Source of the DNA: Octopus vulgaris
Lineage: Eukaryota
DNA: 64,000 nt
NCBI GenBank assembly: GCA_951406725.2
Contig: OX597814.1
Coordinates: forward strand, 48,794,001 to 48,858,000
Direction: 5' to 3'
Shown here piece by piece: positions 1 through 64,000 of the stretch. The position numbers were made by a program, and so were the translations under genes. Position 1 is the stretch's first letter, and each line of letters begins with the position of its first letter. Under the pieces are notes generated by a model. It was given only the letters and a program-made list of their open reading frames with translations, was not told the DNA's origin and made no database searches.

Positions 1-180
1 TTTTCCTCCGTCTTCCCTTCCTTGGATCCTTCCTTTTTCTATATTTCTGACGAAGAGCTCCGCTCGAAACGTTAAATCCTCCGTCTTTCTTTCCTTTCCT
101 GAGTGTCCAATAATACTATACTTGTTCCACGTCCTCGCGTTGTTGTGTTTTCTCTTTGTGCTTTCATGTTTGGATAAACT
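1..180 (+). mobile_element. Non-coding Penelope-pLTR-like repeat (family H1) with minimal hammerhead motif, ending at a (TA)n tract
   Basis: 43-77 reads ATTT-CTGACGAA-GAGC-tcc-GCTC-GAAAC-GTT-AAAT. Homologous copies lie at 52860-53062 (+), 34710-34890 (-) and 61092-61295 (-). Confidence 0.65.
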
Positions 181-195
181 ATATATATATATATT

Positions 196-736
196 TTTTC
201 ATTTCACTAAATTTATCAAGCTTCTGTGTATCTAGTACATACTTCGCCTTTAATGTACTTATATATGAATAATATATGGCCTGTGCTAGAAACACCAGCG
301 ATAATAATTAATTTTATTTTATTGCATTCTGACTTTGTTTACATATTTCTCGATAAATTTTGAGCGTTAGACTATATACCAGAAATCCCTAGTTTGTCGG
401 GTACGTTCTGCGTCTGCGCAGTGATCTGATTAGTTAGAAAGAGCAAATCAGTAGACGCACATGTGTCTATCGAGGTGCGATCTCAAAATAACAGGAATCT
501 TACTGAAGAGCCTACCTGAGTAAATAAATATTATTTTTATTAATGAAATAGGCGAAACTGCAGTCTAAGAAGAACCGAGTTAGTAAAAGTTTTTATTTTC
601 ATTTCACTAAATTTATCAAGCTTCTGTGTATCTAGTACATACTTCGCCTTTAATGTACTTATATATGAATAATATATGGCCTGTGCTAGAAACACCAGCG
701 ATAATAATTAATTTTATTTTATCGCATTCTGACTTT

Positions 737-741
<5 letters not shown>
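196..741 (+). mobile_element. Retrozyme-like non-coding element: 400-nt monomer plus 146-nt terminal direct repeat, between (TA)n tracts
   Basis: 196-341 equals 596-741 with one mismatch (323 vs 723). (TA)n lies at 180-194 and 740-806. A hammerhead is at 498-570 and there is no credible ORF. Confidence 0.7.
498..570 (+). ncRNA. Type-I hammerhead ribozyme
   Basis: Stem I TCTTA (498-502)/TAAGA (566-570); core CTGAAGA (503-509); stem II GCCTA (510-514)/TAGGC (549-553); GAAA (554-557); C-TGCA-G minimal stem III with palindromic loop; GTC cleavage triplet (563-565). Confidence 0.8.
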
Positions 742-813
<72 letters not shown>

Positions 814-1567
814 CTAACTCAACCACATATTATAAACCCCGGAACTCAAAAAGCTTTGTCGCTTTGTTAATGAGCAGCCTCAACTCCATGGGAAAATTTA
901 CATATAACTCACAGAAAAGCATGCACACACATCCAGATATGTATGCTTCGATGTGTGTTACGGATAGCATTGCTAGTGTTAAGAATGAAGAATATTAGCT
1001 ATAAACATAGTGTGGCGCCAGTGAAAAGATATAATCCGTCAATCTACATCGACGCTCTCATTTGTGATACAGACGAATAAAAAAAATACCTAACCAATGC
1101 TTTTAATGATCAAGGTCTGAAAATTTGACCTTGACCTTATATACCAATGAACAAATTTGATCACCAGATGATGGTAGAAAACCTCCTTAACAGGGTTAGC
1201 AAATGAGAGACCGATGACATTTCAGTGTTGATTGGTATCGGGAAGATCATATATAAATATAAATAAACTTATAGTCAACGACATAGTAGACCCGAAGAAA
1301 ATCTTGATCCAACTTGAAACAGCTTGCTTATATTAGCTTCTCTACTCAGTGCTTAATGTGAATTCTACGTGTGCCAGCGCCACTAATATACATACGATTA
1401 TGAATAGGTGAATATGTGTTTATAAACATTAATCAGATATGTTTATCTTTATAAACGCACACACGCACATACACACATGTATGTATGTATGTATGTATGT
1501 ATGTATGTATGTATGTATGTATGTATGTATGTATGTATGTATGTATGTATGTTTGTATGTATGTATG

Positions 1568-1598
<31 letters not shown>

Positions 1599-1640
1599 GT
1601 ATGAATATATGTATATAAGTGCGTGTGTATACATACATGC

Positions 1641-1684
<44 letters not shown>

Positions 1685-2009
1685 TGTATGTATACACACG
1701 CACTTATATACATATCTACGTATTTACCTTATATACGTATATATCTATATATGTATAGGTATGTATACACACACACATATATATACATGCATATATAAGT
1801 GTGTGTGTGTATGCATGTGTGAGTTTGTGAGTGTGTGTATGTATGTATGTATGTATGTATGTATGTATGTATGTATGTATGTATGTATGTATGTATGTAT
1901 GTATGTATTTGTTATACTGTTGACGTCATAAGAATTTATAGAATTTCGAAAAAACGTGAAATAGATCTCTTTTGAATAGTGGATCTTGAAACACACAAAG
2001 TTATAAATA

Positions 2010-2560
2010 TTAGCGTTCCCTTCTCTTCCTTCTCCCATCGCCACCAGCTTCATTGTCTGCATACTTTGCACCTTTAAAATCTATTTTCTTCCCCCATATT
2101 CATGAACTTGAAAGCCCTGGCTACCCCCACTATCTCCATCTGTAACTGCCCGACCGCACGACCTCATCCTTTCACTCTTAGCTGCCTTCTCGTTTCACGT
2201 CCATAACTCAGCCATGCCCTTCGTCTCTCCTACTCCTTCCCTTCCAGTCCCCTGTTCACCACAGTCAGTCTTGGACAATTTGTCGCCCGAAGAACTTTGT
2301 GAATGGCACGCTTAAAGAAAAATTACTTTGAATTCTTTTAATAGTACGACTCACCTAATGATGATCCATGTCTCATGCGGCCTGCTTCTCGAGAAAGGTT
2401 TGCGCATGCATGCCATGGACATTAAATCTCTCCGCTTTATCATACTTCATAATGACAGTTTCTTGGCTCTCCACTACTTCCTGAATCATCGAACCAGCAT
2501 CCAACTTTATAAGTACTCCTTTTGCCGCTTAGCTGAACTAATAATCACCCATAACTAAGG
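2010..2560 (+). pseudogene. Decayed Penelope-like reverse transcriptase fragment
   Basis: Frameshifted translation IYFLP/HIHELESPGYP/TISICNCPT ... AMDIKSLRFIILHNDSFLALHYFLNHR...RLAELIITHN resembles the PLE RT motifs FYLLPKIHK..PGRPIVS..CPT and TMDVKSLYT.IPH..GL.AL..FL...RLAELVLTLN. Confidence 0.7.
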
Positions 2561-3299
2561 TTGCTATAGAAACGAGAAGTGAATCGTTGATACAATGGAA
2601 ATATAATCTTAATGTGCTTACCTTAGTAAAGAACTCAATTTTATGGAAAATATTTGCATCTAAATGAAAAATAAAACATCAGATAGCATGCCATATCTGT
2701 CTTTTGTCTTCTGATTAAGCAATAACAGAAGCAGAGAAATAAAAAAATCATTGTGCCCTGCAAAAATACCGTTGTGTTGAGTTATGCCCCTTGATTGATG
2801 TAACTGCTCGTTCGCGTGAAATATTTTGGAATATTCATTTGTGACCTTCCTTTTGGTATCATACATTGGATTAGGTAATACAAACTACACGCATTAAGTT
2901 GTAAATCTGAATTTCAAACAGTACCAGGATCAAACATTTCGGTTAAAGTCGATTAAATAAATACCATCCAGGTAGTGGAGCCACTCCAACTGTCTACTAC
3001 ATCTTGCTTAGAAACCAGTAATCCTGCACCAAGCTTTAAAATGCTCCAAAAAAAAAAAAAAAAAAACAACTTAGAAGCCAATGAACGAGCTTCTAAATGG
3101 TCGATTAAAGTAGCAACCTAATCTTCCCTAAGTTATTCGTCACTGTCTTAGAAAATAACTCATTTGGAGTTTACCCGGGGAAAAGAAAGAATGGTCAACA
3201 CTGGATTGCCATCAGTCTTAGGTCTACTCAATGAGAACTAAAAGCAACAACTTCAACAATGATAACATCCGCAATAGCACCAGCAACAACATTATTTAT

Positions 3300-3800
3300 C
3301 CAACTGCCGTGTTCCGATCGAATCGCGGGCACGGCATTGCAAAGTTAAAGAGTTCGCTTCGGAATAGTGTGGTTTTGCATTCGATCTCGCGTTGCGGCAC
3401 GTAAAGGATGTTTCTGCCATAGTAGCTTCGGCATTTGGCAAAGATTGTGAGAAGGCTGTCGATGGGGCCATTCCTTTTCAGTGTGGTATACATAAAACAT
3501 TGCCCAGTTTTAACACCACTATCTGCCTATATGGATATCTTTAGTGGTACCCGCTCTGTTGAAAGTAATCAGATCAAGTATCTAGTCTCAGGTTAACTTA
3601 CTCCCCACGCCATTACTGTTCTAGAAGGCCCTGGAAATAGTCATTGGCGCTGGACTTCCTTCTTTGTAACTGAGACATTAAAACAGAAGTTGGACAAATG
3701 CATGAAATAACTGAAAAATCAGGCCTATATTGTGCATAATCGTTGATCGACTTCGTGCATGCTGTAGGTTTCCTCTACAAAAATGGACCTGGGCTACATA
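3300..3800 (-). pseudogene. Decayed RTE-like LINE ORF, C-terminal remnant
   Basis: Disrupted translation fragments (LQHARSRSTI, IFQLFHAFVQ, PSTAFSQSLPNAEATMAE) loosely follow the RTE RT C-terminus; many stops. Confidence 0.4.
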
Positions 3801-3847
3801 ACAACAACAATAATTACTCCCAAAATGGGAGATCTTGTGCGCCCATG

Positions 3848-3876
3848 TTAGTAGTAGTAGTAGTAGTAGTAGTAGT

Positions 3877-3962
<86 letters not shown>

Positions 3963-3987
3963 CAGCAGCAGCAGCAGCAGCAGTAGC

Positions 3988-4082
<95 letters not shown>

Positions 4083-4083
4083 T

Positions 4084-4115
<32 letters not shown>

Positions 4116-4144
4116 TAGTAGTAGCAGCAGCAGCAGCAGTAGTA
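3848..4144. repeat. Compound (AGT)n/(AGC)n trinucleotide microsatellite
   Basis: About 300 bp of alternating AGT and AGC blocks; explains the poly-S/V/A/L/Y/C ORFs. Confidence 0.95.
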
Positions 4145-4809
4145 ATGGATGTGGTGGTGGTGGGGGGTGGAGGTGGCGGTGGTGGCAGCTACATAAGATT
4201 TTTTTTGCATAGTTCTCTCCCGATCTCTTTCCTCCCTTCTCTCCCTTTTTCCCTATATTTTCTCTCTCTTTTTCTGTCATCACTTCATTTTCCCAACCAC
4301 CTACCTTACCTTCATCTGTTCCTAACACCACCTTACCTCCAAACTACCCCCACCCTCTTTGACCACTACTCACTTATTCCATTTTTCATTCGTTTCTTTC
4401 CGCCTACAAATAACTTCCTTCACTTTCTCATTATCATGCCTCTTATTTCTTCCTTTAGTGCTAAAGTACTCAAGTAAGTACTTCAGTACCTTTTGACAAC
4501 CACCATTTTTCATCAAGCAAACTATTTATTTATGATATTAGATGCTGCTTATTTTGAAGGTCATTGTAATAATAAAGATGATGACTTTATCAAGTTGGTA
4601 GTTTACAGTGCACATGAATTTGGAAATAGTTGTTATTAAAACAAGTCATCTACTCGCTAAACTTATGCTTTACTTAAATTACTCTTATGTAATTCGTCAC
4701 TTCGTACTGATTCTTCTCTGTTCTGATTGGCTGAAGGAGTAAAATGCGTAATCTTTTTAGTTGATAAGTGAGCGTTTATATCATTTCTCTGGGAAACTAT
4801 TCATTTAAC

Positions 4810-5260
4810 AACATCCTATAATCACTAATAACCTACAGATGCATTGTTTCTATTTTTCTGTCTCTTCTATAACGGATCCTGCTCTTCTGAACTAGCAAGC
4901 TGCCTACCACCTGGTTCTAACACATCCGTTTCTCTCTTCCTCTCGTCATTCTTTTAATAACACAATCAGAGGAGAAAGGAGAGCACCCTTCCTTGACCTT
5001 TTTCAAGCCTCTAAGACTGGTGGGAGGAAGTGATGCTCTGTCCAGAAACCTAGTTTGAATATTTCCAGCAGAGTGGACTTCGCTAAATGCACCCAAGGGT
5101 CAGGGCGACGGATTAATTCTGTTGCATCTTATTTTCAGAGGCCACATCAAACATTTTTCTTGATACTTTCTCTTTTATACCACACTCTACTGGAACTTTC
5201 TTCCTGTTCATATTTTCTCTGCGGGCACTAACTTGAACATCAACCGCTTGACCTGCTATA
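4810..5260 (+). pseudogene. Decayed CR1/Jockey-type LINE 3' end
   Basis: Translation SLITYRCIVSIFCLFYNGSCSSELASCLP ... TTLYWNFLPVHIFS resembles the HRRNVASLSLFYRY..G.CSSELA ... LWNSLP..VF C-terminus. Confidence 0.45.
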
Positions 5261-6107
5261 CATAACCACATAATTTCCTTTGAATGACACTGTACTACTT
5301 TCAGAATTAGGCAGGATGGTATTGACTCTATCGTCTTTGATATTATGTCTGTTCGATCAGGTTTGACCTGAGTCTAAACGGCAACGACATCCACAATCAC
5401 AACAGTCTGGAAACAAAAGTGAAAATTTCTAGGCACAAAATCACATATATTTTCAAAAGAAGGAACTTTCGATTAAATCGACCGCAGTGATTAACTGGTA
5501 CTTACTGCATCGATCTCTGCGAGGTTAGACGCTGAATATAAAGAGACGTGACAAAATATCTATTATTGGTATATTGGCATAAAACCATACATCTATAGGT
5601 GTGGGGCATATTTTATCAATACTACAGATTAAATAATTTGCTTAACTCCTATTTTAGTATTACAGAGAAAGTTAGTAAAATATAGATCACAAAAATGAAA
5701 GAAAAATTCTTGAGACGAGATTACAAAGCACTTAATGATATCATTAAATGTTTATATCACGTGCATGAAACATACATATAGTTAGTTATAAGAATATGAA
5801 GAATTCATTGACAGAGGAAATACGATTAGCGAATATTCGTCCACTGTTGCTCAATTGTTCCTCGACGTTTCATGGTAGGGATGCGATGCAAATAAAATAT
5901 CACTAGTACTACTCTTTAGTCGCAGTTTCCTTTTTGCCGGTATCCATCGCTCTTCAACAGTCTGTACATGAACACTGTCATCGTTTGAATTCACGGACTT
6001 GAATGAGAAATTTACAACTTAATGCAAACGATATGCATTACCTAATCCGATATATGAGACCAAAAGCTCACGAATGAAGCTTCTAGCAGAATCTTGTATA
6101 TATATAT

Positions 6108-6388
6108 AATGGTGTCATTGAGATCCAAAGGTGTCAGGTAATGGTGAAGAAGTGCTATAGACAGACCATAGTTAAGTTCCAGGTTCGGTAATTTTGCGAA
6201 TAAGGGGTTCAACGTTGGTTATTATGTCAGCGTGTGTATATAAGAATTTTTTGCGTTATGAGATAAAAAAAAAAACAAGGCTGTGTAGATATTAGAACAT
6301 TTATAGATAGAAGGCCTTCTCTATATAAATGTTCTAATATCTACACAGCCTTGGTTTTTTATCTCATTATGCAAAAAATTCTTATATA
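6108..6388. mobile_element. (TA)n-flanked repeat ending in a ~150-bp palindrome; second copy at 49611-49857 in opposite orientation
   Basis: 6237-6388 is a near-perfect inverted repeat centred on AGGCCT (6312-6317). 6108-6240 matches 49720-49857 in reverse complement. Confidence 0.75.
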
Positions 6389-6884
6389 TATATATATATA
6401 CTTTATAGTTTATATATATACATATATACTTTATAGTTTAGTATACTATATATTATGGTTGCATAACGAAATACGGTGTCCCTACAGGTCATCAAATATG
6501 TAACATATTCCTGAATTTCGATCCACTTCAGTAAACACTCACTCTCTATCACTAATACTACTCTCCTCTAAGATATTTCCGTTGCTTATATTTCGGTTCA
6601 TTAATTTCCTCTGTAAGAGAAATCCTGTATCACCCAGCCACCGAATTGCTCTTGATTATCTGTCAGGTTCTGACCGCATATCTCTGTTAGGAAATGGCGC
6701 ATATCAGATATTGTATATTTAATTATTTCCAATTTAAAGAAGATATCAGTCTGAAAATAATTTCGTATCTACATTTACAGAAGTTGAAAAAATGTGAAGA
6801 TAGCTCCTTCAACCCAAGCTATCTTAAACTACTTCGTTTTTGCATCTAGTTTCCAAGATTCTTTATGTGAATTTGTGTGTTGAA

Positions 6885-7078
6885 ACAAATTTTGTTGTAT
6901 CTAGGGAGAATCATCGTTCAATCCCACTCTTATTATTAGTCAATTTGTTAAATATCCAGTTAACTAATCGATTGTTTGTTTAACTTGAACCAATTGACTA
7001 ATAAGAAAGGAGTGGATTTGAACCAGTGCATGTATTATTAACATTGGGGTGATGATTCTCCCTAGACAAAACAAAATA
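6885..7078. repeat. Degenerate fold-back (MITE-like) element
   Basis: TTTTGTTGTATCTAGGGAGAATCATC (~6891-6917) pairs with GATGATTCTCCCTAGACAAAACAAAA (~7050-7076); inner arms ATTAGTCAATT/AATTGACTAAT. Confidence 0.55.
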
Positions 7079-7129
7079 TCTTAAACAATGCAAATTCTTA
7101 TTAAACCTATCCAAGATTTTTTTTTTTTT

Positions 7130-7355
7130 TGTGGAAGCGCGTCGCTTAGTGGTTAGGGTGTCAGCATCATGATCGTGAGATTTTAGTTTCGATTCCTGGA
7201 CCGGGCGACGCGTTGTGTTCTTGAGCAAAACATTTCATTTCAGGTTGCTCCAGTCCACTCAGCTGGTTGAAATGAGTAACGCTGCGATGACAAACTGCCA
7301 TAGAAACCGGGAAACTGGGCCCATGAGCCTCGCTAGGCTATAAAAGGGCGCATTT
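7130..7355 (+). mobile_element. tRNA-headed SINE (family C)
   Basis: A-box-like TCGCTTAGTGG and B-box-like GTTTCGATTCC; head shared with 32536-32757, 46570-46920 and 52485-52770. Confidence 0.7.
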
Positions 7356-7989
7356 ATTTATTTTCATCCAAGCTTTTATTAAGGAACGAATAGCCTTGTA
7401 CACCATGAGTAGTTTTCCACTGCAACTTCACTGTTTGTTATCAATTGTTCCAGCACACTTGATGTACTTGCCAAGGTTGGTGCAATGATCACGTGTGACC
7501 GTATTTGTTTGCATGTGTTGAACCCAGGTCACGAAGTATTCTGTTCTGCAGCAGTTGTCATTGGATTTACTACATCGCAGTGGCAAACTCAGCAGCAATA
7601 TCTGTTGCACTTAATAAATGATTGTGAGGTAAAGTAAACATTGTTGCCTGCAGTCGTGGTATAGGATTCATAAGGTCTTCATGATAAAATACTCAAGTGT
7701 AAAGTTTGTATGTGGTCTCGGTTTTCCAGTTTGATTATATTTTATTTGTTTATTTTATTTCTTTCGTAATTTACTCTCAATATTTTAGCAAGCCTCTGTT
7801 TTGTTTTTGTTTTTTTTTTTTGTTTTTTTTACTGTTATTCCTTATTTTGTTTTATTCTTAAATTAATATAAGATTTACCTTCTAACTCAATATTATCCGA
7901 CCTACTGCGTAGAGATTCGAGTATTATTTGAGAATATGCGCACGTGTGTGCGTGTGAATGTATGTATATATAGATATAGATAGCTATAC

Positions 7990-8024
<35 letters not shown>

Positions 8025-8045
8025 TACAAACATACATACATACGT

Positions 8046-8096
<51 letters not shown>

Positions 8097-8097
<1 letters not shown>

Positions 8098-8292
8098 CTT
8101 TTTTCCTTTTATTCTTTTACTTGTTTCAGTCATTTTGACTGTGGCCATGCTGGAGCATCGCCTTTAGTCGAGCAAGTCGACCCCAGGAATTATTCTTTGT
8201 AAGTCTAGTACTTATTCTATCGGTCTCTTTTGCCGAACCGCTAAGTTACAGGGACGTAAACACACAAGTATCAGTTGTCAAGCGATGTTGGG
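8097..8292 (-). mobile_element. 3' half of CORE-type SINE (family A)
   Basis: Matches the 3' module of the full copies at 22804-23275 and 59056-59445. Confidence 0.85.
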
Positions 8293-9532
8293 ACACCTCC
8301 TCGGCTGTGATTGGCCCTTCACAGCACTCAGCCTCTCGCGCCGAGAGACGCGGGCCGCTAGACAAGAAGTTCCAAAAGGCCTTATCATAATGCAGCGCCC
8401 CGCTCCTCCCAAACAACTCGGCAAAGTGCTTGTAAAACGTCTCACACATCTCGTCCCGTCCATCGACCGAACACTCATTGTCGTCAACGAGAGACCTAAT
8501 TGTGTCATCATTTCCACGCTGGGTTTCTACCGTACGGGCCCATCGGATAACATTAATTCCCTCACGGCCCATTGCGAGCACTTTAGCCCGAACTCTGCAC
8601 TCTTCATGTTTGGCTTTGAGATAACGGTCCAAGGCTGTGATCGCTGCCAAAGTGTGTGATACAGAGCCCAATCTCAACGCCTCTTCTAGGTCCTTAACGA
8701 GTTGCCCTTCTATTCTGGCCTTATCTAGTCTTAGCTGATGGCTAAACCTAATAGACTAAATACGAATGGCTCTCTTGAGAGCGAACCACCATAGGTTATT
8801 AACCACAGCGCCAGTTAACGCCTTCTGTACTAATTCCTTAATCCGGCTACGGTATACCTCGCAAGTCAAAATAGACTTGTTCAGCTTCCAGTAGCCGGAT
8901 TTTCTCTAAATTGTACTATGTCCAGTCTACACTTAACCATTCTATGGTCAGTGTAAGCCACTTGGACAAGCTGTGGACAGCTAAAACTAGCCTACCTTAT
9001 ATAAAAGCTCATGTTATTTAGAACAGTCGTTTATTTGGGTCAAGGATCCTTATTTATAACGCGTCAACGATAACGTTATAGCCTCCAACACCACTAATGT
9101 CTTCGACGTCATGAGAAAGTTCTCTAGGCACCGATAACAATCAGTTTGAAACTCTCTACCACAAGGTGCATAGATCCTGATCAACCCGAAGGCCTTACTG
9201 TTGTATGTCACATCAAGGACGACCAGCCCACCTTCTGGGTCTACATAGACTGTACTTGTCTGCAGAGCCAAGCCTTTTCGGACCACTACTACTTCATCCC
9301 CTCGACCTCCCGTCTGGCTAGGAGACGTGATTTTCTCATAGCCATTCAGGAGGGGTGAGAGAGTTTGTAGACTGTCTAGCTTGGTCTCTGTAGCAACCAT
9401 CACATGCATATCATGTGATCTGAGGTCGTCGAGGAAACAAGCTTGCTTCAACTTCGAGCTCAGACCACGCACATTCAAACACCCATGGTTATGTGTAGCC
9501 ATTACTAAAAAAAAAACAAGTAAAAGAAGCAA
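8293..9532 (-). pseudogene. L1/Tx1-clade LINE ORF2: APE endonuclease and linker, truncated before the RT
   Basis: GCLNVRGL..KQ..FLDDLR...ATETKLDS, IYAP, YTDHRMV, GYWKLNKSIL, EECRVRAK..EG, FYKHFAELF...EAECCEGPITAEEV; frameshifts and stops. Confidence 0.85.
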
Positions 9533-9537
9533 GGGTT

Positions 9538-10811
9538 CTACATACCCTTAACTGATGATGTTGGGGCTGACCTCACAACACGTGAGGCAGCCCCTTCCTT
9601 CTCCTCCTTCCTCAAATAACCTGGAAGGTCCAGGGTCTTCCTGATGGTCTTTGAATGCCTGTTCTTCAGTTGCCTGTATAGGGTTTCCCCTATCCAGGGA
9701 CACCTTTTGCTCAAGTCCTTGTGCTGTGGAAACAGCTTGGTGGTGTGGTGATTCTTTACAATCTCCTCCATATAGCTGTCTCTGGTATCATATTAAACCG
9801 GGATTTTCATTTCATTATCGTTTTCTCCTTCCTTTTTTTCCTTCTGGGACAGTGGGGCGTGGTCGTTTTTTATTTGTGGTGTGATGCTTTAATTTTCCTT
9901 TTCTTTTGTGGGGTATATGTTTGGGGAAGGTGCTAGTGTTCGTTTCCGAACCGCAGTAAACTCCCCCGCGACCACCTCCATGGTGTCATCCAGGAAGTTA
10001 CACATTCTGATGCCATTTTAGAGGGGGTGGGAGTTTTTGCCGTTGTAGGGACCGGTATGTGCATGGGTTGTGGTTTTTTAATATCGTGTTTAGGGGCGAG
10101 CACCACAGTTAAAGGAGTGGGAGTTTTTGTTACTGTAGGGGCTAATGGGTGTGCGAGTTTGGGTTTTTTTTTGTAATTGAGGGACCCGTGTCTGTGCATC
10201 TTTTTTCTTCCATTGTTCACAGTCAACACGAATGTGGCCCTTTTTTCACATTCGTAACACGTGGACTTGTTGCTCTCTACTTGTATTTTGAGGACAATGT
10301 TCTCACTCAAGAGCATTCTGTCTGGAAGCATTTCGATATCTTCCTGAGCCCCCTGAATAATGGCAGAAATGCTCTGTCCGAACTAATTTTGAGGGTCAGA
10401 GCATGTGATCTGAAGGAAGTTCATTTTCTCCGTCCTGGTATTCAGCATTGCGGCCATCACCTCACTTGCATCAATTTCAGGTGGCATCTCTTTCACGTTT
10501 ACACGAACAGTACGTCTTCCCATGTAGGTTGGCAGAAGCACCACTTCCTTCGTTTTCAGGGGGCTCACTGAGTACTCTTGGGCCCTTTCTTCTGATTCAA
10601 ATCTGGCCTCAATTGTGCCATACATTCGGCCCCTCGCTATATATTTTGCATCCTTCCATATTGGGGCCAAGCATTTTTCTATCTTGTTTTGTTGAAAATA
10701 CCTAAACTTCTGCGTTTCTGAACAGTATATTTTAAAAACGACTGTCCGCTTTCTCAAATCTTCGACGTTAGAGGAGGGTGATATCTTTATTTCACCACCC
10801 TCCTCTTTCAT
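9538..10811 (-). pseudogene. L1/Tx1-clade LINE ORF1 (gag-like, CCHC knuckle), frameshifted
   Basis: ORF pieces 10383-10811, 9933-10331 and 9538-9771 lie directly upstream of the APE. CYECEK-/-GHIRVDC (CX2CX4HX4C) is recovered across a frameshift near 10250, followed by a Pro/Thr-rich region. Confidence 0.75.
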
Positions 10812-11770
10812 TCTTCCAATTCAAACTGCTCCAGCCTTTGAAATGTCATCCTTGTTGTATGTGGCCGAATATTAACCTGATGATAGAACACCTTTCGTCT
10901 TGAAACCAAAAGTGATCGTTTTTCTTCTAGCTCTGACTTCATCCACTCAAGCTGCTCGCAGTAGATTTCCCTTGTTTCGTTTGGATTGGGTTTAAAAGTT
11001 CAAAGTGGACTAAACCTTTCATATCCCACCAAATAGATAACAACACTTAACGTGGGTGAAGACCTTTAGCCTTAGGTATTGGTGTTTCTCCTTTCCCTTC
11101 GGCTCTTGGCATTTTTATAGGGAATCCATTCCTCGTCACCAGTCACTATTAGGTCCGAAAATGGTTCATTCGTGAGACGTGACAACAAAGAAGAGCGTAC
11201 ATTCACTCTCTGCATATGATTAGACTCGGAAAGTTTGTCAGGAACCTGTTGACCCAATTTGCTGACTCTTCCGATGGCATAGAGATGTCGATAAATAGTT
11301 GAATGACCAAATCCAAACTTCTCTGCTAGTTCAACTGTTACGATGGGATTTAGTCCCACCAGGGTTTGCAGGTCGTCCTCGTCGAGCTCTAGAGATCTTC
11401 CAGGACGAGGCTTGTCTTCTAGGCTGTAGTTTCCGGCTTGGAATTTCTGGAACCACCGTTGACACCAGCTTACGCTTATTGTCCAATCCCCATATACTGC
11501 ATTAATATTTCTCGCACCTTCCGCTGCGTGTTGCCTTTATTGAACTCATAAAGCAAAGTACGCCAAATATGCTCCTTTGTCACTTGCATTATAGCTTTGA
11601 AAAAGTAGCTTTTAAAATCGAACTGCACACTTCAAAACATGCACTAAGAATAAGGACACGTTAAAATTACTACCTGTTTTTATAGCAAGTTGATGCAAGA
11701 AGTTTATCCTGTCCTCCTCCGATTTTTAGTTCATGCAAGTGAAAAAACCGCATTAGTTATGGGTTGACTA
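10812..11770 (-). mobile_element. Mariner transposon remnant (left end and most of transposase), abutting the Tx1-like LINE
   Basis: LLYEFNKG, ELAEKFGFGHSTIYRHL, QVPDKL (WVPHEL), IVTGDEEWI (TGDEKW), IYCEQL, FYHQVNIRPHT (HDNARPH); TIR-like end ~11745-11770. Confidence 0.9.
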
Positions 11771-13166
11771 TACCTATACCATATCATATCATATCATATC
11801 AACTATATGTACGATGGGTTTCCAACAACTTCCGTTTATGAAATTTCACTCACAAGGTATTGGTCAATCCAAAAATAGAGTAGACACTACATGTGCAAAA
11901 TGTCATACATTGTTATCAAAGCCTAAACTTCATAACTACATGACTATTCTTAACAAATTGAGAAAGAAAAGCAGAACCGAATCATCTAGTAAAACCATTT
12001 GCAATAATTGCTCCGCCCTGAGTTACAGATACTGCTTTGTCACTCTCATCCTAATAAATGCAATGGACCAATGATTAGCTCTTTGGAAACTTGTAAAATA
12101 ACGAGACTATTATTAATCAAAAGTAATATGAAATAAATGAATAATAAATAAATAAATAAGGATCCTTGACCCAAATAAACGACTGTTCTAAATAACATGA
12201 GCTTTTATATAACGTAGGAAGGCAAACATAGTAATCAAGAAATTAAATGAATTCTATTTGTAACAGTAGAAAATCAGTAGTATCAACTCTAAGAACAATT
12301 GTTTAACAATTGTAATCAACATCGCTGGACAATACTATTTATAGCGCTCGCGTAATAAATATGTACGTTAATACTTTCTATTTTCTGTGTCAGCAAGTTT
12401 AAAGGAACCAAATATTGTCTCAAATTGTTGCCGTTATGTCATTTAGTTCAAAAAGTAATTCCAAGTTCAGCATCACAACTCTTTACCACATGGTAATTAC
12501 GAATCTCACTTTCATTCTCCTCCTCTTTCATTCTTCGTCCTTCATTTTCTTTCCATTTTTTTTTCTTCTATACACTAATTCCACTTCCCCGTTTTTAGTG
12601 TGTGTAGGTGCGAGTGTCTTACGATGTTGTTATAAAAATATCATTTAATTCAATATTAAAAATGCTGATTTGGTAAAATTAACTTACTCGGAAATAAGTC
12701 AAGGGTGCGCCATCAAGCAATAGCTGTTTGAATTAAACCTACATGTCCCAAAAATAAGCGGAAGAGATTGTGGTAATTTTCTCGCTCTGTTTAAGTTTCT
12801 TGAGATTTCTCACAAACAACTGTCTATCTTCAATAACCTATGGCCTAATTAACCTGAATTTTTCTCCCTTTCTTTTTCTCTCTCACTCTTTCTTTCTTTC
12901 TCTCAACACACACACACGCTCACGTGTATGTGTGTATATGTATATATACACGCACACAAAAATACGCAAATACACATATACATGCTATACATACATACAT
13001 ACATACATAAATACATACGTACATGCATACATACATACATACATACATACATACATGCATACATACATACATACATACATACATGCATACATACATGCAT
13101 ACATACATACATACATACATACATACATACATACATACATACATACATACATACATACATACATAC

Positions 13167-13712
13167 ATGGTGGCTTCCCTCTCGTTATCGAGTATGGCCA
13201 TTGCACGAAGCTTAATCAATGTTGTTATCGTGCAATGCCTGTGCAAGAAGATTTTTAAAGTGAGGAAAGGCTGTGCACTGAGTCATTCCCACTCACTAAG
13301 CAACAGCAGCCATAATCCAAAAAGAAGAACAAGTCAACATCATCGGTAACCACTGAGCTGCAGGTTTTATGTCGGAGTTATCCCAGTTATCTGAGTTACC
13401 TTCTCCTAGAAGGATGCCCTAACAAAGGCTAGGAGTCCTTCACTCCCAATGGTTTAACCACGCGATCGGGTATTCAGTCCGATTATTTCTATGTCCCCGC
13501 GCATGATACATCCTTAAGACATTTATTGGATGGCCGTTGACTCTCAAGAGTTCCTCCGCTCTTTGACGGGTTTTGTTTTTCATCCCGCAGGGTGTCCAAT
13601 AAACACCCTCCTCACCAAGCAAGCTTGGTGGGGTTGCCGGTTTAGTCGCCGACGACCCGACCATGCAACAGGTTGTACTGGGTTACATGTTACCAGTAGC
13701 ACTCGAAAGTGT
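13167..13712 (-). mobile_element. Non-autonomous RTE-derived element inserted in a (CATA)n microsatellite
   Basis: About 545-bp GC-richer insert with (CATA)n on both sides; contains the RTE 5'-region-like motif CTAGGAGAAGGTAACTC (-) and a terminal CTCG..ATCGAG hairpin resembling RTE 3' tails (recognised from memory). Confidence 0.5.
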
Positions 13713-13816
13713 CATACATCATACATACATACATACATACATACATACATACATACATACATACATACATACATACATACATGCCAGCACACAAACGCGT
13801 GTCAAATATCTATATA

Positions 13817-14613
13817 CGAGGTCTAATCAATAAGTATCCGGATTGTTGCCATAGTAATGAAGCTAAAGAATGCAGCGTACAGCTGCTTGGCAAAGATTGA
13901 CATTGAACTTTGCTGTGCATGCGCACTAAGTATTAACGTTCTAGCTCACTTCCGCTGTTTACAGCAGTGCTTGGAAAGAGGGTGTATAGCATGTGACCGT
14001 CGCATTGATCATGGAAGTTGCAGAAAGTGCATGGAGAGGAGTGTATCAACCGCGCACAAGCGTACGAGTGGTTCAGACGTTTCAAAAATGGCCAAAAAAT
14101 GTCGATAGTGACGAACGTTCTGGGAGACCCGCAACCAGCAGAACTGAGAAAAACATCGCAGGTATGCATACAGCTGAGGGAAATCGTTGAATCACCATCT
14201 GTGAGTTATCAGAGGATGTGCAGATTAGTTACGGATGCGTGTCAACCAAGTCTGTGTCAAAAACTGCTTTCAGCTGACCAAAATGACACTCGGGTTTCAG
14301 TTGCACAAGATCTCCTTCATTGTGTGGAGAACGATGAAAACTTTTTGAAAACCTTGCGTCGGCCACTGAGCAGGTATCGCCAAGCTTTTGGCAAAATTTG
14401 ATGCAGATTCTCTGCTCAGCTTTCTTTGTCATGGCCAACGCTACACATGTTCTTTCCAAGTACTGCTATAAACAGCGGGAGTGAGATAGAACGTTAAAAC
14501 TTAGTACGCATGCGCAGCAGAGTTCAAGATCAATCTGTGCCCAGCGCCTTTACGCTGCGTGCTTTAGCTTCGTTACTATGACAACAGTCCGGATGCTTAT
14601 TGATCGGGCTATG
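13817..14613. mobile_element. Mariner-derived internally deleted fold-back element
   Basis: TA|CGAGGTCTAATCAATAAGTATCCGG ... CCGGATGCTTATTGATCGGGCTATG|TA with long TIRs; transposase pieces MQKVHGEECINRAQAYEWFRRFKNG (+) and EQRICIKFCQKLG (-). Confidence 0.85.
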
Positions 14614-14722
14614 TATGTTAATGCTCCCTAAGCACCAATATATCACTGTTCATCGATAGAAACGACTTTTTCCTGTGTCTGTATATTCATATTAATGTGA
14701 ATGTACACTCACACTCACACAC

Positions 14723-14785
<63 letters not shown>

Positions 14786-16029
14786 GCAGCAGTAACAACT
14801 ACAGTAGCACCAGCAACGTGTCCGGCAGTAGCAGCAGTAACGGCAGTGATCGCGGCAACAACAGCAGCACCAACAAGGTAAGGACGAGTATACATAAATA
14901 TGTTGGAGCAACGGAGGGCCCCTTTAAGCTGTGACTAAATAAACACAAGTCTTCTTTTAGGATTTCATAGAGGTACAACTACATATGGCGTTTAAAAGGA
15001 GAGGAAACGCCTAAGCCATGTCTCAACTGGAGCAGACAATACAAACTTTGGCCGGGAGGTCAAAGATTTTAAAAAATCACTCTAATCGACGGCCTTCTTA
15101 AATTCTAAATGTAAGGTGTTCAGTCGGTGCTCTCATGAAAGAAAATTAGTGTTGAAGTCACTGAACTTCCCTGTTTACTGACTAGTGAAAGGAAATCGGA
15201 GATAAACTGATCCCTTTCGGATACAACTGGAATCGTTTTATGAAAGATAACTCCGTCTCGCCCAATAGGGATTTTCACTTCGATTAGTAAAAAGGCCACG
15301 TGCATCCGGCCAACAGGTTTGCTAAGTCACCTATATTGCTAAAAGCACTAATAGACATGAAGCCAACTTTCTGACCGGCCATAACAAACAACTAAATATA
15401 ATGTTACTTCTCCAAGAGTGTACTTTTTTCGGAATTATGAACAACTGACCTATTGTGTGTGTGCGTACATATATATATAGAGAGAGAGAGGAAGAGTAAG
15501 AGAGAGAGAGAGGGGAGTAAGAGAGAGAAGGGAGACAGACAGACAGATTTCTCAAGGTTATTTTTATCGTTTTTATAATTATTATTATTAAAGCTGTTGA
15601 ATTTCCTATATCTATTCCCAAAATTTTTTTTTTAATTCCTAACCAATGGTTTGCATTGTTTGTTACCAATTGGTATAGAACATTTCCCGAGACTTTCCAT
15701 ACTCGGTTCAAGTGGTAGTCCAGCCAATTTATTCTTAATTGGGTATGTATGAGATTTTACTATTAAACCCACTTCAATGGTGCAAACTGATCAAAATTAT
15801 CCTCCTTCGTCGATAGTTTAGAAATTTCAATCGAAATAGCAGTAACAATTTTATCGATAATTTTATCGATAATAGATTTCGATAAGGATTTATTCGGCTT
15901 ACACAATGGGTATTATAGTCCCGTATCCAGATTTAAAGTAACATCCAGAAAGCTCACAACACTAGAATAAATTTTTTCTACATTTTTGAATATATACGAA
16001 AATAAAATTAAGCCTGTTAGAATGGCTGT

Positions 16030-16181
16030 GTATGTATATGGATGAGTGAATGTCTATTTCGCCGATATGCATCGGCGAAATATATAAACATCAGTTAGTG
16101 AAACAGAAATACTGGTACTTTACGAATGTTATCCCTTGAGCTGTATGTTCTGTATCGAGCTACATACCCCTTTAGATATTC
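16030..16181. repeat. Dispersed repeat with internal 28-bp palindrome; inverted partner at 17516-17670
   Basis: TATTTCGCCGAT-N4-ATCGGCGAAATA at 16055-16082 and 17617-17644; about 150 bp of flanking reverse-complement similarity. Confidence 0.8.
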
Positions 16182-16993
16182 CACAACCGATTTGGTGTTT
16201 TAATGTGTAATGGATTACGGCAATGGCTCTTGAAACGGCCGTAGATGTGGATTTATTCTTGCATTATTCTGGATTCCTTTTCCTTTTGGACATGACGATG
16301 GATGTTTTTTCTCGGATTCACTTTACATTTAATAGTCTGACTATATTGTTTTTAATCGCCTCGCTATACACATCGTCATACGCCGCTTTTTTAAGGTTTT
16401 CACACGTTTCTTTATATGTGTATATATATGTTTATTTTTATACCTTCGTGATTTGTGTGCTAAACACTCCGGTATTTTAATATGTATTTATATTCTATGG
16501 CGTGAATATATAGGTATGATTTGAAGTTGTATGACCAAATGACCAAATGACCAATTACGTTGTTTATCTTTTAACCACTAAGTTTATATATATGTATATA
16601 TATATATATATGCAAACATACGTACATTCTGTTCCCTAATAATAAATTTATATTCATACCAAAATAACTGGTGCACTTGATTTTGTGAGTAAATGTCTAA
16701 GTGACAGTCTACCAAAGCTAATGATATTTGAAAAGAAAACAACTAGCTAACATGCACGTTACAAATACAATCTGTAAGCTGAACACTAAAACTAAAGACA
16801 TTTCTCAAGTTAAAAGGATGATATTGTTTCTGCTATCTACCTTCCAACGAAGGAGTTTTGTATCTTTGTTGCTAACCAGCTTCTTCCTTAGAGAAAGACT
16901 TCAAATAATTAATAACAGAAGTGTACGTACATATATACATAAATACATGTATGCATGCATGCATGCATGCATACATACATATACATATACATA

Positions 16994-17046
<53 letters not shown>

Positions 17047-19873
17047 TATATGATAGGGTAGTATGTGTGCGTGTTTCTTCCTGTCAGTGTGTCCTTGAGA
17101 AAGATTTTTCTACCAACATGGGTTATTTATATAGTAAAACCCGATATTATCTATCCACTATCTTACCCTCACTTTGTCTCTTTCCCTACCCCTTCTCTCT
17201 CTCTCAGATTTTGAAACGAGGTTTACTTATTCAGGAATATGGACCTAAAGTAACACTTATTTATCCTGTTTGATACTGATTTTAACCTTAACCTTTATTT
17301 GATTTTGTGTTTTAACCTTAACTCTGGTGCTTCTCTATGATACAGAACTTGATTACAACATTTCTGCCAAGCATAAACATTGATATACTGCCAAGCCCTT
17401 CATTTCAAAATTGCTAATAGAAAACTTATTTTGCCTATTTCTATTTATTTTAAACCAAAATAGTCCGTAATAGTATCGCTCTTTTGAAACTTTCCAAGAG
17501 GCCTATCACCGATGATGAAATATCTAAGGGAGTATGTAGCTCGATGCAGAACAAACAGCTCAAGGGACAACATTCATAAAGTACCAGTGTTTCTGTTTCA
17601 CTAACTGATGTTTGTGTATTTCGCCGATGCGTATCGGCGAAATAGACATTCATTCACCCATACACACACACAGCATTGCCGAATGGTTAAAAAATTTGCC
17701 TCCGCCACCACAAGCTATCGGTTTCGATCCCACTACGAAGCATCCTGGGCAAATGTCATTTCCCATACCCACGGGTCAACCTATACCTTGTGATTCGAAT
17801 TGGATGGACGGAAACTGTATTGAAGCCTGTCGAATAGATTGGACCAATAATTCAAAAGTGCTGCTTCGTCACATAATGTGTCACATGCTGTGTTACCCTG
17901 TGTTATACTGATTTTACCTGTGAACTAAGATAGGAGCGCATATGCCCGTGGAAAACTTGCCAATTGAAAGAGCAAGCAAATCAGTTGATCGAACATCTGA
18001 ATCCTTATTATCAATCGACGGAGGCCCATCCAAATGTGTGTGTGTGATGTGTTTCTGTACAATTTTCGCCTACCAAATTTCCAAAATATTGGCCAACCCA
18101 GGCTATGATAGAAGACACTTGCTCAAGCTGCCACGCAGTGCTATCGAACCTATAACCACGTTGTTGTGAAGTGAATTTTTTAATCACGCAGCCAAAAGAA
18201 TTTCTTAATTGCACAGTCAACAGAATTTCTAAAAGATTGTCTTCTACATTAACTGTTAACATCTATCTATACCTATTCGTGTTCCATTATTTGTGAATTG
18301 TGTACAAATATAGATAATGGAATATACTTTATTTGAGGTTATTAAGTTATTGTTGTTACTCTGATATGGCACGTAGTTAGTTCACTAGTTCATATAGAGA
18401 TTAGTTGTTTCAGATATACCACGTTATGTCTTTTCTGAGGACTATGCTTCACAACTCAGTATGCAGTGAGGAATCGTATAGGGTGAGGTATGATAGTCCG
18501 GTCAAGTATTATCTCCACCATCTAGCCTAAGAAGAAACTTCTATGCGGCCATACGACCTGTTATAATTGGCAGCTTAATCTCGTTTTACATTACCGTTTA
18601 TAAAAAAAAATGGATGAATATTCGGCGTCAGGTAGTTCTGTATACAATGCACAAGAAAGGAAGATGAAATGGTCGTGGTATGAATGCTGGTCGCCCGGTG
18701 TAAGTTTGAATCGGAGTCCGTTTGAGGTATTTAGCCTAAACGGACAAAATATTAAGTACTACTAAATGTTTGAATCTCTGGTACATAAATACGACTGAAT
18801 GCAAAAATTAAAATATTTACCGAAGTATTTTCTAACTACAACACAACTACAAATCTAAAACGAAAAAAGGTTTGTTTCACGTTTTTTTTTCTTTTTTCCC
18901 CTAGTAAAAATACATTCCTCAAATCTTAAGCTTCAAATCTCAGGACGACTTAATATATACAATCTTATCAATAGACGTATATTCCGTATATCTCTGTAAA
19001 TGCATGAATGTAAACAATAAAACTGTTTCAAATCTAAACATATTCACGTGTGTCTGGCCTAGTTTATGGTAACAACTATAAACACATGCCGACATACAAA
19101 CAAACAAGTTCATATCTGTGTATACATGAAGACTCTCAGCGTAATCACTATCCCATATACAGTATGTGTATAAATTTCATGTGTATTCAAAGAAATGAAA
19201 TTCTTCACTTATACACTGGTTTGAGAAATTAGCTGTTCACTCTGCTGTAAACAAACTTAGTCTCTTCCAAATTCTTCACTTGTTCACCGTATAACTTAAA
19301 CTCTCAGGAATTATAATAGCAAGTGAATGTTTTGGTTTGACAATTTGTACTGCTTCTGGTGCGGTTGTTTTTGTTATTGTTGTTCGTGTAATTATTGTTT
19401 TAAATTGGGGTATAGCTGCCAGTGGTTTATATTTTACTACGACATAAGTATATGAGTGAACGCATGCATCCAAGGATATCATAAGCGCCAAAGTAAATAT
19501 TTAGAAATTAGAATATCAACACATACAGACGTACCTGTAAATTTATATTCTTAAAATTGTTGGCATAATCTGCCAAGCATTGTCATGGTACATTTCCAAC
19601 TAAACATAAGTAGCGTCACCAACATAATTCGAGAAATCTCTGCACTTTGTTACACATTCAGCTTCTGAGAAATTCTAAACCTAATAATTTTCAACGGTTT
19701 CATGATGGCTGTCAAAATGTTGTTTGAAATAAAATGGGAAAAACTCATTTAGTATTCTTTCGGTTAAGATCGCAACGCGAAAAAAAGGGTTTCCATAAAT
19801 CATCGCGCATAAGCAATCGGACATTCTCGCATCTGTTATACATCGAAAAGAAAATGGCTGAACGCACATATAC

Positions 19874-19943
<70 letters not shown>

Positions 19944-20659
19944 GTGTGTGTGTGCGTGTGCGTGCGTGTTTGTGTGTGTGTGTGTGTGTCTGTGTGTGTG
20001 TGTGTGTTTGGGGAGGTACGATTGGTGTATGAGCTAGTTTGCCTTGTGGTTTACACTTCAGCTCTCTGCTCTCCGAGTTCAAATCACGTTCAGGTCAACT
20101 TTGTCTTTCATCTTTTAGGTATAGATAAATGAAGTACCACAATTGCATTAGTATCTTTGTATTTATATATCTGGAATTTTTATTTGTTTTATAATTGTAG
20201 AGAATATATGTATGTATTTGATTTTCGAATGTGGTTGTTAATTATGTTACTCTATTTTCCGCTTGTATTGCCTCCATTGAAATTATTAAGTGGAATATAG
20301 CTCTCTTGGAGCACTGCATCTCCAGTCTGTATTTTATTTGCGAGTATTGTTAACACTAGCAAACTCAAAATAAAGCAGTGTATTTTATATATATATATAC
20401 ATACAATTGCAGCGTGGAAGGTGTTTATAAGCCATTTAAGAAACACGCAAAACCGTTAGATTCGCTTCAACATTTAAATTTAATTTGGCAAAATATTTTC
20501 GTCGCTTTGAGATCACAACCTGTTCACTGACAAAACTTCGTGCTGCATCATATATATATATATATTATCTGTTATTTATTATTTAATTGAACGCGATGCA
20601 TCCATTTCTAAGTTAGTTGTTTATATGTGTGTGTGTGTGTGTGTGCGTGTGTATTTATA

Positions 20660-21352
20660 CGAGGGGAAGTTAAAAATTATCCGCACTTTCACCATAACAT
20701 ACCTTTATTATTGTCACACTGCCTTCTGTGCATGCATGCTTATAGTTGGTACTATTGTGCTCTCGTGATCGAAGTTCGAGCCTGATTGCGCTATTTTCCT
20801 TTCTGGCTTTACAGTGTAAGCATGGCCGCTACACTATGGATGTGCACCAAAGAAGAACAAAGAGCAGTGATCCGAGAGATGGTAATGGTGAACCGGTTCA
20901 CCATTACCATCTCTCGAGCTGGCTGAATCTTCTCGTCAGTGGTGGAGGTTGATGGGCATCCTGCTCCCTCTTCATGCATCACGCTTGTCCGGCCACTTTT
21001 AAACTTCTCGATCCACTTATACTCACTTCTACGCGGCAGTGCACTGTCCCCGTATTGAGCAAAAAAGCTTCTGATGAATTCTAGTACCTTCCAACAAGAC
21101 AAATAGGATCCTTCCAAACCTTCCAACAAGACAAATAGGATCATTGCTCTTTGTTCTTCTTTGGTGCACGTTGCTAGTGGAGCGGCCATGCTTACACTGT
21201 AAAGCCAGAAAAAAAATATGGCGCGATCAGTCTAAAAGTTCAAGCACATGATCAAAATAGTATCAACTTACAAGAATGCATGCGCAGAAGGCTGTGTCAC
21301 AATAATAAAGATATGTTATGGCGAAAGTGCGGTTATTTTTTACTTCCCCTCG
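20660..21352 (-). mobile_element. Mariner-derived MITE-like element with ~215-bp TIRs
   Basis: TA|CGAGGGGAAGTTAAAAATTATCCGCACTTTC ... GAAAGTGCGGTTATTTTTTACTTCCCCTCG; ORF 20809-21189 (EEQRAMILF...YGDSALPRRSEYKWIEKFKSGRTSV) is a mariner HTH. Confidence 0.9.
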
Positions 21353-22803
21353 CATATATATATATATATATATATATATAGGGAGAGTTTACGAAAAAAA
21401 ACAAAAGACGAAGACAGGTGGTGTACAAAACAAACAGATGTATTAGTATAATATATGACGGGATTCTTTCAGTTTCCGTCTACGAAATCATCCCACAACA
21501 ATTTGGTTGACCGAAAACTACAGTAGAAGACACCTGCCCAGGGTGCCACGCAGTAGAACTGAACCAGGAACCACGTGGTTGCATGTTTTAATGTTCCCGA
21601 ATAGGAGATATCCGTGTATTTCAATAATTTTTATGAGGTGTTGTGGAAATTTAAATTCACTTTATGGTCATAAACCGAAAGACTGCCTATTCAACCGATG
21701 GTAATTCCTCTTCGATAGAATAATGGAAAGGGTGTGGTGTGTTATATATAAAGATTTTAAACATGTCTAAAAACATCTCACTTTAAACATCTCCAGAGGG
21801 ATTTTTTGTCTACAAACTACTTGTATAATCTTAGCTGGAAGAAATTTTTCAACACACACACAGATGGAAGGTTCTACTGCTTTTCTGTGTGAGTGTGTGT
21901 GCGTGTGTGTGTAACTATGCATATGTGAGTATGTACGTGCAATTGTGCTGCGTGTGTGATAACGAACACTACACTCCTCAATAATTTCAAAAACCGGTGC
22001 TGTAAATCTGTCCCCCTATGCCAATGATTACTAAAATCCCCGATACAGCATATTCTTTTTTAAGCCGTTTGTTTTATTAATTTTGTTTTAGTCTTTTATT
22101 TGGTCTCTCAACTCATTCACTGTAAACTATTTACAAAATGAACTGATTTGTTTAGAAAGTGGCGTTTGGGTGACGAACTGTGATTTAGATATGACACACG
22201 ATTAGATGTCGTGCGTATTGAGTAAATAATCTTATGGCTTCTACGTTGGCTAAAAACGAACCAACCAGCTAAAATTAGCATTTCATTTACTCTTGTGACA
22301 CAGCTTTTCTAAACAAAAGAGTTCGTTATCGCAATCGAAACTATCGTCTAGTGTGGCAAATAAATATCCCTGACATAACTGTTATGTAGACGTATGCATG
22401 CGTGTATGTATATGTGTGAAAGAAAGGTAGATGGATCTAGAAAGAGAGAAGGCTGGAAGAAAAAGAGAGAGAGAGAGTGGGGCTACGAAATATTTTTCAA
22501 TAAACCGACGTGTAACAGATTACTGTATGCGTCTAATAATCCTTTTAAAAATAACCATTCAAAATTTCATTTCAATTGTATGATAAAATGGACAATTGCA
22601 AATACTCCTTTCTTTTCAGTATCAAAATCCATACATCAACGTACTCGGGCTACAGCTAGGATGTATTTCAAAAGGAGTATATCGGTTTCATTGATTTCAT
22701 TACACTCACTGCAGGGCGGTGCATCATCATGGCCACAACTCTGAGCTGAAACGTAATAAACATTAATAAAAAAAAATTACTTTTAAAAATATCTCCGCAT
22801 AAT

Positions 22804-22982
22804 AGGCACAGGAGTGGCTGTGTGGTAAGTAGCTTGTTTACCAACCACATGGTTCCGCTTTCAGTCCCACTGCGTAGCACCTTGGGCACTTCTACTATAG
22901 CCTCAGGCCTACCAAAGCCTTGTGACTGGATTTGGTAGACGGAAACTGAAAGAAGCCCGTCGTGTATATGTATATATATATA

Positions 22983-23018
<36 letters not shown>

Positions 23019-23275
23019 TGTGTGTGTGTGTGTGTGTATGTGTGTGTGTGTGTGTATGCTTGTGTGTCTGTGTTTGTCCCTCCAACATCGCTTGACAACC
23101 GATGCTGGTGTGTTTACGTCCCCGTAACTTAGCGGTTCGGCAAAAGAGACCGATAGAATAAGTATGAGGCTTACTAAGAATAAATCCTGGGATCGATTTG
23201 CTCGACTAAAGGCGGTGCTCCAGCATGGCCACAGTCAAATGATTGAAACAAGTTAAAGAGTAAAGAGTAAAGAGA
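22804..23275 (+). mobile_element. Full-length tRNA/CORE-type SINE (family A, octopus OR2-like) with internal microsatellite
   Basis: Head TGGCTGTGTGG...TTCAGTCC, CORE-like GCACCTTGGGCA(AGTG), central (TA)/(GA)/(TG) tract, 3' tail GAAACAAGT(AAAGAGT)n; more than 12 copies or fragments in the window. Confidence 0.85.
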
Positions 23276-23623
23276 GATAATCTTTGTCTTTGTATAAGTT
23301 AGTCCAAGAGAGGCGAACAACACCCATTATTTCAGTAAGACCTCCTAGATAATAAGTCAATGCGGTTGATTTTAATTTCAACTTCTTCGGCTTCATATCA
23401 ACAGAGAAAACATGTTTGCATTGTAGGGTTTAAGACGCAGTACAAATGGCTAGGTGATATATGAAAGGGGTGTATTAGGTGATGAGAGGCGTAGCTATAT
23501 TCGTAGCAGTTATAGTAGAGCTAAAATAAAATACACCTCGTCAGTGGACTAGTAATTTTAGCATATTAAGCAATTAGAGGTTGTCCACTTAGCAAAACGG
23601 CTCTTTTTTAATGCATTTTGGAA

Positions 23624-23815
23624 TTCTTTTACTTGTTTCAGTCATTTAACTGAGGTCATGCTGGAGCACCGCCTTTAGTCGAGCAAATCGACCCCAGGAC
23701 TTATTCTTTGTTAGCTTAGTACTTATTCTATCAGTCTCTTTTTGCCGAACCACTAAGTTACGGAGACGTAAACACACCATCATCGGTTGTCAAGCGATGT
23801 TGGGGGGGGGGACAA

Positions 23816-23872
<57 letters not shown>

Positions 23873-24032
23873 CGACAGGCTTCTTTCAGTTTCCGTCCAC
23901 CAAATCCACTCACAAGGCTTTGGTCGGCCCGAGGCTATAGTAGAAGACACTTACCCAAAGTGTCACGCAGTGGGACTGAACCCGAAACCATGTGGTTGGT
24001 AAGCAAGCTACTTATCACACAGCTAATCCTGT
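23624..24032 (-). mobile_element. Family A SINE, inverted relative to 22804-23275
   Basis: Reverse-complement match over its length. Confidence 0.9.
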
Positions 24033-24487
24033 GTAATAACTAGTGTCCATGACACGCGACCAGTACTCTAATTTGAGGTATTTACTGTGAGAAGTGTTAT
24101 TTTTTGACTATGTGGCCACACAGAGAACTTGTTAGAACTCAGTCCTACTGTGCTGCACATTTAGTGACTTCTCGATTCAACACAATCCTTATGTGTGAAA
24201 TTTGGTATACAGGAACAGTTCAGAACGGTAGAACGGCACTTGCTTTAGGGTGGCAGAATTCATCCATCTCCTAGTTTAACACCATCACATGACCCTTTAA
24301 TACTGTCTTCAGAGCTCTCTTTGTTCCAAATATTTGAACATGTTCCTTCTCTTGTGATAGTTCCATGCATTGATAAGCTACTCCAATATAAATAGCTTCT
24401 TCCTTCTTTTCTCTTCACCACTCTTGGAATTCCTGCAAAAGTATGAGTGATGCCCATCCTCTTCTGATTAATCTATTGAAAAAAATC

Positions 24488-24681
24488 ATTTCCGAGTATC
24501 ATCGTGTAACAGTCATTGAAACAGGTGTAGAGATGGTTAGAGTTTCAAAGTATTGCGGTTTCATCTCCCTCTTCATCATTCAAATTTCCGAGTATCATCG
24601 TGTAACAGTCATTGAAACAGGTGTAGAGATGGTTAGAGTTTCAAAGTATTGCGGTTTCATCTCCCTCTTCATCATTCAAAT
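24488..24681. repeat. Perfect 96-bp tandem duplication
   Basis: 24488-24583 equals 24584-24679. Confidence 0.95.
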
Positions 24682-26470
24682 GCATTTTATTTTCGCAGTA
24701 AATAATGAATTTTATTGTTTACATGAAAGACAAGTTTCTTGCCATTTCCCATCATTTTGTTTTTCAAACTGACCAGCCAGATAATAATACTTCATATGTA
24801 ATCGACATTAATTATTAGTTTTTAACTAATATCCCGTCTTACATTTTATTACATTCATTTGCCATTTCCATGGAAACATATTTCCTCCAGAGATAATATT
24901 TAATGATATAATTAAAATACATAGCATAGACAATATGATGTTTTTTTCTGTACCTCAATCCAATTTTATTACCTCTAAAATGTTCTAAATCCGGTGTCGT
25001 ATGTTTGTCTCTGATACTTTGAGTAACCTCGCAAATATTAATAAAGAAAAGAAACTCACCAGACATCATAAAATATCAAATTATCTCGTTTCTGTCTAAC
25101 AACTGAAAAAAAGTAATTAAAAGTATATATAATTATCAGATAATTCTTAGTTTATTGAAAATGTGAAACCTTCTCAGTGACGAAGCATATGGAGTGGATT
25201 TACTGGGCTGGAATATATCAAGAAATGCTAACTTAGTCTAATATTATTTAGATAAATTTTAACATTTTTCGCATAGAGACAAAGCACTGTTGAAATAGGC
25301 CAAAAAATTACACACCTAAATTCAGAAATGTTATTATAAAACGTCATTTAAAAATGAAATAAGTTGCTACTTTCAAATTGTATTAGTACGTAGATGTCAG
25401 TACACATCAACGGTCTCTGGTAGTATGAAATTCATGTAGACATTTCAGTACGTACATTAATTAAACTTAAGGCTATGTCTCCTGAATTCTAAATAGGGAT
25501 TCGGTCTCATTTGTGTTAATTAATGGAGAGCAAGTACGTACCAAAGTTTGACTATGAAAGGAAATGCTAGAAAAATAAAACTATCATTTATACATTTTTA
25601 TATTGTTTATTACTGTTGGAAGTTGATATAGTTTATGGTGTTACAGAGGAAATCCTGTTTCAAAGAGACATCTTCATCTTCGTGGTGGTGAAAGACTTTC
25701 ATTAGTTACACAGCGACATCATTAAAAATACGTAGATGACTACGGCTGCAAATTTGAAGCGTGGGAGGTTTGATAACGTCTCCTCGCGAATAAATTTTCA
25801 TTGATTAAAAGAAATGCTATACATATACCATGTGACTCATCCTATCTGAGAGCCAGTAAGTAAACATCAACGATATTTAAATTTAAACTGTTAGTTTCTT
25901 ACATAGATGCAATATCAACATTTTAGTAGCCGTTGTGGAATTGCTAAATACGTATTTCTGTTTAATGCGCGTCATCAATATTAAACATCCACCAGCGACT
26001 TCATACTAAGATAATTTCACCACCGCAGCTGGGCACTTTTCGTTTGCTACTGATATACCTCTGTGTTATTTTAACACTATACATCTACATGAGATGCTTT
26101 CTGGAGACAGCACTTCTAAATTAAGTTATGATATACAGAATGCTATTTTGAACTAATGTTGCTTCCGTCGTTGATAACTAATATGAATCTTTATTGATAA
26201 TTAATATGAGTCTTTATTGCAAATCCAGGGCTTCTAGAAATATCATAAGTTTTAAACAAACAATTGTCATTTCAATTTGTTTAGTTTCACTTTGTGTTTG
26301 AAACTATACAGTTGTTTTTGACTCTTCTATGACAGCAGCTCAAATAATTGCAAAAGTATTTTTAAAAGCGATGAGATTTTTCAAATCCCTTTCTCTCTTC
26401 TCTCCCTACACATACAGACACATGCACTCACACACATACAGAGAGAGTAGGGAAGAAAGAAACAAAGAAG

Positions 26471-26677
<207 letters not shown>

Positions 26678-28304
26678 AAAGGAAAATGACAGAAAGACGC
26701 TTACAGTTGGAGTAGTTCAGACAGTAATCGCTTCTTCAACAGAAGAACATTAAAACGGAAGAGAGTGGTTACGTTCATGAGACATGGTACCTTTGGAGCG
26801 GGAATACTAAAATTATTGTAATTTCCTGTGGTCTGCTTGATGTAAAATATATTCGGAAAGTAAACTGAATGTTTATAGCATATAAACATAATTAAAATAT
26901 ATATTTAGTCACGTTGCAAAGTATATATCAGGATTATATATCATATTTTTCGAGCAACCCATGTGATGACAACCTCGCTATGGGTTTCACAAGTTTGTTG
27001 ATTCCTTTCTCAGACAAAAGCGTAACCGTCACGTGACTTGCTGAAAGTAGTGTAAAGTTACTTATTGATACTGAAAAAAAGACTCTGTTTGAATGTAAAA
27101 GAGATGTAAAAGAGTGGCTATGCTGTGTTAGTTACACAAGCACCCAAAACGTTGGATTCTAAATTTAAAAAGCACTATTGAAGAATAATTCTTGCTAACA
27201 TTAATAAAAAACACACGTACTTCCTTCTGTTACATAAACTATGAGTCACGTCTCTAATTTGCTTATGTGTATTGTGTGTGTGTGTGTATGTGTATTCAAT
27301 GAGTGTTTGCGTGTATAAGTGTGTATATGTGTAGACATGCGCATACACATTATGGCAATTTTTATAAAGGTGCTTGTGTTTATAAGTAAAGATAACATTA
27401 ACATTTGTGCTTATATGAAGCTTATGAAATCATTAACTTATCCAAATATAACTATATTACAGTTATTTTCCTCATTAATTTTATATGTAAACAGCTACAC
27501 GATGAATGTGTAGTATCAAACGTGTAAGAATGTTACATAAATGGTAAACAGTTTCAAAGGAATAAAAAATTTGTAAAGACTATAATCAAGCTTAACATCA
27601 AGTGAGATGAAGTAACATAATAAACAAACTGAATGCTGGAATATCATAATCACAGACGAAAATCTTTTGTTAAAATGAGCAAAATAAAGAATTGCTTTTT
27701 CAAACTAAAGAATGATACAAGGATCTGGGCTGTCTGATTTTATCAACTTATAAAATTGCAGACACTAGCAACATTCTTTTGCAGGTTCTCATGTAAATAA
27801 AATTAAAACTATTGTTGCTTTCATGATGAAACTGCAAATAAAATTAATTGTTTATATATTCAGTCATGTTAAGAAATAGTCAAACGTTAGAGCTAGGTCC
27901 GGTGACTCATGGAAAGTACGGGATTCCTCACGAACGCATTCAATAGTCGTTATTACGAATGTTTGCACTCGTTGAAATCAAGATAATTGAGAGAATCCGA
28001 AGGCGCAGGTTGAAACTGTTGATGTTGAAACTGTCGGTGATATTACTTAAGTGAAAATCAGAGATATCCCTGCCATTATCTGAAAAAATAAACCCATTTT
28101 GGCCAGTTTTCATGCGCACAAGAATCATAGGCCTACCGATTCAAATCCACTGCCAGCAGATTCAACACTCGTCGCAAAGTAGCTGCTCTCTTCGTGATCA
28201 CATGCTATTGATCAATGAGAAACGATCAAGCTAGTGCATAACAAATGTATTGCTTCGTTTGTTCACCAAATATTGCCTAACTGAAGTACGTGTAGTACAT
28301 TTTC

Positions 28305-29036
28305 ATTACTGCTGTTGTTTGCCAACAACAACTTCCGGCGGTATATATTTCGTTTGTCACTGTTATTTATGACATATTTCATCTCAGTTACGTTCGTATG
28401 AATAAACGAGTGTATCTGAAGCACGTTTACTCCATGACACCACCATAATCGTTCGTGCATTTCTACTGCTTTTAGTTTTTTTTCCTGTTTTCCTGAAATT
28501 TTTTGTCCCCTTACCCCTCCCCCTCCAATTTCTTCATTTTTCACTTTTTTCCTAACTCTAACCCTAAAACCCCAACCCTAACCCTAAAACCCCAGCCCTA
28601 CCCTAACCGTAACCCTAAAACCCTAAAACCCTAACCCTAAAACCCTAACCCTAACCCTAAAACCCTAACCCTAACCCTAAAACCTAACCCTAACCCTAAA
28701 ACCCTAACCTTAACCCTAACCCTAAAACCCTAACCCTAACCCTAAAACCCTAACCCCAACCCTAAAACCCTAACCCTATGAAGAAAAGCTAAAACCAGTA
28801 CGAACGCACGAACGATGTCATAAATAACAGTGACAAACGAAATATACACCGCCGATAGTTGTTGACAAACAACAGCAGTAATTTTATTCAGATGAATACA
28901 CGAAATAACTTCGAAAATAGAAACTTTTCTCAACAAAAGATGTTCTATATGATACATTCTACCAGTTTACGAAGTTTCAAAGTGTTTAGTTAAAGAAAAT
29001 TAATTAATCGAGCTGCCCATCAAAAGGAAAAGATCC
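28305..29036. mobile_element. GGATC-terminated fold-back MITE (left arm truncated) carrying a telomere-like array
   Basis: 28305-28375 is the reverse complement of ~28815-28885. The right end ATTCTACCAGTTTACGAAGTTTCAAAGTGTTTAGTTA...GAAAAGATCC matches the ends of 44237-45861. Confidence 0.7.
28550..28778. repeat. Interstitial telomere-like repeat (CCCTAA and CCCTAAAA units)
   Basis: Mixed 6- and 8-bp units, often as the 20-bp unit CCCTAAAA-CCCTAA-CCCTAA. Confidence 0.9.
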
Positions 29037-29319
29037 AGTTAAATTAAAATTTATTAATAGAAATTAAATAGTTAAATATATAAATAGTTAAATATAAAGA
29101 TCTTAAAACCGGAAATAGGTATTCATATATAGGTGAATGGCTTAATAAAATCTAGGAATAATTTAATTTAGGGACATACCAATGCGAAAACAGGTAGAAC
29201 TAAATGATAGGTATTACAGTGAGTTAAGGAATAGCTACAGGTTTGGTTCATCTAGTACAATTAATTCAGTTTAGATGAGAAAAGCTATATATATATATAT
29301 AAGCACGAATGTAAAAAAA

Positions 29320-31200
29320 AAAGTAGAAGCTCAATAAAATATTAAAGGTGAAGACGGAGGTTATAAACCGTTCAGAAACGAACAATCAAAACCGAACTGG
29401 ATTTTAAAGATAAAAACAAAATTAAGAAGCATAAAAAATGTGAAGGAAATATGTCGGAGAAATTTATACCTCAAAATCGTGGCATATTGATGGAGAAAGT
29501 GAAAGTTAAGAAAAAGTATGGATTGATGACAAGAATAGAAAAATACTTTAACGAATCATGCAAAACTGTCAATTTATGGGCAAAATGGAAGGAATACTTC
29601 CAATTAGGAGAGTAGGCTATGGATTCCATAGAATTTCAGGCAAGCAAAGATTCCTTCGAAATGTTTAAGAAACATGCTGGGGTGGGGACTTTGATTAATA
29701 TTAAACTTAATGGCAAAAAGCTAGTGTAAAGAAACTGAAACAGATTATATTAAAATTTTCGTTCGCATTGTTAAAAAAAGAAAGTTCCGGCCACAAACAA
29801 AATAACTAGGGACAGGCTGACACTGTTAGTCTATCACTTTGAAAGTCCTAGAGCAAAGTGGAAAGGTATGCCGTTAGACATTTGGAAAGCAAACATAAAA
29901 AGCTTACGTTACCACAGATATACTGCAAAATTTGTTTAGTATTCATTTTGTTCCTGCAGTTAAATAATATTGTGTCAGGAATAATCTGTCATGACAATGT
30001 TAGTTTAACCCTTTGTGGGCCGGCGGGGTTGGAATTACACAAAAGGCCATTGGGATTCCCTTTCATTTTTGCGAATTTCCGCACTATCTATAAAGTAATA
30101 TTTGTTTAATCTTGTATATATGCGTGAGTGTATGATACAGAACAAGAAATTTAGCACTTTTTTCTTTTATAGTTTTATAAACTATTCATATAACACTAAA
30201 TATAAAATAAAACAAAAAGAATAAAAGGAAAATGTATATCGATTCATATCAGTACAAACACGAAGAAAATTGACTTATAGTTCATCAGAATATCTGAAAA
30301 AAAAGAACAGAAAAAAATAATTTTACAGAAGGCTAATGGTGTCCAGTTGGAACTCAATGGCTATATTTTATGCTATTAACATCCATATGACGAAATTTTA
30401 AACTCAAAATTTGTATGTGCATGCATAAACTATTGACAATAAAAGTCATGAGATATAAAATCATTTAAATAAGAAATGTAAAAGTTACATAACTTTTAAA
30501 ATTTGATGGTGTCCCAAGGGACCCCGCCGGCCCATGAATGGGTAAGATATTAAAGAATTATAATATCTTTATCCTGAAATTAAAGTGGTATTTTAGTCTC
30601 CAAATGTAAGTGATAATTAGCCAATAGATCACTCAGTAATAACAACCTTCAAGAGGTACAATATGTAGGGAGCTGTGATAAAGAAGGGAAGATGGGCATG
30701 ATCTATCCTGGACTGGATACTATATTTGGAGTAATAACAATGATATTGGGGTCTCTTGATATCAAATACCAGAATCTACAAGGCAAGACTGTTGGAAAAA
30801 GTTATGCCAAGATTTAATACCAAATTTTCCAAAAGATGTAATCTTGAGTCTGTCACATAATTTCTTCAGGCTATAAGTCAACATGACTTGCAAGTCACAG
30901 TTTTAGATACGAATTAACTTATTCAGAGACTTTAATCAACAAAATTTCGATAACATATGAGGGAAATAAAAGACGATACTGACAGGAAATCACTTCTATT
31001 TAAGTTTTCACGGTGAAGAAAAAAGGAAAAAGCTTTATACCTTCTACAGTTCTTAAACATTATGGAAGAATATGATCCAGATGTAGAAAGAAATTCACAG
31101 GTCCTTAGAACGATGGACAAAGATACGTTATGTTATTGACAACAAAGCAACGTTCGATTTGTCCCGCTCAGTAAACTCTTGATAATTTTTAACTCGACAA
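29320..31200 (+). pseudogene. Decayed Tigger/pogo-type transposase
   Basis: Fragments LKVKTEVINRSE, ILKDKNKIKKH, VWIDDKNRK, IEFQASKDSFEMFKKHAG (cf. FKASRGWF..FKKR) and EEYDPDVERNSQVLRTMDKDTLCY (Tigger-like C-terminus); many stops. Confidence 0.65.
30009..30542. mobile_element. piggyBac-like MITE nested in the Tigger remnant
   Basis: TTAA|CCCTTTGTGGGCCGGCGGGG ... CCCCGCCGGCCCATGAATGGG|TAAG: CCC..GGG termini and a TTAA-like target. Confidence 0.7.
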
Positions 31201-32535
31201 TATAATTATATCAAATGAATATATGTATGTTCATTACTTAGATTTTACTGTTCTTAATTCTCGTCGTTTTGTGTAATGGGCCAAGTGAATTCATATATTT
31301 ATTCAGTGATTCTGCAGAGGGTATAAGGCGATATAAGGGTTGATACAATTATATTCCCTCTTATGTTTGGGGTATCACAATCCCCTTAGTAATTTACATG
31401 AAAACAAAACCACTTAATATGTGACTCAACATTCATATATTCGCACATTCTTAACTCTCAGGAATGAAAACCTCTAATTAATATGTAATTCAATGATTCA
31501 AGGTTTGGAAATTCAAATTTCATATCAGTTCTCAGGAATGCATCTGGTATGAAAATAGAGGACTGCCAGTATGTATGTTTGCATGCGTGTGTGTGAGTGT
31601 GTGCGTGTTTGTGTGCGTAGGTGTGTGTGTATATGTGTGAGTATGCTATGCTGTGTGTGTGTGTGCGCGTGTGTGTGTACCTACTTACACAAATATATGT
31701 ATGTATATGTATATGTGCTCCGCAGCAATAGTGAAAGAGCTATTCTACCAACACGTACAACTTGAACGACAGTTATCAGCTAATAAAAAAGTTTTGTCTT
31801 ACTTTTGGTAGGATCCTCATACATGCGCGCACACATAAATGTATGCACGTATGCGTACGTATATGAGAAAGATTGAGAGATCGAGAGCTATTTATGAATT
31901 CAGTTATTTATCTCGATCTCTAATTCCCAATTTTAGAACCCTTATTTTTAGTTAGAGACATGTTTTTACTAAACAGTATCAACAAACTAGCTCACATTCG
32001 AAGACCAAACGAAAATACATTTAAGATTTCTCAGTTTTTGCTTGTAGTTTGAACTGTAGATGGTTGACATATGCACACATACACCCATGTATGTATGTAT
32101 GTATGTATGTATGTATGTATGTATGTATGTATGTATGTATGTATGTATGTATGTATGTATGTATGTATGTATGTATAGGTACAAGGGTTATGTTTGTATA
32201 AAATGCTGGTATTTATTTCATCCATTCTAGAGGTATGAAAGATAAATTCAACCTTGATGATTATATGACCTCAAAATAGTGGAGCCCTAAGTTAGCACAT
32301 ACAGAAAGTTTTATTTCCATAAGCCACAAAAAATAAGGTGTTATTGCCCAGGTTACATAAAATGTCCGAATCAATAACTATGGATTAAAGGTTCGGTTGT
32401 TATGTATCTATAGGAAAGTCTAAACATTGTCTGTAATTTCTGGTGGACCCTTTCGAATAGTTGGTTATAATTGCCACTTGATAATTAAATACCGCGATCA
32501 GTGTATCCTTAATGTGTGCTTTGTTACCGTTTAGA

Positions 32536-32757
32536 GTGAAGGCGCGTGGCTTAGTGTTTAGGGTAGTCGGCGTGTTGTGTCCTTGAATGAGACTCTTTAT
32601 TTCACGTTGTCCAGTTCATTCCACTGGTAAAAATGAGTTGTAATTGAAAAGCGCCAACCTGAGAACTACGCTAAGGGCACGCATGTCTATGGAGTGCTCA
32701 GACACTTGCACATTAATTTCAGCTGGAACACTCGCCGTCATAACCAATGGAGAGCCA
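32536..32757 (+). mobile_element. Family C SINE, decayed
   Basis: GGCGCGTGGCTTAGTGTTTAGGG head; tail GAGAACTACGCTAAGGG..GGAGTGCTCAGACACTTGCAC shared with 46570-46920. Confidence 0.7.
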
Positions 32758-32863
32758 GGCCATTATCTTTTATTATTTAGTTGAATTCCTGCTATATGCC
32801 GTGAGAATGTAGCGGGAAATTGCTACAGTTCCCATTGTCAGGTCAGAGTTGTTTAGGCCAATA

Positions 32864-33027
32864 TTGGTTTCAGATTTTGGGACAAGACCAACAATTTTGG
32901 GGAAGGAGGTAAGTCGATTACAACGACCCCAATGCTCAAGTGGTACTTATTTTATTGACCCCGAAAGGATGAAAGGCAAAGTCAACCTCAGTAGAATTTG
33001 AGCTTAGAACGTAAAGACAGACAAAAT
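32864..33027 (-). mobile_element. Family B SINE fragment
   Basis: GACCCCGAAAGGATGAAAGGCAAAGTCAACCTC core. Confidence 0.8.
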
Positions 33028-33676
33028 GTTCAGTTCAATATAAGCCCTGGATCTGAGATTAACTCATAAGCACAGGGAGTATGACATGGTTTAATAAGTA
33101 ATTAGTGAACTTGCATTGACCCTTTGATATGAAATTGCCTGAACCGACTCAGTCCTATGATACAAGCTTCCTGTTTCAAAATTATCTAATTAAAGCCGTC
33201 AATTAAAATTCCATGTTAATTTATGTTCTAAACACCATCTTTATAATGAAAAAGTTACTTAACTAAATTTTTGTCATTCTCAAAATTAACTGAAGCAAAA
33301 TCATTGTATTTCAACTCAAATATGGTAACAAGGAGCTTAAGCTCATCATATGGTTTTACAAAGAATTCCGACAACAACAATGATTTGACAGCAAATTGAA
33401 ATGTTAAATATTATCACAATAATAATCTGCAACGATCAATGTAAGCTATTTTGTCAGTCTTTCTGCAGTCACTCCTTCCTCTCGAAGAAATATCAAACAA
33501 ATCCCTCTCCGTTTCCACTGTGGCATCTTGCAAAAAAAAGGGTAGAAACGAGATTTCAGTGGTGCAGTTTAAATAAATTGTAAAAATGATGGAATGATCA
33601 CGCTTAGAATATCTTTGATCATAAGCCTGCTTGATTAGCATAGACATAGAGTTAAACAACAAGAACAACAAGAACA

Positions 33677-33754
<78 letters not shown>

Positions 33755-34610
33755 GCAGAAACAGCAATGGACCTACAATATTATGAAACGGAACGTTACA
33801 ACAATATCAAATATATCAGCTTATGTAAACAAAAAGGGGGACTTATTTAAAAATATAAAAGCTTTCTTTTGATGTATATGCGGGTATGTGTGTGTGGTTA
33901 ACAGGGGGTATTGAAATGATTAGTTTAATTACTTTAAAATGGATTCTTGTATAAAATTTAAACACCAGTTCTTGTTATTGTTTTTTGTTTTATTTTTTTG
34001 TTTGTTTTTTTTGGTTGTTTTTTTTTTTGGTAATATCAAGTTGTATCAGGTTGGTTTCTAGTTAAGGCTGATGATTATTTTTAATAGAATTTTAAAATGA
34101 AGTGCACACAATTTGAATAATGGCATCATTACTGTAGTCTGGCGACTTCTGCGAAATCATTTACGCTATCATGATTAATTTAGTGAAACATTATTTGTGA
34201 GAACTAAAGTTTTAAACTTACTGCAGGACCTTAGAGACTTCACAACTACATGCATATATTCATACATACATACATACATAATCCATACATAAATACATAC
34301 ATACATACATACATGCATGCATACATACATACATACATACATACATACATACATACATACATACATACATACATACATACATACATGCATGCATACATAC
34401 ATGAATATATCTACGTAGGCATGTATTATGTTTGTATGTATGTATACATATATAAATATGTGGGTGTGTGGTAAGAAACTTACTTCCAAACCACTTGGTT
34501 CCAAGTTCAGTCCCACTGCATGGCACCTTGGCTGTCTTCTACTATTGCCTTAGGCCGACCAATGCGTTGTGAGTGGATTTGGTAGATGGAAACTGAAAGA
34601 TATGTGGCGC

Positions 34611-34662
<52 letters not shown>

Positions 34663-34663
34663 C

Positions 34664-34706
<43 letters not shown>

Positions 34707-34709
34707 TCA

Positions 34710-34890
34710 ATTCGAAAAACAGAGGAAAAGAAAATGAAAAAACAAATAAACGTGAGGACGTAGCAGAAGCAATGTATTAATATGACACTCGGAGAAAGAA
34801 GAGAATTGTTGTTTTACGTTTCAAGCATGGCTCTTCGTCAGAAACAGGAAAGACCAAAAGGAAAGAAGGAAGAAGGAAAAATTGCCAACA
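34710..34890 (-). mobile_element. Family H1 repeat with minimal hammerhead
   Basis: 34811-34845 (-) reads GTTT-CTGACGAA-GAGC-cat-GCTT-GAAAC-GTA-AAAC. Confidence 0.65.
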
Positions 34891-36113
34891 GTCCACGTGC
34901 AGTTACATTTCTGAAGTAGATGGAGGAAAAGAAAGTGCTTTCTAAGACAGGAGAGTGTGAAGATGGTCGGTATGTGTGTGTGTGGCAGTAAGTGCCTGTA
35001 TGTGTGTGCGTGGTAGCGTGTGTGTGTGTGGTGGTAACTGTGTGTGGTAGCGAGGGTGTGGTATTAAAAATGAGAGTAATAACTATGGATAGCCAGTATA
35101 CAAATACAGAGTATATCAAATATCATACAACATAAAGATTAAATCTATTGAAATTGTCTCCGCCTCCAAAAAATATAATTACCAATGGCAATTGAAATCA
35201 GCTTCATACAGGAAGGGGAGATACTCCAAAGAATCAAACTTCTCCAAAGTCGACAAGTCATTAAGGAAAAGGGCAAGCTTTTTGTCTGGACAGTCGTCGG
35301 CAGTGCAAACCTTTATCCGCCAGCCAAGTGACATAACCATGTACAAAAAGTGTAAAGCTCATTTATGGGCAAAATTAAACAAAACTGCGTTAAGAGAAAT
35401 AAATTAGAGTAGCCAATAGCATATATATGAACGACATAGACAAATACAGGTATATCAAATACTATACAGGATAAATTCTTGATTTATAAAAATCATCTCA
35501 TCCTCTCGATGAGGAGGTAATTTTAATTGCCAAGATTCGAAGCGATTACTTACATATTTATTCTTTATACTTTCCGACAGATTTGAATGTAAATATTCTA
35601 ATCTCTGTTGTATTCTAGACTAGCGATTTTTTCCCTGTCAACCCTTTCTGTCGAAGAGCGTAGGCTGGTAATGTCAAAGACTTTTTCATTCTTCCCGAGC
35701 GTCAAACTAGTATACCTGCTTGTTGAGCGCGGGGACGTTGAAATATCCTTAATTGGTGTCAGGGGTCGCGGTAAAACCACTGGGGGTGAGGGAAACTCCA
35801 AGCATATGTCACTGTATCCCTCTAGGAGAACACTGATGTAAACTCGCAGTTTCCCGTGATCATTGGTTATCCCGCTTCGGCCTGTCCCTGGGTACTGCTC
35901 AGAGAGCAGTATTCGTCGTATACAAGGATTTATCACTATAATCATATGATGTACAGATGTCTCTTTATGGTAACCTCATTTATCATCCCACCAACTGAGA
36001 GTCCCTGATTAATAAGATTGATGCGGCTGATACTCATGCTAAACATATGTTGGTTGATGCTTAGGAAAAACAGGCACAAAGAGAAACCCAGTTTTGTGGA
36101 GGAAGTTGTGAAC

Positions 36114-36529
36114 AAGGCGGCGAGCTGGCAGAAACGTTAGCACGCCGGGCGAAATGCTTAACGGTATTTCGTCTGCCGCTACGTTCTGAGTTCAAATTCC
36201 GCCGAGGTCGACTTTACCTTTCATTCTTTCGGGGTCGATAAATTAAGTACCACTTACGCACTGGGGTCGATGTAATCGACTTAATACCTATGTCTGTCCT
36301 TGTTTGTCCCCTCTATGTTTAGCCCCTTGTGGGTAATAAAGAAATAGGTATTTCGTCTACCGTTACGTTCTGAGTTCAAATTCCGCCGAGGTCGACTTTG
36401 CCTTTCATCCTTTCGGGGTCGATTAAATAAGTACTAGTTACTCACTGGGGTCGATGTAATCGACTTAATCCATTTGTCTGTCCTTGTTTGTCCCCTCTGT
36501 GTTTAACCCCTTGTGGGTGGTAAAGAAAT
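36114..36529 (+). mobile_element. Family B tRNA-headed SINE, dimer (full unit plus headless unit) with 12-bp TSD
   Basis: TSD AGGAAGTTGTGA at 36100-36111 and 36530-36541; B box GAGTTCAAATTCC; second unit starts at 36347 with a 184-bp period. Confidence 0.9.
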
Positions 36530-37585
36530 AGGAAGTTGTGAGTGAAATGTCTAGTGTGACATTTCGGAGTTAGACACAGTAGCGTTAATGAGAATTGAAG
36601 AGGTTAGGATAAGCAACAGTGTTACACAGCTCGCTTAACCCAAGAGAGTGTTGCTGTTTCAATAGCTATGGAAGAAACTGAGACAAGAAACAGGGTGTAT
36701 GTAGAATAATGTTGTTGCATGAATCTTTGCCAATCAGACGAATGACTTTCTACTAAATTCAGTATGGCATGTTTGTGCAACAGTAGCATCCCAGACATGT
36801 AAACAGTATAGGGTCAAAAACCGATCGTACTAATGTGTTTTTTTAACCTGAAGAGGAAGTCTAGTCTGTGGGATTGCAGTTTTGACTATGTTATTTATGT
36901 GAGGCTACCGTGAGAGATGATAACAGATAATAAGGCATAGCATTTGTAGTGATATTCAGAGTGGGTATGAGCAGGGAGGATGTAGTGCAAAACTATTTCT
37001 TTGATATGTGTAATGAATGCTTCTTTGTGCTATTGAAGGGGGCTAGTGGGTCACGTCCCCCATTGAAAATATGATTTGAGGTATTTATCTTGGGTGTCGA
37101 TGATGCATGTGTGATGTTAAAATGGAATGAGGGGCAGCGTAATCTGAATAGGAGTATGTGCATGTGGGTGGCGCGAATACGTACGAGTGTGTGTGTGTGG
37201 TATATGTGTATGTGTGTGCGTGTGTGAGTGTATCCGCGTGTGGGTGTGTATGTGCGTGCGCGTGCACGTAAGTCTATGCATGTTTTTGACTAGATGTAGC
37301 ATCAAGTAGGTCATTCTTATACAGAAACACGAGGGCCGAAGTCATAACAGAAGACATAAGTTACACTATACGAAGCCCCGTCAACGCACACTGAGATGTG
37401 TTGTCTAACGGGAAGCTTTTCATCCAAGTGATGAGTGATAGTAACTCATATGCATTCAGCTAAAATTACCGAATTGTGTGGTGTTAAAGGAAACAACTCT
37501 GCCACTCCTGAAGTTCTCGAAGTTGAGAAAGCTCTAAGTCGTACTGGTGGTCATTGAATTGAAAAAGAGTCTCAGGTTGATAATA

Positions 37586-37818
37586 TATTTCTTTATTGCC
37601 CACAAGGGGCTAAACATAGAGGGGACAAACAAGGACAGACAAAGGGATTAAGTCGATTACATCGACCCCAGTGCGTAACTGGTACTTTATTTACCGACCC
37701 CGAAAGGATGAAAAGCAAAGTCGACCTCGGCGGAATTTGAACTCAGAACGTAACGGTAGACGAAATACGACTATGCATTTCGCCCGGCGTGCTAACGATT
37801 CTGCCAGCTCGCCGCCTT
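37586..37818 (-). mobile_element. Family B SINE, monomer
   Basis: Reverse-complement match to 36114-36346. Confidence 0.9.
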
Positions 37819-38116
37819 AAAATGGCTGTTAGCGATTGTTTGTATGCAACATCAGAGGGAATTATTCTCTTACAAATGAGATTCACTGGCGTATTTTCTC
37901 TTATTTTGGAGTAAATACTCGCTGAGACTATAGAGGAGTTTCGTGAATACAAATGCTCTTGTATACAAGTGTTCTATTTGTATGTAAAATTTGGGACACC
38001 GTCAGGGGAGACGAGCTTGTTTTGTCGGATTGATTGAAAACGTTTTCGCATGTGGTGACTACTAAGTGGTGGTGAAATAGGTGAAAAAGCGATTCAAAGT
38101 TTTGAGAGAGGGAGAA

Positions 38117-38193
<77 letters not shown>

Positions 38194-38243
38194 GACAGAC
38201 AAATAGGTAGAGAGACAGACAATTCGTGCGTATGTGTGTGTTT

Positions 38244-38284
<41 letters not shown>

Positions 38285-38569
38285 TGTGTGTCGCGTGCGT
38301 GTGTGTGTTAAGGAGTTCACCTCGTACTGACAATATCCCGGGTTCAATTTGAGTATTTCACGTGATATCTTGGGCTTCAATTTTTTTTTCATAGTCTGGG
38401 GTCTATGTGAGTGAAATTGAGAACAAGAAAATTAAGTGGAATCCTGTCACCTATAATTCAAAGGTCCAATTTTGTCACATATTCTGTTGCGCTGATTCTG
38501 TCGGACAATTGAGTTGATAACTGAGTACTTCACTTGATCAAACAACTGCATACTCATCATCGAAACCGA

Positions 38570-39150
38570 CGGAGATCCATTTACTTATGTAGGATGTATG
38601 GATCTCGAAGAAAAGATAGGTCTACTTCCCGTAAGGTTGGATCATTGTATAGGTCTTAGGATTACTGCATATCTGAGGTCATTTTATATTTTTACAAGTC
38701 CACAATCTATCCTTGTATGAAGTACTGTTGCCATATTCGGGCAGGCGCATAATTTTATTTCTAGGATCCCCTTGACCGGGTTCAGAAGCAAGTCTGTATT
38801 TTGATTGGTCTCTTTCGCTTGCTTCAACTCTTGTCACATCGACATGACGTTGCCAGTCTTAGTCTTTTCTAACGTTATTCACACAGGAAGTGCTCTTTCT
38901 CTTTTAGTTCCAGATCACTTCATGCCATCTCGTCTGACTCGGAACTCACACCGTCTTCATCCAATGGCTGCTCTGCTTCCACGAATAAGGAAGTCTTTCA
39001 ACGATCATAGCTTTTTTCATCGAATTGCTAGACTTTGTCTTATGAACTCAACTATTTCAAGTCTAGATAAATTCATTTCCTTCGTCTTAATTTCTCCTTC
39101 TTCATAGTCCATTACACTATGGCCTCTCGCCTTGCTTGGGACTTTCTTAT
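38570..39150 (+). pseudogene. Decayed CR1-type LINE RT C-terminus and 3' end
   Basis: YKS/TIYPCMKYCCHIRAGA, LDRVQKQ, LSHRHDVASLSLF, SRLTRNSHRLHP, SFFHRIARL; ends in an A-run near 39150. Confidence 0.75.
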
Positions 39151-41634
39151 AAAAAAAATTCTCAGTAAATGCAGTGACCTTATTGACAATATCCATGTTG
39201 GTTGTGAAATGTATGAAATGGCAAGTTGAAGTATTCTGCGAAGTTGATTAAATTTTCTTTGAAAGGAAACAAAAATCGGGCTACAATGTAGAAGGTGATG
39301 ACCAATGTGATCCGTGTAATGACATCCTTTCTATTCTTGTTGGTCAATTTTCTGGTGCAGTACTGTTAATTAAAGGTCGCCCAGATGTTGATGGTGAGTG
39401 GCTGCTTCCTCAGGTTATTATTTTTTTTCGCCTATATAACAACTTCAAGTAATTTTCTTGAAGATTTGGAGATTGTGGTCTTTAGTTGTGGGAAGGGTAT
39501 AGGATGGCATACCTAATGAGAGAGACTTAAAATACAAATTCTCTCTCGAAAGGATTCTCAAAATAAGAATCACAGAAAACAGATGAAAGTAAAGGAAACA
39601 CAAATGATGATGCACCAAATATTTTCCCTCTTAAGTCTGGACGAATGGTTAAGAAGTTCAATTCGCAATCACGCGGGACTAAGTTCGATCCCTCTGCGTG
39701 AAAACTTAGGCGAATTGGATTTTCTAAAGCCTCGGATCGATCCATTCATTGTGGGTAAAACTAGATACACAAAACGTGTCTAGAAGCCAGTTGGGTGGAT
39801 TATAACTGCAACTCCAAAGGTACAACCTTATCACAACCCCACACCTCACACGCGCGCGCACGCTGTGTCATGCTGATTCTCTCTGAGAATTACGTTAAGG
39901 TCATACGTCTAAGGATTGCTCAGCTACTTTCACGTTACTACATAAGCAGGTTATTCAGTTCAAACAACTGAGTCGAACGACGTAGATCCATCAGCGCCAT
40001 ATATATATATGTGTGTGTGTGTATGTGTGTATAAATGTATGCGTGTGTGTGTATAAATATATGTGTGTGAATGTGTCTGTGAGTCTGTGCGCGCGCGCAT
40101 GCGGTGTTCACCAAGGAAAACGATGTGTTGATAGAAACTGAAATGCCTCTGATCACAGATCTGCTGCTGTATTAGGACTCATCTGTGGTAAAACAGTAAC
40201 AAAAAGAATCATAACAAAACCATTAAATATTGTATGTAGTAAGCATATCAGAGTCCTGTACCGATGTTTATAGATTTATCCCTGCCAAGGATAAGAGCGT
40301 ATGCGTCTATCATCAGTAATGTTAGTGACCTAAATTTGGCGGTGGTGAAGTGGTAAATAAAAAGGTAGCTCTCCGGGTTAAATGCGTTATACTGTTTGTT
40401 GTCCTTTGCCTTTTATTACATTGGCGTCGATGAAATGAGATATCAGTTATATTGTTCTTCAGGAAATTCAGTCTGCTATATGCCTCGTTCAGAAATTCTT
40501 ACATAGGCACAATGTAAGAAATCATTATTATTGAAGGGGCGCCAAGACAGCACCCGATATTTCCTGTCTGATTTTAAGAAACAAATATACAGAAATATTT
40601 TAAAATCTATTAAAAGCATTTGATTATAGTATGTGATGAAAAAAGTACAAATTTCTAATATTATAAATATCAAAATTAGTTCTATAAACAGTATTACAGT
40701 ATTTCTAATATTTTTCAAGAATTAACTTTTGATTGTTCTTTAATAGTCTAAAGTTATATTTTGCACAGAGTTAACATCCAACACATCCACTAACACATAT
40801 GTTAACAATCAAAGTTCCTGTATACGAGCAGGTTAATGGTTAAAGCACATGTGTATATGTGTAGTGAAGTTAATAGTAAAAGCATTCTAGACGCAAGTTA
40901 AATGTCGATATCCCGGTGAGCTCAAAGAAATCCAAAATGAAAACGGGGTCATTTTGTGTAGAATATATCGTACGTTACAATCTAGCTAGAATAATAATTG
41001 TTTGGGGAACTCCTAAGATTTTGTATGTTATCTGAAATATTACATCATATTTTCGATATAACATCTTAACTCTTACACACCTTATATAATTACTGAAATG
41101 CTTATAACTCTTCTATTAAGTATAATTTAGCAAATAGTTTTGTTTAAACTAGTTCTGATCTACGCTCGAGATGGTGAAGGCGGCGTTAAAATTGTGGTGG
41201 AAGAAAAGGAGGATTGTTTTTAAATACCACCAGACTGTTTAACCATATTTAATAAACCAAAGAATTTATCTTTTCTTGAGAGGTGTTTGAGTAACTCCAC
41301 TGGCAACATTTCATAAATATATTTGCTGCTGCGAAAGTAAGGGATATGGGTGACTTTAAGTTCAGGCAAAATAACTAGTTTGTATAATGTAGGATTTTGT
41401 GAAATCCACCTCTCCACACAACTTAACTTCTATTTGTCTGATAACTGACATATTGCATTCATTAAAGTCATACTCTAGATTGAAAAATATTTTAAAAGTC
41501 TCATCGCAAAATGCCAGGCTTAGATAACGAATATTTTATAACCTTTAACTGAATGTGAAAACCGATAGTTTCTTTCTATTTCTTCCTATTTCTTGTTTCC
41601 TTTTTCTTTCTTAGTCCCCCGCTTCCTCCACACC

Positions 41635-41705
<71 letters not shown>

Positions 41706-42914
41706 AAGGGTTCTTCTAAGGCGAAGACACAAATAAGTGTTTCTTGCATAAACATAAAGCTTGAAATTAGTAGTGAAGTGGGAAACATAATGTTGAAACG
41801 TGGGATTTCTTTAAAAAATATAAATAAATGAGAAATATATTTAAAAAATAAACAATCAAAATCTTAAAACATACTATCATTTATTTATTTATTAAGCATA
41901 AGTAATAAAGGATAAGACTATAAACTGAAATTGGTCTCCTCGATTCAAAATACGCAGAGACAAGACAAAAGTTAATTGAAAAGAGGAATGGGACTTTGTG
42001 AGACTTGTACCTTCCTCACTGATATTTCAGAATTTCAGACGTAAGTAAAATGATATGGCTCCGATGGAGAATGCAACTTTTCGATGCGTTCAGAGATTAA
42101 GAAAAGGAGTAGAAATGACAAAGCTCCATTGAATAAGTATTGTTATATTTCTTCACAAAAAACACAACCTCAACTCATGAAAACTCCCTTTTTTTTCTTT
42201 TTTTTTTTACCTTTTTGGTGGTGGGTGTCCAGGAGTAACTCTGAAATTTGCAATATGGAGATTTTTATATTATAATTTTGTCACTTATATTATTGTTATT
42301 TTTGTTGCAACTGCTGTTGTTGTAGTTGTGGTTCTTGTTGTTGTTGCTTTTGTTTTTGTCTTGTTTGGCATCACATTAGCTCTATACATGCAAACCTCAT
42401 ATAAGAGGCAATTCCAGCCACGACTATCTCGTTTTTTTTATTTTTTATTCTATATTTAGACCTACGTTGTTTTATGAGTTCTTACATATTCATTTTTAAG
42501 ATGGTAAGTCCGATTTTGAAGAATACTTGGTTGCTATTTCTAGCAAGTCGAGCTCTCCCACGTAGATGTTACCACGTTGACTAATAATTATTATGGTTGC
42601 TGTTGTAGCTACTGCTGCATTTCTGTTGAATTGCTTCACGCTATTTTGGTAGAGATGTTATAAAAAGGTACCTGACAATAAAATTACAAATGAAATCTCA
42701 CAGAACAAACCGTACCTTTCAACTTGACATTCTCCATTTTTAATATGGACGTCATTTTACTGTCCTCACATTAGTTTCAAATAATGAACATTATAAAAGC
42801 TACGGGCTAGAATCCGGTGGGTCAGGTTTTCTTGACCATGTTAGTAGTGATATTGGTGTAATTATTGATCCCACCACCACCACTACCACCACCACCAAAA
42901 CCACCACCGCCGCC

Positions 42915-43069
42915 ACTACTACTACTACTACTGTTACTACTACTGTTACTACTACTACTGTTACTGTTACTGCTACTACTGCTACTGCTACTACTACTGT
43001 TACTACTACTACTACTACTGTTACTACTACTACTGCTACTACTACTACTACTACTACTACCACTACTGT

Positions 43070-43118
<49 letters not shown>
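42915..43118. repeat. (CTA)n-based trinucleotide microsatellite
   Basis: Direct inspection; source of the poly-L/V ORFs. Confidence 0.95.
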
Positions 43119-43992
43119 GCAATCATTTAGCTGTTGTTCCTCCCACTGCTGCTGCTCCTGTTGTTGCTCTACTCACAGATGCTGCACCCACTGCACCTCA
43201 TATTCATGCTAATAGTATAATGATGGTGAGGATCATGATAATTATGTTGATCATGACGATGGTGCTGGTGGTGGCAGCGGCGTTAATGATGGGAATGGTG
43301 ACGACGAATATGTTTCTCTAAGAATGAAAAATTCTTAAAAGAAAACAAATTAGTCACTATTCTTGTGTCTATCCAAACAAAATATAAACTATATATATAT
43401 ATATATATACAAACAAATCTACAAAATCCGCTGTTATTCTAATCTCTTGAATTGAATTACAATTTACAAATCTCTAAACAACAGATTTCTGTGTTTGCCG
43501 AAAGAGTTAACCCATATTTAATTATGTCCAGAGTAATCTTAATCACAATGTGTATGGGTTCAACTAGCTTTTAGTTTGTGACATTAGGTGAAGATAGCGA
43601 TCGTCTGTTATTGAAAAATGTACTAACATACACTAAAATTCAAACAAAAGCTTTTAAAATTGTATTTAGAGGTGAAATAAACACTGTCGGTTATCGATAC
43701 TAGCATTAACGTGCGTATGAGTTTTTCTTGACATAGCTTTTGCTGGTTTTACATTATGGATGAAGATACAATCACTGGTTATTGATATCTGTATGCAACT
43801 ATGCACACTGGCTGAGTCATGGCTATTAGTGTTGCACTGTGTGGTGAGATAAGCGTCACCCTGGTTAACGATACTACGTTTTAAAGGGAACTAGTAAGCC
43901 TCCACCTAGTTCTTAGTTTCAAAAGCAAAACTATTGCAATAATTACTACTACTAATAATAATAATAACAACAACAACAATAATAATAATAAT

Positions 43993-44192
43993 GGTTTCAA
44001 ATTTTCCCACAAAGGCAACCATTTTGGGGGCTGGAATGTGTCTATTACATCGGCCCCAGTGTTCCACTTGTACTCAATTTATCGACTCCGAAAGGATGAA
44101 AGGCAAAGTCGGCCTCGGCATAAATTGAACTCATAACGTAAAGACGGGCGAAATACCCGGCGTGCTAACGATTCTGCCAGCTCGCCGCCTTA
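43993..44192 (-). mobile_element. Family B SINE
   Basis: CCGAAAGGATGAAAGGCAAAGTC ... CTGCCAGCTCGCCGCCTT. Confidence 0.85.
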
Positions 44193-44236
44193 ATGGTAAT
44201 AATAATGATGATAACAATAATATTAATAATCCTTTC

Positions 44237-44802
44237 GGATCTTTTCATTTTGAAGGCCAGATTTTCCTAGTTAACTAAACAATTTGAAACTTCGTATACT
44301 GGTAGAATGTGTCAAAAGAAAACATAATTGTAAACCAAAATGAAAACGGAAATGTAATTTCTAAGTTTAATGTTGTTTAATAATTCGAATTTTAACCAAT
44401 GGTATTCTTTCTTTCGACCTCATATCATTTACTGCCTCTCAAAATATTGTTACTGTGACGTAAACAGCTATTTTGTGACGTAGTTAACGTAAACATGTAA
44501 ATAGCTAAAATGTAAATATCCGCTTATCGTAAACAGCTAAATTCGCTTGGTATCGTACACAGCTTTTTCAGTTCCCTAGAATTATATTTGAAACAAAATA
44601 AAAAGAAAAAGATTCATACGCATAAATATCCATCCTTAGACATCAGAAAGATTAGAAATGCAACAAAAATTTAAAATACCGGATCTTTACCTTTTGACCT
44701 ACAGATTTAAAAAATAATTTTTTCTAACTAAACACTTTCAAACTTCGTGGAATATATATAAAATTTGTGTAGATCCTAAATAGCTACACACACATGTATA
44801 CA

Positions 44803-44870
<68 letters not shown>

Positions 44871-45861
44871 CATATACACCTATACACACATATTCTAATG
44901 TATATACATATATGTGTATATATTTATAATGTGTGTGTATTATAGATGCATACATTATATATATATAAAAGATGTTTACATACAATATATATATATATGT
45001 TATATACATCTACATGTATATGTATGTATGAATATATAAGTAGCACAGAATTTGAATCAAACTGTTTTGATCCATATACACACACACACACACACACACA
45101 TACATACATACATACACACATAGTAAAATTACATCGTTGGAGCAGTAATTTATTTATGTATTTTTGTTATACAATTTATTTTTAAGCTGAATCCCTATCC
45201 TGCCATTAACCCCTTTCTTATAAAATAGTTGAAGAATCTGGGGTGTAGGAATTGGGCCAGTATTGGAACTTTTAACGTCTTGCTCTCTATCTTATGATCT
45301 CCGAAATTTAAGAATCTTGTGTTAACTTGGCTCTTATTATTTACTCTGACTCTGCCACCACCTCAATGCAAAGACTATCAATATCAGAATCATCTTCACA
45401 ACCACCACTGAGACATCCTAACATAATCAATGCCACTACTACTATCATCATCCACTGCCGCCACCACCACCACCACCACCTCTACAAAAACACCAACACT
45501 ATAATTGCTGCCATCATACACATCCACTGTCACCACTACACCACCACCACCACTGCCATGATAACCACATCTACCACAGCTGTTTGCTTACTGCTTACCC
45601 ACGCTGTTTAAAATTTTCACAAAATAGCTGTCTACGTCACAGTAACACTATGCAGTTAATGATTTCAAGTGAAAACAGACAGTACGATTGGTTAAAATTC
45701 TCAGGTTTAAACTACGTTTAAACTTATAAAATACATTTTTCTCAAAAAAACTAGTTGAAATTAATGTTTTCTTTTGACACATTCTACCAGTATACGATGT
45801 TGAAAACTATTTAGTTAACTAGAAAAATCTGAAAAATCTGGCCTTCCAAATGAAAAGATCC
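44237..45861. mobile_element. GGATC...GATCC TIR element (Merlin-like MITE) with a nested second left end at 44681
   Basis: GGATCTTTTCATTTTGAAGGCCAGATTTT...CGTATACTGGTAGAATGTGTCAAAAG at the left and its reverse complement at ~45770-45861; flanks ATCCTTTC / ATCCT(GCC)TTTC resemble an 8-bp TSD. Confidence 0.75.
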
Positions 45862-45867
45862 ATCCTG

Positions 45868-46082
45868 CCTTTCTACTATGAGCACAAGGCCTGAAATTTG
45901 GGGAAGATGATAAGTCGATTACATCGAATCTAGTGCGTAACTGGTACTTATTTCATCGACCCTGAAAGGATGAAAAGCAAAGTCAACCTCGGCATAATTT
46001 GAACTCAGAATGTAAGGACGGACGAAATACCGCTAAGCATTAAGCCCGGCATGCTAACAATTCTGCCAGCTCAACGTCTTAC

Positions 46083-46151
<69 letters not shown>

Positions 46152-46170
46152 CATCATTATTATGATTATT

Positions 46171-46229
<59 letters not shown>

Positions 46230-46255
46230 TAATGATGATGATGATGATAATAATG

Positions 46256-46304
<49 letters not shown>

Positions 46305-46505
46305 CTTCAAATTTTGGTACAAGGACAGCTATTTCAGGGGATGGGGTAAGTCGATTAAATCGACCCCGGGATTCAACAGGTATTTGTTTTAACGACTCTG
46401 AAAGGATGAAAAGATGAAAGGCAAATTTGACCTAGGCGGAATATGAACTCAGAACGTGTAGACAGACAAAATGCCGCTAAGCATTTCTAACGTGCTAACG
46501 ATTCT
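45868..46505 (-). mobile_element. Two family B SINE copies separated by (ATT)n/(AAT)n tracts
   Basis: Copies at ~45868-46060 and ~46305-46505; microsatellite at 46083-46300. Confidence 0.8.
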
Positions 46506-46569
46506 AACACATCTGCAATTACTATAGAACTATCTAGCAACAGCATCTATAGAACAATCTAGCACCACT

Positions 46570-46920
46570 GTGGAGGCGCAATGGCCTAGTGGTTAGGGCA
46601 GCGGATTCGCGGTCGTTGTGAGTGTTTATTGGGCAAAAACACCTAAAGCTCCACGAGGCTCTGGCAGGGGATGGTGGCGAACCCTGCTGTACTCTTTTAC
46701 CACAACTTTCTCTCACTCTTTCTTCCTGTTTCTACTGCACCTGTATTTCAAAAGGCCAGCCTTGTCACACTCTGTGTCACGCTGTATCTCCCCGAGAACT
46801 ACGTTAGGGGTACACGTGTCTGTGGAGTACTCAGCCACTTGCACGTTAATTTCACGAGCAGGCTGTTCCGTTGATCGGGTCAACTGGAACCCTCGTCGTC
46901 GTAACCGATGGAGGGCCACG
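46570..46920 (+). mobile_element. Family C tRNA-headed SINE
   Basis: GGAGGCGCAATGGCCTAGTGGTTAGGGCAGCGG head; possible TSD AATCTAGCA at ~46556 and ~46929. Confidence 0.8.
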
Positions 46921-47385
46921 TAAAAAAAATCTAGCAACAAAAAATAACCAAGTAAAAAGCCAGGTGGTGTCATTTTAGGAAACGTACAGACACAATAATT
47001 TATTGGTTACCAGGAAAAGCAGCCATGCTGGAATATTTTTTCAGCAATATTTGTTTCCATGTTTTAAAATATTTTAACACTTAATCAATGAAACATACGA
47101 GTTTTAGTTTGTGTTTTCCATTTTGTCAGTTCTAAGATTCACAATATAAATTTAGATGAAAACTGCTTGTATTTTATTTGTACTTCTAACTTGGGAAGAG
47201 GCACGACTTAGAAAAATAAAAGGCAAAACGTCTGACTGAGTAAGAAGTGAAGAAATTAAAAGACGGAGAAAGTTACCAAAATAGAAAATATAAATGTAAG
47301 CACACACTCACAAATATGCATGTATGTATGTATTATGTATGTATGTATGTATGTATGTATGTATGTATGTATGTATGTATGTATG

Positions 47386-47440
<55 letters not shown>

Positions 47441-47442
47441 AC

Positions 47443-47484
<42 letters not shown>

Positions 47485-47485
<1 letters not shown>

Positions 47486-48221
47486 AAATTTAGAGGAATG
47501 ACCACTAAAGAGGACATCCTATATGCTAAACATAGACGTCAAATCATCATTACCACGAAGAATGTGTTCTCAAGAAAAATCTCAGCAAAAAAAACAAAAT
47601 GTAAAAATAAGCAAAGCAAATGAAAATATACGAAATAAAAAACGATTACCTACGTACCATGGTTTCACTTGTTAATATTTACGAATATGAACACGCAAAT
47701 ATCTGCAAGATCATCAGCATAGCCTGTCATTTACAAAACATAATTTCCAGAACTAGATACAGAACGCTCAACCGAAATCGAACATGTATAAAGTTCTACA
47801 AATTATATTTGGGTGTATCTTTCAAATGCCTTCACTTTGGCGCGCTGAGGTAGGAAGTTACTCTGCAATTAATAAATTACAGCACCCAATTTACCAGTTA
47901 AAGAACATTTTTATTTAAAATTAAATAATAAGGGTAGAAATTGATATTAATCAATTAAAACCAGTGGCTTAGCATATTTAAAAAAATCCGAAGATTAAAA
48001 ATTATATTGCATAAAAAATTTAGAGGTATGACCACTAATGGGGACACCCTATATGCTAAACATAGACGTCAAGTCGTCGTTACCACGGAGAATGTGTTCT
48101 CAAGAAAAATCTCAGCAAAAAACTAAAATGTAAAAATAAGCAATACAAATGAAAATATACGAAATAAAAAACGATTGCCTACGTACCATGGTTTCACTTG
48201 TTAATATTTACGTATATGAAC
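47485..48221 (-). mobile_element. Retrozyme-like non-coding element: ~529-nt monomer plus ~207-nt direct repeat, between (TA)n tracts
   Basis: 47485-47692 matches 48015-48221 with roughly a dozen differences. Full hammerhead at 47650-47722 and its 3' half at 48179-48221; (TA)n at 47455-47483 and 48223-48233. Confidence 0.7.
47650..47722 (-). ncRNA. Type-I hammerhead ribozyme
   Basis: Minus strand reads CUAUG-CUGAUGA-UCUUG-ca-GAUAUUUGCG-loop-CGUAAAUAUU-aa-CAAGU-GAAA-C-CAUG-GUA-CGUAG. Stem I is 5 bp, stem II is long (first pair U.U), and the loop is palindromic CAUG. Confidence 0.75.
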
Positions 48222-48235
48222 GTATATATATATTT

Positions 48236-48386
48236 AAGAGATGAAGTATTATTTATATTTATATTTGACGGAAATTTGTCCTCATTTTGTTAACACAAAG
48301 TTTTGGCTGATATACCGTCCAGCCTTCATCAGGTGTCTTCGGGAAATTTCGAACCTGGGTTCTCATTCCTAAGGTATTTTTAGATG

Positions 48387-48437
<51 letters not shown>

Positions 48438-48500
48438 TCACTACCTGGAATCGAACTCGGAATCTTGGGGTTAGTAGCCCGCTCTCTTAACCACTACGGC
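48236..48500 (-). mobile_element. tRNA-like head plus (AAT)n plus hammerhead-like tail
   Basis: Head 48434-48500 (GTAGTGGTTAAGAG..GCGGG-CTACTAA-CCC..GAGTTCGATTCC). 48293-48336 (-) reads ACAC-CTGATGAA-GGCTG-N10-CAGCC-AAAAC-TTT-GTGT. Confidence 0.6.
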
Positions 48501-49283
48501 GCGGGGTGATAGTAGAAGACACCTGCCCAAAGTGCTGCGCAGTGGGACACAACCTGAAACCACAGAGTTGCAAAGCGAGCTTCTTAACCACACAGCCATT
48601 ATATACAAATGGAATTTGTTACATGCTTTTTACCCCCAGCTTGTGTAACTTTTTAATTTATTTATTTAATAATATATTTATTTATTTATTTACTTACTTA
48701 AAAAAATACAGCTATCTTTTGATGAAATAGAATATAGTTTATTCTGTTCGTAAAAAACAACGGGCAATGAATTAGCAAGTAAATATACGGTTTCACATCA
48801 ATACATAACTTGGCTCGTAGCGAAATGGGACGTTCAAAGGCCGTCAACCTTGTATCAGTGTGCATGTACTTGTTTACATTTCAACGTATAGCCTGTAGCT
48901 ACTGTTAAAAGTAGTTATACAATGATAGAGGTGTTATAATCATCCACTCATCAAAAATGAAACTTGATAGCTTGAGTCTCATCCCATACTTCTGAAAAGT
49001 TTCTCGTGGGTCTGACTTCGCAGCCAAATTAAACGTGAATTGGATGCGTTTAAATACATGTATTATTCATTGTACACGCTGTATTGACATTCTTGATATT
49101 TGTATACTTACACACGAGTTCATTCATGCATATATATATAGTCAATATGCACGTACATTGAAGCACATGCACACGCACACACACACAAACACAGACACAT
49201 ACACAAATCCATACATATAGAGAAACATAAATGCATACATGCAAACATACATACATACATACATACATACATACATACATACA

Positions 49284-49317
<34 letters not shown>

Positions 49318-49417
49318 ATGTCTGTCTGCCTGTCTATGGTTTCGCATCCAGAAAACCTTTAGCTTTATAGACGACTCGTCAGACTCTACTGGCAGAGGGC
49401 ATATAACTTCTCTTCAA

Positions 49418-49463
<46 letters not shown>

Positions 49464-49485
49464 CTTTTGTTATCTTACCGTTTTA

Positions 49486-49528
<43 letters not shown>

Positions 49529-49550
49529 CTTTTGTTATCTTACCGTTTTA

Positions 49551-49610
<60 letters not shown>

Positions 49611-49613
<3 letters not shown>

Positions 49614-49857
49614 CGTAATGAGATTAAAAAAAAACCAAGGCTGTGTAGATTTTAGAACATTTATAACTGTTCTAAAATCTACACAGCCTTGGTTTTTTAT
49701 CTCATTACGGAAAAAAAAAATTTATATACACACGCTGATATATGACCTACGTTGGACCCCTTATTTGCATAATCTCCGAATCTGGAACTCAACTATGATC
49801 TATCCATAGCACTTATTCGGCATTACCTGACACCTTTGGGTCACATCGACACCATTA
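49611..49857. mobile_element. Second copy of the palindrome-ended repeat (see 6108-6388)
   Basis: Palindrome at 49611-49712; flanked by (TA)n. Confidence 0.75.
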
Positions 49858-49867
49858 CCTCTCATAA

Positions 49868-49903
<36 letters not shown>

Positions 49904-50117
49904 TGGAAAGCGAATAGGATGAATTATTCGAGCATGAAATACATTGCATTGCGCCATTCGTTCCAGCATTCCGCGTTCTGGGTTCAAATAATGGTGATGC
50001 TAATCTTGTCTTTCATCCTTTCTGGATCGATAAATAAAGTTCCAGTCTTGTACTGGAATGGCTTCTTCTTCTTCTTCTTCTTCTTCTTCTTCTTCTTCTT
50101 CTTCTTCTTCTTCTTCT

Positions 50118-50162
<45 letters not shown>

Positions 50163-50419
50163 TCTCTCTCTCTCTCACTTTCATTGCATGTATCTTTAAG
50201 CAAGAGATCTGTTATGATCAGACCTAGAAAGGAATGGCCCCTACCAAGTCTACGATTGCCCTACATACACCCGTGTATCACACTATACTACTATGATACT
50301 GTCAGACATTGAACGCAGACGGTACACATGATGTGTGAGTTTGTGCATTAATATGTGCATGTGCGCGTGTGTGTCTGCGTATGTATATGTGTGCCTGTGA
50401 ATGTTTGTGTGTGTGTGTA

Positions 50420-50487
<68 letters not shown>

Positions 50488-50841
50488 CACGCGTGTTCCG
50501 TTTTTGTATTTGTTTTGCAAGATTCTGGGTGTGAAATTGTATGTGGAAACAGATATTGTTGTACTTTCGGAGGGATGATCATGTTGCCAATTAAAACTCG
50601 TGTAATGGCTGTTTTCATTCCAGCTTTGTAATCAATTATTTTAGATAATTAGAGAGATACATCGTCATCAATAAGTTGAAAGGCTACGACAAAAAAAAAA
50701 ACATTGATTAACCAATTGCTCAATTAATTAATCATTAATTAAATAAGCAGTTATTAAATGAATCGATAATAAAACTACAGCAAAATACATTCAGTGCTTC
50801 TATGTTGTGATTTTCAACATAACCCTTAATTTGCAAGACTA

Positions 50842-50884
<43 letters not shown>

Positions 50885-50971
50885 CAGCGATAAGTATTGA
50901 GCAATTCTTCAGTTTAATGTTAAATTGTTTTTAACTCGACATAAAACAAACATTAATATTTCCATAGATTA

Positions 50972-51820
50972 AGGCGGCGAGCTGGCAAAAACGTTAGCAC
51001 GCCGGGCGAAATGCGTAGCTGTATTTCGTCTGCCGTTACGTTCTGAGTTCAAATTCCGCCAAGGTCGACTTTGCCTTTCATCCTTTCGGGGTCAATAAAT
51101 TAAGTACCAGATACGCACTGGGGCCGATGTAATCGATTTAATCCGCTTGTCTGTTCTTGCTTGTCCCCTCTGCGTTTAGCCCCTTGTGGGTAGTAAAGAA
51201 ATGGGTATTTCGTCTGTCTTTACGTTCTGAGTTCAAATTCCGCAGAGGTCGACTTTGCCTTTCATCCTTTCGGGGTCGATAAATTAAGTACTGGGGTCGA
51301 TCTAATCGAGTGGCCCACTCCCCGAAAATTTCGAGCCTTGTGCTTAGAGTAGAAAAGAGTATTTACATACATAAAAGGCAGTGAGCTGGCAGAATCGTTA
51401 GTACGCCGGGTGAAATGCTTAGCGGTATTTCTTCCGTCTTCACGTGTTGAGTTCAAATTCCGTAGAAGTCAATTTTGCCTTTCATCCTTTCGGAGTCGAT
51501 TAAATAAGTACCAGTTGAGTACTGGAGTCGATGTAATCGACTTATACCCTCCCTCGAAATTGCTGGCCTTGTGGCAAAATTAGAAATCCATGTTCACATA
51601 CATAAGGTGGCGAGCTGGCGGAAATCGTTAATACACCGGGCAATATGCTTAGCGGCATTTCGGCCGGCTGCAAGTTCTGAGCTCAAATTCCACCGAGGTT
51701 TGCTTTGCCTTTCTCCCTTTTGGGGTCGATAAAATAAGTACCAGTTGAGGAAAGATGTCAATGTAAGTCACTTAGCTCCTCCCCTGGAATTCCTGGCCTT
51801 GTACCAAAATTTGAAATCAC
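50972..51820 (+). mobile_element. Tandem array of four family B SINE units
   Basis: Units start at ~50972, 51204 (headless), ~51376 and ~51604; each has a TTTGCCTTT(C)..CCTTT.GG.GTC core. Confidence 0.9.
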
Positions 51821-52484
51821 GATTTATTTATATATATATATAACTAATTTTTTAAACATCCAAGGGAAATAACCTATAGCCGACCTAATTCTGCATTTCA
51901 CTACTCACAGTTTTGAACTGCTAAACATTTATTGCACTTCCTTAATTTGAATCTTAACCATTAAAGACTTCATTCATACATTTCTATACATATATACTGC
52001 ATTTATACAGTTACACTTTTTCCATGACAGTAGATAATTTTTTTTTATTCCATAACGTATTTGTAGTGGCTTCATGCAGGCATAGCGTAGATCCGAATCT
52101 CGATTGCCAAATTTCACTTAACACTTCAACAACGCTTTTCTCACGGTAAAACAATAGTTTTTTCTGTGAATGACGGCAGTTATACATTTCCCAGATGCCT
52201 TCGCTAAGCAGAATAATGTCTTTGCCACTCGCCAACCTCTCTCACCAACTTGTGGCAATCTTTCTCGCCAACCTCCAAAAACCTCACTCGCCAACCTCCA
52301 ACAATCTCTCCTAGTTCCAGCTGACAGTTTTTTATACTTTTTTGTGACGGAAAATACACCTTTTGTGGCAGTTGTAACGAAATTGCTTTCTTATATCAGA
52401 GTAATAACATCTTTATCCTCGGTAATTACCAGGTACACCAGCCAGCATATATATATATATATATATATTATTTTATTTTATTTA

Positions 52485-52770
52485 TGCACCCTTTTCAAGC
52501 CTAGCCAGGCACATGGCCCGGGTTCCCGGTTTCTGTGGCGTATATGTTCCCTCCAGCTGGACGGGACGCTAGTCCATCGCAGCGTTACTCAAGAAACAGG
52601 AAGAAAGAGTGAGAGAAAGTTAGAGCTAAAGAGTACGATAGGATTACCACCACCCTCTGTCGGAACCTTATGTGTTTTCGTTCAATAAACACACACAACG
52701 CCTGGTCTGGGAATCGAAACCGCGATCCTCCGACCGCGAGTCCGCTGCCCTAACCACTGTGTGCCTCCAC
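52485..52770 (-). mobile_element. Family C SINE with alternative 3' tail
   Basis: GGGAATCGAAACC (B box on -) and GCTGCCCTAACCACT head; tail CCCGGTTTCTGTGGC..CTAGCCAGG similar to the 7130-7355 tail. Confidence 0.75.
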
Positions 52771-52782
52771 ACACACATACAC

Positions 52783-52859
<77 letters not shown>

Positions 52860-52861
<2 letters not shown>

Positions 52862-53062
52862 CCTCGTGAGCACCGCCAGCAATTTTTTTTCCTCTGTCTT
52901 CCCTTCTCGGGATCTTTCCTTCTCCTTTGTTTCCGACGAAGAGCTCCGCTCGAAACGTTTAACCCTCCTTCTTCCCTTCTTTCCTGAGCGTCCAATAATA
53001 CTTTATTTGTTCCACGTCCTCGCGTTGCTTTTTTTTTTGTGTTTTCTTGTTTGGATTAACTT
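52860..53062 (+). mobile_element. Family H1 repeat with minimal hammerhead variant, ending at (TA)n
   Basis: 52929-52963 reads GTTT-CCGACGAA-GAGC-tcc-GCTC-GAAAC-GTT-TAAC; homologous to 1-180. Confidence 0.65.
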
Positions 53063-53094
53063 TATATATATTTATTTATTTATTTATTTATTTA

Positions 53095-53287
53095 ATTCTT
53101 TTACTCTTTTACCTGTTTCAGTCATTTGACTGCAGCCATCCTGGAGTACCGCCTGCAGTCGAGCAAATCGTCCCCATGACTCATTCTTTGTAAGGCCTAG
53201 TACTTATTCCATCGGTCTCTTTTGCCGAATCGCTAAGTAACGGAGACATAAACGCACCATCATCGATTGTCAAGCGATGTTGTGGGA
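53095..53287 (-). mobile_element. Family A SINE 3' half
   Basis: Match to the family A tail module. Confidence 0.85.
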
Positions 53288-55183
53288 GATCAGAATTAAT
53301 TTATAACTGCAGATATGATAAGTTGTACTTTCCAATTTCACAAGAACTATTGAGCCACATTTCATACTAACAAAAGAACAACCGGAAGTCAATATATCAC
53401 CATCTTGTCCGTAAGAGAAAATCGAAAACAAACAAAAGCATGATCCAAGCTGATAAATAAAAAAAAAAACTGACGATAAGATGTATCTGTTCCAGTATCA
53501 GCCCCGTCTGAGGATAGTCAAATGACAGAGGTGTTAAAAACGGAATGTTGTAAGCTGGGATTATAACCCTATGTATTGTGGTGTGTGTGTGTCTGTCTGT
53601 CTGTCTGTCCATCTTTTGTCTTTTTGTCTGTTTGTCTGTCTTTTTGTCTTTTTGTCTGTCTTTTTGTCTGTCTGTGTGCGTGTGTGTATGTGTGTCTATG
53701 TATTGTGAGGATATGCATACACACAAATATACGCACAAAAACATAGAACATCATTTGCGAGACCCCAATCTCCAGGATCAAGAGAAACAGAATTTGCAAC
53801 ACACTATTAGTGTCTGGCAATTAAACTATTTACTTTTCGTCTTCCATTTTATTTATATATTTATTTGATTGTTTATATGTCTGTTGTTCAATGCTGTTGA
53901 AACAAATGGTTAAAACTTTGTTAGTTCTCGAAAAGCTGATCTAATGATTTGGCCTATTATGAGATTTGAAGTCAGCATGGAGAAGTTTAACATATCTTCT
54001 CAAGTTATTTTATGTGAAGTATTCGTGATTTTTTTAATTTTATCTCTTTTACCTAGTTGTGTCAAGAAAATAGGTCGTTATTTTATTCTTATTTATTTAT
54101 TTATTTATTTGTGCATGTTTTCGTATCTGTGTAATTAACTATCTGTTGAAATTGAAAGCATCCAGAAGAGAATTTCTTGTTAGTCGAGACAGGAGCTTTT
54201 TAGTATTTTGTTTTCTATGTAAACCTTAAAGAGATGTAGGATTACCAACTAGATTATGAAGTATACAGTATTTTCTCCCTTCCCTTTCATATGAAAAAGA
54301 CTTTGGCATGTTTCCACGAAGCAGAGCTGATAGAAACTATGTCTGGATGATACCAATGTTGAAATAACGTTGAGGCTTCATAACAAAATAGAAATTTGAT
54401 AATGAAGACGAAGTGTCTGTAAAAGTATATAAACCGCTGTAGTCTATCGCATGTACTGCTGATAATTTAGAATATTAAAGACTATATTTCACAATATATT
54501 TAATACTTTATTATATTAATCAGTAGATTTGTTTAGCTATATCTCTACTTTAAAGTGTAGTAGCCAGGGAAGCTTTATGAAGAATTGTGCATTTGTTGAT
54601 ATAAATGGAGTAACCATATGAAATATTACTTACATGTAGAATGATACATCTTCAAGTATTTCAAGTATTTGAACAAACCCCCAACCTTGAGTAATACACA
54701 CCACAAGAGATAATTCACTAGTCACTCACTTTGATTCTCTAGTCTCTATCAAACTACCAAACCCTGGGGAAAACATTCTTCTTTGTAATATAGATCAAAG
54801 CAGATCCTTAAGGCTTATCAAAATTATGTAATGATAATCCGTCACTCAATGGTTTCAATTCCTCACCTAGTCCTTGGATGGCTTGAGTATGTTCCGCTCT
54901 ATTGCATTCTAGACAAGTCACCCATCTCAGTATAACTTTCTTTTCTCGCCAGTATCAGAAGACTGAAAAAGACCCATGGGCACTTCCATTCTTCTTTTAA
55001 AAATAAACAAAATAACAGAATAAAGAGTATATTTTGTCAATGCTATTCTTCATGACACAATTGCAGATATAAAAATAATTATATCCAAAATAAGAATAAC
55101 TGTGTTAATTAAATAGCCATTAACTGAGTTCAATGCAAAACACTAGTATACGAAATGCACACGCGTGCGCACACACATTATAC

Positions 55184-55252
<69 letters not shown>

Positions 55253-55314
55253 CATATACATACATACACACACATGCATAAGCATATATGTGTGTGTATA
55301 TATATATATATATA

Positions 55315-55540
55315 ACGGGAAGGTTCACGAAAATAAACAAAAGACGAAGGCAGGTGGAGTACAAACAAACAAACAAATGTATTAGTATAGCACTCAGGAA
55401 TAGAAATAGAAAAAGTCTTTTACGTTTCGAGCCTACGCTCTTCGACAGAAAGATACACAGAAAAAAACAAGGAGAGAAACAAGGAGAGAGAAAAGGGAGA
55501 GAAAAAAAGGAGAGAAAAAATGCGTGTAGGAGCTAACGAT
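55315..55540 (-). mobile_element. Family H2 repeat with minimal hammerhead variant, (TA)n-flanked
   Basis: 55417-55452 (-) reads CTTT-CTGTCGAA-GAGC-gtag-GCTC-GAAAC-GTA-AAAG. Copies at 63262-63420, 21382-21448 (partial) and 35620-35725. Confidence 0.65.
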
Positions 55541-55801
55541 CTTTATATATTATGCTTGTGTTTGTTTCGAGTTATAATAAAGATAATTTTAAGATTAAGG
55601 GGAAGGATTACTCAATTCTTTCTGTAGAGTACATATTTAATATTCTTTAACAAGAATAATCTTAACAGTGACTCCGAAGTTTCGGCTTGCTTAGCTTTCG
55701 TCAGACTGTCCGGTGTTGGGTAAGCAGGTCGAAACTTGAAAGTCGCTGGCAACACTACTCTTGTTAAAGAATTAGATAAATAGACAGACAGACAGACAGA
55801 C

Positions 55802-55872
<71 letters not shown>

Positions 55873-55883
55873 AAGCAAGTGTG

Positions 55884-55942
<59 letters not shown>

Positions 55943-56041
55943 ACTGGTTGAGTGAGTGAGTGAGTGAAGAAATTGGATCAACTTGAAACAACTAACTTGT
56001 AAACATGTAAAACATAAAATAAAACAAATAAAAGTATGAAT

Positions 56042-57323
56042 GGATCCATTCAGTTTCACTCACAGATTAAACATTTTTATAAAACTAAAGTTAGACTAAA
56101 CTGGTGTAATTTCTCATGGTGAACACGGTTCACTTTCAACATTTTTGACAAAATTTCATATTATAGAAATTATTTCGTGTTAAAGTTGTCGTATTTGGGT
56201 GATTTTAATCAATCAACGAAGTGTATTCAGTGGAAGAAAGCTATTGCTGTTTGCGATAGTAATCGAAGAGGAACAACTTCTGGATCATCTCTACTAAATG
56301 TCACCAATGTTCTATTCATATGTCAAGCGAAGGGTAAAGGGAAAGCGTTGCTGCTTGGTCATAGCTGACACAAAAGTGAAACTTTCTTCCTTTCTAGTCA
56401 GCACCATATATTCCTTACTCTTTCCCTCTCTACTGGCAGACAGCCACTTCTACACTATCAACTACCAACCAGTGAGCGAACTTGTCACTGCCACTACAAT
56501 TACTGCTATATCTCTAACTACATGTCAGGCGAACGAATAAATATATGTAAATAATATTTCTTCCTTCTTGGCGTTGATTCTTTGATGTTTACTGGTTACT
56601 CCGATGCGAGAACCAAAAGAAAAAAAAACACAAAGTATGTAATATGCAACTCAGACAGTAAACAAACAAAATAGAACAGGGTGGTGACATTTAGTAGAGA
56701 TGACCCGGAAGTTGTTCCTCTTCGATTACTATCGCAAACAGTAGTAACTTTCTTCAGCTGAATGTTGAAAATAAACCGTATTCAGTGTGAAAAATTACAC
56801 ATTATACAAAGTTTCAAAGTGTTTAATTAAAAAAAATAATCAAAAAATCTGTGATCGAAACTGAACATATCCAACATTTTTGACAAAATTTCGTATTTTA
56901 GAAATTACTTTGTATTAAAGCTGTCGTATTTGGGCAATTTTAATCAATCAACGACGTGTATTCAACTGAAGAAAGTTTACTATCGCAAATAGCAGTAGCT
57001 TTCTTCAACTGAATACACGTCATTGATTGGTTAAAATTACCCAAATACGACAAGATTTAACACGAAATAACTTCTAAAATACGAAATTTTGTCAAAAATG
57101 TTGAAAGCGAACGGTGTTCCCAATGTGAAATTACACCAGTATACTAAATTTCAAAGTGTAAAAAAATAATAATTAAAAAGTCTGTGAGCGAAACAGAACA
57201 GATCCAAAATGTTGAAAGTGGACCGTGTTCAGTGTGAGAAATTACACCAGTATACGAAGTTTCAAACTGTTTAGTTAAAAAAAAAATAATCAAAACAAAC
57301 TGTGATCGAAACTGAACAGATCC
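56042..57323. mobile_element. Compound GGATC-terminated fold-back element with three right-end modules
   Basis: Left arm 56042-56305; inverted partners at 56683-56765 and 56980-57120; GAAAC(T/A)GAACA(G/T)ATCC ends at ~56872, ~57205 and ~57323. Confidence 0.75.
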
Positions 57324-58198
57324 ATATGGGATAATTGATATAAGTGTTGTATCAACTGGAATGAAGTGTAAATAGTGTTAGAATTCAGTTACAACAACAG
57401 CAGGAAAAAAAACAAAAAAACAATGCACCTCTCGTTGAGCAAGTCGCACAATCCGTCTATTAATCATCAAGATTCTTCTACAACTGATCAAAACGTCTGT
57501 CACAACAGCCAGCTGCTCTAGTATATTTATTTGTTGATATATTAGAATTTTAGTTCCTCTCAACACAAGCTACATAACTTGTCAGAAATATTTCCTCGGA
57601 ATCTTTCAAGATATTGAACAGCCAGCCTTACTGTATATTATAGTTAAATCTACCAGAACTCTTTCCACCGCCACCACTGTTACTATAATCATTCCTTGCC
57701 CTTTCAATTTCACACTTACCGGTCCTCGGTCCGCCATATTAGTATCACTACCTTCACCCTCACTCACTCACTACCACCACTACCACCATCACCATCACCA
57801 CCACCAACAACAACAACAGCAACAACACCAGCAGCGACTTTTTCAGTCTCGTTGCCACCATCGTCAGTTTCAGTGAGACTGCCAATGCGTATGCCAACAT
57901 TGATAGACAGCTCGGCCGTGCTTGCCATCAACGAAAACAATTATTGTTCTAGGTCCCGGTGTTATTATACACAGTAGGCAAAGACTGACGGTAGAACGGT
58001 ATTTTTGATTTTGTTTGTCTCTGTCGGTATGAGTTTGTGTGAGTGAGGATAAGTGTGTGTGTGTGCGTGTGCGTGTGTGTATGTTTGTGTATTTGTATGA
58101 ATGTATGTATTTTAGGATACGTGCGTGTACACAATTATGTGGGAGTAGAAAAATACACACACAAACACACATACATACATACATACATACATGCATGC

Positions 58199-58253
<55 letters not shown>

Positions 58254-58311
58254 CATACATACACAAATACAAACATATGTGTGTATGTATATACACGCAT
58301 ATATATATATG

Positions 58312-58374
<63 letters not shown>

Positions 58375-58386
58375 ATACATGCATAC

Positions 58387-58457
<71 letters not shown>

Positions 58458-58500
58458 TATACACACACATATATATATACACAGATATATATATATACTC

Positions 58501-58532
<32 letters not shown>

Positions 58533-59055
58533 GCACACACACACAGACATGAGTGTGTGTATCTATATAGTCAAACATACTTGTATTAACAGATATATAT
58601 AAATTCAAATACATGCATACAGATAGACAGGCCTTTCTACACTTACACACACACCTACACACACACACACACATATACACACACACTCACACACATACAA
58701 ATTAGTTCACCTTCTGTCCAGGTGCGCTTGTATTGAATTTTGATAGCATTAACAGAACTGAGTGTGTGTCAGATAACAGCTGCTGGAACTGTTACAAATG
58801 GTCGAAACGTCAGAGAATATTCAAGAACAAATGCCGACTTCGTCAGCCCTACGCTATCATCTATCTAGCTAATAGATGGTGCCTCGAGTTGCCTTCTACT
58901 TAGGTCTCAAGTGAAAATTGTTCGTTTAGTCTTTTCACGAATAGAACACTTCGTGAAGAAGCAAATTAGAGAATTGGAAATGAAAATAGCGATAGAACGT
59001 AAGAAAGGAGGAAGGAAGGAAGGGAAGATATAAAGAACATAAATAGAGCATAAAT

Positions 59056-59218
59056 AGGCGCAGGAGTGGCTGTGTGGTAAGTAGCTTGCTTACCAGCCAT
59101 ACGGTTCCTGGTTCTGTCCTACTGCGTGGCACCTTGGGCAAGTGTCTTCTACTATAGCCTCGAGCCGACCAAAGCCTTGTGAGTGGATTTGGCAGACGGA
59201 AACTGAAAGAAGCCCGTC

Positions 59219-59272
<54 letters not shown>

Positions 59273-59443
59273 GTGTGTGTTTGTGTGTCTGTGTTTGTCC
59301 CTCCAACATCGCTTGACAACCGATAGAATAAGTACTAGGCTTACAAAGAATAAGTCCTGGGGTTGGTTTGCTCGACTAAAAGGCGGTGCTCCAGCATGGC
59401 CGCAGTCAAATGACTAAAACAAGTGAAAGAGAAAGAGTAAAAG

Positions 59444-59445
<2 letters not shown>
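59056..59445 (+). mobile_element. Family A SINE, near full length
   Basis: AGGCGCAGGAGTGGCTGTGTGG head, CORE-like GCACCTTGGGCAAGTG, internal (TA)n. Confidence 0.9.
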
Positions 59446-59515
<70 letters not shown>

Positions 59516-59516
<1 letters not shown>

Positions 59517-59843
59517 TGTTTCTTTATTAGCCACACAGGGCTGTACACAGACAGGACAAATTACAAGGTAGAGCTTTTCTTTTGGGGGTAAAAAAGGGGG
59601 TTTGGTTTTCGATCAAAAGGGATCGTAAAAGGAAAGAGAGAGGACAAAAAAGGGGGTGGGATAGAAAATAAAAGGAAAAGGAAAAAAATCGATCAATAGG
59701 GATCGTTATCACAGAAATGTCAATATAAAGTGTAAAGGGGAGGACAGGTGAGGTTTACCCGTGGAAAGAAAAGCCTACGGAAAAGACAACGGTAACCTCG
59801 GTCAATGAAGTCACATGTTATATTGACCGAGGTTACCGTGGTC
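59516..59843 (-). mobile_element. LINE-like 3' UTR fragment inserted in (GATA)n, with terminal inverted duplication
   Basis: Minus strand ends GCCCTGTGTGGCTAATAAAGAAAC followed by (CTAT)n; (GATA)n on both sides; 18-bp perfect inverted repeat 59789-59806/59822-59839. Confidence 0.6.
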
Positions 59844-60089
59844 TATAGATAGATAGATAGATAGATAGGCTTAAGAAGAAAAAGGAATGAGTAAAAAAAA
59901 TTTTAAGATAATTAAAAAGTGAAATGCCTTAAATCATTTGGTCGTAAAAGACACCACATGAAAATTAATTCTTATGTGCAGCATATATACATTCGTCTAT
60001 ACATATACATATCTAAAGAGTAGATGTATGTATGGGTCATTTGTGTCTGACAACACCCTTCCCTTTCCAAGCATGGAATGATTTGAACT

Positions 60090-60486
60090 CTCTCTTTACT
60101 CTTTTACTTGTTTCAGTCATTTGACAGCGGCCATGCTGGAGCACCGCCTTTAGTCGAGCAAATCGACCCCGGGACTTATTCTTTGTAAGCCCAGTACTTA
60201 TTCAATCGGTCTCTTTTGCCGAACCGCTAAGTGACGGGGACGTAAACACACCAGCATCGGTTGTCAAGCAATGCTAGGGGGACAAACACAGACACACAAA
60301 CATACATACATATATATACATATATACGACAGGCTTCTTTCAGTTTCCATCTACCAAATCCACTCACAAGGCATTGGTCGGCCTGGGGCTATAGCAGATG
60401 ACACTTGCCCAAGATGCCACGCAGTGGGACTGAACCCGGAACCATGTGGTTGGTAAGCAAGCTACTTACCACACAGCCACTCCTGC
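60090..60486 (-). mobile_element. Family A SINE, full length
   Basis: Reverse-complement match to 22804-23275. Confidence 0.9.
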
Positions 60487-60571
60487 GAACTGCAAGGTGA
60501 AGAACCACTCTTTAATTATAGGAGTCCCGTTAACGCTCCACTCAGGTACTTTCCTTCATTGTGTAGCTGAT

Positions 60572-60847
60572 ATAGATATATATACATACGTGCATACACA
60601 CACACACACGTACACACACATACGCACACGGATACACACACACACTCACACACAACCACGCGCACACTCACACACACACACACACACACCTAGATACACT
60701 CGCAGTTGTTATGACGCCGATTATAAATATTACAACTGCGAGTGTATCTAGGTGTGTATGTGTGCGTGTGTGCATGTGTGTGTGTGTCTGTGTGCGTATG
60801 TGTGTGTGTGTACATGTGTGTGTATGCACGTATGTATATGTATCTAT
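60572..60847. repeat. Fold-back of (CA)/(TG) arms with a unique 26-bp stem
   Basis: ACACACCTAGATACACTCGCAGTTGT (60684-60709) pairs with ACAACTGCGAGTGTATCTAGGTGTGT (60732-60757). Confidence 0.8.
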
Positions 60848-60897
60848 AACACACAAACACTCACACACACACATATGCATTTATATGTAATGTATAT

Positions 60898-61062
60898 AGG
60901 CGCAGCAGTGGCTATGTGGTAAGAAGCTTGCTTACCAACCACATAGTTCCGGGTTCAGTCTCACTGCATGGCCCCTTGGGTGAGTGTCTTCTGCAATAGC
61001 CTCGAGACGACCAAAGCCTTGTCAGTGGATTTGGTAGACGGAAACTGAAATAAGCACCACGT
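60898..61062 (+). mobile_element. Family A SINE 5' half
   Basis: Head and CORE-like module. Confidence 0.85.
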
Positions 61063-61091
61063 ATGTATGTATGTATATATATATATATATA

Positions 61092-61295
61092 GGTTAATCC
61101 AAACGGGAAAACAGAAAAAACAACAACACGTGGAACAATTACAGTATTATTATTATTAGGCGCTCAGGAAAATGGAAGAAGGAGGGTATGACGTTTCGAG
61201 CGGAGGTCTTCGTCGGAGACATAGGAGAAAGAAAGATCCCGAGACGGGAGGACAGAGGAAAAAAAATTGCAGGTAGTCTTCACGAGGTCACATAC
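61092..61295 (-). mobile_element. Family H1 repeat with degenerate minimal hammerhead
   Basis: 61186-61220 (-) reads GTCT-CCGACGAA-GACC-tcc-GCTC-GAAAC-GTC-ATAC; 3' end abuts (TA)n at ~61075-61091. Confidence 0.6.
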
Positions 61296-62019
61296 TAAAA
61301 AGACGGAAGTGGTAAAAAAGGAGGAAAATGTTTTTTAAAAACAGGAGAGCTGAATCAAAGAGGGAATGGTAAAAAAGGTGTGCGAGATGACGAGGGTGTG
61401 TGTGTGAATGTGTGCGTGTGTGTGTATGTGTGTGTATGGTGGACAGTGGCTAGTAGCAGGCAGTAGTAGAATTAAAGGAGTGAGGTGGGGGTACCCTAGC
61501 AAGTCAGAAAGGCAGATCAGAAACAGGGAGGTATGTGTGTGTGCGTGTGTATGTATGTGTGAGTGTGTGCGTGTGCGTGTGTGTATGTGTGTGTGAGGCG
61601 AGATAAAAAAACAAAAAATATGTATATGTTAGTGCGTGCAGGGCGAACGGATGACATAGCAAGTCTCGAGTGAGTGGTCAGTGGTAAAAAAAGGGAGGAA
61701 GGAGGGAAGAAGGGAAGGAGGGAAAGGGTGGGGGCGTATGTAACGTGCCAGTGTGTGTGTTGAGTGGTAGTGTGTGTGTGTGTCCAGTGTGCGTAGTTGT
61801 GTGTATGGCAAGTAAATTTGAAGTGTGTGTAAGTGTAATGTATATATATATGCAAATGTGTGTGTGTGTCAAAGAGGGGGGGTTAAGGAAAAAACTGCAG
61901 CGGAGGGGGGGCAAGGGGAAGATGGAAGAGTGGTCCCGCGGCGACAGGCGTGGGAGAACCCAAAGACACGCGCCGGCCCCAGATACGTACAGGAGATCTA
62001 GTCGGTCACCCACGAGCGT

Positions 62020-63260
62020 GGTGCATGCATGCGTGTATGCGTGCGCGAACGTGCACAAGCGTGTATGTGCGCGCGCCTGCGAGTGTGTGTGTAAGTATGT
62101 ATGTGTGTGGATGTGTGAGTGTGTCTGTGTGTAAGTCTGGGTGTCAGTGTGTCCGATGAATGTATGTAAGTATGTGTGTGTATATGTGTGTATATAGATG
62201 TATGTCCGTGTGTGTGTGTGTGTATGTGTATGAGTGTGTATGTATGTACGTGTGTGTGTGGAAGTGTGTGTATGTGCATGTGTGTGCGCGTGCATGCAGG
62301 TGTGTGAGTGAGTGTGTGTGTGTATGTGTGAGTGTGTATGTCTGTGTGTGTAGGATACATGTATGTGTATGGGTGTATGTATGTGTGTGTGTGTATGTAT
62401 GTGTACGTGCGTGTGTGTGTGTGTATGCATGTATGCATGTATGCGTATGCATGTGCGTATGTGTGTGTGTGTGTGCATGTGTGTAGGTATATATGTATGT
62501 GCGTATATGTGTGTGTATGTGCGTACATGTGTGTGAGTGTATGCATGTGTGTGTATGTAGGTGTATGTATGTATGTATGTATGTATGTATGGGTGTGTGT
62601 ATGTATGTGTGTGTATGCATGTGTGTGTATGTAGGTGTGTAGGCGTGTGTGTATAGGTGTATGTATGTATGTATGTATGGGTGTATCCGTGTGTGTTTGT
62701 GTGTGTGTATGCATGTGTATGTAGGTGTGTGTGTACGTATGTAATATATGTATGTATGCGTGTGTGTGCGTGTGTATGCGTGTGTGTGTGTATGTAGGTG
62801 CGTATGTATGTGTGTGGGAGTGTAGGTGTGTGTGTGCGTGTATGTGTGCGTGTGCGTGTATATGTTGGTGTGTGTGTGTGTGTGAGTGTGAGTGTATGGG
62901 TGTTTGTCATGCATGTGTGTGCGCGTGCAGGCGAGTGTGTGTGTAAGTATGTGTGTGTGTGTATGTATGTGTGAGTGTGTATGTGTGTATGTCTGTGTGT
63001 ATGTATGTGCGTATAGGAGTATGTAAGTATGTGTGTGTGTATATGTGTGGGTGTATGTATATATGTATGTGTGTGTGTGTGTGCATGTGTGTAAGTATAT
63101 GTGTGTGGGCGTATGTATGTGTATGTGTGTGTGTTTATGTATGTGTGTATGTATGTGTGTAGGCGTGTGTGTATAGGTGTATGTATGTATGGGTGTGTGT
63201 CTGTGAGTGTTTGTGTGTGTGTGTAGGTATGTGTGTATGTATGAGTGAAGGTATGGCTGT
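62020..63260. repeat. Long degenerate (TG)/(TATG) low-complexity tract
   Basis: About 1.2 kb of alternating purine-pyrimidine sequence; source of the 238-410 aa H/T/Y ORFs. Confidence 0.95.
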
Positions 63261-63261
63261 G

Positions 63262-63420
63262 TAGGAGAGTTTACGAAAAAAAACAAAAGACGAAGACAGG
63301 TGGTGTACAAAACAAACAGATGTATTAGTATAACGCTCAGGAATAGAAAAAGTCTTTTACGTTTCGAGCCTACGCTCTTCTACAGAAAGGGACACAGAAA
63401 AAAACAAGGAGAGAAAAATA
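63262..63420 (-). mobile_element. Family H2 repeat with minimal hammerhead variant
   Basis: 63354-63389 (-) reads CTTT-CTGTAGAA-GAGC-gtag-GCTC-GAAAC-GTA-AAAG. Confidence 0.65.
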
Positions 63421-63494
63421 TATACATACATACATACATACATACATACATACATACATACATACATACATACATACATACATACATGAATTTG

Positions 63495-63690
63495 TGTGTT
63501 TGTGTTAGTCCCCCACCATCGGTTGACAACCGATGTTGGTGTGTTTACGTTTCCCGTAACTTAGCGGTTCGGCAAAAGAGACCGATATAATAAGTACTAG
63601 GCTTACAAAAAATAAGTCCTGGGGTCGATTTGTTTGCCTAAAGACGGTGCTCCAGCAAGACCGCAGTCAAATGATTGAAGACGCAAAAAA
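63495..63690 (+). mobile_element. Family A SINE 3' half
   Basis: Match to the family A tail module. Confidence 0.8.
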
Positions 63691-64000
63691 ACCCTCTTCA
63701 GTTGAAGTGCTTACCGTGAGTATCATTTGATTTTATACATGCATTCATACATACATTCATACAAACATACATACATACATACATTCTTACGTACATGCAT
63801 GCATGCATACATGCATACATAAATACATACATACATATATACATACATACATTCATATATATATATAGTTGAGAATATGTGGAAAACATAAAAACTGGAA
63901 GAGAAATGCCTTCGTTTCACATAGTTTAATATCTTTTTAAAAGAAATTTTTTTTTATATATAGATATTTTATGGATGTAGTAATATCCAACCGTTTTTCG

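Follow-up and report, generated by a model that had tools for sequence, protein, structure and literature searches.

A window of 64,000 nucleotides of Octopus vulgaris DNA contains, close to its left edge, somewhat more than one copy of a 400-nt unit that carries a hammerhead ribozyme motif and lies between two (TA)n tracts, and this locus raises the question of which RNA template and which enzyme left such a greater-than-unit-length copy in the genome. A first-pass annotation had taken the insert as the footprint of a 400-nt circular RNA copied by rolling-circle reverse transcription. The features on which the answer depends are listed in Table 1, in coordinates of the window.

Anatomy of the insert and its (TA)n setting

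The segments 196-341 and 596-741 are the same sequence at a period of 400, with the single mismatch T323/C723 and with the identity ending at 195 and 342, and blastn between the two gave 99.3% over 146 nt, in good agreement with the 146-bp direct repeat of exact period, bounded by (TA)n on both sides, that had been described in the first-pass annotation. The boundaries of the insert are given to ±2 nt, as each end passes into an A/T run, and any target-site duplication is unreadable inside (TA)n. The one mismatch in 146 nt favours a recent age, as was proposed before, and the insert is likely to be a young 1.36-unit copy, its partial upstream unit presumably representing the 5′-truncated end of the cDNA.

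Table 1. Coordinates of the insert, its ribozyme motif and the neighbouring repeat family in the window
Feature	Position	Strand	Remark
Whole insert	196..741	+	546 nt = 1.36 units of 400 nt
Partial upstream unit, 146 nt	196..341	+	T323 is the sole difference from 596-741
Full 400-nt unit	342..741	+	33.5% GC
Head-to-tail junction	340..346	+	6/7 positions match the (TA)n target at 740-746
(TA)7, left part of target microsatellite, also tail of older flanking element	180..193	.	
(TA)33, right part of target microsatellite	740..805	.	
Type I hammerhead motif	498..570	+	all core residues and three helices; descriptor match
Self-complementary 8-mer, predicted intermolecular helix III of dimeric hammerhead	557..564	+	duplex -11.1 kcal/mol
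Predicted self-cleavage site after GUC	565..566	+	176 nt from the 3′ end of the insert
3′ end of second, older repeat family, PLE pseudo-LTR type; runs off window start	1..179	+	
Minimal hammerhead of flanking element; predicted cut after 73	43..77	+	second descriptor
Flank-family copy	34725-34844	-	
Flank-family copy	52887-53075	+	
Flank-family copy	55372-55505	-	
Flank-family copy	61077-61262	-	

A second copy of the 400-nt unit was absent from the 64-kb window by blastn. When the unit was read as a circle in six frames, the longest stop-free stretch was 55 codons, and neither the unit nor its flanks hold a non-repetitive frame of at least 90 codons. Since an ORF for reverse transcriptase (RT) or GIY-YIG endonuclease was found neither in the unit and its flanks nor, as a Pfam domain, in any of the 19 window ORFs scanned (drawn from 49 ORFs of at least 120 codons), an autonomous Penelope-like element (PLE) was rejected as the identity of the insert. 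Folded as a circle, the unit RNA is 63% paired at -81.4 kcal/mol (z -1.4 against 100 shuffles) and is not unusually structured. The hairpin at 409-459 (-16.6 kcal/mol) was discarded as a conserved structure, common variants at 411 and 451 unpairing its bases with no compensating variant, and Rfam miRNA and snoRNA matches in 150-820 were set aside as low-complexity or chance.

The sequence to the left of the insert belongs to another and older family, for which we identified five copies in 64 kb, the four beyond 1-179 being 70-84% identical, and no meaningful similarity was detected between the element at 1-179 and the 400-nt unit. Its hammerhead motif at 43-77 has 4-bp stems I and II, an extra A after the core and a palindromic centre, with helix III missing, an architecture like that described for the minimal hammerheads of PLEs (PMC4209133). 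The descriptor for this form gave three matches in the window (43-77, 498-570 and 34810-34846) versus one match in 100 shuffled windows; within the flank family the core is intact at 43-77 and 34810-34846 and altered in the other three copies. Three aligned copies share one 3′ end point and all (3/3) then run into (TA)n, while the remaining two adjoin microsatellites containing (TA)n, so that the 400-nt element appears to have inserted where an older PLE-type fragment tails off into (TA)n. Through the flank family, the window itself thus offers an example of 3′ ends fixed within (TA)n, and the members of this abundant family are likely to be PLE pseudo-LTR stubs or, alternatively, to form a second family of non-autonomous elements.

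The hammerhead motif and its repeat family

The motif at 498-570 is built of stem I (498-502/566-570) and stem II (510-514/549-553), 5 bp each and the latter around a 34-nt insert in loop 2, of the core segments CUGAAGA (503-509), GAAAC (554-558) and GUC (563-565), and of a stem III consisting of A557-U564 plus one C-G pair, closed by the loop UGCA (559-562). The complete type I hammerhead quoted inside the monomer by the first-pass annotation was recovered by the descriptor, and in addition Rfam Hammerhead_1 (RF00163) matches 497-571 with 30.6 bits and E 1.5e-5, under the gathering score of 34; the whole-window Rfam scan at gathering threshold gave no match. At chance level the descriptor gave 2 matches in 20,000 shuffled 400-nt units, and single matches in 2 of 20 shuffled 64-kb windows versus one match in the real window. 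The active fold lies 5.9 kcal/mol above the predicted minimum locally and 9.4 kcal/mol above it in the circle (range 5.9-10.5). The assignment of stem III to the dimer type with a palindromic tetraloop was likewise borne out, 557-564 being a perfect 8-nt palindrome for which an intermolecular duplex is predicted (Table 1), and the dimeric mode of hammerhead cleavage is known (PMC4209133, PMC7229834).

The duplicated 146 nt do not include the ribozyme, so that the insert carries only one, and with a single ribozyme it should be unable to release a monomer on its own; such a copy would be a dead end for circle production. With 1.36 units and one ribozyme, it is also not an 'active' copy by the two-or-more-ribozyme criterion given for retrozymes in 10.64898/2026.07.22.740005. 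The 5′ end of the insert at 196 is 30 nt downstream of the would-be cut site of the preceding unit, so that a second ribozyme is narrowly missed, an observation made post hoc and on one copy. A viroid-like agent was rejected, because genomic DNA of animal type surrounds the insert and no ribozyme was found when the unit was scanned on its minus strand.

Using the permuted unit 250-649 as a query for public sequencing runs, we found it present in 20 of the 24 runs listed, from 9 studies and 4 organism labels; one of these runs may be the source of the window itself. Contigs were placed on the unit for four of the 24 runs: X1 and X4, probably DNA and with two organism labels; X13, guessed to be RNA (one of six such among the runs listed) and not counted as transcription; and X23, raw polyA reads under another organism label, which gave 0 unit reads in the 12% of the run that was read and is no test of expression. 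Among the runs that contain the unit, none is labelled as RNA. In X1, X4 and X13 the contigs (250, 332 and 64, respectively) fill all 29 of 29 bins of the unit, with single-contig depths of hundreds to thousands that indicate a repeat and not a copy number. As many as 83 of the 250 contigs of X1 are less than 95% alike to the unit, indicating that subfamilies exist. The 400-nt unit is a multi-copy, heterogeneous repeat family.

Variants at a level of at least 3% were noted at 35 places of the unit among those listed, of which only 549 falls within the 39 core and stem positions of the hammerhead, the depletion being statistically weak (p=0.12 with the remaining unit positions as reference, and p=0.03 with 342-595, a reference chosen post hoc). 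Just outside, the change A>T at 571 accounts for about a third of the summed depth in X1 and X4 and would add a pair to stem I, and loose ends before 553/554 in X1, X4 and X13 point to a subfamily with another 3′ arm of stem II. The segment 596-741 (= 196-341) is poorer in family variants (4 of 146 places against 31 of 254 elsewhere in the unit, p=0.0008), possibly as a region recognized by the helper and possibly as an effect of contig filtering.

Contig X4-21 (422-575, depth 777, 15 differences) joins the 5′ part of the unit straight to the ribozyme, and since X13-12 and X13-13 link the two in the same way, the compact layout is present in other samples. The head-to-tail junction at 341/342 is bridged by X13-8, the only bridging contig among those listed (31-letter rule). 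Contigs running on into sequence unlike the unit make up 0-1% in the DNA-type runs and 16% in X13, and the summed depth of segment 342-445 is of the same order as that of the 3′ segment; diverged contigs with the compact layout, together with the few run-ons in the DNA-type runs, argue for a self-contained unit. Among the 24 of 652 contig pieces listed, all contigs being short, there is no piece that spans the unit, and neither loose ends in (TA)n nor peaks of contig starts or ends are seen among these pieces and the 18 of 66 loose ends listed. One contig of X13 (depth 49) connects 328 with 489 through an unknown intervening sequence, perhaps from a shorter or differently filled subfamily. Two metagenome and two viral pattern matches (L001-L004) were rejected as chance, with only 13-20 nt alike and without the hammerhead helices.

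Relation to known retrozymes and Penelope-like elements

Non-LTR retrozymes have been described as non-autonomous derivatives of PLEs (10.64898/2026.07.22.740005), with a unit of about 170-400 nt, a GC content below 45% and a type I hammerhead (PMC7229834). By size, GC content, ribozyme, non-coding nature and repeat-family character, the present insert is likely to belong to such a family, with a predicted cleavage site and a possible circular RNA form. The closest system in the parts of the literature covered is that of the mussel Mytilus galloprovincialis (PMC7229834), where units of 350-390 bp, against 400 here, are likewise low in GC, ORF-less and arranged head-to-tail, with one type I hammerhead per unit in a multi-copy and heterogeneous family. 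The likeness is one of description, circles and cleavage having been shown in the mussel, whereas the motif here is known from its sequence. Unlike the mussel family, our unit has the weak one-pair stem III with palindromic tetraloop of the axolotl HHR_Amex1 (PMC7229834), and it differs also in the 34-nt insert in stem II and in its occurrence at this locus as a dispersed 1.36-mer bordered cleanly by (TA)n.

Among PLEs, the hallmarks are partial tandems and 5′ truncation, and targeting of (TA)n is found in several clades (PMC8557442): (TA)n is the insertion site of 26 of 27 listed Hydra-clade families, most of which are tabulated with canonical hammerheads, Naiads often target (TA)n, and Neptune has a microsatellite bias. 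The Hydra (e.g. Hydra-1_Obim) and Neptune elements (Craig et al. 2021, PMC8557442) combine (TA)n targeting with hammerheads. With non-autonomous derivatives of PLEs the insert has in common the partial tandem in (TA)n and the hammerhead near the 3′ end (PMC8557442). In contrast to the Hydra elements it lacks an RT/GIY-YIG ORF, and only the ribozyme core was seen in common; the Hydra ribozymes tabulated in the same source have a short loop 2 and a stem III of 3-4 bp, against the 34-nt insert and the one-pair stem III here. The retrozymes of Xenopus (10.64898/2026.07.22.740005) and MRC1 of Chlamydomonas (PMC8557442) are, as here, ORF-less, with pLTR-like repeats and head-to-tail insertions, and both share the feature of dispersed monomers beside clustered multimers; they are tied by sequence to an autonomous family, and the 400-nt unit is as yet not.

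The plant LTR retrozymes (10.64898/2026.07.22.740005, PMC7761336) also have a terminal direct repeat and a hammerhead-made circle, the latter a possibility here, but they carry type III hammerheads inside both LTRs, a PBS, a PPT and 4-bp target-site duplications. With its type I hammerhead outside the repeat, the insert was therefore rejected as a plant-type LTR retrozyme. No report of a cephalopod retrozyme was found in the literature searched, which covered few subscription papers or repeat databases, and the consulted text of the Octopus vulgaris repeat paper and its supplement (PMC13282606) makes no mention of ribozymes.

Origin of the insert

We consider it quite likely that the insert is a 5′-truncated, internally primed and PLE-driven insertion of a non-LTR retrozyme family, for which the RT-endonuclease of a (TA)n-targeting PLE was probably responsible. 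In the pathway that we propose, tandem donor arrays elsewhere would be transcribed on the + strand, neighbouring hammerheads would pair via their palindromic stem III, self-cleavage after C565 would follow, and the resulting 400-nt monomers would be circularized by a host ligase. After nicking of a (TA)n tract by the PLE protein, cDNA synthesis would be primed at a single site within the RNA, the 341/342 junction, with copying of one full unit and of a further 146 nt before the stop at 196. We infer the start of reverse transcription at 741 because target-primed copying begins on the 3′ side of the RNA; this start being 176 nt from the cut site, priming would be internal and the template would exceed a single cut linear monomer in length, barring a jump of the enzyme.

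Since 10 of the 400 seven-mers of the unit match (TA)n as well as 340-346 does, and since priming by the one PLE studied, Anolis Poseidon, is independent of target homology (PMC11167929), the (TA)n likeness of the junction is only a lead. As to the helper, four short motifs of the unit were absent (0/4) from one supplement of PMC8557442 with the consensuses of Naiad, Chlamys and Hydra elements, and inspection by eye of Hydra-1_Obim, in the same source, showed that its 3′ end has only the ribozyme core in common with the unit. According to a 2020 review, no conserved motif reveals the priming site or the helper of animal retrozymes (PMC7761336).

For the template, we hold a tentative and narrow preference, somewhat short of an even chance, for a circle over an uncut linear multimer. 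A circle fits the footprint by analogy, as it is the abundant form of retrozymes elsewhere and would explain the near-identical repeats; circles have been shown in coral, mussel and axolotl (PMC7229834), where they make up from about half to more than 95% of the retrozyme RNA. Of the reading given in the first-pass annotation, what stands is a hammerhead-bearing copy of more than unit length that looks reverse-transcribed; such a footprint is not diagnostic of a circle, since a purified PLE protein begins reverse transcription in vitro at fixed internal sites of uncut RNA with no need of the ribozyme (PMC11167929). The reading is also neither unique nor new: a circle as template for reverse transcription beyond unit length was put forward in 2014 with regard to PLEs (PMC4209133) and in 2020 with regard to retrozymes (PMC7229834; PMC7761336). 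The most specific version, in which a 400-nt circular RNA gave the insert directly as rolling-circle cDNA, with priming at a fixed (TA)-like site by the enzyme of a (TA)n-targeting PLE, is a possible reading that we regard with some doubt.

A possibility to be taken seriously, albeit one that we would not expect to hold, is that the same family and helper used as template an uncut linear multimer transcribed from a tandem donor array, the cDNA starting internally at 741 and being 5′-truncated at 196. Anolis Poseidon initiates internally, its ribozyme mutants leave insertion unchanged and uncut RNA is its main substrate (PMC11167929); partial tandems are the usual product of PLEs (PMC8557442); and ribozymes with a one-pair stem III cut poorly as monomers, 6% in axolotl (PMC7229834). 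Of the Xenopus retrozyme dimers, 8 of 9 remained uncleaved in vitro (10.64898/2026.07.22.740005). The ribozyme of our unit is predicted to be weak too, its active fold lying 5.9-10.5 kcal/mol above the minimum. The position of the 5′ end only 30 nt past the previous cut site would suit a once-cut linear RNA, with a chance of about 30/400 for this one copy, noted post hoc. Against a linear multimer stands the predominance of circles in the three animals above, and the two repeats, in a diverse family, differ at 1 of 146 places by a change that is not among the listed variants, as expected from two passes over one molecule. Because internal priming on an uncut multimer followed by 5′ truncation leaves the same shape, a fixed 3′ end and not free permutation is to be expected; the check for circularly permuted end points suggested in the first-pass annotation was probably mis-aimed, as circle and linear multimer alike predict a fixed 3′ end with variable 5′ ends.

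We regard as unlikely an origin of the insert from one autonomous PLE, of which it would be a remnant or an internally deleted form (pseudo-LTR and untranslated regions) spread as ordinary truncated copies and not as a self-contained retrozyme, even though the hammerhead near the 3′ end, the (TA)n target and the partial tandem all resemble PLE ends (PMC8557442), retrozymes and pLTRs are related in Xenopus (10.64898/2026.07.22.740005), and X13 contains both the 16% of contigs that continue unlike the unit and the one joining 328 to 489. The near absence of run-ons from the DNA-type runs, the comparable depth of 342-445, the compact layout kept by diverged contigs and the lack of any longer reading frame in the unit and its flanks all speak against such a remnant. 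Assembly is difficult for repeats enclosed by (TA)n tracts, and another (TA)n tract of the window holds a suspicious exact 65-nt repeat, so that a later DNA-level duplication of 146 nt in a single 400-nt copy, or an assembly error beside the microsatellite, had to be considered as well. This is very improbable, for one base differs between the two repeats and the head-to-tail junction occurs also in an independent run (X13-8).

The class itself is known, and the insert is valuable as a clean test case, the return of animal retrozymes to DNA and the enzyme used being still proposals (10.64898/2026.07.22.740005, PMC7229834, PMC7761336). A young, dispersed and sharply bounded (TA)n family offers a test by sequence, in which units identical within an insertion would indicate a circle, while differences of the donor array copied in order would indicate a linear multimer. 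If the direct rolling-circle reading is true, young copies would tell where an animal retrozyme is primed and which helper it uses, and the circle model would become testable from genome sequence alone.

Elsewhere in the window, a (TA)n tract at 49423-49610 is interrupted twice by the same 29-nt insert, with a period of 65 nt, either tiny truncated inserts or an assembly repeat. Broken frames at 8168-10820 (-) resemble by eye a decayed LINE with ORF1-like and endonuclease-like pieces, with no Pfam match and no homologue found, and remnants of mariner transposase (HTH_48) were detected at 11075-11536 (-), 14009-14398 (+) and 20812-21231 (-), two of them above cut-off. The segment 24392-24769 (+) gave a weak Pfam match (E 0.002, below threshold) to a family of viral fusion glycoproteins, probably by chance, and is overlapped by an exact 96-nt duplication at 24488-24681. 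A degenerate array of telomere-like hexamers, about 35 copies, occupies 28551-28778.
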